Positions 1 to 64,000 of a stretch of DNA of 64,000 bases are shown here, piece by piece; within the stretch, counting starts at the first letter, position 1, and each line of letters starts with the position of its first letter. The DNA is taken from positions 496,001-560,000 of the forward strand of contig CM030338.1 of the NCBI GenBank assembly GCA_017654855.1. The letters are read 5' to 3'. The notes below the pieces were generated by a model. It was not told the DNA's origin and ran no database searches. It saw only the letters and a program-made list of their open reading frames with translations. Position numbers and translations under genes: made by a program. The stretch is from Podospora anserina. Taxonomy: Eukaryota.

Positions 1-736
1 TGGGTTGGATGTGGGTGGACTGGGGAGAAAGTTCCGGTGGCACTGGGCCACAAGCCTGCTCGAGTATCGAATCACAGTCGAAGCATACCGAAATACTCCT
101 GATCAGCAAGAGCACAGCGTTTGGTTGCGGGGCAGCACCCTCCCCCTCCCTTTTTGTCTCCTTTTTGTGCCCAGTCCTCGGTGGCTCTCGGGTGCGGGCG
201 GAAGCAAGGAAAGGGTGACCTTCACCTCCGGCCGAGCGAAAGCTTGGGAGTAGACTTTTGCTTCCCAACCGACCCCTTGACCGCTTCGCTTCCCACAGCA
301 CCAGACTGGGCACAAGGAACAAGGTCAAACTCCACTCCATGCCATGACTGATACTGATTCGCATTTCCACATGGGCGCCGGGGAATACAAACGCGAGGCC
401 GGCTGCAGTGTGTGTCCCAGACACCACGAGGTTCTGACAAAAAGCAGACTTGCCAATGCAGTCCCCTTTAAGTGCGACTATCGCCATCCTCTTTTCTCGT
501 CTGCTGCTCCCGTCTCTACCGTCTTCTCGGATATCCTTCACGGCCGGCCTTGTCTCACTGCTTTGGCATATGTACGGCTTTGTGTGAGAAGCAAACACTA
601 CTGTCACTACTGTTGTCCTATCCTCTGATCCCGAAGAAAGTCGTTTCGGCCTTCTCTTGGTTTCTTCTTGATACTACACTAGTCCTCTCGGATCCGAGCA
701 CCGCTACCGTGGTGCTGGGTCTCGCTACATACTGCA

Positions 737-2580
737 ATGGCTTCACAAGCAACCGTTCCAACGCCTCTCGCATCTACTTCCACAGTCATGAACACCGACT
801 CAGGCCGGTTACTTGTATCGCCACCCCAGAACTCTGAAACGGCACCCCCACGGCGGTATCAGGAGCTATTATCCCGAGTTTTGGATGGTGGGATTGCTGT
901 TGGGATTGCGGTGGTGGCTCAGTTGTTGATGGCTGGAATCCAGGGGGTGTTGAACGTCAACAGCAACAAGGTCGAATTTCCTCCATCAGTTGTAGCAATG
1001 GCGGCTATCTTTGGGCTGTTTTGTGCGTGCGGGTGTATCTTCCCAGGTGCAGAGGACTTTTACCGGAACCACCTCAAGAGACCGGTAAGACTTGTTTTCG
1101 TTGACAGTTGAGTGGAGGTATGCCACAACACGAGGCTAACAAGCGATCACAAGGCCGACCTCCTCAACCGGCACATGTCTATTGGTTTCACGATTCCATT
1201 TCTTATGATCTGCAAGGGCTCGCTCACAGATGTCTGGGTTATTGGGCCGATTATTGGTTGCTTTGGTAGGACGTCCTTCCCCATGCAAAGAGACCGGGAA
1301 GACTGACCAGCCTAGTCCTCACCGGCCTTTTCAACACAGTTTTGTCCTATGTGCTAGCTCTTCCACTTCAATGCCTCATGGTGCGGTGGGACTCTGGCAG
1401 CTGGTCTTCGTCAGACATCGAAAAGGGGTCACCAACAACTGAAAAAGAGAGACAGAACCCCAAACTTCGTTCACCAGTCAAATCAGTATGCGATTCCATG
1501 GACACAGAGGAGTTTTCTTTGGGTGTCACCCCGCCTGAATCGATGACCCCTGATTCCAAGGCCTCGCCAACTCACCCTGTATCGTTTTCAACATCAGCTA
1601 AGCTCTGGTGTCTTGCAAACCCAATGCTCCTTCTCATGTGGACCTTAACTCTCACCATTGGCCTACCTCTCCGCGTCTGCCTTGCTCTCGATACACCACT
1701 ATCCACCTTACTGCTATTCGCCCTTTGGCTTTCAACTTTAGCCATTCAATCATCGCTCAAAACCTCCCCTTACCTCCGCCCATTCGCCCGCACACTCCTC
1801 TCAGGCCTCTTCAACGCCGTCCTCTGGACCTCCCTCACAATGGCAGCCTACCTCCTCCTCGACGGCCACCTCTCCTCCCGCCCCCTCCAAGCCATGCTCA
1901 CAACCCTCGAAAGCCACAACCCTTTCTCCAGCGCGCTCCTCAACAGCTTTTCCGTCCCCCTCACAGCAGGGGACGTCGCCCTCTCCATCCTCAACGCCGG
2001 CCTCGTATCCTGGGGCCTCAAACTCTACGAATACCGCTTCCAGCTCTTGTCTCGCGCAGGACTAACAGTCTTCACCGTCTCGTCCCTCATCGCCCTAGGT
2101 AACGTCTCCTGCGGCCCCCTCCTCGCCCACACAATGGGCGTCGCCCCCCAAGGCCGCGCCCTCGCCTTCGCCGCACGGAGCGTGACCCTCGCGCTAGGCA
2201 ACCCCGTGCTGGACACCCTATCAGCAGACAAGTCCCTCAACGCAGCAATGGTGGTCATAAGCGGGATCGTCTATCAAATGTCGCTCGGGCTTGGTGTCGG
2301 CCGGTTTTTGGAAAAGCATCTTGTCAACATTGGGGGCCGCGATGATCACACCAACGATACCACCACCACCACCAAAGGGGAAAACGACCCCCGAACCGTC
2401 GCGGCAGGCGTAGCAGTGGGCATCAACGCTGCAGCAATGGGGACTGCCTATCTCTACGAGACGAAAAGCGAGGCGGCGCCGTATTCGGCCCTGTCGATGA
2501 TGGCGCTGGGGATCATGACGGTGGTATTTTCGACGATTGGGCCGCTGGTGTCGTGGGTGTTGGGGAGTGTGGGTGCCTAG
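737..2580 (+). CDS. LrgB-like multi-pass membrane protein (LrgA/LrgB-type fusion); exons 737-1084, 1154-1265, 1316-2580
   Basis: Three ORF pieces join in frame via GTAAGA..AAG and GTAGGA..TAG introns with CTAAC/CTGAC branch points. Many TM segments. LrgB motifs 'FAARSVTLALG' and 'AAGVAVGINAAAMGTAYL'. Confidence 0.8.
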
Positions 2581-3477
2581 ATTGGACAACACACAAACTT
2601 CTTTTTTGGGGGTCAACAAACAAGTTTGGACATCATTCCGGGCACTCGGGACCTTTTGGAGAGATGAAAATTATGGGAGGGAATAATACTACTACAACAC
2701 CAAAACAACCGAAAACAAAGTGGGCTAAAGTTGCTTCAAGGCTCCCGGAGAGCAACCAACAACTTACGAGACCAAAGAGGGATGTACGAAACATGTCATG
2801 AAGTGGACGTTTCATTTTTTCTAGGGGGAATCTGCGGGGCGGCGTTGGCTATATTATACCCATTGTGCAGTTTCTAGATTGGAACGGTTTCAGAGCTCCG
2901 ACTCCCGTTTTGAGGTCTTTTGCTTTTTTTTCTTTTTTTCTGTCTTTTTGATGACAGCATTGGCGACGGAGTTTATCATCATGATGAATTGTTTATGTAT
3001 TTGGTAATCGGGAAGTGATAGCAATCAAGTAAGCCAGAAAAGGAGGTTATTGTACCTGCTTCTGGTTATTGGATGATGATCTCTTTGACTTGAAAGTTGC
3101 CTGCGTGTGATCATAGTAAACTGTGGCGCATGTCTAGTTGGCGTGGCACCTAGCCAGGCTGCCGACGGCTAAAGCAGTCGATAGGATAGAAGGTAGACTT
3201 GGAACAAATTTTGTCTGGTAGACTTGGCAAAAAATCATGACACTCGCAGACCGGGGCAGGGCATTTTGCAGAGAACAATGCTGATCTATTGTCGACCCGA
3301 TGTCCTCTGTTGGCTACTGAGACTGGACCTCAGATACCCTCTCATCCTGTAATTGATGCCTTTCACCCAATTTCTTTTTCGATCCATACACGTTCCCATC
3401 TCTACTCAAGTCTATGCATCCCATCTCCGTTAGCATTCATCCAAAACAAAACAAAACAAAGGTCACCAAGATAAAAC

Positions 3478-4149
3478 TCACCTCTCAATCAAGTGCAACC
3501 CACTCGCCGTGTCAACCACCCCCGAGATCTCTCCCTTCTGCAGCGCAAAAGCAGCATCCTCAAATTCCTTCTGCATGTCCCCGCGTCCGAAATAACCCAG
3601 GTCGCCCCTCTTGCGCGCCGAGCTACAGTCTGATTCCGACAGGGCCAACTCCCCCAAGGTGATCTCCCCACTCTTGATCCTCTGCTCGTGTGCCTTGATA
3701 ATCGACATGGCTTCCTCCTTGGACCGGGTGATTTCGGCCTGTTGCGACAGCCAATGGTCAGCTTACAGTCCTCCTTCAAGACATGATCAAAAATGACAGT
3801 AAACATACCTCCTTCCAGCTGGACGCCCGGCGACTGTCCCTGTGCTTGACCAGCAAATGCGCCGCCCTGATCTTGCCGGACTGGGCGTCGCCGGTGGGAA
3901 GAGGCGCCTTGGCCGAGTGGTAGGTCGCCATGTACACCTTGAGCTTCTCGGGGTCGGTGCCGGCGGGGGGTTCCCACCTCGAGGTGCGGTCCACGGAGTT
4001 GAAGTAGTAGGGCAGGTTCTTGGAGTTGGAGTGACGGACCTCCCAGTGAGGGGGGAGGCCGGTTTCTTGCTGGTTCTGGGGCAGGATACAGGGTTAGTTA
4101 CATGATATAGTAAGCTCGAGATATTGACATTGAGACATACGCCGTTCAT
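3478..4149 (-). CDS. ssp1: Pin1/Ess1-type parvulin peptidyl-prolyl isomerase (WW + PPIase); exons 4149-4141, 4069-3809, 3738-3478
   Basis: Spliced product MNG-QETGLPPHWEVRHSNSKNLPYYFN..SRWEPP (WW domain), then 'HLLVKHRDSRR', 'SDCSSARKRGDLGYFGRGDMQKEFEDAAF' and 'TASGLHLIER'. Both introns are GTATGT..CAG. Confidence 0.95.
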
Positions 4150-4201
4150 GATGATTGATTGTTGGTCTAGGATGGACAGAAAACAACAAATGGCTACTAC
4201 T

Positions 4202-4225
4202 TTGTTGTTGTTGTTGTTGTTGTTG
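4202..4225. repeat. (TTG)n microsatellite upstream of the Pin1 start
   Basis: ttgttgttgttgttgttgttgttg read directly. Confidence 0.9.
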
Positions 4226-5350
4226 GAGAATGGACAACAAGGCTACGACGTGAAACGCTGGCTGGGTTGAACTGGTGGGACTTGGTGCCGTGGAGGGGCA
4301 ACGGGTTGTGGACCCTTTTTAAATGGTGGGATTGGAGTTGGTATGTATCTAGACAAATACCTACCGAGGTAACCAAAAGAAAAGCAGTTCCTAAAAAAAC
4401 ACAGAGAAGAAGATGACGTGCTGCAGACGGGAAGGTTGGAATAGGTTGTCGAGGGTTGCACTGAGAGGGGTCAAGTGTGCAATGGAAACCTTTGGATGGA
4501 TTGCGGAGTGCAGCGGGAGACCACCCCGCTCCTGCTTGGCGCTGTTGTCTCGTGCCGGAGTACCTCACAGGGCAAGCCCCGCCCCGGGGGGTCTTCAAGC
4601 TGGACGACTGAGAGTCTGAGACCATCCCGGCCATCCCGTCACCTGTCTTCCTCTTGTCCCAAGGTGTGCCACTCACTCTATGTACCGGGGATCACGAGGG
4701 ACCCCATCTGATGCTGATGGATGCGACGTGACGCAGGTTAACTGTACCCTACATATCCGTACTCCGTATCCATCAGGCATTCAACCAAGGCCTCAGACAG
4801 CAAGATTATCTAGTTCCAGGTAGGTTGTCAGTGCCTGAATAAGCCAAGTGGGGCGTCCTGGTTGGCTGCCGACCTCAGGCAGCCGGAAATGGGCAAGGCG
4901 CGTTTGTTCCCAACTGTTGCTCTTGGTGGCGCGCCGCCCACAATGCACTGTGCCTGCGTTTCGCGCCTTTGACCACAAGCTTTGGTTCACTCAAGATATC
5001 CATAGAAAAAGATATCCATCTTCAACTCGCTCCCCATTCCACCCCAAGACATTTCCACTCGACTTTAAATAATTTCCTGCACCAGGTAAAATTCACTTTA
5101 CTTTCTGCATCTTCTGGGGAACTCACCTGGCGACACGTGCTTGGACCATCTAGCAGCCTGTTCTCGCCTCCTCAAAACTCAAAAAGACCAACCGCAACTC
5201 TTTTACCACCAAACACAACCTTACACAACCCAACCACATCACTTCCAGGTTTCCGCTGCCCGAAAAAGTTTCAGTGCCTGCACCACCACCTGCTACCACC
5301 AGAAACTATCATAACACCACACAACACACTCCTCAGCCACGACATCAGCA

Positions 5351-6001
5351 ATGGCTTCATCACCAGCCCCTTCAGCTTCGGGCGAGCAATCGCAGCTCCA
5401 TGGCCAGAAGCCCCTCGAGCAAATCACGTTCCGTTTCTGCTCGGAATGCAGCAACATGCTCTACCCCAAGGAAGATGAGGCCGATCGCAAGCTCATGTTC
5501 ACCTGCCGCACTTGCAACTTCTCCGAAGAGGCCACCTCGTCGTGCATCTTTCGCAATGTCCTCAACAATGCCGCTGGCGAGACGGCCGGCGTGACGCAGG
5601 ACGTTGGCTCTGATCCTACGGTGGGTGATTCTTCTGTTGCTTCCCATCATGCTAGCTCGTTTGAACAACACCCGAACCCGGACCACTGCGCTTTTGTCTG
5701 CTGCCTGACATGCGGCCGCATGATTTCGTGTGAGATTTGCAAAGACCGTCTCGCCGTTCTCCCCACCGATGCCCACAATCCCGACATTCCCGTACCGCTC
5801 CAGAACTTCATGCGGCTCGATCAGGGCGACGCCGACATTTGCGCCTGGCAAGACAACCGCGAGAACCTCGCCGACTTCATGGCTCGGAGCGAGCAATATT
5901 TTGGCGACTTGATGGAGGAGGACGAAGAAGAAGCCATGGGATTCGAGCCCGAGAATAACGCCATGTCACACTACGTGCTCGCTCAAAGCGCTGCTGTGTA
6001 G
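5351..6001 (+). CDS. RPB9: Putative alternative RPB9 isoform (216 aa) reading into intron 1, with a Cys-rich and acidic C-terminus
   Basis: Exon 1 frame stays open for 126 further codons with C-ending, coding-like codon usage. Motif 'CAFVCCLTCGRMISCEICKD' and an acidic tail. Confidence 0.55.
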   Translation: MASSPAPSASGEQSQLHGQKPLEQITFRFCSECSNMLYPKEDEADRKLMFTCRTCNFSEEATSSCIFRNVLNNAAGETAGVTQDVGSDPTVGDSSVASHHASSFEQHPNPDHCAFVCCLTCGRMISCEICKDRLAVLPTDAHNPDIPVPLQNFMRLDQGDADICAWQDNRENLADFMARSEQYFGDLMEEDEEEAMGFEPENNAMSHYVLAQSAAV

Positions 6002-6482
6002 TCGCCAAACTCTTTCGATACATATTCACTTGACACGACGAGGCTATGACGACATGATTTGACGTACAAATTGTACAATATTCCTGGCAAACACGGCGTT
6101 CTTCATTTTTCTTGCAGCGGCACACGCAATCGTTACCTTTCTCTCGACGATCATATCCCGCAGCGTATACCGGTACATAGATAGACAGCGGGTTGGGAGT
6201 TCCGGTGTTGATTTGGTTAAAGCGACGAAGTGCACGGGTTTTCACGTTACCTATGTTTGAGCCAGTGGCTGACGGGGTTTCTGCTCTAGCTGCCAAGAGA
6301 ACAGCGCACTTGCCCCTCTTGCAACCATGGGGAGGCTGTCTTCTTTCAGTCTCAACAGCGAAGCGCTGAAACGGGAATGGTAAGCAGCTCCAGGCCTGTC
6401 ACCTTCTGGAGTCCAACTGTTGCTGACCCTTTCTCAGAAACTCTTTTATGTGTGCTGCTATTGCGGTAATATTTACCAATGA
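5351..6482 (+). CDS. RPB9: RNA polymerase II subunit RPB9, canonical 134-aa isoform; exons 5351-5620, 6290-6379, 6438-6482
   Basis: Exon 1 'FRFCSECSNMLYPKED..FTCRTC..QDVGSDPT'. Exon 2 'LPREQRTCPSCNHGEAVFFQSQQRSAETGM'. Exon 3 'KLFYVCCYCGNIYQ*'. Introns GTGGGT..(GCTGAC)..TAG (669 nt) and GTAAGC..CAG. Confidence 0.95.
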
Positions 6483-6867
6483 GTTTGGTCTTTCGGCGGG
6501 ACACTTGTACATCGGCGAGTAAGATACAGGAACATTTGCATGACACGGCGTTTGGCGAGATTGATATAGGAGTGGGAGAAGTTTATCACTGCTAGGGTAA
6601 ACAAAACTTGGCTTTGAGGATAGGAGGAGGCATCATCGATGGGAATTAATTTTTATTACTGGGCTGTTTATTCATGGGAATGAGGGACAAATGCGTGAAA
6701 GGAGAGGTGATTCGAGTATTTTGCCTGTATTGAAGCTGTACAAGTAGTTTACACGACGCCGTATAACGCCGTTCTGATGCCACTCCCCAGTGGAGCAATG
6801 ATATAATACACCCAAATGATCCCTCCCATGATTTGATTTTACGTTTTTTATTGGTGTTGGTCTCAGT

Positions 6868-7370
6868 TTATGCCTGCGAGGGGGCCATGCTGAGGATTCT
6901 GCTCCACTTCTTCTTGCGCAACTCCATGCCCACGACGCCGTTGATACGGGATCCGATAGGGTCGCCAGACTTGTTGATCAAAACGCAGGCGTTGTCGTCG
7001 AACTTGATGCAGCTTCCGTCTCTCCGGGTGACCTTTTGCTTCGTCCGCACGACGACGGCATGTCTGATATCACCACGCTTGACCTTGGCACCCGAGGCGG
7101 CGGCCATGCCGGCAGCTCCCGCATCTCTTTGCTTCTGCACGACCACCACGATCCGGTCGCCTGTATTGGTCAGTTGGGTGAGTTTTCTTCGGGTTTCTTG
7201 GGTAATTATCGTCGTACCGATCGAGGCGTGTCTCTTCTGGCCGATGACCATGGCGCATTCAACAATGGCGGCGCCAGAGTTGTCGATGCAGTTGAGCATG
7301 CTCTGGTGGAGAGGGTTAGCTTGATTTTATATTGGGCAAAAGAATAGAAAAGTACCTTTAGTTGAATCAT
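6868..7370 (-). CDS. MRPL38: Mitochondrial ribosomal protein uL14m; exons 7370-7356, 7302-7218, 7160-6868
   Basis: MIQLK|SMLNCIDNSGA..GDRIVVVVQK..AVVVRTK..DGSCIKFDDNACVLIN..PIGSRI, a classic L14 signature. Canonical introns. Confidence 0.93.
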
Positions 7371-8342
7371 CTTGTCGTCGGACGGCCAAACCGTACCTGA
7401 GGGGTGTCGTTGCTGATCGTGAAGCTCCCGGATGGGCAGCCAATTGCCATGCGGCGACGGGATGTCCTGGCCGTGGAAAATTGTTCGCGCCGACCCGAGG
7501 GGCACAAGGCTGTGCTTATGTAACGCTTGGACAGAGGCTGCTTTCTTTGAAACCATGCCCAATCGGGATCCTCATGCAAGCTCTTTAGCTTGTTCCAACA
7601 TACCGGCAGCTGTGGATCCAGTCAAGACGAGATCTGGCCAATGGGAAGCTCAGCGCAAAAACTCGCGACAGGGGATCAGCTTGTTGGCACGCGCTGTCCC
7701 CGCCAGATTCCGCCAGATTTGGTGGTCAACTCGCCTAGCCCCCTCAATTTCCCTGGCAACGAGAGGGCAACCAGACAGCAACCGTGATCCTGTCTTTTTT
7801 CGTTCCCCTTTTCCCCGTCCGACCTCTTCTCCTGTACCTCATGCACACTTTGCAGGTTCGGGAAGTCAGAGTATCTGTAACGCGGGTAAAGTCACTTGAA
7901 AGTGCAGCTGCAGTCATCCGGTACAGACCAGCCAGTCTTCAAGCGTCAATCTATATCTGGAATCTGTTACCTAGGTTGCTCCCGTAACTTGCCAACTTAT
8001 GACGACAACTGGCATTCGCAGCTCAATTTGCAGCCAGAGGCTGAGCCCAAGGTTTGCATCTGTCTCACCTCCCACACCTACCCATTGTCGGCCCAGCCGC
8101 TGCAGGTCGGCTCCCTTCCTTCCCACAAAGGAACCTAAAAAAGCCATTATTGGCACTTGCGCCGACCCGATCTGATCTGCCCGGGTCGCATGAAGGCAGT
8201 CAAGTCTCGCATTGAACATTGACCCCCTTCGTCCACTCCTTCTTTCATATTTCGAACATCCGACGCCCGACTTCACCTCACAACCCTCCCACCCACCTCG
8301 GTCGACCAACTCATCGATACCCGACAAACACACAACACAAAG

Positions 8343-10367
8343 ATGCCTCCCCGGTCACAAGCCCAGGGAAAGAAGAAGCTCACGCTTGCACAGCTAGCTG
8401 CTTACGACGACATTTTAACCGATGCTCTGATCGACCACACTTATTACTGGACGACCATTCCCAAAAATCGCACATCTTACCATCCTTCCCGGGGCGTCAG
8501 AGAGGAGGAAATCGCCAAGCTCATCCAGACTCACCTCATCATCAACTCCGATCTCAAGACCGCCGAAGAGAAACTGCTTGCGACCGACGGCCTAAAGCGA
8601 TTCTACAATGGTCTCAAAACATCCAAGGAAAAGGATGACTTCAAAGCCCACATGCGGCGCTACATGTCGACCTACCTGCCAGATTGCCCTTTCGAGGTCA
8701 ATGCAACCAATCGCTACACCATCGTCACGTATGAGGCCAGCATCGTAGCCCGGCGCTTCATCAGGCGCAACGAGACGATCAAATATCTGGCCGGAATCCA
8801 GGTGACAATCACCCCCGAGGAGGAGGCAGACATGGCATCACGCAAAAAGGACTTTAGTCTAGTGGTCAGCAGCAGGAGCAAGTCAACCAGCTTATTCATG
8901 GGGCCTGCTCGATTTGCCAATCACGATTGCGACGCGAATGCCCGGCTCGTTACTTGCGGCCAGGCAGGGATTGAGATCATCGCATGCAGGGACATTGGCG
9001 TGGGCGAGGAGATCACAGTCAGCTACAGCGAGAGTTACTTTGGAGAGGACAATTGCGAGTGCTTGTGCCAGACGTGCGAGGCGAGACAGGTCAATGGCTG
9101 GCAGCAAGATGAGGGTGGCACTTCGGTAAAGAGAAGCATCGAGGATGATTTGGCGGCGTCACAGGGCTACTCTTTCCGGCGGAGGTTGAGAGACGAGAGT
9201 GTGGCAGGTTCAGGCTCTCGAACTCCGTCCGTCACCCCGGATATCCGCCCCAGGGTCCTCAAGAAACGGGGAAGCCAGATGGTTCTGAGCGACAGGCAGT
9301 CAACAGCGGAATCGACGGAGGGCTCAGGCCCGGGGCGCAAACGAGGTGCGGCAGCGCTCGGAACCCCGCCCATCACTCCGGCTAAGCGCCTCAAAACTAT
9401 GCAATATGATCTGCCACCTACAACATCCGGGTCGCCAATTTCGAGAAGCAGCTCGGAATCTGAACTTTCGCGTAGTCCACTTGCATCTGAAGCCGGCAGC
9501 GCCAATCTCACCGACGTCACGACCCCCGCTTCAGACTCGGCAGATGGGCTCATTCTTTCACCTGAGCCGACGCCTATCAAGCAGGTGATCGAAATCCTAA
9601 GAAACGAGCAGCCTACAGCTGAGATAGACGTACAGCAACTGCCCGGGTCGATCTCCCCGGTGCCCCAAAAGTCGTACGGCTTCCCAACAATTCTCCCCAC
9701 CACCGAGGTGACCCCTCCGGCCGAAGAACTGAACAAGACAGAAGCGACGAAAGCGACTCCTCCAGTAGAAGAGGTGGTTCCAGTGCCACCTCTCAGTGAT
9801 GCGGCCGCTCCGACAACGCCGGTAGGAAAGGCGAAGGGTTCCAAGAAGCGCCAGGCCGCTCAGCAACGGTCACCACCACCGGCACAAAAGCGTCGTGTGC
9901 CAGGAGATTACACCCTCACACCCTTACTTCTCTCAGAGCGCGAGACTGCCTGGATCCACTGCACCAACTGCAACACTGCATTTGTTCAAAAAGACGCCTA
10001 CTTTACGAGAGCCAATTGCCCACGTTGCGAGCGCCACTCCAAGCTTTACGGCTACGTCTGGCCCAAGACCCAGTCAGCAGGCAAGAACGATAAAGAAGAA
10101 CGCATTCTGGATCACCGTGTCATCAACCGTTTCCTGGATCCGGAGGACGAGGCGAGGGCGCGGGGGAAGAAGGGCTGGCGGGCAGGCTCACAGAGAGAGT
10201 CGACGATGGACACCGAAGGGGGAAGCAACCCTCCCCAGCGGGGTAGGGCCAGAATCAGAGAGAGTTTGGTCCCGAAGGCGGAAGGGGCAACCGCTGCTGC
10301 TCTCGATGGAGTTCGGCGGAGTGGGCGGGCTCGTAGGGCGAGCGCAAAGGTTATTGGGGATGCATAA
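8343..10367 (+). CDS. set9: Histone H4K20 methyltransferase SET9 (Suv4-20 family)
   Basis: 'DDILTDALIDH', 'RKKDFSLVVSSR', 'LFMGPARFANHDCDAN', 'GEEITVSYSESYFG..CECLCQTCE', and a C-terminal Cys motif. Confidence 0.93.
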   Translation: MPPRSQAQGKKKLTLAQLAAYDDILTDALIDHTYYWTTIPKNRTSYHPSRGVREEEIAKLIQTHLIINSDLKTAEEKLLATDGLKRFYNGLKTSKEKDDFKAHMRRYMSTYLPDCPFEVNATNRYTIVTYEASIVARRFIRRNETIKYLAGIQVTITPEEEADMASRKKDFSLVVSSRSKSTSLFMGPARFANHDCDANARLVTCGQAGIEIIACRDIGVGEEITVSYSESYFGEDNCECLCQTCEARQVNGWQQDEGGTSVKRSIEDDLAASQGYSFRRRLRDESVAGSGSRTPSVTPDIRPRVLKKRGSQMVLSDRQSTAESTEGSGPGRKRGAAALGTPPITPAKRLKTMQYDLPPTTSGSPISRSSSESELSRSPLASEAGSANLTDVTTPASDSADGLILSPEPTPIKQVIEILRNEQPTAEIDVQQLPGSISPVPQKSYGFPTILPTTEVTPPAEELNKTEATKATPPVEEVVPVPPLSDAAAPTTPVGKAKGSKKRQAAQQRSPPPAQKRRVPGDYTLTPLLLSERETAWIHCTNCNTAFVQKDAYFTRANCPRCERHSKLYGYVWPKTQSAGKNDKEERILDHRVINRFLDPEDEARARGKKGWRAGSQRESTMDTEGGSNPPQRGRARIRESLVPKAEGATAAALDGVRRSGRARRASAKVIGDA

Positions 10368-11129
10368 GGATGGAAGAGGTTCATTCAAACAAGTTGATCA
10401 CGGTTGATTTTTTTGGGACTTTGTACATTAGGTGATGGGAATAGCGATTATGTTATGGTTTTCGATGGCTCGGAGGGTCTTGATAAGTTATCCACGATGG
10501 CAGTGTCGAGGGGTAATATATATATATCATTGTGGTGGATGGAATATTGGTAATTATTGCTTCGTCTTCGACGATGAAGAAAATAGCGTAGAAAAAACAT
10601 GCAAGAATATGTACACTCTGACACTCCCAAAAGATGCATTGGTGATGATCTGTTGATCAGCTCCTGATGAGCCATCGAGGTGCTTCCGGGAGGGTGGTCC
10701 AAGCTCCCATTGTACCCCTGAAGGCAGCTGTGAGCCTGCCTAGTATTTCAGACACTCGTACAGCTCCTTCCTTTGTTTGTCTCTTCGGGGCAACCGATGC
10801 AGGAGCTCCACAGAGAGAGCTTGCTTGCTTCCTTCCTCCTGTTCGCCAGCCTCTCCGTTTGCGCAAGGCTTCCGTCCTCTCTTTTTGCGACACGACCGAC
10901 GGCGCATCATCCCTCCGACAACCATCAACCCCACCCATGGAGATATTTCCCTATCAATTCAATTAATTCTCGACTTTCGTTCTTATCGCCGCAGCATCAT
11001 CATCATCGTTACTAAACCGCAACGGTTCTCCGGTCCAGCAGAACCAATCACGCCGGTCAGTTCCATCCATCATTTCCAATTGCGCCAATCAATTGCCTTG
11101 ATAGCTTCTAATATCCTCAATCCGTCACA

Positions 11130-12200
11130 ATGGCCGACAGCTTCAACGGGGTCATTGTCGAAGAGACCCCGGCCACCCAGCAGACTGGCGACGTCGAGAT
11201 GACCGAGGAAGGCGATGCGCCTGCCACTGCCACCGAAACTCCTGCCGCTGCCGGCAGCACCGAGAATGCCGATTTGCCTTTTGCTGAGGGCGATCCCGAC
11301 GACACCCCGGCGCCGCGCATTACCTTTTTGCAGTATCTGAGTAGCCCCGTCGTCACTCTGTTGATCGGTAGCAACGATGAAGAGACCATCCTGACGGCTC
11401 ATCAGGGGCTGTTGACCCAGAGCCCATACTTTGCCGATCGCATCGCCGAGTTTGCCGATGATGGCAGCGTATGTCTTTCTCCTGACCTCTAGTAGCAGAT
11501 GAAGGCTAACCCACCGCTTCCACGACAGCCCCGCCAGATTGAGCTTCCCAACGAAGACCTCGACGCCATGGGCTGCTTCCTCGAGTTCCTCTACACGGGC
11601 GACTACTTCCCCAAGAAGATCGCCGGCCAGCGCAGCCTGGAGAAGGACGCCTCGATCCCCGACGTGGACTACACCGGAGAGCAGCTCCTCAAGCACGCCA
11701 AGGTTTACACTCTGGCCGAGAAGTTTGGCCTCAACAACCTCAAGAACTTGGCGTCGAGCAAGATCCACTGCGTCAACTCCACCGCCAAGGGCGAGATCGC
11801 CTACGCGCGGTACGTCTACGAGTTCACGGCCAAGGACGACACGAGCATCCGCGCTCCTGTTGCCAACTTTTGGGCCACGAGATCGCACACGCTGCGCGCC
11901 GAGGCCGAGGATGAGTTCAGGAACTTGTGCTTGGAGTTTCCTCGGTTTGGTTACGATGTTCTTAGTAAGTTTTTGGTCGAGATGGTATGGAGGGAAAGAG
12001 ATGGTATGGAGGGAAAGAGATGGTATGGAGGGAAAGAGATGGTATGGAGGGAAAGAGATGGTATGGAGGGAAATGCTAACCATGACATTTCAGCCCGCGT
12101 CTTGGACGAGAAGCTCAAGCGGGAGCGCAACGAGAAGATGCACCCCGCTGCCGGGAGCGGGAGGAAGAGACCTCGTCACAGCAGCGCCACCAATGCTTAA
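11130..12200 (+). CDS. BTB/POZ-domain protein; exons 11130-11468, 11529-11964, 12094-12200
   Basis: 'VVTLLIG..LTAHQGLLTQSPYF..IELPNED..FLEFLYTGDY..HAKVYTLAEKFGL' is a fungal BTB signature. Introns GTATGT..CAG and GTAAGT..CAG. Confidence 0.88.
11979..12073. repeat. Minisatellite: 5 perfect copies of the 19-nt unit GAGATGGTATGGAGGGAAA inside BTB intron 2
   Basis: Units start at 11979, 11998, 12017, 12036 and 12055; read directly. Confidence 0.97.
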
Positions 12201-12945
12201 GGTTGTCTGTTGAGGATAAGGAAGGGAGACGGAGGAGGATAATGGATACCCATCACTATAGCCATGACCACCACTACCACCACAAGGGAGGGAGGGAGGG
12301 GAATGGTTGTTGGAAGAGAAAGGCAGCGACGGCGTTTTTGCAGGATTTTTGTTAACCTCTTTTGCTTCATTGGGGCTTATACCACAGCTATGCTTGACTT
12401 ACGGAAGAAAAGAAACCAAGCGGGAGATGGACATGACTTTTTTTTGTATCATGTACCAAAATGTACTTTATTTTTCTTGTCCTAGCTTTATATTCTTGCC
12501 TTGGCGGGAGGAGGATTTCCTTGAAGTGGTGATAATTTAGGTACCATAGTGGAAAGAGGAGTTGAAACTAAATAAAAAGCAGATTAATAACAGTTCAATC
12601 TAGATGGCGATATCCTCAATCTTTGATGTCTTGCTTACTTGCTACCTCGGGGAAGGATCAGTGATAGGGATGAAGCGGGAAGGGGGTGTCCAAAGGGGAG
12701 GAAGTACGGTCGAGCCATGAAGTTAAAAATCAGGTTTTCAAAGGCACGGTAGAGTGACAAAATGAGAGTCTGATCGCACCATCGATATTAATCTCTTTTT
12801 TCAATGGACTTTTTTTTGGCTTGGAAAAGAGCACTTTGACCACCACTTTGGCCAAGGCTCTGCAGTGGAGCCCACCCAATTGAAGGCATTCACAAGGCTT
12901 ACAACATTAACCATACAGCTAATACCAGGTGCAGCGAGGCCAAAA

Positions 12946-13335
12946 TGTGACGAACCCCTGTACAGAACCTCTGAAAGGGATACGGGTTGAAGGTAACTTC
13001 TGACAATTGGTTCGGTGCAGCTAAACAGTGCACAACAAGATGTCTCGATGTAAACACAAGATGCCGTGAATACAACTGTGAATTGCATACTGCGGAACTA
13101 TCTACAAGCTATCTAGTTCCTCCGTATATATAGACCTGTGGATCACCTGGATCGCGTTCCCTAGCGGTGATCCGGATCACATCCTCCACCTGAGGCTCAC
13201 CATGATCACCGTGATCCTGTCGCTCCGCTCACCGGGATCACCATGAGCCTTTCGCTCCTCTTCCGACTGGTCCGTAATGACTGGCCAGGGGCGCCCCGCG
13301 CCCCGTGCGTTGGTCCCCCACCAACGATTGTGACA
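12946..13335 (-). mobile_element. Solo LTR, copy A (390 bp, TGT..ACA termini), possibly crapaud-like
   Basis: On the minus strand it begins TGTCACAATC and ends TCGTCACA. About 195 bp are a near-perfect inverted match to 13567-13762. Contains TATATA. No matching TSD seen. Confidence 0.75.
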
Positions 13336-13391
13336 TATAGCCACATAGAAATAATCCATGGTGGGAGATGGGTTCAATAACTCTGAACCAG

Positions 13392-13762
13392 TGTCACGGA
13401 CCTGACATAAGTGGGGAGCGCGGGGCGCGACCCGTCCAACCACTAGGAACGGAAAAGTGGGGAAGTCAGATTATCACTAGCGCCAAGGGTGATAATCACG
13501 ATTATCACCAGTCTTCGGTGAACGACGAGTGATAATCGACATTATCACTGGTGATAATGGTGATAAACAGGTCTATATATACGGAGGAACTGGCTGGTGT
13601 AGATAGACAGTTCCGCAGTATGCAATTCACAATTGTATTCACGGTATCTTGTGTTTACATCGAGACATCTTGTTGTGCACTGTTTAGCTGCACCGAACCA
13701 ATTGTCAGAAGTTACCTTCAACCCGTATCCCTTTCAGAGGTTCTGTACAGGGGTTCGTCACA
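13392..13762 (+). mobile_element. Solo LTR, copy B (371 bp, TGT..ACA termini), same family with a different 5' half
   Basis: Begins TGTCACGGAC and ends TCGTCACA. TATATATA near 13575. 3' half shared with copy A. No matching TSD seen. Confidence 0.75.
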
Positions 13763-13899
13763 TTTACCTTCCTTCGGCACTGCCGTCGTATCCTCCTGCT
13801 TCCGCTTGCGCACTGCTGTATTTTACAGCAACCCTGTATAGGTTCTATATTATAGGCCTATCAGGGCTCACCAGCTAACAGTATCAAAATGAAAACGAT

Positions 13900-15800
13900 T
13901 ACACCTCTTTGTATAAAGCCTTTGGCCAATAGTAAGAGCTAACATCGGGGGTGCGATTAGACCCTAACAAGGGGGGCTCCTTCTCTAAGCGTAGTGATGT
14001 CCTTACTTCTTTGGCCCTGCCGCATTCAGTCTGGATGGTCTGAACCCTCCTCGGCGCCGACGTGGTCAAGATAAGGTGTTGGGGGTCTTGTTTTGAAAGT
14101 TTGTACAAGTCCGCTGATTGGGATGTATTGTGATGAGAAGTGATATAGGGTCGATACTGGGAGGTTGTCGCTATAGCCACTATACAAGATGGGATCTCGG
14201 GTTGGGTTCGGTTGGGGTGGAGGATATGGTAGTAGTTTGTCATCGGCGTCGGTATGAAGTGAGAAGATGATGTCTGGTTGTCTGGAAGAGATTGTAAGGA
14301 TCTAAGAAGCAGTGGGTTAGCTCTGGTATCATAGAGCTGATGGAAATGATGTAGCGTGGGTAGGTCCGTTTCATACTTGCTTACCTTCGGGCTTTGTGGA
14401 CATGGAGCCTAGGGAATATTTGGTTGAGGTGAACAGGTAGGTAAAAGGGTGACTTATCCATTCCTTTGGTTAACCAAACTAGCGGATTGTGCTGGGGAGT
14501 GTTTGAATTAATTGTGGATAATGTTTAGCTGGTTCCCTTCGTTTGACGAGCGTCCAAATAATCCGGGGGATGGTTTGAAAGATTTTTGCTGTAATACCTA
14601 TCGAGCTGCTGCAACAGCTTGGAGCAAGAGCATGGAATGATTGGCTTGTTTCAAGTGGGGATCAAACGGTAGAGTTGAGGTGTAAGAGAAATAATCTCGG
14701 GGGCAGCAGCATGTAGGAAGTTGCTTGGTGGGTACCTAGTCTCTCTGTCTCCTTCATTGGTGAAAGAATACTGGGTAGTGTGACGTCTGCGCGTCTGGAT
14801 ACTTGTGATATCTTCAAGCCTACGGTGACCGACCTCCGTTTACGACGCAGAGTATTTAACCCTAGGATTTGGTCTCTTTCATCCTACCTTATCTTCTTCT
14901 AACTGCGCTACGCTTCAAACTCTCTAGCGACGTCATGTTTGTATACATAGGACGCATTTCCGAGGTATTTTTGATTTCCTGATGTCTTGAACCAAACCAA
15001 TTGCAATGCGGGCAACTAATCTTCCTGCAGGTCTGATCTTGAAATAACACCGCCTTTCTGACTGACGATCCTGCGACTCTCTGACCCGCCTGTTGATGGA
15101 AGGAACGTTGTGATCAGGCTGCATATGGACCAACCTTGCGAGCGTATTTGTGAGCACTTACTCATCCCACTCCAGTCGACGCCATTGATCGGTCAAAAAG
15201 ACGCTCGGTTTGCTGACGCCATTCCCAATACTGGAAAGTAAGGGATGTTGACTCTTGGAACTTGCTCACAGCACATTCTCACCAGGCTTGCTTTTGGCAC
15301 AGTGCCTTATTCAGCTCCACTCAGAACAAACTCGTCTTCTGCCCCCTGGGCCATACCTGTTCATTAATGGTGATATTGTCGACGATTTTCGTCGCGTTAG
15401 CAAACTTTCAATCGACCTCTCGGCATAGCATCCGAGGGCCAAAGTATCGGGTAGGTCTCATCCCGCACCCAGCTCGAAACATGATCAATCACATCAGTCA
15501 CCATCGCAAGGCTGCGTCATTGAAGATGGACCCTGCATGTTGCACCGCATACATGTGGAGGTAAATACCACGCGGAGTCTTTGCTGCCACTTCAACGCCA
15601 AGTCGACTGGAGAGCCGTCAAAATACCTGCGGAAATCCCCACGTCTCGGAGAAGTCTCCGAAGTTCTGGTGGCAATGGAATCAAAAAGGGGGTGGCCACG
15701 TGCAAAAGGAATTTGTTGCCTGCCAAAGCCACCAACTGTACGTACCGTTGGAACATTGGAACATTCCTTCGTGATCTGCACATGTATAAGCGAACGCCAT
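13900..15800 (-). pseudogene. Possible degraded intron-containing gene relic(s)
   Basis: Short broken ORFs on the minus strand with canonical donors (GTATGG near 15357, GTAAGT near 15161, GTAAGC near 14384). No continuous frame and no recognisable family. Confidence 0.2.
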
Positions 15801-17064
15801 GATCGGACTCAACTGCGAGATTAAGCGGCTGCAGCAGTCACGCTATCTCGGATCGGGAAGAGATCATCACTAGTTTAAATGTAGTCTACCCTTGTTCCTC
15901 TTCAACGTGGACGACCTTTGTCAAGACAATTAATTGGTATATCGAAAGGTTATGTATGGTAGAGGACTTGAGACGGCATGGTGAATTACAGAAGTCACGC
16001 CTAGGTCGAAATCTTTTGCTAGGGCCGGGTTCTCTAGGAGATGCCGCGTTCTTTGGAGCTCGAAGCGAGCTCGGTACCAGCTCTGATCTGTATATCCAAA
16101 ACTTGTCTGGGAATCGGAGCTAAAATACTATTCCCTGAGTTCTAACCGGCGAACGGTCTGGGGTCAGGCCAAGGAAGCTAACTTGGTTAAGCACAATGTT
16201 CAGCTAATTCGGACTCTCGAAACCAACGACGATGCTTTACCGTAGATACACCACGACCCATCGGTTCTTTTTCCATGTTCCCCACCATGAGGACCTGGGC
16301 ATGGAGAAATCTTATTGGATTATAGACATCCCAGACCTTGCCGCCACAAAAGTGACAAATCATATCTGGCAGGGTCGATCGCGTTCCAGTTCCGTATTCT
16401 CGGGATAAACTTACACACCCTCGATCATGGCGGTATTTTTACCAAAGGTGAACGGGACTGGATTTGCTTACCAGAAGCGAAAATTCGCGAAGAAAGAAGA
16501 GTGATATCCTTACCTAGTACTCGGCCACAACGATGTCTACCTAGTAAAACTGAAAGATTTCAACAACCTTCAGCTGTTGTTGTTTCTGGTGCCCCCTTTT
16601 CCCCTTTTCCCTACCAGGTGACGAGGAAGAGCAGGGGGGTTTCATGTATTCGGCTCTGGTAGATTTCATCAACGTTTCCCCTGATCTTTCAATACATGTT
16701 CCATGCACAAGGGCCCCCCCCTCATGGCGGGGAGGATTGGGTGTGAACAAGGAGATCCGGCACGTCCCGGGTCCCGATTACCAGTCCACCCAGGCTCAGC
16801 AACATGAGATGCGAGATGGTGCCCGGTTTGTTGGTTCCTCAAGTCAGTATTGAAACCACCACGAGACCAGGATTCTCTCTATCACTCCTCATCAACGAAT
16901 CCGATGACCCCTTGACCAGGTTTCTGAACAGGTATATGAAGCCGTATTCCCCCTCCCCATCTGCCAACATGCCAATCGCACACTGAGTTCTTCAGTAAAT
17001 ACCAACAGTCGACTCCATATCAGAAAGCTCTAAGCCTCAACAACTTCCCTCCACCTCTTTCACC

Positions 17065-17463
17065 ATGGCACGTCGTTTTTCAAACCCACTCAGGGTTATT
17101 GGCCAACCGCCTGCAAGCGTTGGGATGAACGAAACCATCAGTCCCGCAATCGAGGTCTCATTCACTCTTTCAGACTACAAAGGCGTAGATATCACCAATA
17201 TCGGCAATCTCTTCGCTACCGTCGTTCTCCATGAAGGATACAGCCAAACCGCTGTAGATGGCGGGTTGACAGGGGCGACGACGGTATCCCCTGACTGGAC
17301 CCGCACGAGCAATGGTGTTGTTCACTTTACCTTCGATGCGGTTGCAACCAACTACCCCATGGCTGGAGCATATTACATCCAGGTCGCTGTTTATTATATC
17401 AGCAATGATGGCGGCTACTACAATCTCGTCGAGGGGAACGTCACGGCCTTGGACATCTTTTGA
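17065..17463 (+). CDS. Small 132-aa protein with a velvet-domain-like motif pattern
   Basis: CACCATGG start after a CT-rich leader. Ordered motifs 'LRVIGQPP', 'ISPAIEV', 'LFATVVL', 'LTGATTVS' and 'HFTFDAV..GAYYIQVAV'. Confidence 0.65.
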   Translation: MARRFSNPLRVIGQPPASVGMNETISPAIEVSFTLSDYKGVDITNIGNLFATVVLHEGYSQTAVDGGLTGATTVSPDWTRTSNGVVHFTFDAVATNYPMAGAYYIQVAVYYISNDGGYYNLVEGNVTALDIF

Positions 17464-19185
17464 TCTTTTGGTCCCAAATCGTGAAACATGATGTCTGTAC
17501 GTACGTGTCTGAAGGTCTGTCAGTAATTACGAGGGTGGCAGCTAACGAGTGGTAACAGCAATGCCGCAGGAGGCCCAAGATAGTTTCATGTCGAGGCTCA
17601 CAAAGAATCCTGGTTTTCCCTACCCACTGGATGGATATCAATCCTGGAGTACTGGCTGGAGTTTGCTCATGGCGTTTTGAATTTTTATGTACCTTTCCCT
17701 TCACCTTCACTTTTAGGTAGTTCGGGTTAACACAGCACCGGAATCTGATTTGGAGTCTGTCTTTTTGATCCTTTGACTTTCTCATGCTGTCTTTGAGGCT
17801 TCTCGGCAAACAACCGATTGGACAAACGCCCGCGGCATGTGCAAAAGCCACGCGAGCGCTACCAAGGTCTTGGATGAAAGCCGAGAACCTTGAGGGAAAT
17901 TCTTGTGAAACTTCAACGCACAGTCAAACGAGATCCCCATACGTCATTCCAGGCTGGATGAGGCTGAGAACACCAGCTATTGGCCGTGTCACCACCAACA
18001 TCCCACGTGGAACCAGGGTCCAACACAACAAGCAAGCCACCTGCTACCGTCGAAGTCCGATTGACGGACAAGTGCCGATTATGCAGTAGAAAATACCGAG
18101 ATTTCTGCTTTCAAGATCGATCCAAGTCTTTGACAACTCCTTGCTCACGCGATTCCAGTGATTTGACGACCAAGTCAGCGCTGAATGCAAAACTTCCTTG
18201 CGCAAGTTCAGCTTTCTGCAGTCATCATGAAGAAAGCCCAAAGAAAAAGTTGAGCGCGTCCTTCTTGCTTATCATAACCACGCGGCTCAATCCCAACTAC
18301 CTGACACCCATGCCCCCCTTCCCAATTACATGACAACAAGCCACTGACGTCGAAATCATACACTGCCTCCCTACATACACATTTTCTCGTCCGTTTTATT
18401 GCTTTGTGAAGCCCCCCTTCTCACACTCCCACAACATCTCCCTGGCACTTGTCACTCAACCGCTATCTCGCACCACCATATTTCTTCTTCTTCTCGTCCA
18501 CCTCACCTCATCATCATCACCATCCCCAAAAGAATGATGCAATTCCCATGTAAGCACAACCAATGCAGCCTCCACATGTAAGCGGTCACTCATGTTTTCA
18601 TCACCTTCCACAACCCAATCTGAACCTCCTGGTGGGCCAATTCATCTCACACCCACCCGCTTGGACAGACAATACACTACAAGCCGCCTCATCGGCTAGG
18701 ACCTCGGACCCAAAATCTTGGAAGAGGTCTAACAAGATCACCAAACATGACAAGGCTGGCACGTGTCACTGGTGTGTGACCGTGCTTACACCAGGCTGAC
18801 GTACCCGCCTCATTCGACCTCTTTCGGTTACACCCCCCCTCCCTTTCTACAAAAAAGTCCGATGTAAATACCATCTCCTCTCCTTCGCGGATCGAATTAA
18901 CCAAAACGGCAATGAAAAACCAACTCTCTTCTCCTTTCGTACCATATTCTCACTCAAGCAAGGGACTTTTCCACCCACTCGGCTTGCATCCCGAAAAGAA
19001 AGATTGATCACGAATGCATATTCTCCCTCCTCTGCGCAAGACACTCTGACATCACAGCACAGGTCACGAAATTCTCGAAACGAAGAGATTCCATCAAGTT
19101 CCCCGAAAAAGGCAAAAATGAGCGACTCATCCAGTATGGATCAGAAGAAAAAAACGGCAAAAATAATGTCGTTCGACGGGAATTG

Positions 19186-19272
19186 AGCCCGACGTGGGGG
19201 TCGAACCCACAACCTTGAGATTTCGGAGCACTCCTTAAGAGTCTCACGCTCTACCGATTGAGCTAGCCGGGC
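19186..19272 (-). tRNA. tRNA-Lys(CTT) with a 14-nt intron
   Basis: GCCCGGCTAGCTCAATCGGTAGAGCGTGAGACTCTTA[AGGAGTGCTCCGAA]ATCTCAAGGTTGTGGGTTCGACCCCCACGTCGGGCT, with downstream T-runs. Confidence 0.96.
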
Positions 19273-19652
19273 AGGCTATTTGTTGAAACACCAAGCGGTA
19301 TTAGGGTAGATGTTAGCGTGCATGATCCACCATCGTCACCACCGCCATCGCCGTCACCATGCTGATTCCTCTTGTTTCCAACCACCAGACATCTCACATT
19401 CTCACCGACATAAATCGTGATAACTTGGAAACATGTATTGTTACTATCACTGAAGAACTGTCCAATCCCAACCATGCCCAAACGAGAAAAATTAACACCG
19501 CTTTCAACCCATACATCCCGTCCATCATGTGCATGCAATTACAGAGTTCTGGAAGAAAAAAAACCATTTTAGTCTCGTACAATCGTCACCATGTATTTCT
19601 TATCCCTTTTCCCCCCCAATTACTGCCCATTCATGGCAACATCATGACCAAA

Positions 19653-22600
19653 TTACACCTGCTTGAGATACTGGAGCATCTTCTCCCGTTCTTGTACCGG
19701 CATGGTGTGAAGGACATCGCGGATACCCTTCCAGGCAGGGTTGCTGGCAGCATCCTCCGTAGACTGGCTACCAAGGCGGACGAGCTCGCGCATCTCGGCC
19801 TGCAGAGCCTCGGCCTTGAGGTGCTCAACCTTCTCGTGCACCACCTTGCGGTTTTCCTCGTACCAGATGGCAACCTCGCGATCAGACTTGTCAAAGTGGG
19901 CAATACCGCACCAGGATTCGAGGAGGGAGAGGTGACGGGCGCGGGCTTGGGCAGCTGCCGCCGCATTCTTGTTGTGAACGCCCGAAACCGCAGCCGCCGA
20001 GGCAAGGCGGCGGAGGATGTACTCCTCGTTCAATCTTCTGCGCACGCGCCAGTAAAAGAAGCGGCGGGCGTTGCGCCACTCGAGCACCTCGCGAATGACA
20101 CCCTTGGCCTTCATGCGGCCGGCGCGGTCGTGAAGATCGGCAAACTGCAAGCTGATCTGAGCATATACAGGCAGAAGCTCCTGCTCGCGCTCCGTCATCT
20201 TCTTCTTGATCTCATCGATCTCCTCCTTGGAAAGCGACGTGTCGGCGATCTGCCTCTTAAGGCCCGAGTAAACGGGATCGAGACGGGCCATGGTCTCAAG
20301 CTGCTTGTCCTTGCGGTACTTGATACCGATGATACCCTCAGGCTCCAAGACACCGCCGCGGGCGTCCACATCGGCGTACATCTCCATGGCGGTCGGGTTG
20401 ATGGTGGGATCGACGACGACCCACGAACCGCCACGAAGCTCACCGAATGGTGGAATGTAGATGAAGACTGGCTGCTCGAACTTGACGAGAGCATCGACAA
20501 TGTACGAGCCGTACTTGAGGACCTCGTTGTACATGTCGCGCTGGCCACCAGAGAATCCACGCCAGTTGGCAAGGATCATCAGGGGAAGCTGCTCGCCATA
20601 GTTGAAGTCGTTGATGGCCTGAGCAGTCTTAAAGGCAGAGTTGGGGTACCAAACACCACCGGCCTCGTTGCTGACTTGCTCGATCGAGTCAGGGTTGGCA
20701 GGGTCGGCGGGTGTGATGTTCTCGACAGAGCGGGTCTCGACACCGATGACACCCATAGGAATGCCGCCGAGACGAGCACGACCAACCACGACAGTGCGAG
20801 CCCAGCCGCCAAGGGTCTCCACGAAGGAATCCTTGTCGAACAGACCAGGCTGGAAACCATCCTCGTCCTGCTTGCCGGCAATCATCCACCTGACATCATA
20901 GGGCTTCTTCTGCTCTGGGGTGAAGACAACGTCACGATCCCAGGTGTCGATGCCAAGGCTGATGGGCACAGGGTTGTTGCGCTTATCGGGAACGAAGGAC
21001 ATCCACTCAACAATCTTGGAAACACCAGCAAAGTCGTCGTTGGCGGTCAAGTGAGACACACCGTTGCGGTACATGATCTGAGTGCCACCAAGCTGGAGGT
21101 TAGAGGTGTAGACCTCACGACCCAAAAGGTTGTTGAGGGCGGGGGCACCAGTCAGGATGATGGGCTGGCCCTCAATTTGCACAGCACGCTGACCAAGGCG
21201 GACAAGGTAGGCACCAATACCTGCAAACAGTCAGTACACGACTCATTTCAAAAGATCGTCAGAGAAAGGGGGAATAACTCACCAACCGAGCGGCAGGTGA
21301 CGAGCGTGCAAGTAAAGATATCCTGGTAGGCTCTGCTAGTGGCACCGGCGATGAGGCCGGAACCACGCAAGCACTCGACACCCAAACCGTCTTCAGCACC
21401 AATGATGGTGACGATCTTGTGACGCTTCTCGCCACCCTCAGAGACCTCCTCGGTCAGCACAGTGCTCTCGAACCTCTTCTTGGCCTCATCGTTGAGGTAG
21501 AGGTACTTGAAGCCAGCCTCGGGCTTGCCCTCCTCGTTCCAGGCCACGCTGAAGTGAGGCATCAGCTCGTTGGCCAGACCCAAGCGAGCACCCGAATTGG
21601 CCGACAAGTAGATGCGGGGAACGCCCAACTTGCGAGCAAGCTCTGTGCACTTGTAGAAGAAGTTGTCTTCCTTGGGCCCGAAAGAACCAATGTTGAAGGT
21701 GATGTCGTTGGCGACGACAACAAACTTGCGGCCCTTGGGGTATTCGGGGGTGCGGGCGCTGATGAGCCAACCGACCATACCGCAGGTGTTGGTGCCTGGG
21801 TCGCGAGAAACCTCGGCCAAGTTGTCATGGTCATCCAAGACAAGCTCGTTGAACTCGATGCACTCGCCAACCGGGGGCTGCTTCTCGGCCATGGAGGGGA
21901 CCTTCTTGACAGCATTGGCCCAGCTGTTCTGGATGGCCTGGCGGAAAAGCTCGGGGAAATCATACACATACTGAGTGCCCATCAAGTGAGCCTTGTACCG
22001 CTTGGGCTGGAGCCAGTTCTTGGTGGGGTAAGGGGTCGAGACGGGGAGCAGATGCATGGATCCGATCTTGGTGGTGCCACCGGTAGAGTAGAAGACCCAG
22101 TCGCCCTTATCCGACTTGCGCTCGGCATACATCTCTACCTGGATGACGTAGCCAGAGGTGTTGGTAATGATCACACGCAGAGGGTAGGGCATGCCGGTGG
22201 AGGGATCAGTGCAAATAATGCGGATCTCGACCTGGGCAACACGAAGACGCCAAGCGCGGGGACCGAAGCGATCCAAGAAGCCCTGAAGCGACTGCTCAAC
22301 TTCCTGAGGCTGAAGCTGGAAGACGGGAGTAAAGTTGATGAACATATGGTTCAAATCCGAGTTGTGTGTGCCGATAATCTCGAGAGCGTCAAAAATATCG
22401 TTGATCACGCGGTCGGCTTCCGAAATCAAGTACTCGGCGGTAGGAATCTCATCCCGAAGTCTTCCGGGGCGAATGACAGCACGAGTGAAGAAGCGCCTAT
22501 CAGTCTCAACACCCTTCCCAACACCCTCGTACATGTGGATGTTCTTGTTTTCGGTGAATACGGGCTTGATCTTGAACTTGGAGAGACGAGCCAATTCGAG

Positions 22601-25600
22601 CTGGAAGGCAAGAGAAGGCTCAATGTGGCGAATACTGTCATCCTCAATGTACTCGGGGCCACGGAAGGTGTAGTAACCGGGGTACGAGCCATCGTTGCGG
22701 CCGCAGATGAAGGTCAGACGACGGACGCGGCGGGCGAAAAGGTCATCCTTGAACTGATGGACCAGGGGCAAGATCTCCTTCAAGATCTCATCATCGCTGC
22801 GGCCCTCAGCATCGCGGATGGCAACGTTGACAACGGCTGAAAGTTCGTCGATGCTGTCAAGACGAGGAGGAGGGGGCGGGCGACGCTTGCCGCTGAGGTC
22901 AGGAATGAGGCCAGGGGTCTTCTTCTTGGCGCCATTCATCACCGGGAGGGTGTCGAGAGCTCTGGAGAGGAGGTCATCGGCATCCTCGAGGTACTTGCAT
23001 GGCACTATCACACCCTTACGGGTCGGCTCCTCTTGTGTCTTCCTCTCGAGGTAGGACATGTCGCTGATGGAGTGGATACGCTTGAAGGTGTTATCAACCG
23101 GCGTAGCCGGAGAGGATGGGGCGGCGGACTGCAAGGGCAGCCCGAACTCGGTCTGGCCGATCTTGCGCAGAGCAAAGTCCCAGGAAACGAAGGATGGCGT
23201 CTCGGTCTCATCGGTGTGGTACTCAATCTTCTTCAGGACATACGCACGGTACGCGCGACGGACGTAAACCTCCAAAGCAGCCAGAGAAACCCAGGGATCC
23301 TCGTGAGCGAAGAACAATGTCAGGACATCGAAGACAGTGTACTTGGAGTCGACGACCTCCTTGATGACCTCAAGGTTAGGCTCCCGGTGGTCCCAGCCGG
23401 TCTCGCCGTAGCGGGACTCAACAACAGAGGAGCGCAAAATGTGCTCCATCTGGGCGGTTCTCTCCTCGAGAGACGGAAGAGCACACTGGATGAGAATCTC
23501 ACGAGCCTTCAACGAGACCTTAGCAGTTTGGCGGGACTCGAGCTCGGCCATCTTGCGAAGCACTGGGCGAAGGTACTTGCCAACGTTGCCAACATTGGGC
23601 TTGTTGGGACGGTACTCCTCCAGAATGGCGAGAACCAGCGAGTTCTTGGCCGCGACTCTGGTATGCGACAGCACAGTCTGCACAACCTTGGAGGTGTCCT
23701 CCTTGTTCTGGTCACGAAGCTGCAAGATGACTTCCTCGTCCTGAGACCGGCGGCCAGAGAAAAGGCGCTCGACCTCGGCGTACATGTTCAGGAGCTCAGT
23801 AATAACGGTCAACTCACGCACCTTCTGACCTTCGGCATACATGTCGAGCACGTCGGTCAAAGGCTGAAGAGTGGTCTTGAGGACGTCCGCGTCGCTCTTG
23901 GAGGTGACGTTGTCGTCAAGGAACTTCTGGAAGACCTTGGCCAGGTTGCGAGCAGGGAACTCGGCGCCACGCGAGGACGCACGTTCGAGAACAGAGCTGA
24001 ACTGAGCGTCGAGCTTCTGGGGCATGCGGGCATGGAGAGCAGAGAACTGAGCCGAGAACTCGCTGTAGGGGAGCTTGGGGTCGCGGAGCACCTCAATAAG
24101 CCCCTTCAGGGTCTGCAGCATGATCACCTGGTTGTCGAAACCCATGAGGATGTTCTTGAGGGTGTTGAAGAGAAGGGTGAACTTCTGGGCGGGCTTGTTA
24201 CCAACCACCACAGGAGGGCCATACTCGGGAAGCTGGCCGATGAACGACTGAGCTTGCTTGACGCGGCTGGGGTCATCAAGAGCCAAGATACCGAGAATGT
24301 CACCAGCCTCGAGGGTAGCTCCGGGCTGCTTGATGAGCTGCACAATACCGTCCTCCTGCGCGATGAGGGGCATGTACATCTTCATGACCTCAACTTCGGC
24401 AAAGGTCTGGCCAGCGCGCACGTGGGCACCGTTCTCCACAGAGTACTTCACGAGCTTACCGGGAGATGGCGTGCGGAGCTGGGTGGGATCGTTCTCCTGC
24501 TCCAGCAGGCAGGTCTTGCTGTCGACTGAGATGCGAGTGGCGGCGGCCTCTTCCTTCCAGTACACGTTGTGACTGCGCCCATCGAGGAGGACCAGGAGAC
24601 CACCGTCGCTGAGAGCGCGAACACCGACTGTGCACTTGGAACCGTTGATGAAGAGGTGGTAGCTGTCAGAGCTGGAACGACTGACGGTGAACTTGTACCG
24701 GTAGCCCTCATAGATGAAGTCCACAGGGAAGACAGTCTTGAGAATGTCCTTGGAGGGGACTTGGCCCTTCTCTAGACCGGCTCTGTATTCGGCAATGCAG
24801 TTCTCGCTGGCAATGTGAGCCTTGGTGACAGCACCGCAGACAACAGCGAGCATAGGGTCAGGTCTCTCGGCAGTGAGCTTCTTGGAAATCAACTCATCAA
24901 GCCAGCCGGTGGTGATGGTGTTGTCCTCGAAAGCCTCGGTCTCGAGAAGCTTGATGAGGTACTCGACAGTAGTACGGAAGTCACCACGGATGCTCAGCTC
25001 CTTCAGGGCCACAACCATGTGCTTTCTGGAGGCAGCACGGTTCTCGCCGTAGGCGAAAATGTGACCGAACTGAGAGTCGGAGAAGCTGTGAATACCACCA
25101 GCGGAACCGACAGAGAAGTAACCCCAGACGTTGGAGCTGGAGCGGAAGTTCAAGTCGTGGAGCACACCGTTGGATGGCTTGAAGCCCTCACCGGGATCCT
25201 CGGAGGTGATACGGCAGGCCGTGGTGTGGCCCTTGGGCGTTGGCCTACGCTGGGTCTTTTCACTTTCAGGGTTCGCAAACTGGAAGTCGATCTCGGTAGC
25301 CGTCTTGGGATCCACACCATACAGCAAACGGATGTCCTGAATCCGGTGAAGTGGGAGACCCATGGCGATCTGCAGCTGGGCAGCGGGGAGGTTAACACCG
25401 CTGACCATTTCGGTCGTAGGATGCTCGACCTGGAGACGAGGGTTCAACTCCAAGAAGTAGAACTTGTCATCGGCATGGGAGTACAAATACTCGACGGTAC
25501 CGGCGGAAACGTAACCGACAAGCTTGCCGAGGCGAACGGCAGCCTCCTCCATGGCCTTGAACGTGTTTGGCTTGGCAATGGTGACGGGGGCCTCTTCGAT

Positions 25601-26634
25601 AATCTTTTGATGTCTGCGTTGGACCGAGCAATCTCTGCCAAACAGCGAAATGTTGTTGCCGTACTGATCAGCAAGCAATTGAACCTCCAAATGTCTCGCA
25701 CTGTCGGCCAACTTCATGACGAAAATGGGAGAGCCGGGGATCTCGCTCGCCGCCGCCTTGTAAAGCTCCTCGAAGGTCTCCTCGTTGACGACCTTGCGAA
25801 TACCCTTACCACCACCACCCTCAGAGGCCTTGACCATTACTGGGAAACCAATCTCCTTCGCCTTCTCCAAGCCCTCTTGCCACGAGCTCACGCAGCCCTT
25901 GAGGTAGACATCATCTGGAACTGTGACGATGCCATCCTCGTCCACACTCACTTGGGAAACGCCAGTACCAGACCATGGAATACATGGCACATCGGCGTGC
26001 TGAGCTACAATGGTGGAAGAGATCTTGTCACCGAGCGAGCGCATGGCAGAGCCCGGAGGACCGATGAACACAATCTTCTTTGGTGACGCGGCGAGGGACT
26101 CTGGAAGCTTGGGGTTTTCCGAAGCGTGACCCCAGCCTGCCCACACGGCGTGTACGTCCATACGCTCCGCAATGTCAACAATAAGCTCGACATTGGCATA
26201 GTTGTGGTTGTTTGTGCCGCCGGGAACCTCAACGTAATGGTCAGCCATACGGATGTAGTCGGCGTTTGCTTGCAAATCTTCTGGCGTGGCCATCACGGTG
26301 AACTTGATGGCCCGCTCGTCGCCAAACGTCTCGTAGGCCCATTTTCGCACTGATCTGATCTCCTTGACGGCGGCGATACCGTTGTTGGCGATCAATACCT
26401 GTGAACAAGAGAGTTAGAAGTGTTTTCTCGGTCAAAAAGTATCAGGCGAGCACTCACATTTGTAATGACGGTGTGACCGTCGTGGTTAGCGACAAAGTCC
26501 TTCACCTTGGACGGCGGGGCATTTTCCAGCCGGTTGCCGCCAATGAAGTGGGAGGCGATTTTGTGCTTCTCGGCATACGAAGCCTTGCCGTTGGACTTGG
26601 GCACTATAACGCCGTTCCGTGGTGTGTCTCCCAT
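19653..26634 (-). CDS. ACC1: Acetyl-CoA carboxylase (about 2286 aa); exons 26634-26458, 26398-21283, 21220-19653
   Basis: BC domain '[14 protein letters not shown]', biotin site 'EVMKM', CT domain 'ANWRGFSGG'. Two GTGAGT..CAG introns join the three ORF pieces in frame. Confidence 0.98.
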
Positions 26635-29600
26635 GATTGCTGCTTTGGGGGGGTGGGTTGCAGACTCGTTTGTTGGGGATCTGGCGGGGAATTCGTTCGA
26701 AAATAAGAGAAGAGGTCGTCTACTCGATCATTAAAGTACGTAACGTGGTGTAGCGCCAGGCGGTGTGAAGCGTTTGTCGAGCAGAGCAGGTCGGCACAGG
26801 CAATCGGATATTTTCCCAAACCAGACGCCGATAAGAGGAAAGGGGTGGAGGGGGATGATGCTGGCAGGCGGCGGTGTCTGCTGTGCTGTGCTGGGAACTG
26901 GAACTGGCGGATGCCCCGGTGTCAGCGAAACTCTATGCTTGGCGATTGGGCTGCTGATTTGTATCCGTGGAGTCCGAACGAACCTGGATATGTGGACCGG
27001 TATATCCTTATCCTACTCCTACTCCTTTGCTGCAAGGGATCTAGATATCTGTTTATCAGACCACAATCAAAATATTACGATGGTGATAAGTGCAATAGAA
27101 TGCAGCAGAACAGACGAGGTGAGGGACGAAGAGAAGAGGGGGGGGGGGTCGGCCGAGGGAGCTCCCAAGGTTGATGCAGACCAGGCAAGGAGCGAAGGGA
27201 GGGGAAGCAGATCCAGAAGGAATGGAGAAGAGAGAAGAAGGGAAGGGAGAAGTCCTTACTTCGGGGGGGATGAGGGGAGGAGTTGTCCGTAGATGAATGG
27301 GTCGAGTTTGGGTTTCTGGCGAGACGTTGTTCGTCCCTGTTCTAAACATTCTGGTTGACAGCCGGGGCCCGGGGCTTGGTGGGAAAGGTGGGATGTGGGG
27401 ACCCCAAAATTGGAGCCATCCGCATCCGAGCAACCCAGCGCCCACCACACACCCAGACCACCACCGACCACTGCACTTTCCACTGTAACTTTTTTTTTTC
27501 ACCCCTCGCACCCCCTGCGTGCCCGTGGCTCCGTCCCTTTGCTTCCCGCGCCGAGCCTCTCAGTGACATCTGAACTCGGTCGAATCAAGCCAATCATCGC
27601 TCACACCGCCGACGACCGAGCCGACATGTTGGGGAAACTCCCAAAAGGCCACACACAGCACGCCGTCTGCCCGCTTGCCGGGGCATCCAGCAGCAGCAAC
27701 GTCAGCCCGCAGAACAAGTGCCCTTCCACCGTGGGCTCGGGGTTCAAGAGATGTACCTCCGTTAAGCTTTTGATATCACCGAAGACACTCATGGGACACC
27801 CTAGGTACATTTCGCGTCGTCGCTTGACTTGGAGCAACACCGACGGCGGCATTGCCTTCCAGGTTTCTATGCTTCTCTCTATTTCAAGCCTCTGCTTTCC
27901 CCATCTCCCGTCCCCAGATTGGCATTCCTGTTCCTGTTCCTGCATCCTTCTCTGCCATGCCACTGCCCGAGACTCCCGGTCTTCAACCCAGCCGCATGGA
28001 CACCTTCATGTCAGCCCCGGCGCAGCACACGGCGGATTTGGGGTTCAATGTTTCGCCGACGATGCCGCTTCGGCGCTCGGGGCAACGCCAGATGGTGTCC
28101 GAATCCCTTCATCGACGATTTCGTATCTACGATCTCTCGAGCCTACTTTCCCAAATTCCCATTTGTGCCGTTTCTGTTTCCGTCTCCCCTTTGGAAATCA
28201 GCCTGCAGGGTACTTTGGTCCGAGGCATGCACTAACAAAGAGACCAGCAGCCCTCAACAACCAACCCCGATCGGTTCAACCCTTTTGCAACTGGCCCAGA
28301 TGGTCTGTGCCCTTGGGCACTCGGGGCCGGCCCCTGGTTCGATCTCAGCCTGGTGGAACCGACCCCAGGGAAGGGTTTTCTGGGCGGTCATGGCTGGCTG
28401 GCTGACAGCGGACCGCCGAAGATGGCATTTTGATTTTTGGATCACACTTCACGCTTCAAGTCTTCAACAGCCACAGACAGAGCCAGTAACTCGTCCCTCA
28501 AAACTCTCCCTCAACCCAAGAGGACAGACACACGCCCAGCCACTGCAAGAATCGTGAAATTTAATGACCAGTGTTGGGACTGGGAAAGTGGCAATCAACT
28601 GTGGGTGAAAGATGCCCCAATTGTTGAGTTCCCGTCGTCCCTCGAGTTATGCCGGAACCCCCGGGTCCCTTTGATCGACAGGAAATTGTTAGCGCAAAAG
28701 ACCGGAGTCGGACCCGCAGATCCCCAACATCTTGTCCGCCCAGGAATTGCCCTTTGCGGACTAGACTTTCATCATTTCTGGTCTTTTCCATCTCTCTCCC
28801 CAGGCGTTTCCGTGTTTTGGTTGTGCTCAGGGATCCGTCAACACGACGAGTTTCAACACTGACTCGGCTGGTCAACAACATTTGTAGTGGCCGACAATTC
28901 CCGGTTTCCATCTGTCCGGCCTCGTGGTCTGGAGACTCTCAACTCCCGAGTGAAGTCGCCGCTCGGTGATATTCTCCCGCTCGGTTTTGAGACGTTGGCC
29001 TCTCTTGATAAGAAGATCTTCCTTCCTTTGTGTTCAAGCAGGCCTCAGAGATGGCCTATCAGGAATAGGTCACGCCGTCACATTCATCTTGAGATGCAGA
29101 TGTGGCAGCTGTATGGCTCTCTCGGTGTTATCAGTGGTGGGTATTGTAGTGTTGTCACCACTCGGCCATCGACAGCCAGATATGCTTTTGGATAAATCAC
29201 ATGCCACCTCACCATCGCGACAAACACTGTCGTCAACACAAAAGACCCTTGTCTCCAAGAATAGAGTCGTCACCGGGCCGCTCCGCACTGGAGAAACCTT
29301 GCCGCCATCACGGACCACAAGACTAGCCACATGGGACAATGGCCATCGTGATGTGGTCCCAGGCTGTTTACCTCTTCGTGATGAATCATGAACCTCCAGT
29401 CCAGTGATTGTAGGACCATCCATCTCGATCATGTCTATGTATACCGTTGGTAATGTCCATAATTTGCCAGACATATCTAGTGTCCAACCACACACCCCCC
29501 TCCTGCTTCCTCCACCGCGAGGTGTACCTCTAATCCCTCCACACCAACATGCCTAAACATACGCCGTACTCTTAAGACTGCGAACCATGCCCTTCTGCAC

Positions 29601-31218
29601 ATCTATCTGCAAGCAAGCAATCCAAGCAGATCGGAAGCCACTGCCGAATCTTGACAGGTCGATCCGACCCGACGGGAAGGCAGGTCAGCAGAAGAACCAG
29701 GCCCCACTGACATCAGAATCGTACGATTTTTCTCTTGGTTCCCTTTCCCACGAGGCCAACGGGGGGCTAGACCAGTCCAGGATCTGCCAGGCACAGCACC
29801 TTCAAAGACATGAAGCTCAGCCTTATAAAAGTTAACTGATGCTGTTGGTTTAAGGTGTAACATCGAGCTTCACCAAGTTTGCTGCAGCTACGTGGACAGA
29901 AGAAGGGGGTACATTTGTCTGTTCTCTTGACCACGCATCAATGCTTTCCCAAGTACCTAACTAATCCTTCCGTTTACCTTGACAAATCACAACAAACTTC
30001 AGCAAGATGAAACACCCTCTTTGACGCACGCACACACAGCTCTCGTAAACTCTGAGCCTGATATTTTGGCTCTATATTTCAACTGGTCAAGATTATTTCC
30101 CAAGGTACCTACCTACCTAGGCACGCGTCGTCGACAAAATAACTGGTACTACAAGTAAGTAAGACGTATGATAACCGTTGACTTCTACCTTTTAAACAGG
30201 GAATAGGCCTTTTGACTACTCCCTCAGGCCTATCGACTATCTCTCAAGACCTACTGGTCATTTCGAGGCCTAGTAGCCATATTTTAGGTATGGTTCAGAA
30301 CTTTTGCAATGTCGTCCACAGCATGCTAGGTACTACTTGCGCGTGCCCTTCAAACTATCACTCGTTGCCTCTGCTGTACCTTATTGCATCAGTCCGTCTC
30401 CCGAAGACTTCTTGCCCTTGAAGTTTCCAGGAAGAATACTCCTCAAATGCCATGCATGTCCATACTCCTCAAGCACCATGTCTATACCCCTCAGTCACAA
30501 AAGAACAATCCAAACGCCATTCCCTCGCTCAGCACCCAAGTCACACAAAATCCCCAACCCCGAATCACAACACCCACCCCATTCGTTACATGCAATCATA
30601 CCATCAAAGTTAAAAATCGCTACAAAACAAATGCAAAACTACAACAATATCATCTCATAACCACAACCCACCACCATGCTCAAGCCCTCCAAGCTCAATC
30701 CTCATCTCTCATGTCATCACGAAGCAAAACAAAAAACACCGTCAATCGTAATGCAAACTGTAAAATGCACAAAAGAAAAAAGAAAAAAAAATAGGTATCA
30801 AGTATTGAAAAAAAGTGTATATCAAAGCAACCAATTCATCCATCATCACTCTCTCACACATCAACGCCCCGTCTTTCTTCTTCCGGTAGGTTAGCACCCT
30901 CCCCATTCTTCCCGCCTCACCTCAGTAAGAAATATAAGGTAGAAGAGAATAAAGCCACAGAGTTGCGATGTGTGAACCCCCCTCCTCCCCTTCAGCCCAA
31001 TTTGCCCCCTCCTCCCCCCTCCCTTCCTTTCCTTTCCGTTCCTGTTTGTGTAGTAAGGCGCCAAAGTCAAAACAAAGGTATCATCCATGCCTCCCAACCA
31101 ACCCATTCAGCCAGCCAGCTATCACGCCGCCTCTCCGCTTCAACACAATTGTAAATTATAGGCTCCTTAATCATGCCCCCTTCCATCATAGCTATCTTCT
31201 TTGCCTGATGGACCTGGC

Positions 31219-33134
31219 TTAGTAGGTTTCCCCCAAATCCTCCAGCACCCTCCCCTGCATGCCTCCCGCTAGCAGACTTGCTACAGGCCCGGCAGCACTG
31301 GCACTACTAGTCCTCCGCAGCCCGATGCTTCCCGATCCTCCGCTCTGCCTCCTCGGTGCTGGAATCCCGCTTGGTCCCGGAATGGCACTGAACCCACCCT
31401 CGTCCATCCTGCTAAAGGTTCCCCGTCTGCTAGGCGTCCGGAACTCCCCAGTGTCTCCCTCATCCAGTTCCAGCGTGCTGTAACTAACGCTGTGACTTGG
31501 ATTGTGACCATGATGCGACTCCCTCCCACTGTGCATGCCCAGACTACTCCTCGGCCTACTTAGTGGTGTTCTGGACCCCGTGAGACTGGCCCTGCTCATC
31601 GGCCTAGGAGGTGGCATGGCGGCGCTCGAGGGACCACCGCCGTGCAATTCCTGTCTGCTAACCGGCCGTGCGTAGCTCGAGACGCTAGCTCGACTGCTGG
31701 GCCGTGGGATATCGGATGCATCGGCTTGGTGGTTAGGGTTACGGTTGGGCAGCGGACCAAAGGACAATCGGGAGACGCCCGACGTGCTAAGTCGGGGGAC
31801 GTGCTTATTCGCCGTTGAACTCGAAAGGCTGCTGCGGAAATTGGATGGCGTTGGTTTGTCGTCGCCGTTGCTGATCGTCGACGATGCTGTGGAACCGGCG
31901 TTACGCTTCCTACTGCGTATTGTGACCGAAGATGGTACCGTGGGAACTGTTCTTGGTGAACCCCGTGGTGGGGTGCTGGTCGAACCTGCAGGGAGCTTGG
32001 ACCGGGCAGACTGCACACGAGCTTCCAGACGCTGCATCTGTGCTGTGAGCGTCCGGATATGGGTGAGTGAATTGGACGGCGGAATCTTATGCGCCCTCGT
32101 GCTTGGTGGTGGCTTGCTGGTAGTCGAGTTTCTCTGGGCAGGCGTGCGCAATGCGGCGGAAGCAGTCGCCACACGATTGCCCCGGGTTGAAGAGCTAGAC
32201 GCACCGCCAACGGACCTTGGTTTAGATGCCATGCTGCTGTCGGCAGAAGGCAATCGGGATTTCCTTTGGGACGTAGGACCTTTTGTGACGCTGAGTCGTG
32301 ACCGGGACAGTTGAGAGATCTCCGAGATGGAGGGTGATGGTGGGTCTTGAAGTTCGGACAAGGTGTCCGCGGTGGATAGCGACTTGGTGTCGGGTGGGGT
32401 GGTGATCATTGGTGAGCTTGCGGTCGAGTGAGGTGAGCTGCCAAATGGCGGGGAGCCGGGGAGCGAGAGGTCAGTGGAGAGTGTCGATAAATGGCGGGCA
32501 TCCTGCTTCTTGATCTTGTGCTGCAAGATTTCGGCCTCGATCTTTAGATCCGACAACTCCTCCCTCAACCGCTGAGTCTCTACCCGAAGCTGTTCCCTTT
32601 CCTGTTCCCCAATCTTGATCTCCTCCTCCAGCAAGACAGCCCGTTCGATGGCGACATTGTACTTGGACTCGAGATCCTCCAGTGATGACGTGGTGTTGCG
32701 CGCCTGTCGCTCAAAGTCGTCATTTGCTACCTCGATGTCCCGTAGTCTGAGCTGCAAGGTCCGGTTTGTTTCGCGAAGGGTGGTGATCTCTTTCTCGAGA
32801 ATGCTTTGCGCCGCATTTGCCTCGGATTTGGATTCCTTGTATTTTCGCTGGTAGGACGTGTCAGCCAAACCGTCACTCGAGTGCGCTCATAAGGAGATAT
32901 CAGTACCTTCCATTCCTCCACCTCATAGCTCAGGCTCTCGGCCTTTTTCTGCAGAGCCCTTTCCCGCTTGTCGGCAGCATCCAGGTCCTTTTCGAGCTCG
33001 GCTTCTAGCTCTTTGCTTGAGGCTTGGAATTCCGATAGTTCCTGCTCGAGCAGCTCGTATTGCGACTTGTACCACGCGAGCGCATCCTGGGGGTTGGCCT
33101 CGGCGCTTGGAGGGGATGATGGTGACTCCGACAT
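31219..33134 (-). CDS. nudE: Nuclear distribution protein NudE (RO11); intron 32906-32848
   Basis: '[14 protein letters not shown]', '[16 protein letters not shown]' and '[11 protein letters not shown]' in the coiled coil, followed by a Ser/Pro-rich tail. Confidence 0.93.
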
Positions 33135-33536
33135 TTTTTGTTGTAATTATTTGTTGGTTGCTGTTTTTTCGTAATTTTTGCTATGCGATACTGCGAGATG
33201 TAGTGGCTGTGATGCGCAAAAGGGACGAATCTCGCATGTGATGATTGTGGGAATAAATTAACTCTAGGGAAAAGGCGGTCGGAAAGAACGTCGGACAGTT
33301 GGCAGCGAAAACAGAAACTGAAAGCAGATATGAAAGTCGTGGATCGTTATCGTAAAATGCAGCGGGAAGGCTCGAGGCGTTATGCGAAAATGCGGCAGGT
33401 CATGGCCGACTGTGAGTTCCCGCGATGGGGGGGTATTTTCCTGGTGTTGAGCGACGACGTCAACAACTGAGGTTGTAATCTGCGGGAGGTGGAGGCGGAG
33501 GAGGAGAAGGCGGTCGCGGGGGGATGAGTGACAGGC

Positions 33537-33575
33537 GAGAGAGAGACAGAACGCAGAGAGAGAGAGAGAGCGAGA
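33537..33575. repeat. Imperfect (GA)n microsatellite upstream of nudE
   Basis: gagagagagacagaacgcagagagagagagagagcgaga read directly. Confidence 0.75.
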
Positions 33576-34851
33576 GGCAGCTTACCCGACGGTCGCGCGG
33601 GCAGGAAAAGGGCGTCTTGGACAGTCGGAAAGGGCGTCGAAGAGTCCGGCGGTGGACTTGATCGAGTGATCGCACTTCGCGACCTACTTACCTACCTGAT
33701 TCCGTCGTAAGTCGTCTCGGTTGGCGATTGCGATGTCGTCGGTTGTCGAGTTGGCGGCGGGCGGGAGGGAAGGTTGGATGCTTCCTCGTTCTCCCAGTCC
33801 TGGTCCCGGGGCTGGGTGTTTTCCTTGGCACCTGTGGGCTCTTCCTCTTCTCCCTCTGCTCTGCATGCGCTAATGGCACCATGGCAACCGTGCACCATTT
33901 GCTCCACCCAACCTGAGCTTCTTTTAGAGTCAACAAACCCACTTTCAACCTCGTCAACATCAACAGAGCACTTTATGTACTTTGATGTCATGACGTTGGT
34001 CTTGCTCTTGGAGACATTTCTCTTTCATCTATCCTACCTCTTGGACTCATCTTCTTCAAATTCATTGTCTCTACCACACAATCTATCTCCCTCCCTATTC
34101 TTCTTCATCCATCCGCGTATCTTCTTCAACATGCTACCTACCTAGTTTCCCGCTGTTTTAGCAGGACGAACCACATTCACTCCCACCCAACTAGATCTTC
34201 AACACAGCCAGTCAGCCAGACTTGTTGCTCACACTCACACTGCCGATTCTACCCCAGCTCATGCCAACTGCCCGCCCCTGTTCTGCTTTAAATACACCCT
34301 GCCCTATGCTAAATGTGTCGCGCTGCTTGCTTGCTTGCGCCTGCTGCGCTGTCTTGCCTCTGACAGAGCGATCCTTTCTGCAGCCCCAGGATCGACCAAC
34401 GCCGCGCGCCATCCACTGCATTTGAAACGGTTTGCGCATTTGCCAAATATCGCTTTTTGTGTGTCGCAGCAATGCCGCTGCCAGAAAGATGAGCGGGTGG
34501 TCTCCGGTCCCGCCCACTTATGACTGGTCATCCGATCACGCATCCTTGGCGACTGCCAAGTGGCAGACACATGACGGTGTTCAGTCTTGGTTTTCTTTTA
34601 TAGGAGGGTATCGCGGTTCCTGCATGTGCCTGTTTCTGCTGTGGCACCCCATCACATGGTGGTGTTGTGTTCCTCTGAGTATGTGGAAAGGGTTAGGGTC
34701 GGCGCCTGTCATGCAATGGCCATTCCAAACACCACACTTGTGAGAACCACAGCAAGGTATTCATGACTTTGTTGTATTATCATTTGTAGGAGGTCTTCTC
34801 CGATGCCCGCCAACTCCATGCCTGCTGCTGCTCAACTAAGCCAGTCCCTCA

Positions 34852-35499
34852 TTAAAGCCCATACTTTTGCGTCTTCATAAAATCCATGCCCGCCGCAAAA
34901 TGAAACAACTTGGCCGCCACAATAAACCTCTCCCTCTTGCTATACTCCACCAGCTTCTCATATAGCTCTGCCAGCGGGACGACCACCCGCTCAATGTGCT
35001 CCCCATCCTCCAACCTCTGCTCCGGCAGCGAGCCCGCCTCCAGTTCAGGCACCTCCACCTCTACCATAGCCATCTGCATATTCGCATTCGACAAGCCCGG
35101 ATCAGCCGCCTGCACCGGGCTGACACTCAGCACCCTGCTCACTTCGTACCCCGTCTCCTCCTTGAACTCCCTCACTGCCGCCTCTTCGGCTGTCTCATCC
35201 TCGTCGATAAGACCGGCAGGCCACTCGACAGTGTAAGCGTCTAGTGGGGGGCGGTATTGGATCACTAGCAGTGTGGAGGGGGCCTTGTTGGGAGAAAGCA
35301 AGATGTTGCCAATCGCTACAGCGTCGACGCCTGTCTTGGCGGAGCGAGTCTTGCGGGAGGCGACCTCCCATGTGCGTGCTTTGCCTGTTTGGTCGGTGTA
35401 CTCGATTTTTTGAAGAGTCACCCATCTGGCTTCTGAGGTGGGAAGTTCCGTGACCGAGGTGATGGCTGGTTCTTGCTTCTTGTGGAGGGTTTGCGTCAT
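34852..35499 (-). CDS. Nudix hydrolase, ADP-ribose pyrophosphatase (YSA1/NUDT5-like); an in-frame upstream ATG lies at 35754
   Basis: Nudix box 'AGLIDEDETAEEAAVREFKEETGY', plus 'QYRPP' and 'LEDGEHIE'. Confidence 0.9.
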   Translation of the reverse strand: MTQTLHKKQEPAITSVTELPTSEARWVTLQKIEYTDQTGKARTWEVASRKTRSAKTGVDAVAIGNILLSPNKAPSTLLVIQYRPPLDAYTVEWPAGLIDEDETAEEAAVREFKEETGYEVSRVLSVSPVQAADPGLSNANMQMAMVEVEVPELEAGSLPEQRLEDGEHIERVVVPLAELYEKLVEYSKRERFIVAAKLFHFAAGMDFMKTQKYGL

Positions 35500-36200
35500 T
35501 TTGGATTTGAGGATGTGAGGGAAGGAGTTGCGGCGGGGTTTGGCAGGGGCGGTCGTGGTAGAGTGATGGTGAAAAAGCAGGTTCAAATGCCGGTGGTGGT
35601 GGGTATGATGATGGTGAGGATCTGTGAAGGTGGTGGTGTGCTTGTTTGGGGTGAGGATGAGGTTGTTGGTGAGAGAGGGAATGAACAAGTCCATAAGAGG
35701 GCGAGTCAAAGCGGGGCTGGCTGAGCGGCGAGGAATGATGCCCCGCAACTGCATGAGATGAAGAAAGGTAGTCAAACGGAATACTTGGTAAATATGATGG
35801 ATAATTGGAAGAAGTCTTTGACTTTGTTTCTGCTAATTGACACTCTTTCTCAAGATTTTCAGATTTTGGGGGCTGAAACAGTTCAGATTCAGTTGATGAG
35901 TTCAGATGGCAGTCTCGACTTGGATGAGAGGTGGGTCAAGTTGCGTCACCATCTCAGCGCAATTCAGGTACGGGTTAGGGTTTACAATGACGATGACAAT
36001 GACAGCAATCGAGGAGGCATCATGCCAAATTATTGACAACGACAAAGAGCCTTGAGCTTTCTAGAGTATTTACAGCTCGATCAACTATGTACAGGAAAGA
36101 GCAAATTCACCACCGAAAGTCGAACAGCAGGGAGACCGGAGCTTCCAGCATGGCCCCTGCCTCATTCCGTCTGCACCGTATCCCCTTTCACGGAAGGAGC

Positions 36201-37104
36201 TTAGAAGTAGCTCTGGTCAATGACGGCAGGTCCGGGGACCTTGTAGGTACCAAAGTCGCCCCAGATGTTGATGAGAATACCAGCTGTAACACAATCAATC
36301 ATCAGCACGAATGAGGCGAGAAAACAGCGCAAGAGGAGAAGAGTTCACTCACGGTCAGAAGCGCTGTAAGCACCCGGAAGCCTAACACCAGCAGGAAGCT
36401 GACCGCTGCCGCTGTTGGCAACTCTAACCTGGTAGCAGCTCATGTAGAACTGCGCACCACCGCTCGAGCCGGCGGTATGAAGAGCGATGGCCTCCGCTCT
36501 GACGAGGTAGTCACCAGCGGGGATCTTGCTGGGGATCTTGAACGTCCGTTTGCCGCAGTTCTTGTTGAGGGTGTCGGTGCCCCAGGTCTTGCTGCCGGCG
36601 TCGTAGCCGAACTCGTCGACCTTGAACCACGAGGCAGAGGCGCCATCGGCCGTCTTGGCGTCGTTGACCTTGGCCATGTAGACGATGACGGGGCCGAAGT
36701 GGTTCCCGCCGATGGCCTCGTTGGCGCAGGAGCGGTCGTTGGGCTGGGCGTGCATCTCGACGAAGAAGGAGTCACCGGCTGGATGGAAGTATCAGCATTC
36801 GGAACAGGAACACTAAGGTATGAGAGACATCAACGTACCGCTCACCTCGCAAAGGCCAGCAACGCCGCGCGAACCACCGACATTGCAGGCAAGATCAGAA
36901 CTGCCAACGCTGGTGACGGGAGAGTTGTTGGGCTAATAGATGATGTTAGTCACCGGGGCACAGCTAGGGGATTGGAAAAGCTCATACCGGCATGCGAGTG
37001 CATGATGTGCCGAAGTCGATCGATCCACTGCCAGCCTGTTGGAAGATGCTGTGGGCAGCAGCCAGGGGGGCGAGAACGCCAGCGGCGACAAAGACAGACT
37101 TCAT
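36201..37104 (-). CDS. AA9 lytic polysaccharide monooxygenase without a CBM; introns 36987-36933, 36838-36779, 36352-36284
   Basis: Signal peptide MKSVFVAAGVLAPLAAA followed by His1 (HSIFQ). 'HFGPVIVYM', 'WFKV', 'YLVRAEAIALH..GAQFYMSCYQ' and 'DPGILINIW..YKVPGP'. Confidence 0.95.
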
Positions 37105-37191
37105 GTTGGTGGTTCCTCGGTTGAGATGTCTAGATGAGGGAGGCTGCTGAGTTACTCGTGCTCAACCTCGCACAGAGACGACGATAGCAGC

Positions 37192-37198
37192 TTTTATA
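37192..37198 (-). promoter_or_regulatory. Candidate TATA box of the AA9 gene
   Basis: TATAAAA on the minus strand about 90 nt upstream of the ATG. Confidence 0.55.
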
Positions 37199-38189
37199 TC
37201 CCTTTCGATTCCTCAACACCCATCCTCATCAGTCGGCCCTCCGCCAACCTCACCCACAATTTCACCGACTCGCATCACCCTCGATATTAGATCTACCGCT
37301 CCAACGGGCCGCAGATTCAACATCCAAGCCTCGCCCGTGCCCAACTTCCTCAATAGGAAGTCTACCAGTACTGTTGATCAACATCACCTATGCCAATCCA
37401 GCCCATACCTCCCGCCCACATCATTCTCGGCACCAGCCGGCCAACCACTCCGCCAACAAGAAATATGAACCTGGTTTCCCTCATGCCTTGCAGCAGACAA
37501 CAACCGTTCGTTGTTTATCTGAACCATTCCCGTCCCCACAAAAGTCCACCCAACCCGCAATGCAACGCCGATCATTCTCGGTACTACATCCTCCATGATC
37601 CATCTGGGACCCGATCTTCAAAACGGCCGACCAAGACACAAAAGAATGACGATATACCCGCTTCTTGGGTAATTTATCCCGCACACGTACACACTTGCAC
37701 AAGCGGAAGACGGCGCCGCAACCGAAAAAAGCGACAACCGAGATCCATCCCCATGCAGCTCTCTACCGTCCCGCGTACCGGACCAGTGCCGTCCGCGAAT
37801 AAACCCCAGCTTGGCAGATTATGCGATGCCGTCTTGTTTGGTGAGTCGTCAGCAAAAAAAAAAAAACCGGTGGGTCGAGATCAGATCGTGGGGAACATAG
37901 TCCCGAAAACTACGTCAATGGGGAGTGGTTAGTAAGTTATGCAAGAAAAAAGGACCGAAAGAGGCTGACGATTGCAAACAGACGAAGAGATGATGTTGCG
38001 CGCGAGAAAAGACCTGTTGAACCTGGTCAGCCTGTGGTTCAATAATGAGCCATTCTCTGGGTTGAATTTGCAGGAGGACGTCAATGAGCCAGTCTTTGTC
38101 CAAAAAAGCAGTCATGAATTGCAAATGTATCGCAGTATGTGGTATCACCTCCCAAGCTGTCCCCCTCCCCACCTTTCACCCCAGTCCTC

Positions 38190-39988
38190 TTACGCTCTCC
38201 TCCCAGTCAAGAGATCCATTTCTTCCGGCCTCACCCTCTTGGTCTTCTTGAGCAACTTCCATACCAAAATGTTCACCAGATACACCACAATGCCGATGTA
38301 GCTCGTCATAAACTTGTCGATCTGGAACTGGGGGATGAAGGCCGAGTACCCGCTAAAGATAATAACCAAGATGGTAACCCCGAGCGCAATGTAGGAGCCC
38401 CATGGCAAGAGAGGGTTGCGGTAAGGCATGATCTCTCGTGGGATGCCTTGCACCTTCATGGCTCTGATCATGGAAATGTAGCTAACCAACACGGCGACCC
38501 AGTTCAGAGCGCCAAAGACGGTGACGAGCGAGACAAAGTATCCAAACACTGTCGCGGCATCCTTGGTGGCGTTCATGAAGCCGAGGGCAATAAAGATGGA
38601 GGAGAGGGCTACTGCGGGAATGGGTACGCCACGCTTGTTGGTGCGCTCCATAATCTCTGGTGCTTGTCTGTCCTTGGCCAGGGCCCAAACAGTGCGTGAT
38701 GCGAGGTAGATATCCGAGTTGGCGGCACTGATCGTGAAGACTAGCAGCATTCCGTTGACGGCATCGGCGAGCTTGGCCACACCGGCACGTTGAGCTGCAA
38801 CGGTAAAAGGGGAGGCCACTGTTTCTGGTCAGCTTGGCAATTTCAGCACGTATATGGGCCACAACTTACATCCGCCAATCCTCTCCCTTGTCGCCCTGAG
38901 CAACTCGGGACTGTTGTACGGGACGGCCATCCCGAGGACCAGCACACCGGCGACGTAGAAGAAGACGATTCTCAGCAAGGTCTGGTTCACAGCCCTCGGC
39001 ACGTTCTTTCTCGGGTCAGGCGTCTCGCCAAAGGCCACACCCACCAGCTCAGTGCCCAAATACGCAAAGGTTGCCTGCACGATGCAAGCCCAGACACCCA
39101 AGAATCTGCCGGTCGAGCCATGGACGTAGAAGTAGTCATCCTTCCAGCGCACATTGTACTCAGCAAATGCCCCCGGGTCGGTCCAATACCAAAAGCCTGA
39201 TCTGAACCCCGAGGGACTGCCGCCCAAAGATAGAATGAAGCACATCAGAATCAGCATAATGATGACCAGCGCCTTAGCAAGCGACATCCAAAATTCTGCT
39301 TCGCCAAAAAATCGTACGTGGATCAGCTGTGCCTCGGTGTCAGTCTTTCTCTCATGTCTCTTCCTGTCCCAGGACGAGCACTCACATTCAGCAGTATAAT
39401 CACCACCCCAAACACCACAATCCACACACTGACATTCAGATCCTCGACCCAATACTGCAATATGATGCCCGTCGCCGTCAGATTATTCGGCAGCACAATC
39501 ACGTATTTAAAGAAGTAATTCCACCCCGTCGCAAACCCCATGGCCGGGTCGACAAACCTCGTCGCATACCCAGAAAACGACTTTTTGTGCGGCAGCCAAG
39601 CACCCATTTCACCGAGCGCGACCATGACGACGTAGACGACGAAGCCCATGAGGACGTAACCGATGAGGAGGGAGCCGGGACCAAACTTTAGTGCTGTGCC
39701 AGTGCCGATGATGAGACCAGTGCCAATTGCACCTGCGATGGCCATCATGTCTGGGGAATTACTTGTTAGCACTAAAAAATTGGGAGGATAACACAGGAGG
39801 AGAAAGAGAGGCATACTGAGTTGTCTAGGCCGCATCCCGCGATGCAAATCATCCGGGCCCTCCACGCCCTCGTCCACCATGCCGGCTTCCTCGCTGCTGC
39901 TGACATCTTGGGCGCCTGGTGCGGTTGCTGGAGGGGGGGAGTCGGGGTGTTTCTCGTCGAGGGCGCGTTTTCTGAAAAAGGCGGCCAT
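38190..39988 (-). CDS. APC-superfamily amino-acid permease (DIP5-like); introns 39816-39751, 39385-39327, 38869-38819
   Basis: 'MRPRQL-NMMAIAGAIGTGLIIG', 'FFGEAEFWMS', 'FAYLGTELVG..GETPDPRKNVPRA', 'ASPFTVA' and 'SAANSDIYLASR'. Confidence 0.93.
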
Positions 39989-41068
39989 GTTGGCGAGGCA
40001 GATGCGAGTTCCTTTTCGCCTACTCGTGATGGTTGCGCAAAGGGACGGGGAGAGGGGAGGGGGAAAAAAGACAAAAGGACGGAGAGGGTGATAAGAAAGG
40101 CAGATAGATTGACGAGGTCGGAATCTCAAAAGTAATATATTTTTCCTACTGGCTGCTTCCCCGCCTCTCTCTGTCGGGTTTGCCAGATGATTGTGACTTG
40201 GTGCGACCTACCTACTTGGACGTGGATTGGGATGTGTGTATGGCCTCCCCCGCCAATACCCGTCGTCAATGGGCAGGGCTCGGTGTGCCGAAAGGGAAAG
40301 AAGGCTCAGATGTGGAAGTAGCATGCACATCAGGTCAGGGGGGCGCCTTGGACCTGACAAGGGCAGGGCAGCCAAAGGGGAGAGACACCGCCAGACCAGA
40401 TAAGGAAAAGATGGACCAGGGAGGGATGTTTCTCATGTTTTTGGCTGGTGTCCTACTTTCATGGAACGGCCAGGTTTGGTGGGACCCAACCATCATGAGG
40501 TCTGGCTCGGTGATAAGATGGGGGTCAGTATCTCCCCGGCGAGATCATTCCGAATCAAGTCATTCCGAGGGCCGTTGTCGTGAGGGGAGGGGTCTCTGTG
40601 GCGTCAGTGTTGCTCGTGAGTTACCTGGGTGTTACATTCTAGATCGGTCAATGGGTAGCTGTGTCAGCAAGCAAACAGAGCCAAGGGCCTGGGCCGGCGG
40701 TAGAATCGCAACCTACAGTGACGATGGTTTGTCGTCGGTTCCCAATTCAGTCTATCCCTCCGCTCCCCCGGCAGTGAACATCACATCGTTGCGGCGCAGC
40801 TTGGCGAATCGAAACAAGCTTTGATAGCGCAAGCTTGGCCAAAATCAAGCAAATGCCCAGAAAAAAAAACGGGCGGGGGCGTTCGAAATTCTGGCCAGCC
40901 ACACAGCCACTTGTAACGCTAGGCCCGGAAAGGAAGGTAGCTCAACAATCACAGCCGTCATCAACCGACAGACGGGGAGTACAGCATTCCAAATAGCTTG
41001 TTTTACGTCTTGATACAAGACCGAAGGCATCTCCAAGCCCAAAATTCTGCTTCAAAATCTTCTCATGG

Positions 41069-41614
41069 CTACAGCTGCGGCGCAGCAGCAACAGACAACC
41101 GTCTGTGTAGCCGCATGTTCACCTCGGCGTAGTCAACCTCATCCCCCTGGGCCGTAATCAACCCATATCTGACGAAAGGGTCAACAAAGACGGTTGTAGA
41201 GCTGCGCTTGGATTCTCTCCGAAGCAGAGCCGCCTTGTCCTCCTCGGGTGTCAAAAGGTAAAACTCCTTCACCTCATCAATATCGATAGTTTCGAATGGT
41301 GAAGTGCCAGCAGTTACTCCGCCAGCAAAACCGTGCTATCCAACATACCTATTGGGGCATATGCTGATGATTGTGCTACAACGAGGGACCCGGATCTTGA
41401 TGACCCTGGTCGTGCCAGTGTACACTTTTGATTGTTGGCCACGACTACTCCCTGATATACTTGCTGAGGTCGAGTGTTTAACTGCTGGTGGGGAAAGGTT
41501 AAATGCGCGGGCCTCACAGTATGAAAGCTGGCGGGAGGCGAGAGTCAAATGGTGCATTTCGGTGCAGTTCAAGCTAGAGACCTCCCTTGGATAAGGCTGG
41601 TAAACAGCTGGCAC
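41069..41614 (-). pseudogene. Coding-like frame interrupted by a single TAG at 41338-41336; further relic sequence upstream to about 42300
   Basis: ORFs 41336-41614 and 41069-41272 are in the same frame, linked by 21 open codons (HGFAGGVTAGTSPFETIDIDE). Confidence 0.35.
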
Positions 41615-42489
41615 ACCGGCTGCGTAAATTTATGGCTCTCGATGGGATTAAATACTTTCTTTGACCTCTCCCAGCAATGAATTACGCCCGCATTCCTGTG
41701 GATTGCTCTGCCGTCGGCCTTTTTCTGTTGAGTTTAGGAATCCAGAGAGTTGATTTTAAATAACTCATGCAGTACTTTGCCTGCGGGATACAGGTGCCTA
41801 AAGAAGGATAGATACAGGTATTGAGCAATACCTCCCAAGCCCACCATAGCACTGATTATATTACCGAGCCTTGATAGCATCCAGACCGAGCTTTTATGAC
41901 ATTAGGTTCTATCCCAGACCACCTTATCTGAGCTTCTAGAAGACCCAGTCCAAGCTTGAATAGCTTATCCCAGCTCTTATCATTCTTGTTGTGAGGTGAG
42001 GCTCCCTGGCATACCAACACATTGGAAAGGGGTCTGAGAACGTGGATGTTGTATCTATGCATCTGGGCATTGAGAATCTGTCACTCGTGATAGTTCGTTT
42101 TTGGCGGAAGTATAGTTGTTTGTGTCGAGGTAAGGTACTGTATTGCGAATCCCACTTTGGCAAGACCCAGACACCGGTTCCATGCTCTCTGGCTGGTTTT
42201 TCTTAGGGCTTTGTTGATATGAATTCCAGGTTTCCTACGAGTTTCATCCATTTTCGTGACTTGTGAGAATTCGTCATGTATTTCATGATCTTCTGGTTCA
42301 GATCGTCAGATATACATTTATATATTCCAACATGTCCAGATCATGAGCCATGACGCCCAGTGTGGAAGAAGTAGATGTATTATGTATATAGTATTAACAG
42401 ACGATATATACTAGATCCCACTGTCCATGCCCCGGACGGTAACATCCAACAGCTGTTGCGCCCCACCCATCCTTGATGCGTTGCCCAGT

Positions 42490-43656
42490 CTACACAGCAA
42501 TGGCCTTGAAGTCATCGGCGTAGAAATAGAGATACGGCGTGGCGCCGGAGTTGCGGAAGCGCACCTCGACCTCACCCTGGCCCGTGGCGTCTGTGGTGAA
42601 TGTGATGCCGGTGGGACGGTAAAAGGCAGCGCTGTTGTAACATTGGTTGACGCTACCGATGACACTGCCCTTGTACAGGATGTCAATGCTGGTGCCGGCG
42701 TCATAGTTGAGGCAGCGATACAAGAAAGAGAACGCATAAGTGGTTGACGGGCGTCCGACGAAGGTCTCGCGTATGGCGACGTATTTGGAACCGGTGGTAG
42801 GCGGGTAGGGGCGGATGACAACTTGGCCGCCTGCACAGTAAGAGCCACCCGAAATGCACGGGTTCACGCCGTTCACGACATCAAGCCTTCCGCCGGTAGA
42901 ATCCCTTGTATCAGTCCATGGGAGAATGTTGCCGGTCCTCAAGTAGTCCTCGAACCCACCGTTGACGATGATGTTGGCGGGGATCGTGACGGCTGGGGCG
43001 GCGACGGAGACGGTAGCCACCACATTGTCCGTGACAGTCTCAACAACGGTGCTCTGTATTACCATGGAAGTCAACAGACGTCCAGAGAGAACAACGGGGC
43101 GGAAACACGACGAACCTCGGCCTCAACAACGGCAGTAGAAACAGCGGTCTCAAACACGGTCACGGTAGACGCGGTAGCGGTTGACAGAATGCAGCTGCAG
43201 GCCTTGCTGATGCGATCATCGTTGGACGAACACTGGGAGGCAATGACATCTGTCGGGTCGGGCAAGGCTGGATCAGCTTCGGTGATGGTGGGAGCTCGCT
43301 TCTGGTAGATGGTCGAGCGTTCGCTGCCAGTCCTGCATGGGGATGTGTGTGAGCAAAAGATAAGTATTCATGTACTGGAGGAAGCAGACCACGTACACTG
43401 TAAATGTTGCCGTGGTGACAGTGAGTGTCGTTAAGGCCGTCTCGACATTGAGCAAAGTCGATGTGACCGTCTCGACCTCGGTGACGGTGGTGGTAGCGGG
43501 TTCCAAGGCCAACCAAGAAGAGCAGAACGACTCTCCGAACGCAGGGTCGGCAGCAATAGCACCCAAGCACTTGTTGGAGCCGCACTTGTTGGTACAAGCC
43601 GCGTTGGACACGCCGGCCAGGACGCCGGCGCTGGTGAAGAGCAACCAAGACCTCAT
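42490..43656 (-). CDS. Secreted Cys- and Thr-rich protein with a C-terminal carbohydrate-binding-like (CBM4/9, CenC-type) domain; two introns
   Basis: Signal peptide MRSWLLFTSAGVLAGVSNA, 'CTNKCGSNKCL..FCSSW', a KR site, 'ISKACSCI', Thr/Val linkers and 'NIIVNGGFE..W..YADDF'. Introns 43396-43333 (GTACGT..CAG) and about 43116-43054 (GTTCGT..CAG). Confidence 0.8.
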
Positions 43657-45341
43657 ATCGTCTGTCCAACTACCCGAGGTAGTTAGGTTGATGTTGTTGT
43701 TTGAAAACGAATGTAATTGTTCAAGAAGAACTACGAAACAGAGGGCCAAAAATGAGTGACGCGGAGAGGAACTCTGGAGGATAAAGGACAAGAAAACAAA
43801 AACATGATGGACTTTTTGCCACTTTTTAATCAAGCATCAATGCCTGCTCTCTTTCATGCAGTTTCAAATGCACTATTGGGGGGCTTAAAATTTGATGGAT
43901 CTATTTGAGCCGCACTATTGACGTCCTGGCTGTAAACAGTCATGCACCGACAGCCGCTCAGCATGTGCCACCCCGGGATCAAGCTGAAAACCCCCTGGGA
44001 TTTTGATCGGTCTGGATCGTGACAGGGATCCGAACCTGGAGTGTCCCATCATCCGGCCAGTCGGAACCGAGACCCACCCACTCCACCGGGCCAGCCAGCC
44101 ACCACATCGACATTGGACTTTTTTTTGTGCATCACAAACATGGCATTTGCGCTCTGTCAATTCAACCAGCAGTCTTGGCTGAGATTCTGTGTTGTTGGAA
44201 TCTCGGGCCTCTTCCATCCTCCCCTGGCCGTGCACCAAATCCCCTCACATCCGCAAAAGCAGGCGCGTCATGTCAAAGTTGGGCCCGCAAAATCTTGAAG
44301 GAAGCTCCAGAGGACAAGCTCCCACTGTGGCGGCGATGTTTATCCTGGTTTCTGTCTCGGCTTGGACGAAACAGGGTGGGGGGCGGGCGGGAGGTCACCG
44401 AGCTCAGATTGCTGAAGAATTTGCATGTATCTCTCTGCCAATAGGCCGTGGAGACGGACTTACCGGCGATACATTTTTAGGGGACTCCGGGATAGGTGTC
44501 TGGGAGCCTGAGAAGCATGTTTCCCGACACTTTCTTTGCCAAGGTTGGCGAGAGGATTGTAGTCAAACTCCAAGATGGAAGGTTCAAAAGCAGATACATC
44601 GTGAACGTTGCTTGCCGAGGATTGCAAGACGCGGGCGGTACCTTGCGTAATTCGGACCAAAGAGAAATATACCAGGCAGGTAAACTTGGGGAATGACAGA
44701 GATAAACAATGGCGGCCATACCTCTAAAATCCGGTTCTGATGGCTTTGCGGATGGTAGTTAAGGTACCTCCATTTACTTTCAAAGCATACCGTCGTTGTT
44801 TTTGGGTTCGATGTTGAGGCTGAGTTGAACAGGAAGAATGGTTACAGGGAGTTCTCCCGCGAAGTGAAGGAAAAGCTAGTACGGATAGGTAGGTAGGTAG
44901 CTATATCCGACTTTAGCTCCGGGTCACAGGTTCAGTCATCTGATCTTCTGGCATGTATACACTCTTGTTGTGCAGCTACCCACCCTGCTCTTTTGCTGTC
45001 TTGCCCCAGCCTCAAAGCAGAGAGCGGCATTTCTTTAATCTGGTTTTGGATGAGACTACAAAGAGCATTACAGCCGCTTGCTGTTGTGGCTATTGTCCAT
45101 CTCATGTTCGTGACATTTGTTTGCTTTCTATACAGCCTTCTCTTTGTCGAACGTTGGGGGGATATACCCCTGGTGGTTGCTGGGCCAACGCTCCACGAAC
45201 AGCATCGCGCCAAGCCACCACCTCTTGTCCAAACTTAGATTAAGATACGAGGAAAAGAATAAATAATAGGGTTGAAGTAAAGAATGTATTCTTATCGATT
45301 ATCTGTTACAACTTCCCCGCCCATATACTAGTCGTCCACAT

Positions 45342-46417
45342 TTAACCCCTGTTTCCTGGACTGGGAACGTGGAGCTTCAGAACCGGAGGGCTATTGGGTG
45401 GCACTGTAACTATGGTGGGTGGTGATGAAACAGGAAACTTCGAACTGTTAGCTCTTATCCCATCCGCAAACATCTCATTATGGGAACAAAAAGATAAGGT
45501 TGGTACGTACCGGCTTCTCGTCTCGCGACTATCACTGATGGTGAGGAACGTCCCCAGCGACAACACCCTTGAAGACTATAACTGATTCAATGCGAACCGT
45601 CCCCGGGGCGAAACCGCAAGACAGGCGTCTTGAAAAGGCCTCCCTCAAAGATAATGAAGACGGGTGCGACTTCCCGACTTCCGGGCCAGACTCCGTCAAT
45701 TGAATACAGGTAATCCAATCCGGGTCATCACTTGTGAGACCGTGCATGGCGGTTTTGTTGTACATAGCTGTTAGCTTGCCATGCAGGACCCGCGAGCCGG
45801 TGATTCTCGTGGATCTGCTGTATGTGGTGATGGGATGAACTGCAATAGTGGCTGGCCTCCCGTTCCGAGCGCGGCTTAGTCGCTCATCTATCCGATATGC
45901 CGGTCCACGCTCCTCGCCGAAGTAGGAATTGGGGGCCAGTTCGGTATCGTTCTCGTATTGTGCTATGTCACGCACAAACCGCAGAACCATGACAGAAAGA
46001 GCGCAACAGGCTGATTGTACGTTGCCATCGTTTTTACGACGGTGCTGAAACCCGCACCAGGAGGCTTGGGCAATTTTGCAACGCTAGGCTGCGGACAATA
46101 GCGACATCCAGTCCTTGTGCCCATGAGGTGCCGTCTCTGACAGCCTTCCAAAGGTCCGGCGACATTCTTCTCAGTCCCCCAGCCATAAGATCGCGGTGGT
46201 AATGGCAGGCTGCGAGAAGCCCCCAGGCACAATTGTGGAAAGTGTGATAGAAGATTCTTCTGGCAATGAGCTGAGAGCGGTAAGTCCCATTGGACATCCT
46301 GTCTACAATGCTTGGATCTTCATGACGTGGAAGAGTCAATGGTCGGTCGGGTTCGAACAGAAGTCCGGGCAGCTTGGCTGCCAACTCGCTGAGAAGTGTC
46401 TCGGACGGGGCGGACAT
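45342..46417 (-). pseudogene. Fragmented orphan gene relic
   Basis: Good start (ACCATGT, MSAPSETLL..). Consecutive protein-like ORFs 46034-46432 and 45532-45990 lie in different frames. A GTACGT..CTAACAG intron sits near 45510-45446. Confidence 0.4.
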
Positions 46418-47914
46418 GGTGCTGACGAGCAAGTCAAGAGTTAACTCAGATCGGTTCGAGGGTAAAGATGGAAGGTTGTACTTACGAGATGCATAACCTG
46501 GAAGTGGTGGAAAGTTGAGGTAGCCTTTTCTAATCGAAAATGGGTGCCGAGGCCGATTTCCAGTCTCGTGGTGGTCGCAGAGGTAGGTGTTGGGGGGGGG
46601 TTAGAAAAAGTGCCAGACTGTATCGACTGCGAGCTCCCACTGGCAGATTGTTCAGCAGCACTGACCGCACTAGGGCACTGTCCTCAATTTTGAAGCCCAC
46701 GAAATTTGAAATCTGAAAAGGCCTGCTGGGATGGAAGTCACTGTGCATTTTAACAAGTCGCAGTCAGGTAAGTCGTGTTGGCAGGAGCGTGGTTGGGCCA
46801 AACACCAGCACCAAAACACATGTTTCAGCTGATTAGAACCCTTTACAGGTGGTTGGTTTACTTTAACTTAGTAATGGTACCTCTCGGGCATGCATTCAAC
46901 TGTGACCTCGGTGGAAAGGCTGGCGAATTGGCACTGCCAGGGCAGCTGGGAGCAGGACCATAGACCTAGATAGCTGGAATGCCCGCTCCAACATCCAACA
47001 AATTGGAGAGCCCTTCTCATGGTACAGTGGTAAGTGGGAGCACATGCAGGCGCCCGCGCTAGTGCTTCCTTGTTCGTTCGAGAGTTTGAAACTTGGAGTC
47101 TGCGCTGCTTTTACATGCTATCTAGTGTGTACGAGTGGAAGCCAGCGTTAGGGAGTTGCCCCCCCCAGCTTCCCACTTACCTCGAATATTCCAGGTTCAA
47201 ATCCTGGGGTGAAGCATCAAGTCCTTGTTCTCCTTCATTTTTCTGTGTTTGTTTTTGTTTCCTTTTGTGTCACTCCTAGTTAAGGTACACAGGAAATTAT
47301 CATTAAAATAGTTTCAAGATGATACCAAAATAACCTCATGGTGTGGCAGAGGTATGTTCTACCCTGGTGTTTTTGTGTCAACTACCTCCTACATCTCTAT
47401 ATTACAAGCTTATTTATCTGCTTTACTTGATAATACCTAGGGTATGTATTTTATTTATGTATTAATAGATAATTTTTCCTTATAGTGAAACTCTTGTGAC
47501 TACGTGCATATACACACATTCGAGAGCATCTTGCAAAGGACACTCAATTCTCACACTTGGCTGATTGGATACTTCACAGTTCTTGTCGACATTGGTACCA
47601 TTCAAAGGCGCGTTAAGATTACAAAAAATATCCTAGTAAAACATTTTGCCAGCCTCTGCTTTTTCCAGACCCTATGGAGCACGAGGACCGGCTAGAACAT
47701 CGATAGCCTGACACGACTTCTCTCCTTCATCGCTTGCCCTCACCGACTACCTACTCCACACACGACTCGGGTATCATCAACACCAAAAGCCAAATAACAA
47801 AGAAAGCACCTATGCCCCAAGCCAAGTCAGCGGGAGCTCGATCAGCATCGAGACCAAGACAACCCACCCACCAGTTTCGATCACCGCCCCTCTCCTTTAT
47901 CCCCCATTCGGCAC

Positions 47915-48523
47915 CTAAGCCTGGGCCGTGATGACAGTAGTCGTCGCCCCCTTCACCACTTCCTCATCCTCCTTCTTCACACCGTCCTTCTCCCCGTCAT
48001 CCTTCTTGGTCGCCGTCTCCTCCCCCTCCGGCACAGCCTCCAGCTTGGTCTTCTTCGCCTTCTTCTTCTTGTCCTTCTTGTCGGCCGCGCCCTCCTCACC
48101 CTCAACGTCGCTTCCCTCGGTGTCGACCTTCTTATCGGCCGTCTTGACACTGCTGAGGCACCCAAACAGGGACTTGAAGATGGCGGCGACCTTCTTGAGG
48201 GGGTTCTTCTTCTTGTCTTTGGTGGACGAAGCAGAGGATGAGGAAGAGGATGACGAGCTGGAGTTTTCCTCGTCGTTGTCAGATTTCTTGGCCTTCTTCT
48301 CCTTCTTGGCCTTCTTCTTGTCGTCGGCCTTGGTCTCCTCGGTGGCGGCGGCCTCCTCAGGTGTGTTGACGGCGACGGCAGCGTCAGCAGTGGGGGCGGT
48401 GGTGGTCTCCTCCGTGGCAGCAGCAGCGGGCTTAGGCTCCTCATTGGCGGGAGCGGCGGTGGCAGCAGGAGGGACAGCGACACCGTCGAGCTTGAGCTCG
48501 AGCTTCTGTTGTTCTTCGGCCAT
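47915..48523 (-). CDS. 202-aa Lys/Glu/Ala-rich disordered protein of unknown function
   Basis: AAAATGG start after a CT-rich leader, with strong AAG/GAG/GCC codon bias. Confidence 0.8.
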   Translation of the reverse strand: MAEEQQKLELKLDGVAVPPAATAAPANEEPKPAAAATEETTTAPTADAAVAVNTPEEAAATEETKADDKKKAKKEKKAKKSDNDEENSSSSSSSSSSASSTKDKKKNPLKKVAAIFKSLFGCLSSVKTADKKVDTEGSDVEGEEGAADKKDKKKKAKKTKLEAVPEGEETATKKDDGEKDGVKKEDEEVVKGATTTVITAQA

Positions 48524-49436
48524 TTTTGGTGATGATGTGGGGAGGTAAAGACTGTGAGGGAGGAAAGTTCAACTCGAAGGCGAGTGTGAGAGCGGTGGAA
48601 AAAGGGAAAAGGAAAAGAAGGGAATGAAGGAATGAAGAAGATGGAGGAGAGAGCGAGTGAGAATGGAGGAATGAAGGAGAAGATGAAGAGTTTCTTTCTG
48701 CTAAAAAGGGAAAAAAGGGGGGGCTTTGCGTGGAGCCTCAATCTAACATCACCTTTTCAGTTTGTCATTGCTGCTGGGGCCCGCTCTCAGGCCTTCCCTT
48801 CTTTTGACCCCAACACTTTCATCAAGCACTTTCTTCACCACCGGCCGGCTGTCAAAATTACCATATCACGTATCGGCCAAATGGCTAATCTCGGTCGGGA
48901 GGTTACGAAGTAGAGACTCTGTACCTAGCGTTCGTCACGCGAAACCCAAGCGGCGGCAACCTTGGAAATTGGATTTCGGGGTGATACCGACACGCCGCTG
49001 CCATCTCGGCAAACAAAATGTTATCAGCTCTCGCAATCTCACACAGGTCGACACCACCGTCTCACCGATACCAGCCCAGCAGAACGCAATCTGGCACGGA
49101 CAGGCAGTGCGCGCCCAGCGACAGCTCCCACGTTGCGGTTGACACCTGCGCCAAGCCCGACATTGCGGGCGCTATCGCCATGTCAATATTTGCCAAGAAA
49201 ATGGTTCCAGAACACCGCCCGAGCCCCTGGACCCACCTCTCACGGCGGGTAAACCCCCCCGGGTCGGGGCCCCCGATCGCGTTAGTCAGGGGCATTGGCC
49301 TCGTCCGTCCGATTTCGATCGTGGCAGACCCAAGATCGCGGATTAACAAACATGATCGTCGCGGGAAGAAAAATGTTGAACGGCGTGGATGGTGATCATT
49401 TATTTGCGTGTGGTCGATCCAAGTTATATGCTGTCA

Positions 49437-51365
49437 TCACGACTGTTCCTCTTCCCTCTCTTCACCCTCCTCCACCTCTCCTTCAGGCACCTTCAGCTTC
49501 CCATTCCCATTCCTCTCCCTCGTCCCATCTCGCCCCGTCATCTTCCTCCCAAACGACTTCTTGTCCTCATGACCAACCCCCTCCCAAGTCTTTGTATCCG
49601 GCAGCCCGTACGTACTGATCCCTCTCCCCCATGTGGTCCAAGGAAACGTCCATCTCACCACCTCTTCCGGCACATCCCCACCATCCGGCAGCATGTCCCT
49701 CCAGTCCTTTGGCTTGTCTCGGTGGATGAGGTACCCGCCTAGATGCCGATGCCAGATGTCTGGCGGTCTCTGGTCCGGATACTTTCCTTTGCGTGACGCG
49801 TCTGGGTCATGAGTCCAATGGGACGCGATCGAGAGCTGGACTTGACGCTCGATGCCGCGGTGGCCGGTGACAGTGGTGACATCGTTGGCCCAGCCGTATA
49901 GGTAAACAGAGCGGTTCAGCAAGGAAAGGTCGCTGGATACGCCGAGAGCCATGGGAGGGAGGCGGCCGGAAGAGATAAGAGAAGGGACCTCGTCATGGGT
50001 GATGTCTGGGACGACTTGAACCGGGAGTTGGAGGTCACCGGGAACTGGGACGGTGGACCATTTCTGGAGGGATTGGCGCAGTTCGTCTGCCGAAGGTGGT
50101 GGACTGGTAGGGTCGGCCGAAGGCGGGATGATGAAGGATGCGCGGGTCTCTTCCGAGTGGGTTGAGATGGCGCTGATGAGCTTGCGAAAGTATTTTGCGG
50201 CGAACTCGGTGCACACCAATTTCTTGCCCCGCAAGGCAGGATGCAGCACTGTGGCTAGGATGTCTTGACGAGACACCAGCTCATTATTATCGGTTTCGTG
50301 GTCGGCAACAGAGCGAGTGATGATTTCTTGCTGCACAAGAGGCTGCAGCGGGATGGGGCCATGATGAAGATCTGTGACGAGAGCCACGAGTGCGCTAGGG
50401 TCCAGGTTGACGGTCTCGGTGATTGTATTGCAGTCGTCTGGAGAGACGACCAGGTCACGCTCATGAATCAGAGTCTGGATGGCCGTTTCAAGAGGAGGAG
50501 GGTCGTTGACAAGGAACGGACTTCCTGCGCAGCTCAGATCGACCTTGACATCGGTTCCGCCAACCTTGTTTTTAATGTGATCCAGCACCCTGTCGACAAC
50601 AGCTGATTGTCCTTCCTGGAGGCCAGGCAAGATCAGATGAAGGTGACGGCAGTGATTCCACCTCGCAGCCAAGATGACCTTGGAGACTGCATTGACGAAT
50701 TCGGTATGGCCTAACCCGTTTCCTTCGTCGTCACCAGCCTCATCCCTTTCGTCCTCAGAATCAGCATCGCTTTCCCAACCTTCTGCCATGACTTGATACT
50801 CCAGTGTCCTAGCGGAAATGGACAGAAACTTTATCCATGTCTTTCCATTATCCACGACGGCATCAACAGTGACAACCTTTTCTTGAAAGGGCTGGTCCTT
50901 GTAAGCCAACCACCCGCTACCAGTCGGCACCGCGATGCGAGGACTCCTCGGGAAGTCTTTGTTGATGGCCACCAGCCCATGACACTTTTTGACCAGAGAC
51001 CACCGGTCATCCCAGCAGCAAGACCTTATACCCATGTACTGGGCGGCGGAAATGTTGTTGCCATTGTCAGATTTTGTGTTTCGCTTTTGAACCACCTTAT
51101 ACAATGCGCGCTGCTGGACTTTGAGGAGAGGATAGAGTCCGTAGATGGGCCGAGATGCGTCTTTGGAAGCATTGGCGAGGGTGCTAAGCTCGTCTATGCA
51201 GGTTCTCCATTGTGCCAGGAGGGACTCGATGTAGCTGTCTAGCTCTGGACCTGGTTCCATTTCTGCTATTTTGGCGTTTGGTTTGGTCCGAATCGGGAGA
51301 CTTGTAGATGAGTCATTGGGCTCTGATGGCGACAATTGTTCTGCTGTCGTTTTACCTGTAGCCAT
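49437..51365 (-). CDS. DUF1308 / UPF0415 (C7orf25)-like protein
   Basis: Long single-exon ORF with 'VDAVVDNGKTWIK', 'TVNLDPSALVALVTDLHH', 'LRGKKLVCT..A' and 'YGWANDVTTVT'. Family assigned from memory of the motifs. Confidence 0.7.
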   Translation of the reverse strand: MATGKTTAEQLSPSEPNDSSTSLPIRTKPNAKIAEMEPGPELDSYIESLLAQWRTCIDELSTLANASKDASRPIYGLYPLLKVQQRALYKVVQKRNTKSDNGNNISAAQYMGIRSCCWDDRWSLVKKCHGLVAINKDFPRSPRIAVPTGSGWLAYKDQPFQEKVVTVDAVVDNGKTWIKFLSISARTLEYQVMAEGWESDADSEDERDEAGDDEGNGLGHTEFVNAVSKVILAARWNHCRHLHLILPGLQEGQSAVVDRVLDHIKNKVGGTDVKVDLSCAGSPFLVNDPPPLETAIQTLIHERDLVVSPDDCNTITETVNLDPSALVALVTDLHHGPIPLQPLVQQEIITRSVADHETDNNELVSRQDILATVLHPALRGKKLVCTEFAAKYFRKLISAISTHSEETRASFIIPPSADPTSPPPSADELRQSLQKWSTVPVPGDLQLPVQVVPDITHDEVPSLISSGRLPPMALGVSSDLSLLNRSVYLYGWANDVTTVTGHRGIERQVQLSIASHWTHDPDASRKGKYPDQRPPDIWHRHLGGYLIHRDKPKDWRDMLPDGGDVPEEVVRWTFPWTTWGRGISTYGLPDTKTWEGVGHEDKKSFGRKMTGRDGTRERNGNGKLKVPEGEVEEGEEREEEQS

Positions 51366-51633
51366 TTCACAGGTATTTCCGATTCCTGTCAGTCGAATTT
51401 GTAGTGAGATGCTGATATGCCTTGGCGATGCTGCTTGGGTTATTATTTTGAGCTCGTGCTGGATGGATGGACGTCGGATTGATGGGGGTGAATGGAGGGG
51501 CAGCAAACAGCACAAAAATAGAGGGGCAACTCTTGGCGCATCCAGGGTAGCTTCACAACATGGAGACAACAGAACCAGTGACTGCTAGCCACATCACACC
51601 ACAACTTTCCACAATTTCCATAATAACAAAGAA

Positions 51634-51715
51634 GGCGCGATGGCAGAGTGGTCTAATGCGTGAGACTTGAAATCTCATTTCTTCGGAAGCGTCGGTTCAA
51701 ATCCGGCTCGCGTCG
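51634..51715 (+). tRNA. tRNA-Ser(TGA), intronless, long variable arm
   Basis: GGCGCGA acceptor pairs with TCGCGTC. Anticodon arm TGAGA-CTTGAAA-TCTCA. GGTTCAAATCC T-arm. Confidence 0.95.
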
Positions 51716-51722
51716 TTTTTTT
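51716..51722 (+). terminator. Pol III oligo-T terminator of tRNA-Ser
   Basis: T7 immediately after the discriminator base. Confidence 0.85.
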
Positions 51723-52054
51723 GGTGATTCTGGGAATTGACAACTCCAATCAGCTGATTTCAGCTCCAGCTTGCATCTCTGTGCATTATCTGGGTCCAGA
51801 GCGGGCGGTCATCGTGGATAACTTGTGTCCAGGTGCTTGTGTGCTGTGTGCCTACCAGCCTACAGGGGCCGCCAGGCAACAACGCCTTAGCGCCAGAATC
51901 TCAGGCAACAACGCCCCCAAAACGCTCTCGCTACGTCCACACGCGGATGGCATCACGTTGTACCATTTCACGAATATATTTTATAAAAACGAGCCCTTGG
52001 AACCTCCTGCATGATGGGATCCTGTGCATTCTTCATACTCGACATTTTGCCGCC

Positions 52055-53823
52055 ATGTTTGTCACCCCCTATGGCCCCTTGTCCCACAACTGCTTGCTGA
52101 CACTCCCGCAGGAAGACCCAACGCGATGAGAAGACTGTTGATCTTGCTCAACTCTTGCTTGACTTGGATTTAGGAGCTCCTGTCAACGTCAAGGGCATCG
52201 ATAGTGACTTCCACGTCAGTGTCTTTATCGAGGTTGATGAAAATGGCATTCGTGTCCGCATGATTGACAACCAGGGGAACGTTAGGGTGCCGCCATGCAA
52301 AACTACATACCCATTCTCAAAGAGACTACGATGGACTCGCAAGCGTCAAAATGATGACATCCAGCGGCAAATGCGGTCTCTGGACCCTCGAGGCTTGCTG
52401 TTTTTCTATTTCATTCGATCTCTCACGCTGCAAAACGACGCCTTTACTGGCGAACGAGGGGAGACAAAGCAGTGGTCGAGAAGGGCTAGTTGGCGCCCTG
52501 TAGAAGATGAGAGTCATTGTGTCGAGCTACGCAGTTGCACTCAGGTCGTCCGTCATGCTCGCAAGGGCAAAGGGGGCCACGCCGAAAGCCCAAAAACTTC
52601 CGAAAACACAACCCGGTTTCATGTGATAAAAAAATCTATCTTGGATAGCGGCGCCCGTAACTGCCTTGCTATGGCCTTTCCAGTTTGTCAGCATGGGGTT
52701 GGTCCGTGGACAAAGGATGAAGACAGCTTCTCCTATGCTTACAGGAAACCCAGTCCGTTCAAGGTGAGTCCGGCGGTTTCACTCGACTATGGGGTGCAAG
52801 GCTGACATTTGGATGCTGTAGTTTCTCATACATGCAGACAGATGGGGTGTACCTGACCACACAAAACCCCACCGACGAATACACCAAGACCATAAGATGA
52901 CCGACTTCCACACCCGGGCCATGGCCAAATGTTTCAAGGACTTGTCCGAGATTCCTTCGCTTCGATATACCTGGATCCAGTTCCTCCCGTCCATGGAACT
53001 TCTCAAAAGTTATGATGCACGGCAGGGGAATGGGATCTGCAGAGACGGTGGAGTCTGCGCGACACTGCCTCGTTGGCTTTCCGTCCTCCCTGTCCTCGAA
53101 ACCGAAGATGACCCTGACCGACAGGAGCTCCACGCCATGAGCGACCTTCGCCTTGCTCTCGCTGAGGGTCCCGATCCCGAGAACGAAACCTCAGTCCCGG
53201 AGGTCTTGAACGGACCCCTCACATTCCCCGAGCCTTCTGCTCGGCTTCCAAGCTCTCGCATAACAAGGCGTCAGAGCGGCAATCTCGCCGCCAGTCCCAA
53301 CACCACACCGACACTCGCGTCTCTGTCCTTATCCTCAAAATACCGCCGAAGTGACCTAGAAGTCGTGCTAAGCGACTACGCCCTCAACCTCTTCCCAACA
53401 GAAGCAGCCATCACCAACATCCTTGAGTCTCTTGTCAAAGAAAGCAAAACCGCAGCCTGGTACTCGAGATTCTTTTTCCTCCGCCCCCAAAACGAAGCCT
53501 GGCACTCTCGAACCTCTCGGTTTCTGTTGTTAGCATACACAAAAACGCTTGAGCGTTCTCGCTTTGAAGCCGGACATCACGATGAGTGGAGGAGGCTTGT
53601 CAAGTCTATACACTTTATCCCGCTTAACTCGGGAAAGCTGCAGTCGGTAGAGGAGAACATGCGTGTTGGGTTGTATGCACCTGAGGATAAAAAGGGGAGG
53701 CGGTTAGTGGAGTTTGGGGGTGATTGGACGAAGCTGGAGATCCCAGTGATAGCGCTTGGTGCGTGGAATAATCCAGAGTGTAGGAAGTTGATTGAGAAGG
53801 TGAGGTATGTTGCTAGGAAATAG
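52055..53823 (+). CDS. Orphan protein of about 551 aa; exons 52055-52056, 52112-52763, 52822-53823
   Basis: A GTGAGT..GCTGAC..TAG intron (52764-52821) joins ORFs 52155-52805 and 52897-53823 in phase 0. An upstream GTTTGT..CTGAC..CAG intron reconstitutes AT|G. Start is uncertain. Confidence 0.55.
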
Positions 53824-54935
53824 ACGTGAGGAGAAGGTAGAGCAGTTGGTAGACGTGTATGTATAGGGAAGTGATCCTTTAAGGATTGCAGCCACGTACC
53901 TTTTGTCCAGGATGCCTGTTGACACTGAGGACTGGGGATTGACCCACTTTTCAGGGGGTTTGTTTACACTTGTATAAATCATCAATCATGACGCCAAGAT
54001 GCGATTCAAGGGCGGTCTGGGGGTGTTTGATGGCCCTCTGAGATGATTGGATGCTTTTCTCTCTTCAGCGGAAAGGTAAACTGTCTTTGCTCTTTTACAC
54101 TTCGTGAGATAAGGCGCATGGCACAATGTATGTAGGTAAGCCATATTGATCAAAGTGAGGACGGAAGACAGAGAGATATGAACAAACATACCTACCCATG
54201 GTACAACTAAGGGGCTGAATAGCTCCCGAAGTGAAAGAGTCGAACTACCTTACATCATTGTATACCTAGGCTTGGCATTGTTAAGTTCAACTCTCATTAT
54301 CATGCACCCATGCCATCCTTCCAGGTTCATAAATGGGTTCCCTGTATCACATGAACGTCTGTCAAGTCAAAATGTCATTGTGATGGAAGCTTCAAACCTC
54401 TAAATGTCTCAGCTGTATATCGTGTAAGGAAGCAGCCATGCAAGTGTGCGCTCTACATACTCGACTATCGACAATGAGCTATAGTCCTTCTGCCAGGACC
54501 CAAGAAAGAAGCATCAAAAGGGATTGTCAATCAGAGGAGACGAGGACAGCAGAGGAGCAACACGTCAAGTTCAAGATAAAATCCCCGTACACTACCCCCG
54601 TCTTTAACCCCGTAAAAATCCCGTAACGGGCAAGAAGGAGCATCTGAAGGGTCCATGAAAAGTCAGCTTGCGCCCCACCGTCTGATCTTTCACTTCCTTG
54701 ATTCCAAAAATTCAACCTGCGACCTACCAAAGAACCCTCCCACGCGCGACTCACTTCAGATCTCATATCATCCTAATTTTCTGTGCTCTTTGATCGCAGG
54801 ATCTCCCAATTCCTTGGAACCCCCCGCCGTCTCAATAGCCTCGCCCCCCGACAGAACCATCACCCAAGAAGCCGACCTCCTCCGACGAAAAGACTCACAG
54901 ATATCGACAATATCGGTCGATATCCACCAGAAAGG

Positions 54936-55918
54936 ATGCCCAAAGAAGACTGGAAAAAGGCCTGGATGGGCTCATATTGCATTGCGTGTAATCCCGACCC
55001 GAACGAGAGAACAATGACGGCACATCCAACGTGCCTGATGAGGGGGACTTGGGGTCTTGATGCCAATATATTGATGGTAGGTACTGTCCAGTTGATTCCT
55101 GAGCGTCCAAAGGAGGTATTTTTGTAGGTAGTGTGGTGAGAAGGGGGCCACTATTCTACATATTTTATCTTGTGGTAGTCTGGCTTTTTATTTTCAAATG
55201 TTGAACATCTACAAGTTGATTCAAAGTTTCATGACTAATATGAGCATTAGGACGTGGGACTGGGAGATTGGGTTCCGCGAGGAGACGAGGAGATCGAGGG
55301 CGCTCCGGCGCAAGAGCCTTTGGCTGCTCGCGATGAAGATTTCGCGAGCGAACGACAAGACCAGCGCGCGGAGGCGGATGAGGTTGGGGAGAGCTCGGAC
55401 GAAATGTCCGTTTGCTCGAGCCCATCCGAGCGCGAGGAGGAGGAGGATGATCGTTCGGAAACGCCAGTTTTTGTAAGTTTTATGTTGAGATACTGCACAA
55501 GTCAAATGCAGAGCTAACACTGTCACAGGCAAATCAGGTTGAGCCTGGGTGTGAGATGGACGAAGACTCGGACGATGACAAGGAGAGTGAGTCTGGGGTG
55601 GACGAAGATTCAGATGATGGCGAGGAGAATGAGCCCGCCGAGGAGCTCAGAAAGTGCCACCGGTGCAGCTCAACGCACCCCATTTCGTCTTTCCAGAAAG
55701 GCGTCAACTCTTGCAACAACTGCAGGCAGAAAGAGAAGGACGCCCGGAGCAGGCTCAAGGACCAGGGATGTTGTACCAGATGCCGACAGCCACTTAAGTC
55801 TGGTTTTGTGGGTGTGCGGTGCCTGCGGTGTCGAGGGCGACACAACACATGGGCCAAGTCCCATCCCAAGAACAGGACCAAGAAGGGCCAGACTGGGAAC
55901 GGATCAACCCCCGCTTGA
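54936..55918 (+). CDS. Acidic protein with C-terminal 4x CxxC putative zinc-binding region; introns about 55077-55250 and 55473-55528; 5' end uncertain
   Basis: Phase-0 GTAGGT..TAG and GTAAGT..CAG introns join three ORFs. 'CHRC..CNNC..CTRC..CLRC'. Confidence 0.5.
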
Positions 55919-56026
55919 ACAAACACACTCCATCAGAGTCAATTGTCAGAACACCGCCAACAGCATACCACACACCACGCAAAGATACACGCCGGCAACA
56001 ACAGACCATGCCCCTTGCCTACTTAT

Positions 56027-56671
56027 TTACATCCGACAGACCCCCAAAATCCACTCCACCACCTCCCTATTCACCCCCTTATCCAGCGGCATCTGATGGC
56101 CCCCCTCAAACCTCCTCACTCGTCTCCCCGTCTCCCCAAAGAACCCAACCAACCGCTCGCTCTCCCCCCTCCAAGGATCCTCCCCCCCAATCAAATGAAA
56201 ACTCTCCGTCCTCTCCGCCCTCCCCAACCCCAAACTCTCCTTCCAACCCCCCTCCCTCACCTCATCCCCCCCACCCTGAAAAGGAACAGTCCCACAAACC
56301 CCAACCCAAAACCTCATCTCCCTCCCCCGTCTCTCCAACTCCCTAACCAACTCCATCCCCGCCTTAGCCCCCTGGCTAAACCCCACCACCCCCAAAAACG
56401 GCCCTTTCTTCTCAACCTCGGCTACCAATCTATCTAGCTCTGCCCAGCAGACTTCTTCTTCTGAGGGGGAGGAATCATCGAGCCACTTGAGGTAGGGCTC
56501 TGCCCCCTCAAAGAAAGGCAAGACCCCCGGACCGGGAGCGCACTCGTGGAAGCCGGGGAGGAAGACGGGCTCGAAATGGGGAGATAACAGGGACAAAAGA
56601 TTGCGGGATTGGATCCGGAAGATGAGGGGGTTTGTGCCTGAGCCGTGGAGGAAGAGGATTTTGGGTTTCAT
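56027..56671 (-). CDS. FSH1/OVCA2-family serine hydrolase
   Basis: 'KILFLHGSGTN', nucleophile elbow 'GFSQGA', 'HLIGGEDPW' and 'GGHQMP'. Confidence 0.9.
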   Translation of the reverse strand: MKPKILFLHGSGTNPLIFRIQSRNLLSLLSPHFEPVFLPGFHECAPGPGVLPFFEGAEPYLKWLDDSSPSEEEVCWAELDRLVAEVEKKGPFLGVVGFSQGAKAGMELVRELERRGREMRFWVGVCGTVPFQGGGDEVREGGWKESLGLGRAERTESFHLIGGEDPWRGESERLVGFFGETGRRVRRFEGGHQMPLDKGVNREVVEWILGVCRM

Positions 56672-57219
56672 GATTTTTTTTGCTTTGAGTGGTTTCTTGT
56701 TTTTGTTCTTTCAGCCTGAGATGGAAACAAACAAACAAACCAGGCGGTTTGACCAGAGAAGGGTTGTCAAGATAGTGTTGTTCGATTTAGAGTGATTAAC
56801 TTGGTTTATCCAGCAGGGGATGAAAGGGAAAAAAGATGAAAGATACTGTAGGACAACAGTGCGGCTGAGGAGATCAGAGTAGGGCGTTGAAAAGAAGGGT
56901 TACACTGCAGCTACAAGGCGAGCCTGTGGTGGTGGTGCGGATCGCCAAGGGCAGGATTAGAGGGATGTGGCCGAAACAGGAAAGTCACCGAATGTACAAA
57001 TGCACCGAAATACTCCGACCCAAGTGGACCAGAGTTAACATGTTGAGGTAGATGATCAAAGTCTGCCAGATGGAGCATGTTTATAGTACACCTGCTTCGT
57101 GGTGCGCGTCAGTTGATGCTTCATGGTGTTTGTTGTGTGCAACTGAATCACATCAAAGGGACACAATCCAATCTTCATTATTCAATGCTCTATCCAAATC
57201 TATTCAATTCACTGCCGTA

Positions 57220-58579
57220 TTATCGTATCGTAGTTGGGGATAACAACGGCGATCTTGGAATCTTCTCACCTGTCACGATTTCCCTGCTACTAACAGGCAA
57301 CAGTGTCCCCAGTTGTTGAGTTGACGGCCGACTTCTGTACAGCCATGTGGCGGCCACAACGACAGCTGCACCCATAGTGGCCTAGTCCATACGATCAGTA
57401 TCAGTTCCATAGGTACATGATTCAAAAAAAGAAAACCCACATGAAGCGTCATCCTCTCCCCAAAAACCACCGCCGTCCCAGCATAACTAACCACAATACT
57501 CAAACTGGCGGCAAAGTTCTTGACCACATTGTCCGCATACGCAATGCAAACAGCCACAATCAAACCCCCAAGCGCCTGCAGACAGACCGTTGCCCACACC
57601 ACGGCATTGTACCCGGCAAAGAATCCACCATTTTGCGCAATATTGGCTCCGTCATACCATATCACCCCAATAAACAGTGCAGGAAAGATGCTAAAAAAGG
57701 ATAGCTGTACGTTTCTGATCCATATGGAGCTGGTGTTCGAACCTAGGGAATCCTTGAGGATCTTTTCGAAGTAGACGCATGTGAGGCCTGAAATGAGGGA
57801 CGCTCCCACAACCGCGGCCAACCCTTTCAGGGCATTGTGATGAACAGCAGGAGGTTGGGATGGGGAGGTGAATAAGGATGTGATCTTGTCTGTCCAGCTG
57901 GTGGCACTATTAACATCTGGTGTTGTTGGTGATAGTTGCACAAGGGCTACACCGAAGGTGAGGAGGAGAAGCCCCAGCCACTGACGCAGAGAAATGGTCC
58001 GGCCGAGAAGCAGGATACTGAAAAGGACCGTGGTGAGAATCTTGAGCTGGTATGTGACTTGGAAGGTGACGGCGTCGAGGTTGCTGATGGCCGTGTAGAC
58101 AAGCGAGTTTTGAAGAGTGTAGAGGGCTGCGGGCACGATGAGCTTCCAACTATCTGGGGCAAAGATGGAGCGGTAGAGATGTTGAGTTATTGCTGCTGAT
58201 GAAGATGAGGAATGAGAAGCAATAGTATCGTAGATGGCGAGGAGTAATGAGGCTGATAGCTTGACAACTTCAACAACTAGAACGGCTGTTGATGTAAGAT
58301 ATCGGGGTCGTGATCCTGTTGGGCTGTTGCGGGAATGGTGCATGACCATGACCAGGGCCGAGTTCTGGAGGACCAGCTGTCGGTAATTAATCAGTCCCAG
58401 TGTCCAGTCGGAATGAAACTAATTGCACGAGACTTAGCTACCATCAACAGAGACAAACGTTGGACAGACGAAAGCCATTGGCGCGAGTGTGAATGTGCTG
58501 TGGTGGTGGTACTGGACCCCCCCGCTACGGCCCGCGCCGAAGAATCGGTGCTGTGGTGGACTTTTGCATCGCCAAGCAT
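57220..58579 (-). CDS. SLC35A-type nucleotide-sugar transporter; introns 58441-58377 and 57440-57382
   Basis: 'LVLQNSALVMVMHHSR', 'TAVLVVEVVKL', 'VPAALYTLQN', 'FQVTYQLKILTT', 'YFEKILK', 'WIRNVQL' and 'YADNVVKNFA'. Confidence 0.9.
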
Positions 58580-59024
58580 GGCAAAAGATGGGACTGCTCC
58601 AGGGTCCAAAAAGTTTATCTCAACCTCGGTCGGTCGACTGAATCAACAAAACATCCAACTGGACTTCAACGGGACGACACAAACGAAGAAGAGATATGCG
58701 TTCTTTCTCGGGATGCCCAGCGGAGTGGCCAGCGGAGTGGCCCGCGTGACGCCTGCCGCAAACGTCTGTGGACAGCGAGGTGAGACAGAGCTCCAGCTGA
58801 AGGTGATACCGCTGACGGAACCCTTGCCAGCTGGTCGGGTACACAGTGTGCAACGACCATATTTCGCACGCCCTCCTCCTTCCGTCCCGATGCTACCTTA
58901 TCTTTCTTTACTTGTACATACAAGACACTCACTTGTTCACCCGAGTCTTCTTGTGCTGCCAGCTCGGATGAACTGATTCTGTATTTCTGTCTTGTTTTCC
59001 TTCCACGATTCCTCAGCACCCCCA

Positions 59025-60193
59025 ATGCAGAAGCTGGCCGGGAAGCCTGCGCAACTGCTCGGCATGATCCCTCGTCGGGCTTCGCGCTGGCTTGTTCGGC
59101 TTGCCGTGCTCGCAGTGATTGTGCCGCTAATTCTCCAGTGGCTGGTCGCCTATGTCGTTGGGAACGATGCCCGAATTCTTCCACCCGAGCTTCTTCTCGC
59201 CAGAAACCTCCTGCTCGTGACAGCCCACCCCGACGACGAGTGCCTATTCTTCTCTCCCAGCATTCTCGGAGTTCTTGATCGGAACAAGCGGGTGACTGGT
59301 GGATTGCTGGTCATGTCCACAGGTGTGTTTCTCCAGAAAGTCTCCGAACCTAGCCATTGAGGGGCCCCGGTGCTGACATACTGAACCCTGATATTGATAG
59401 GCAACAACTACGGCAAAGGAGACACCAGGAAAACTGAGCTCGCCGGCTCGTGTGAAGCACTCGGCATCTCGGCGGATCGCTGCGTTGCCCTTGACCATCC
59501 TGACCTCCAAGATAACCCCAGAGAGTGGTGGAACACTGAGCTCATCGAAGGGTTTGTGCATGAGCACGTGAGGAAATGGGACATTGATGCTGTTGGTGCC
59601 CGTTCTAGGCCCCGTGGCCCCCAAAAAAGCCAATCTCCCTTCTGATAGGGCTGACAGTGCAACCCTGCAGATCATCACATTCGACGAAGGTGGAGTGAGC
59701 GGACACATAAACCACAGAGCGGTCAGCGCCGCCGTCAGGTTAGTTTGTTTCTCCGTCACCCGAGCCCAACCCAATGGCCTTCGGACACATTCGCCCAGCG
59801 AGCTGTCAACTGACAAATGCGTCACAAAGTCACTACACTGCGACGAATCCCCAGTCGCCCATCGCGTACACGCTGACGACCACCTCTTTACTCCGAAAAT
59901 ACACCATCCTGGGCGACCTCCCTTACACAGTGCTGCCCTTTTTGTGGCGCATTATCGAGGCGCTATCCTACCCCGCCATCACAGCTGAAGTCCGTGAAGG
60001 CGGCACGGCCTTGGTTGCGAATACTTGGCACCGATATCTCTTGACCCGTCGTGCTTTTGCCCAGCACGACAGCCAGTACAGCTGGGATCGGCACTTGTAC
60101 ATGATTTTGAGCCGATATGTCTGGTTTAATGATCTGAAGAGGCTTCCTCACACGGCTGCTGACGAAGCATTCAGGACAGCCGTCAAGACCTAG
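59025..60193 (+). CDS. PIG-L/LmbE-family GlcNAc de-N-acetylase; introns 59323-59400, 59592-59670, 59739-59829
   Basis: N-terminal TM segment, 'AHPDDECLFFSP', 'STGNNYGKGDTRKTEL', 'TFDEGGVSGHINH' and 'AFAQHDSQYSWDR..SRYVWFN'. Confidence 0.92.
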
Positions 60194-60858
60194 AAACAAA
60201 GAAATTAGAAATACAACTGTGGCTTGGAAATGATTCGAATCGCGGGTGATGTGCCAAAACGAGTAAGACGCCCTGAAGATGCGAGAGCCATGCAAGGCAG
60301 CGGCATTAAGCTCTTAGCGCTGACTTGGCGTCCATCAGGCTGGAATCTGGCCATGCCAAACTCCCACCAATCCCTGCTTGGTATCAACCCAGCTTACACA
60401 GTATGAGCATCCTGCATTCGGTACATGCCAGGCCATCAGCCGCAAAGAAACGCTCCTTCCAATGATCTGTGTTTTCTTTGTTGGGCTGGGGTCACACCAC
60501 GAAAGAAGGACCATTCGTGTGGCCCCCATGACATGGGATGGGATGGAATGGCGTCGACCGGGCCTTGAGCGGCGCCGAGAGTGACTCGAGTGGGGGGGTG
60601 CCCAGCTCCTCGGCGCCGTCTTTGTTCCCAGCCCACCACGTCTTTTGATCTTTTCGGTTTGCGTCTTTCTGTTTGCCATCTCGTGCTCGCTATACGGTAC
60701 CAGACCCATCGACGAGCCACAATCATTACTCGAGTCGCCCATCGCCAGTCTCAGAGCCTGACACTGCCAGCGCGGGCCCTCGGTCTCCCCCGTTCTTCGG
60801 TCGACCGTTACGACAATCCGTTGCGAATGACAACAATCGCACAACACAAACGAAAGAA

Positions 60859-62036
60859 ATGGGCCTCCTTCCTCTCCACCACACCCGCCACCACTCCACC
60901 CCTACTTCCAAAACTCCTCGGTCCTCCCGCACCTCCTCCCCTTCCACGCGGCGACGGTCGGGTATCATCCTCCAGAGGATAGCCTGCTTGCTTATCACTG
61001 TTGCGATAGTAGGGCTCTGGTGCGCAAGGGATCTGGTGTATGACTCGTACACGCTTGCTGCGCTGCCGCTGTTGAAATGGAGGCAGGGTGCCTCGAGTTT
61101 CTATCTCTCGGTGGAGAATGATGGGTTTGATGTAACGTTTGAGTCGTATGATGTTAATCAGACGTCGACCAGGGGAGAAGAAGGATATGAGGATAGGGTG
61201 CCGGGTATATTGCACCATATTGCCCTGGGGCCGCAGGAGAATCAGAAGGAGGGGTGGCAGGAGGCGAGGGAGAGGTGTGTGGAGTTGCATCCTGGGTGGG
61301 AGGCCATGTTGTGGACGGATGAGAAGGCTGATGAGCTGGTGAGGGAGCACTACCCTGAGATGCTGGGGCTGTGGGAGGGGGAAGACGGGTACAGGTATGG
61401 TATTCAGAAAGTGGATGCGCTGAGGTATATGGTTTTGTATCGATATGGGGGTAGGTTTTCTATCTTCTCCGAGTTTGGAAGGTGGCGGCAAAAACTGACT
61501 GGTGTTTCACAGGTGTCATCTTGGATATGGACCTCCAATGCAAGCGCGCCCTCGGCCCTCTCCGCCGCTTCGACTTTGTCGCTCCCGCCGCAAACCCAAC
61601 TGGCTTCTCGATCGGTTTCATGATGGCTGAGAAGGGCAACGAGTTTGTCGGAGAGCTGGTTGCCAACCTGAAGAGGTACAACAGGCACTGGCTCGGACTT
61701 CCCTATCCGACAGTCATGTTCTCGACTGGGTGTCACTACGCCTCCACTATTCATGCCTTCTTCCGCGGTGATCGCAGCAAGTTGAAGATCTTGGGCGGTA
61801 CCAAGGACAACAAAAAGCTGCATATGCTGAGCGGACCTGTCAACACGCCCCTATTCAAGCATCTTGGAAGCTCGAGTTGGCACTCATATGATGCCGCTAT
61901 GATTGTGAATTTGGGCAAGTCGGTGGGTGGGTCACGGTGGAGGCTGCCCATTATGTTTCTGCTTGCTTGTGGGCTGTTTTTCTTGGTTATTAGGAGAATC
62001 AGGAGGAGGAGGAGGGTCGCGAGTCTGAAGGTGTAA
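60859..62036 (+). CDS. GT32 DXD glycosyltransferase (SUR1/GntA-like IPC glycosyltransferase); intron 61451-61512
   Basis: 'VPGILHHI', 'HPGWEAMLWTD', 'IQKVDALRYMVLYRYGG|VILDMD', 'PYPTVMFSTG' and 'HLGSSSWH'. TM helices near both ends. Confidence 0.92.
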
Positions 62037-62523
62037 TGCAAAAGAGTGGAAGGGTGTATCATGACCTCTTTGGATATGGAATGTGAGGCTGGATAATGAC
62101 TGGAGTTACGGAGTTGGATAAGCATGCGGTTGTCACCTTGTGAGTCGTTGGGGTCTTGGGCTAATGATACCTACGGTACTTTGTTGGATAGCAGATTAGC
62201 CATCGGCTGACATCTCTTTATTGTTGTTAATACTTAATAAACATACTCATCTCCTGAACATCATCACATGCGCCGGTGACAATAACTCGGGGCAACAAAG
62301 AAAGTTGTAATAATTGGTACGAATGAAATTAGATTGGTTCTTATCGATCCTGTCCCATGACTTTTGTCTAGGGCTTTTTGCGATGTAGGGCTCGGCCGTT
62401 GAGCAAGGTGTGCCAGGCCTTCAGGAATATTTCCTGGTTGCTTTACATCTGCTGGCTAGGTATGCTGTCCACGCTCCCCTTACCTCTTTTTGGAAGGGGC
62501 GGACATGCTCTCCAACATGTTGC

Positions 62524-62805
62524 TCAGAGTACGGATGTTCTTCTGAGACTTTTGAAAGTCGTACTTGGGGGCTTACCGTTGGGGGTAGAAACAGGAGGGA
62601 GGCTGGCAAGCATGTTTCCAAGCTTGCTGAGGTTCTGTCTGCCCTGCTGGACGTTGTACTTGGCAGGCTGGGGCCTGGGGCCGTACGAAACCTGAGCGGG
62701 AGGCCCGGCCCAAGACTGACTCTGCTTCGTCGTGTTACTCCTCGAACACTTGGCTGAGTCCCGAGTTGGGTTGAGCAGGTTGCTGATGTTCATTCTGAAA
62801 GACAT
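62524..62805 (-). CDS. Possible small orphan protein beginning MSFRMNISNLLN
   Basis: AAAGATGT start context with TA-repeat/TATA elements upstream. The N-terminus resembles the fungal 'MSISSLLN' short motif. May be frameshifted. Confidence 0.3.
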   Translation of the reverse strand: MSFRMNISNLLNPTRDSAKCSRSNTTKQSQSWAGPPAQVSYGPRPQPAKYNVQQGRQNLSKLGNMLASLPPVSTPNGKPPSTTFKSLRRTSVL

Positions 62806-63904
62806 CTTTGGTTATGGTGTCGGTAGGGACTGACTTGGTTGGGTATATATATATACACATATTCGTTGACAAATGGAATAGATGGTTGTGATTGATTGAC
62901 TGAGGTGCGTTGGCCTGAAGAATTGAATTTGATGGTGAACTAGAGGGCTCTATATATCTACTTCGAGTCACAAAGAATCATGTCCCGTGGCAGTAGAGGA
63001 TCGCTTGAACATAGGAGTTGTTCTTTAAAATAGCGGTTACAACAAAGGAGCCCTCCGCAAATAAGGATTTCCTTTTTTGCAAGGAAAGATATTGTAATCG
63101 TCAAATAGGAAAGACAAAGGCACGTTCTTCTCATAGTAACAAGTCTATTATCGGCATCAGTAACTTGCAAGGAACTGCATCTTAGCTGATCCTCAAGCTA
63201 TGCTACCTGTTATTTGGACTGCCTTTCCTTGGAAGATCGTTCGATCATGTCTAGACCAACTTACAACCATGAGAGTCGTTGCACTTTTAATTTTAAAGCA
63301 AATACTTTATCGGCTCAGTTTCGATCTTAGCTGCAGCTGTTGGATCCGCAGCCCGTACGTTCCATAAGGCCGCCCCCCTTTTTACCCCTTTCAGTCCGGA
63401 TGGTTCAACGTCCCTGCATCATGCTACATCTAGTACGGACCATGGATATGAATGGTAAGAATGCGGGGCACTGATACCCACCAAGTCGCACACGAGGTGA
63501 CACTGCAGGCTGTTGACGAACAAGCCCAGGGGATGCAGCTTATGATTTGACAGTTAGCAGTCATATTCTACCATCTCTTCCTTTGACATAGGTAAAAGTG
63601 AGCTGTAAGTGCAAGCGAACCAAGAAATATGGTTGGCTTGGAATTTAATGCAACCTCACATGATGGCTAACCGTTCTGTCGCGAGATGGGCGACTACTTG
63701 AAGCCTCATTCACACACCGAGCGTTTCTCAGCCCCCCGTTCCACTGATTCAGTCGTACATCACCGCTGATGTCTGGTCATTCCGGTTTGGCTCCCCAGTC
63801 CCTTCCAGAGATCAAGTCTCACTGCTCATCCATAAAACCCTCTTTGTCCTCATCACGGTTCCTGCATCCATTAACCTCCTGTAATCATGCCCACAGCAGC
63901 TAAC

Positions 63905-64000
63905 ATGACCCGCCTTTTTGTCTCTGTACTTGCGCTCTTTCTTGCCAGGTAGCATCCCCCTTCAAGAACTACATATTTCATCGCAGACTAATCTCGAGCA
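63905..64000 (+). CDS. 5' end of a probable secreted-protein gene, truncated by the window edge
   Basis: AACATG-MTRLFVSVLALFLA (signal-peptide-like), then a GTAGCA donor at 63949 and a CTAAT branch point near 63988. Confidence 0.45.

Follow-up and report, generated by a model that had tools for sequence, protein, structure and literature searches.

Does the RPB9 gene of Podospora anserina encode one protein or two? The question is raised by the first intron of this gene, into which the reading frame of exon 1 continues, and which lies on the plus strand of the window (the whole stretch of DNA that was analysed, 64,000 nucleotides). Rpb9, a core subunit of RNA polymerase II (Pol II), has roles in the choice of start sites, in elongation, in fidelity and in transcription-coupled repair, and its TFIIS-like ribbon acts in start-site selection, fidelity and the handling of backtracking. 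The core subunits of polymerases are commonly regarded as invariant.

The conventional gene is readily recognised. Exon 1 (5351..5620, with the ATG at 5351) supplies 90 codons that encode the N-terminal zinc ribbon (Zn1) and a linker ending in GSDPT. A probable 5' UTR at 4979..5350 is suggested by RNA contigs that start at 4979/4980 in three runs and by the absence of cover over 4900-4970, a weak hint because contigs cannot define ends. Intron 1 (5621..6289; 669 nt, phase 0, GT..AG) opens with the weak, non-consensus splice site GTGGGT (5621..5626), which doubles as Val-Gly codons, and closes with a branch-site motif, CTGAC (6269-6273), and the acceptor TAG (..ctag, 6287-6289). Exon 2 (6290..6379), whose bounds are RNA contig joints, starts with LPREQRTCPSC and begins the TFIIS-like C-terminal zinc ribbon (LPREQRTCPSCNHGEAVFFQSQQRSAETGM). 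It is followed by the constitutively spliced intron 2 (6380..6437; 58 nt, GTAAGC..CAG) and by exon 3 (6438..6482), which encodes KLFYVCCYCGNIYQ and a TGA, ends the canonical 134-aa Rpb9 and matches the C-termini of proteins from relatives. Both Rpb9 ribbons are present in this spliced product: Pfam PF02150 matches residues 27-63, encoded by exon 1 (E=1.4e-9, 38.1 bits, cut-off 25.2), and PF01096 matches in exon 2 (E=2.4e-9, 37.3 bits, cut-off 21).

If intron 1 is left in place, the exon-1 frame stays open for 126 codons beyond the donor (5621..6001) to a TAG at 5999-6001, giving a 216-aa read-through product with an alternative C-terminus in which PF02150 is the sole Pfam domain and PF01096 is absent. 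The first-pass annotation, made from the letters alone, had described this long intron after DPT with its GTGGGT donor, the 126-codon frame, the cysteine pattern C-x3-CC-x2-C-x5-C-x2-C and the tail DLMEEDEEEAMGFE, and each of these is present in the window; the joint 5620^6290 is moreover found in RNA contigs. The coding-like bias that it reported is likewise real, GC by codon position being 0.63/0.40/0.66 in the open frame versus 0.48/0.45/0.49 in the rest of the intron. This non-coding remainder (6002..6289), flat in GC by codon position, would serve as a 3' UTR if the intron were retained. GC falls after 6000 in the window sequence, and the RNA contigs, which are unable to show poly(A) sites, span the whole of intron 1 into exon 2. 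A search of Rfam over 5300-6600 at E<=1 gave no family match, and thus no known snoRNA family in intron 1.

Evidence of retention comes from four sequencing runs that are not recorded as RNA, their RNA origin being deduced from spliced junctions. The intron-1 joint 5620^6290 (GT..AG, 669 skipped) occurs in three of the four, and the same three contain an unspliced 728-nt contig covering 5591-6318. Word depths for the spliced and unspliced forms in these runs are 54.5 vs 26, 384 vs 357 and 146 vs 110, contig depths being a rough measure, and the fourth run contains the unspliced form only. Intron 2, by comparison, is joined in all four runs and has an unspliced contig in none, which rules out DNA contamination and antisense read-through; in run X1, a single contig retains intron 1 and has intron 2 spliced. 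Retained RPB9 mRNA therefore exists in these four runs, either at a depth comparable to that of the spliced form or as the only form. The same is seen in another species: L014, an independent metatranscriptome contig 96% identical to the genomic locus L012, keeps the 746-nt intron 1 but has lost intron 2 of RPB9 and two further introns in the gene that follows. The earlier proposal that retention yields an mRNA for a 216-aa Rpb9, with the N-terminal ribbon kept and the C-terminal domain swapped, is supported by retained, intron-2-spliced RNA in four of four runs, by this RNA contig of another species retaining only intron 1, and by the conservation of orthologous introns.

That conservation is extensive. 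A metagenome scan with alignment A1 recovered 80 fungal RPB9 loci (a scan with the insert-only alignment A2 recovered no loci), and an in-frame extension is found in most of them as well as in many database proteins; the intron peptide alone, used as a query, retrieved seven relatives. The named hosts of the extension are Sordariomycetes and two Leotiomycetes. Taxa in the ESM Atlas are given at phylum level only. The frame is open for 100-230 codons in many independent lineages, at least one CxxC is found in the in-frame extension at 66 of 79 anchored loci (five of the 79 are intronless), and the knuckle described below is present in 129 of 137 collected relatives. The donor follows the same trend, with GTGGGT (25) and GTTGGT (21) accounting for 46 of 60 distinct orthologous intron-1 donors, while orthologous intron-2 donors are mostly GTRAGN. 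A short, Leotiomycete-type form has three cysteines in an extension of 26-45 aa; at L066/L070, L079/L080 and L045 the extension is down to 6-19 codons and the motif is absent, and at L078 it is degenerate. The module has therefore been eroded or lost in some lineages and is not universally required. Sequence comparison nevertheless indicates that the intron peptide is conserved over Sordariomycetes and at least some Leotiomycetes, and that the intron-1 extension is more general than the first-pass annotation proposed.

The substitution pattern points to selection on the protein. The annotation had named the orthologous introns as the place to look, and there the frame is open after DPT, CxxC..CxxC is kept, and ten independent pairs, pooled, give a pN/pS of 0.27 (Nd 177.7 over 2123 sites, Sd 197.3 over 631 sites; binomial p=1.8e-35). 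Six of the ten pairs are individually significant at p<0.002, and four are not because they contain few differences. The best pair, L005-L009, has a dN/dS of 0.07, a ratio that, like the others, comes from lineages other than the window's own family (represented by protein sequences only) and that protein-guided codon alignment biases downward in divergent pairs. Its differences by codon position are 20/5/66, and a second set of 7/2/25 for positions 1/2/3 also peaks at the third. Furthermore, invariant cysteines use TGC and TGT about equally, invariant glycines use all four codons, and indels in orthologous extensions are in frame. By these measures, the extension is under purifying selection at the amino-acid level.

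What, then, does the intron encode? One conserved element is a candidate mini zinc-knuckle pair at 5702..5740, C-L-T-C-G-R-M-I-S-C-E-I-C or CxxCG-x4-CxxC, corresponding to isoform residues 118-130 (C118-x2-C121-G-x4-C127-x2-C130). Across 138 sequences, C118, C121, G122 and C127 hardly vary. Among distinct read-through peptides, CxxC-x5-CxxC is present in 120 of 163 (125 of 163 if the spacing is x5/6) and three cysteines only in 26 of 163, and glycine directly follows the first CxxC in 156 of 162. The pattern of two CxxC(G) knuckles with four candidate Cys ligands is that of zinc ribbons and rubredoxin-type knuckles, and the pair would bind zinc. Downstream, at 5858..5956, AF2 predicts a helix (..LADFMARSEQYFGDL..), after which comes the acidic tail MEEDEEEAMGFEPEN. 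The tail is net-negative in 152 of 161 peptides, with a median charge of -17, and F184, G185, E194, M196, G197 and E201 are invariant among 11 close relatives.

The AF2 model of the whole isoform is weak (mean pLDDT 63.8, pTM 0.29), and within it residues 31-60 have a pLDDT of 92-95, residues 111-140 form short strands at 81-88, and a helix occupies residues 170-190 at 58-73; a model from a shallow 11-sequence alignment was useless (pLDDT 38.6). A VIA fold search aligned residues 26-71 to S. pombe Rpb9 (3h0g_I; Z 4.7, rmsd 2.1, 45 aligned) and concerned the N-ribbon and helix only, not the knuckle module. No Pfam family matched the 126-aa peptide at E<=1, and a profile search of the PDB found no relative of the module, polyubiquitin at E=0.39 being a chance match.

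The explanation I favour, and which I consider likely, is that RPB9 is a two-product gene in which regulated retention of the weak-donor intron 1 gives a form of Rpb9 that has Zn1 and the linker but no TFIIS-like ribbon. Splicing of intron 1 would give the canonical 134-aa Rpb9 with Zn1, linker and TFIIS-like Zn2 ribbon. The conserved weak donor, GT[G/T]GGT, would favour retention, in which case translation would run past ..DPT into the intron and end at the TAG at 5999-6001. The resulting 216-aa isoform would keep Zn1 and the linker and exchange Zn2 for the CxxCG-x4-CxxC knuckle pair, a short helix and a strongly acidic tail. I infer that this isoform is translated, and the ratio of the two forms would be set by regulated splicing. 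Many filamentous fungi probably make this second form of Rpb9.

Retention could instead be purely regulatory, with unspliced RNA detained or targeted to nonsense-mediated decay to set the level of canonical Rpb9, and the peptide functionless. The donor is indeed weak and conserved, and the stop at 5999-6001 sits 378 nt upstream of 6379^6438, a junction also spliced in the X1 contig that keeps intron 1; as this distance exceeds roughly 50 nt, the retained form looks like a substrate for nonsense-mediated decay. Blocks of the non-coding remainder are also conserved, diverging less than synonymous sites (0.066 vs a pS of 0.197 for L009-L012, and 0.25 vs 0.595 for L005-L009), and one such block, CCAGTGGCTGAC, is shared by the window and Chaetomiaceae-like loci. 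The peptide has been lost in some lineages, and feedback would be permitted by the reported increase in intron retention when Rpb9 is lowered in yeast (PMC4868539). However, a functionless peptide would not give the low pN/pS of 0.27, the third-position excess, the in-frame indels and the synonymously coded invariant Cys and Gly across fungal classes, nor does it fit a frame of 100-230 codons held open in many independent lineages or retained RNA about as abundant as spliced RNA. I therefore regard a purely regulatory role as unlikely, although regulation is compatible with a functional isoform and both may hold.

The peptide might alternatively be an insert, if a second donor (GTGTAG at 5996), directly ahead of the intronic stop, were spliced to 6290 to give an Rpb9 of ~258 aa with both ribbons. 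The gene has been modelled in this way in records from Apiosordaria, Triangularia, Cladorrhinum, Chaetomium and Colletotrichum (244-287 aa), and 22 of the 137 relatives are 'long' public models with PF02150, a knuckle insert and PF01096. The window itself has a phase-0 GT at 5996, and 5996-6289 is 294 nt, a multiple of three. Yet the donors in these models lie at differing aligned positions (QSAA|, QSA|, NNTI|, HYTL|, HYAL|), a scatter typical of ab initio models that bridge two ORFs, and 107 of the 137 relatives terminate at the intronic stop. None of 49 distinct loci offers a donor-like GT in phase 0 within the final 12 codons, and the length of the remainder is unbiased toward multiples of three; in nine (L008, L023, L035, L038, L039, L040, L041, L042 and L077) only 14-44 nt are left after the stop, less than an intron needs. 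The RNA contigs of the four runs, from which rare forms may drop out, show no joint linking the end of the open frame with exon 2, and the RNA contig L014 retains the entire intron. An in-frame insert is accordingly very improbable.

Less probable still is an antisense gene as the source of the conservation. A minus-strand frame of 197 aa is open at 5372..5965 in the window, and in 21 of 30 loci with an extension of at least 90 aa, an antisense frame stays open across 80% or more of it. In the window, however, the sense and antisense frames are exact codon complements, so that only TTA, CTA and TCA, all rare as sense codons, can close the antisense frame, as expected of a shadow cast by codon bias. 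The antisense frame overlaps RPB9 exon 1, it predicts that sense position 1 should change most (observed above: 20/5/66 and 7/2/25), and CxxCG..CxxC is legible only in the sense frame, contiguous with DPT. Finally, a chance open frame in a long intron combined with ordinary splicing noise has almost no probability, for although the open frame has a p of ~0.01 at this locus alone (182 of 20000 dinucleotide-shuffled introns remain open from the donor for at least 126 codons), the comparative and selection evidence effectively refutes it, and retention is confined to intron 1 and absent for intron 2.

Three other candidates were considered and rejected. An intein would start with Cys or Ser and end in His-Asn followed by Cys, Ser or Thr, but this peptide opens with Val-Gly, is terminated by a stop codon and lacks an HN motif. 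A nested gene with its own start does not fit conservation that starts at the donor and the absence of a conserved Met. An exitron has no in-frame stop and preserves the downstream frame; intron 1, although 669 nt is 3 x 223, ends the protein at the in-frame TAG 5999-6001, and remainder lengths at the 49 orthologous loci show no bias toward multiples of three. Exitrons, detained introns and the unproductive splicing coupled to nonsense-mediated decay share with RPB9 intron 1 a retained intron with coding potential. RPB9 intron 1 has in addition a weak donor and a stop upstream of an exon junction, and the sequence retained in RPB9, unlike that in typical unproductive retention, is under amino-acid-level purifying selection.

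If the two-product reading is correct, what might the isoform do? Compared with canonical Rpb9 (POLR2I; PF02150 and PF01096), it derives from the same gene and the same exon 1, with the N-terminal zinc ribbon and linker to the conserved DPT, and swaps the TFIIS-like ribbon of exons 2-3 for a 13-residue knuckle pair, a helix and an acidic tail. In a yeast study, residues 1-52 of Rpb9 (Zn1 and linker) are enough for autophagy and ATG1 transcription, Zn2 being dispensable and Zn2 Cys mutants tolerated (PMC9638876). That form is an engineered truncation, whereas the fungal isoform would be encoded by a natural mRNA that adds a conserved C-terminal module. Because truncated yeast Rpb9 can work without Zn2, the isoform would by analogy be expected to dock on Pol II, at the lobe and jaw, via Zn1 and the linker. 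The outcome would be a Pol II variant that has lost the TFIIS-like ribbon and exposes an acidic tail close to the jaw and lobe.

A bolder and more tentative suggestion, which I think possible but doubtful, is that filamentous ascomycetes run two kinds of Pol II that differ in Rpb9 and are chosen by regulated retention of intron 1, the form anchored by Zn1 and linker losing the TFIIS-like ribbon and bringing to the jaw and lobe the knuckle and an acidic tail studded with aromatic residues. The tail presumably resembles the acidic motifs that bind the PH domain of TFIIH p62/Tfb1, and under this two-polymerase scheme a basal or repair factor could be recruited by it or face competition from it. 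A self-sensing switch would also be possible, since Rpb9 activity itself affects intron retention.

Literature searches found no published RPB9 intron-retention isoform. The ancient alternative splicing of fungal SKI7/HBS1 is described as a rare conserved event by which a single gene gives rise to two distinct proteins (PMC3597508); it involves another gene and another mode of splicing, whereas in RPB9 an entire intron with a stop of its own would be retained. Archaeal TFS4 belongs to the same family of zinc-ribbon factors and is described as a TFIIS/Rpb9-family paralogue turned RNA polymerase inhibitor, in which an altered C-terminal part changes the action on polymerase (PMC5715097). TFS4 is a separate gene rather than a splice isoform and is not a stably bound subunit. 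By analogy, an inhibitory role for the fungal isoform is a possibility.

Were the two-product reading true, with the isoform conserved in two or more classes of Pezizomycotina, splicing would regulate polymerase composition across a very broad range of fungi, among them major model organisms, plant pathogens and industrial species, and the isoform would add to the few ancient protein-diversifying alternative-splicing events known in fungi. There is a bearing on annotation too, as many genomes carry incorrect or inconsistent public models of RPB9: 107 of the 137 relatives lack the C-terminal ribbon and 22 fuse both products.

The RPB9 gene lies on the + strand of the window, with exon 1 (ATG 5351 to 5620, ending ..QDVGSDPT) encoding the N-terminal zinc ribbon (Pfam PF02150), exon 2 (6290-6379, starting LPREQRTCPSCNHGEAVFFQSQQRSAETGM) the TFIIS-type C-terminal ribbon (PF01096), and exon 3 (6438-6482) reading KLFYVCCYCGNIYQ and a stop after the 58-nt intron 2 (6380-6437). 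Intron 1 begins directly after 5620 with the donor GTGGGT and ends at 6289 with the acceptor ..ctag. The first-pass annotation had claimed that the exon-1 frame stays open into this intron with coding-like codon bias, and that the encoded peptide carries C-x3-CC-x2-C-x5-C-x2-C and an acidic tail, all of which was borne out. From exon 1 the frame continues through 126 intron codons before it meets TAG 5999-6001, so that read-through yields 216 aa with that Cys pattern and tail. In these codons GC content is periodic by codon position (0.63/0.40/0.66, versus 0.48/0.45/0.49 over the remaining intron), and it drops beyond 6000. Taken by itself, the window locus makes chance only moderately unlikely as the origin of the open frame: 182 of 20,000 dinucleotide shuffles of intron 1 are open from the donor through at least 126 codons.

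Used as a lone query, the 126-aa intron peptide matched seven proteins at 53-85% identity: five annotated Rpb9 (Apiosordaria, two Triangularia species, Cladorrhinum and Podospora fimiseda; 244-258 aa, both Pfam domains) and two raw Logan-assembly ORFs that end at the stop, as in the window. A JGI 'RPB9' of 223 aa (46% identity), found by all-against-all HMMER search of 1.84 billion representatives, also lacks the C-ribbon. In an 11-sequence alignment all indels are in frame, and V116, C117, C118, L119, C121, G122, I125, C127, E128, C130, L134, L137, P138, D157, D162, F184, G185, E194, M196, G197 and E201 are invariant.

For a broader view, metagenomes were scanned with exon 1 as the seed, and of 109 fungal RPB9 loci the best 80 were taken with their DNA; window included, 79 of 81 sequences were anchored on ..DPT, and the other two (L054 and L060) are fully spliced cDNA-like contigs. 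The open frame after DPT with CxxC..CxxC, first read from the window, recurs in orthologous introns: among the 79, in a set biased towards extension carriers because resemblance to the read-through query decided the ranking, the in-frame extension contains CxxC-x-CxxC in 33, CxxC-x-C in 22, CxxC only in 11 and no motif in 8 (3 of them truncated contigs), while 5 are intronless, cDNA-like and without intron 2 too. At the anchored loci the extension spans 23-230 codons and the intron 159-830 nt. At E<=1e-10, a profile from 37 diverse read-through sequences matched 998 of the 8000 database candidates scored; of 137 relatives collected, 107 end in an extension with a knuckle (CxxCG-x4-CxxC) and without C-ribbon, the remainder being 22 'long' models with both ribbons, 7 other read-through forms and 1 other long form. 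All named hosts of the extension are Sordariomycetes (Podospora, Cercophora, Chaetomiaceae, Colletotrichum, Diaporthe, Sporothrix, Grosmannia, Trichoderma, Cordyceps, Claviceps, Aphanocladium, Niveomyces, Thyridium and Pleurostoma) or Leotiomycetes (Lachnellula and Tricladium, both with a short VGLPLCLLCG.. form). Across 163 distinct extension peptides having a natural end, the Cys pattern is CxxC-x5-CxxC in 120, its x6 variant in 5, three Cys in 26, one CxxC in 11 and none in 1; a Gly comes next after the first CxxC in 156 of 162, and 152 of 161 tails carry a net negative charge (median charge -17).

In part of the Leotiomycete-like group the extension is short, three-Cys or lost, with 6 codons in L066/L070 and L079/L080, 19 in L045 and a degenerate copy in L078. 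Exon 1 of these lineages is almost identical to that of the short-form group; the lost forms read VRLLSF or VRPPSL before the stop, with donor GTTCGT, and the degenerate copy has donor GTGAGT. This pattern points to repeated loss. Within the short-form group, the ORF 5' of MLYPKED (L043:60-458) reads FCSEWYLSALPKEYFHMLT.., a sign that this lineage may have an extra intron within the N-terminal ribbon coding region.

Selection was assessed on protein-guided codon alignments built within clades, using ten phylogenetically independent pairs that were close, unambiguous and from lineages other than the window's own. Pooled, they show 177.7 non-synonymous differences over 2123 sites and 197.3 synonymous differences over 631 sites (pN/pS 0.27, binomial p=1.8e-35), so the proposed dN/dS below 1 in orthologous extensions is what the other lineages display. 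Six pairs are significant singly (L005-L009, p 4e-21; L008-L016, 5e-8; L073-L077, 1e-4; L039-L040, 3e-4; L012-L014, 8e-4; L029-L034, 1e-3), and four are not (L043-L044, 0.32; L050-L052, 0.08; L025-L074, 0.12; L007-L011, 0.40) because their differences are few. Counted by codon position (1/2/3), L005 and L009 show 20/5/66 differences, L009 and L012 7/2/25. In 55 distinct loci TGC and TGT are similarly frequent at the two invariant Cys, and all four codons occur at the Gly; thus the constraint is on amino acids, not an RNA motif.

Twenty-two sequencing runs matched the locus, none recorded as RNA, and RNA origin was deduced from splicing. Contigs of four of them (X1, X5, X15 and X16), aligned to window 4900-7000, all contain the intron-2 joint 6379^6438 (GT..AG) and include no unspliced intron-2 contig; these runs are therefore RNA-derived. 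In X5, X15 and X16 the assembly graph forks at intron 1 into a spliced 59-nt contig with joint 5620^6290 (word depths 54.5, 384.1 and 146.4) and an intron-keeping 728-nt contig, 5591-6318 (26, 357.2 and 109.9), a rough unspliced share of one third to one half of molecules, contig depth being only approximate. X1 yields one 2086-nt contig (4979 to 6378, then 6437 to 7000) with intron 1 kept and intron 2 gone; none of the contigs listed for this run is spliced at intron 1. The proposed retention of intron 1 is thus seen, with intron 2 spliced, in all four runs. The contig L014, which derives from RNA and shares 96% identity with genomic L012, likewise lacks RPB9 intron 2 and two downstream-gene introns, but its 746-nt intron 1 is retained in full.

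The public 'long' models offer another product, in which a splice just 5' of the intronic stop leads into exon 2 and joins both ribbons. However, this junction (about 5995 to 6290 in the window) is absent from the contigs of X1, X5, X15 and X16, and the long models differ from one another in aligned donor position. Across 49 distinct loci, none has a donor-like phase-0 GT within the last 12 codons, the remainder after the stop shows no excess of lengths that are multiples of 3, and nine have just 14-44 nt left there. Together with L014 keeping the entire intron, the unsupported junction argues that the conserved product is the read-through protein terminating inside intron 1. Public RPB9 models from many Sordariomycetes (P0003-P0139) are themselves inconsistent, 107 of 137 stopping in the intron without C-ribbon and 22 fusing the intron ORF to exon 2 via ad hoc donors, and the annotated product often differs from the canonical ~134-aa protein.

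Opposite exon 1 and the intron ORF runs a 197-aa antisense ORF (5372-5965, - strand). By coordinate arithmetic it complements the sense frame codon by codon. An antisense frame is also open in 21 of the 30 loci with long extensions. The window's antisense ORF is most plausibly a shadow of codon bias, and an antisense gene behind the conservation was rejected, the substitution pattern being compatible with sense coding alone. DNA contamination or antisense read-through as the source of unspliced intron 1 is excluded by intron-2 splicing in all four runs.

The read-through isoform would arise by regulated retention, which fits the conserved weak 5' splice site of intron 1: the donor, correctly called non-consensus at first, reads GTGGGT or GTTGGT at 46 of the 60 distinct loci, and orthologous intron-2 donors are mostly GTRAGN. 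The 216-aa isoform retains the N-terminal ribbon and the linker as far as DPT. AF2 (138 sequences) models that ribbon confidently (pLDDT 92-95), with a predicted small beta module across the knuckle (residues 111-140, pLDDT 81-88), a predicted helix (170-190, pLDDT 58-73) and disorder in other parts. In yeast, two papers report that Rpb9 1-52, without the C-terminal ribbon, is enough for the autophagy/ATG1 role (PMC9638876) and that less Rpb9 leads to more intron retention (PMC4868539). From the retained ribbon and linker, the model and the yeast data, I infer a putative Pol II-bound variant subunit without the TFIIS-like ribbon and with an acidic tail; splicing feedback on Rpb9 isoforms is possible. 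EJC-linked nonsense-mediated decay operates in Neurospora. Because a spliced junction lies 378 nt 3' of the intronic stop in the retained mRNA, such decay may modulate this mRNA. That a retained intron supplies an alternative C-terminus is a mechanism already known, and a literature search found no description of an RPB9 intron-retention isoform; what appears new is such retention in a core Pol II subunit, the module it adds and the wide conservation.

The rest of intron 1 was compared between the window (6002-6289), L005, L009, L012, L014 and L016. It diverges less than the synonymous sites of the adjoining ORF (0.066 versus pS 0.197 for L009-L012; 0.25 versus 0.595 for L005-L009), and the window and Chaetomiaceae-like loci have in common GGGAGTTCCGG (6195-6205), CCAGTGGCTGAC (6262-6273) and repeated ACGAC motifs. 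Rfam has no match to this remainder, which may be a splicing-regulatory or 3'UTR element. RNA contigs of three runs start at 4979/4980, ~370 nt 5' of the RPB9 ATG, a weak hint of an unusually long 5' UTR, as contig starts cannot define transcript ends. The convergent neighbour (6868-7326, - strand) encodes ribosomal protein L14 (PF00238, E=2.3e-40), and since the RNA contigs pass unbroken from the end of RPB9 into this gene, the two probably have overlapping 3' ends. The L14 gene is likewise next after RPB9 in L012/L014.
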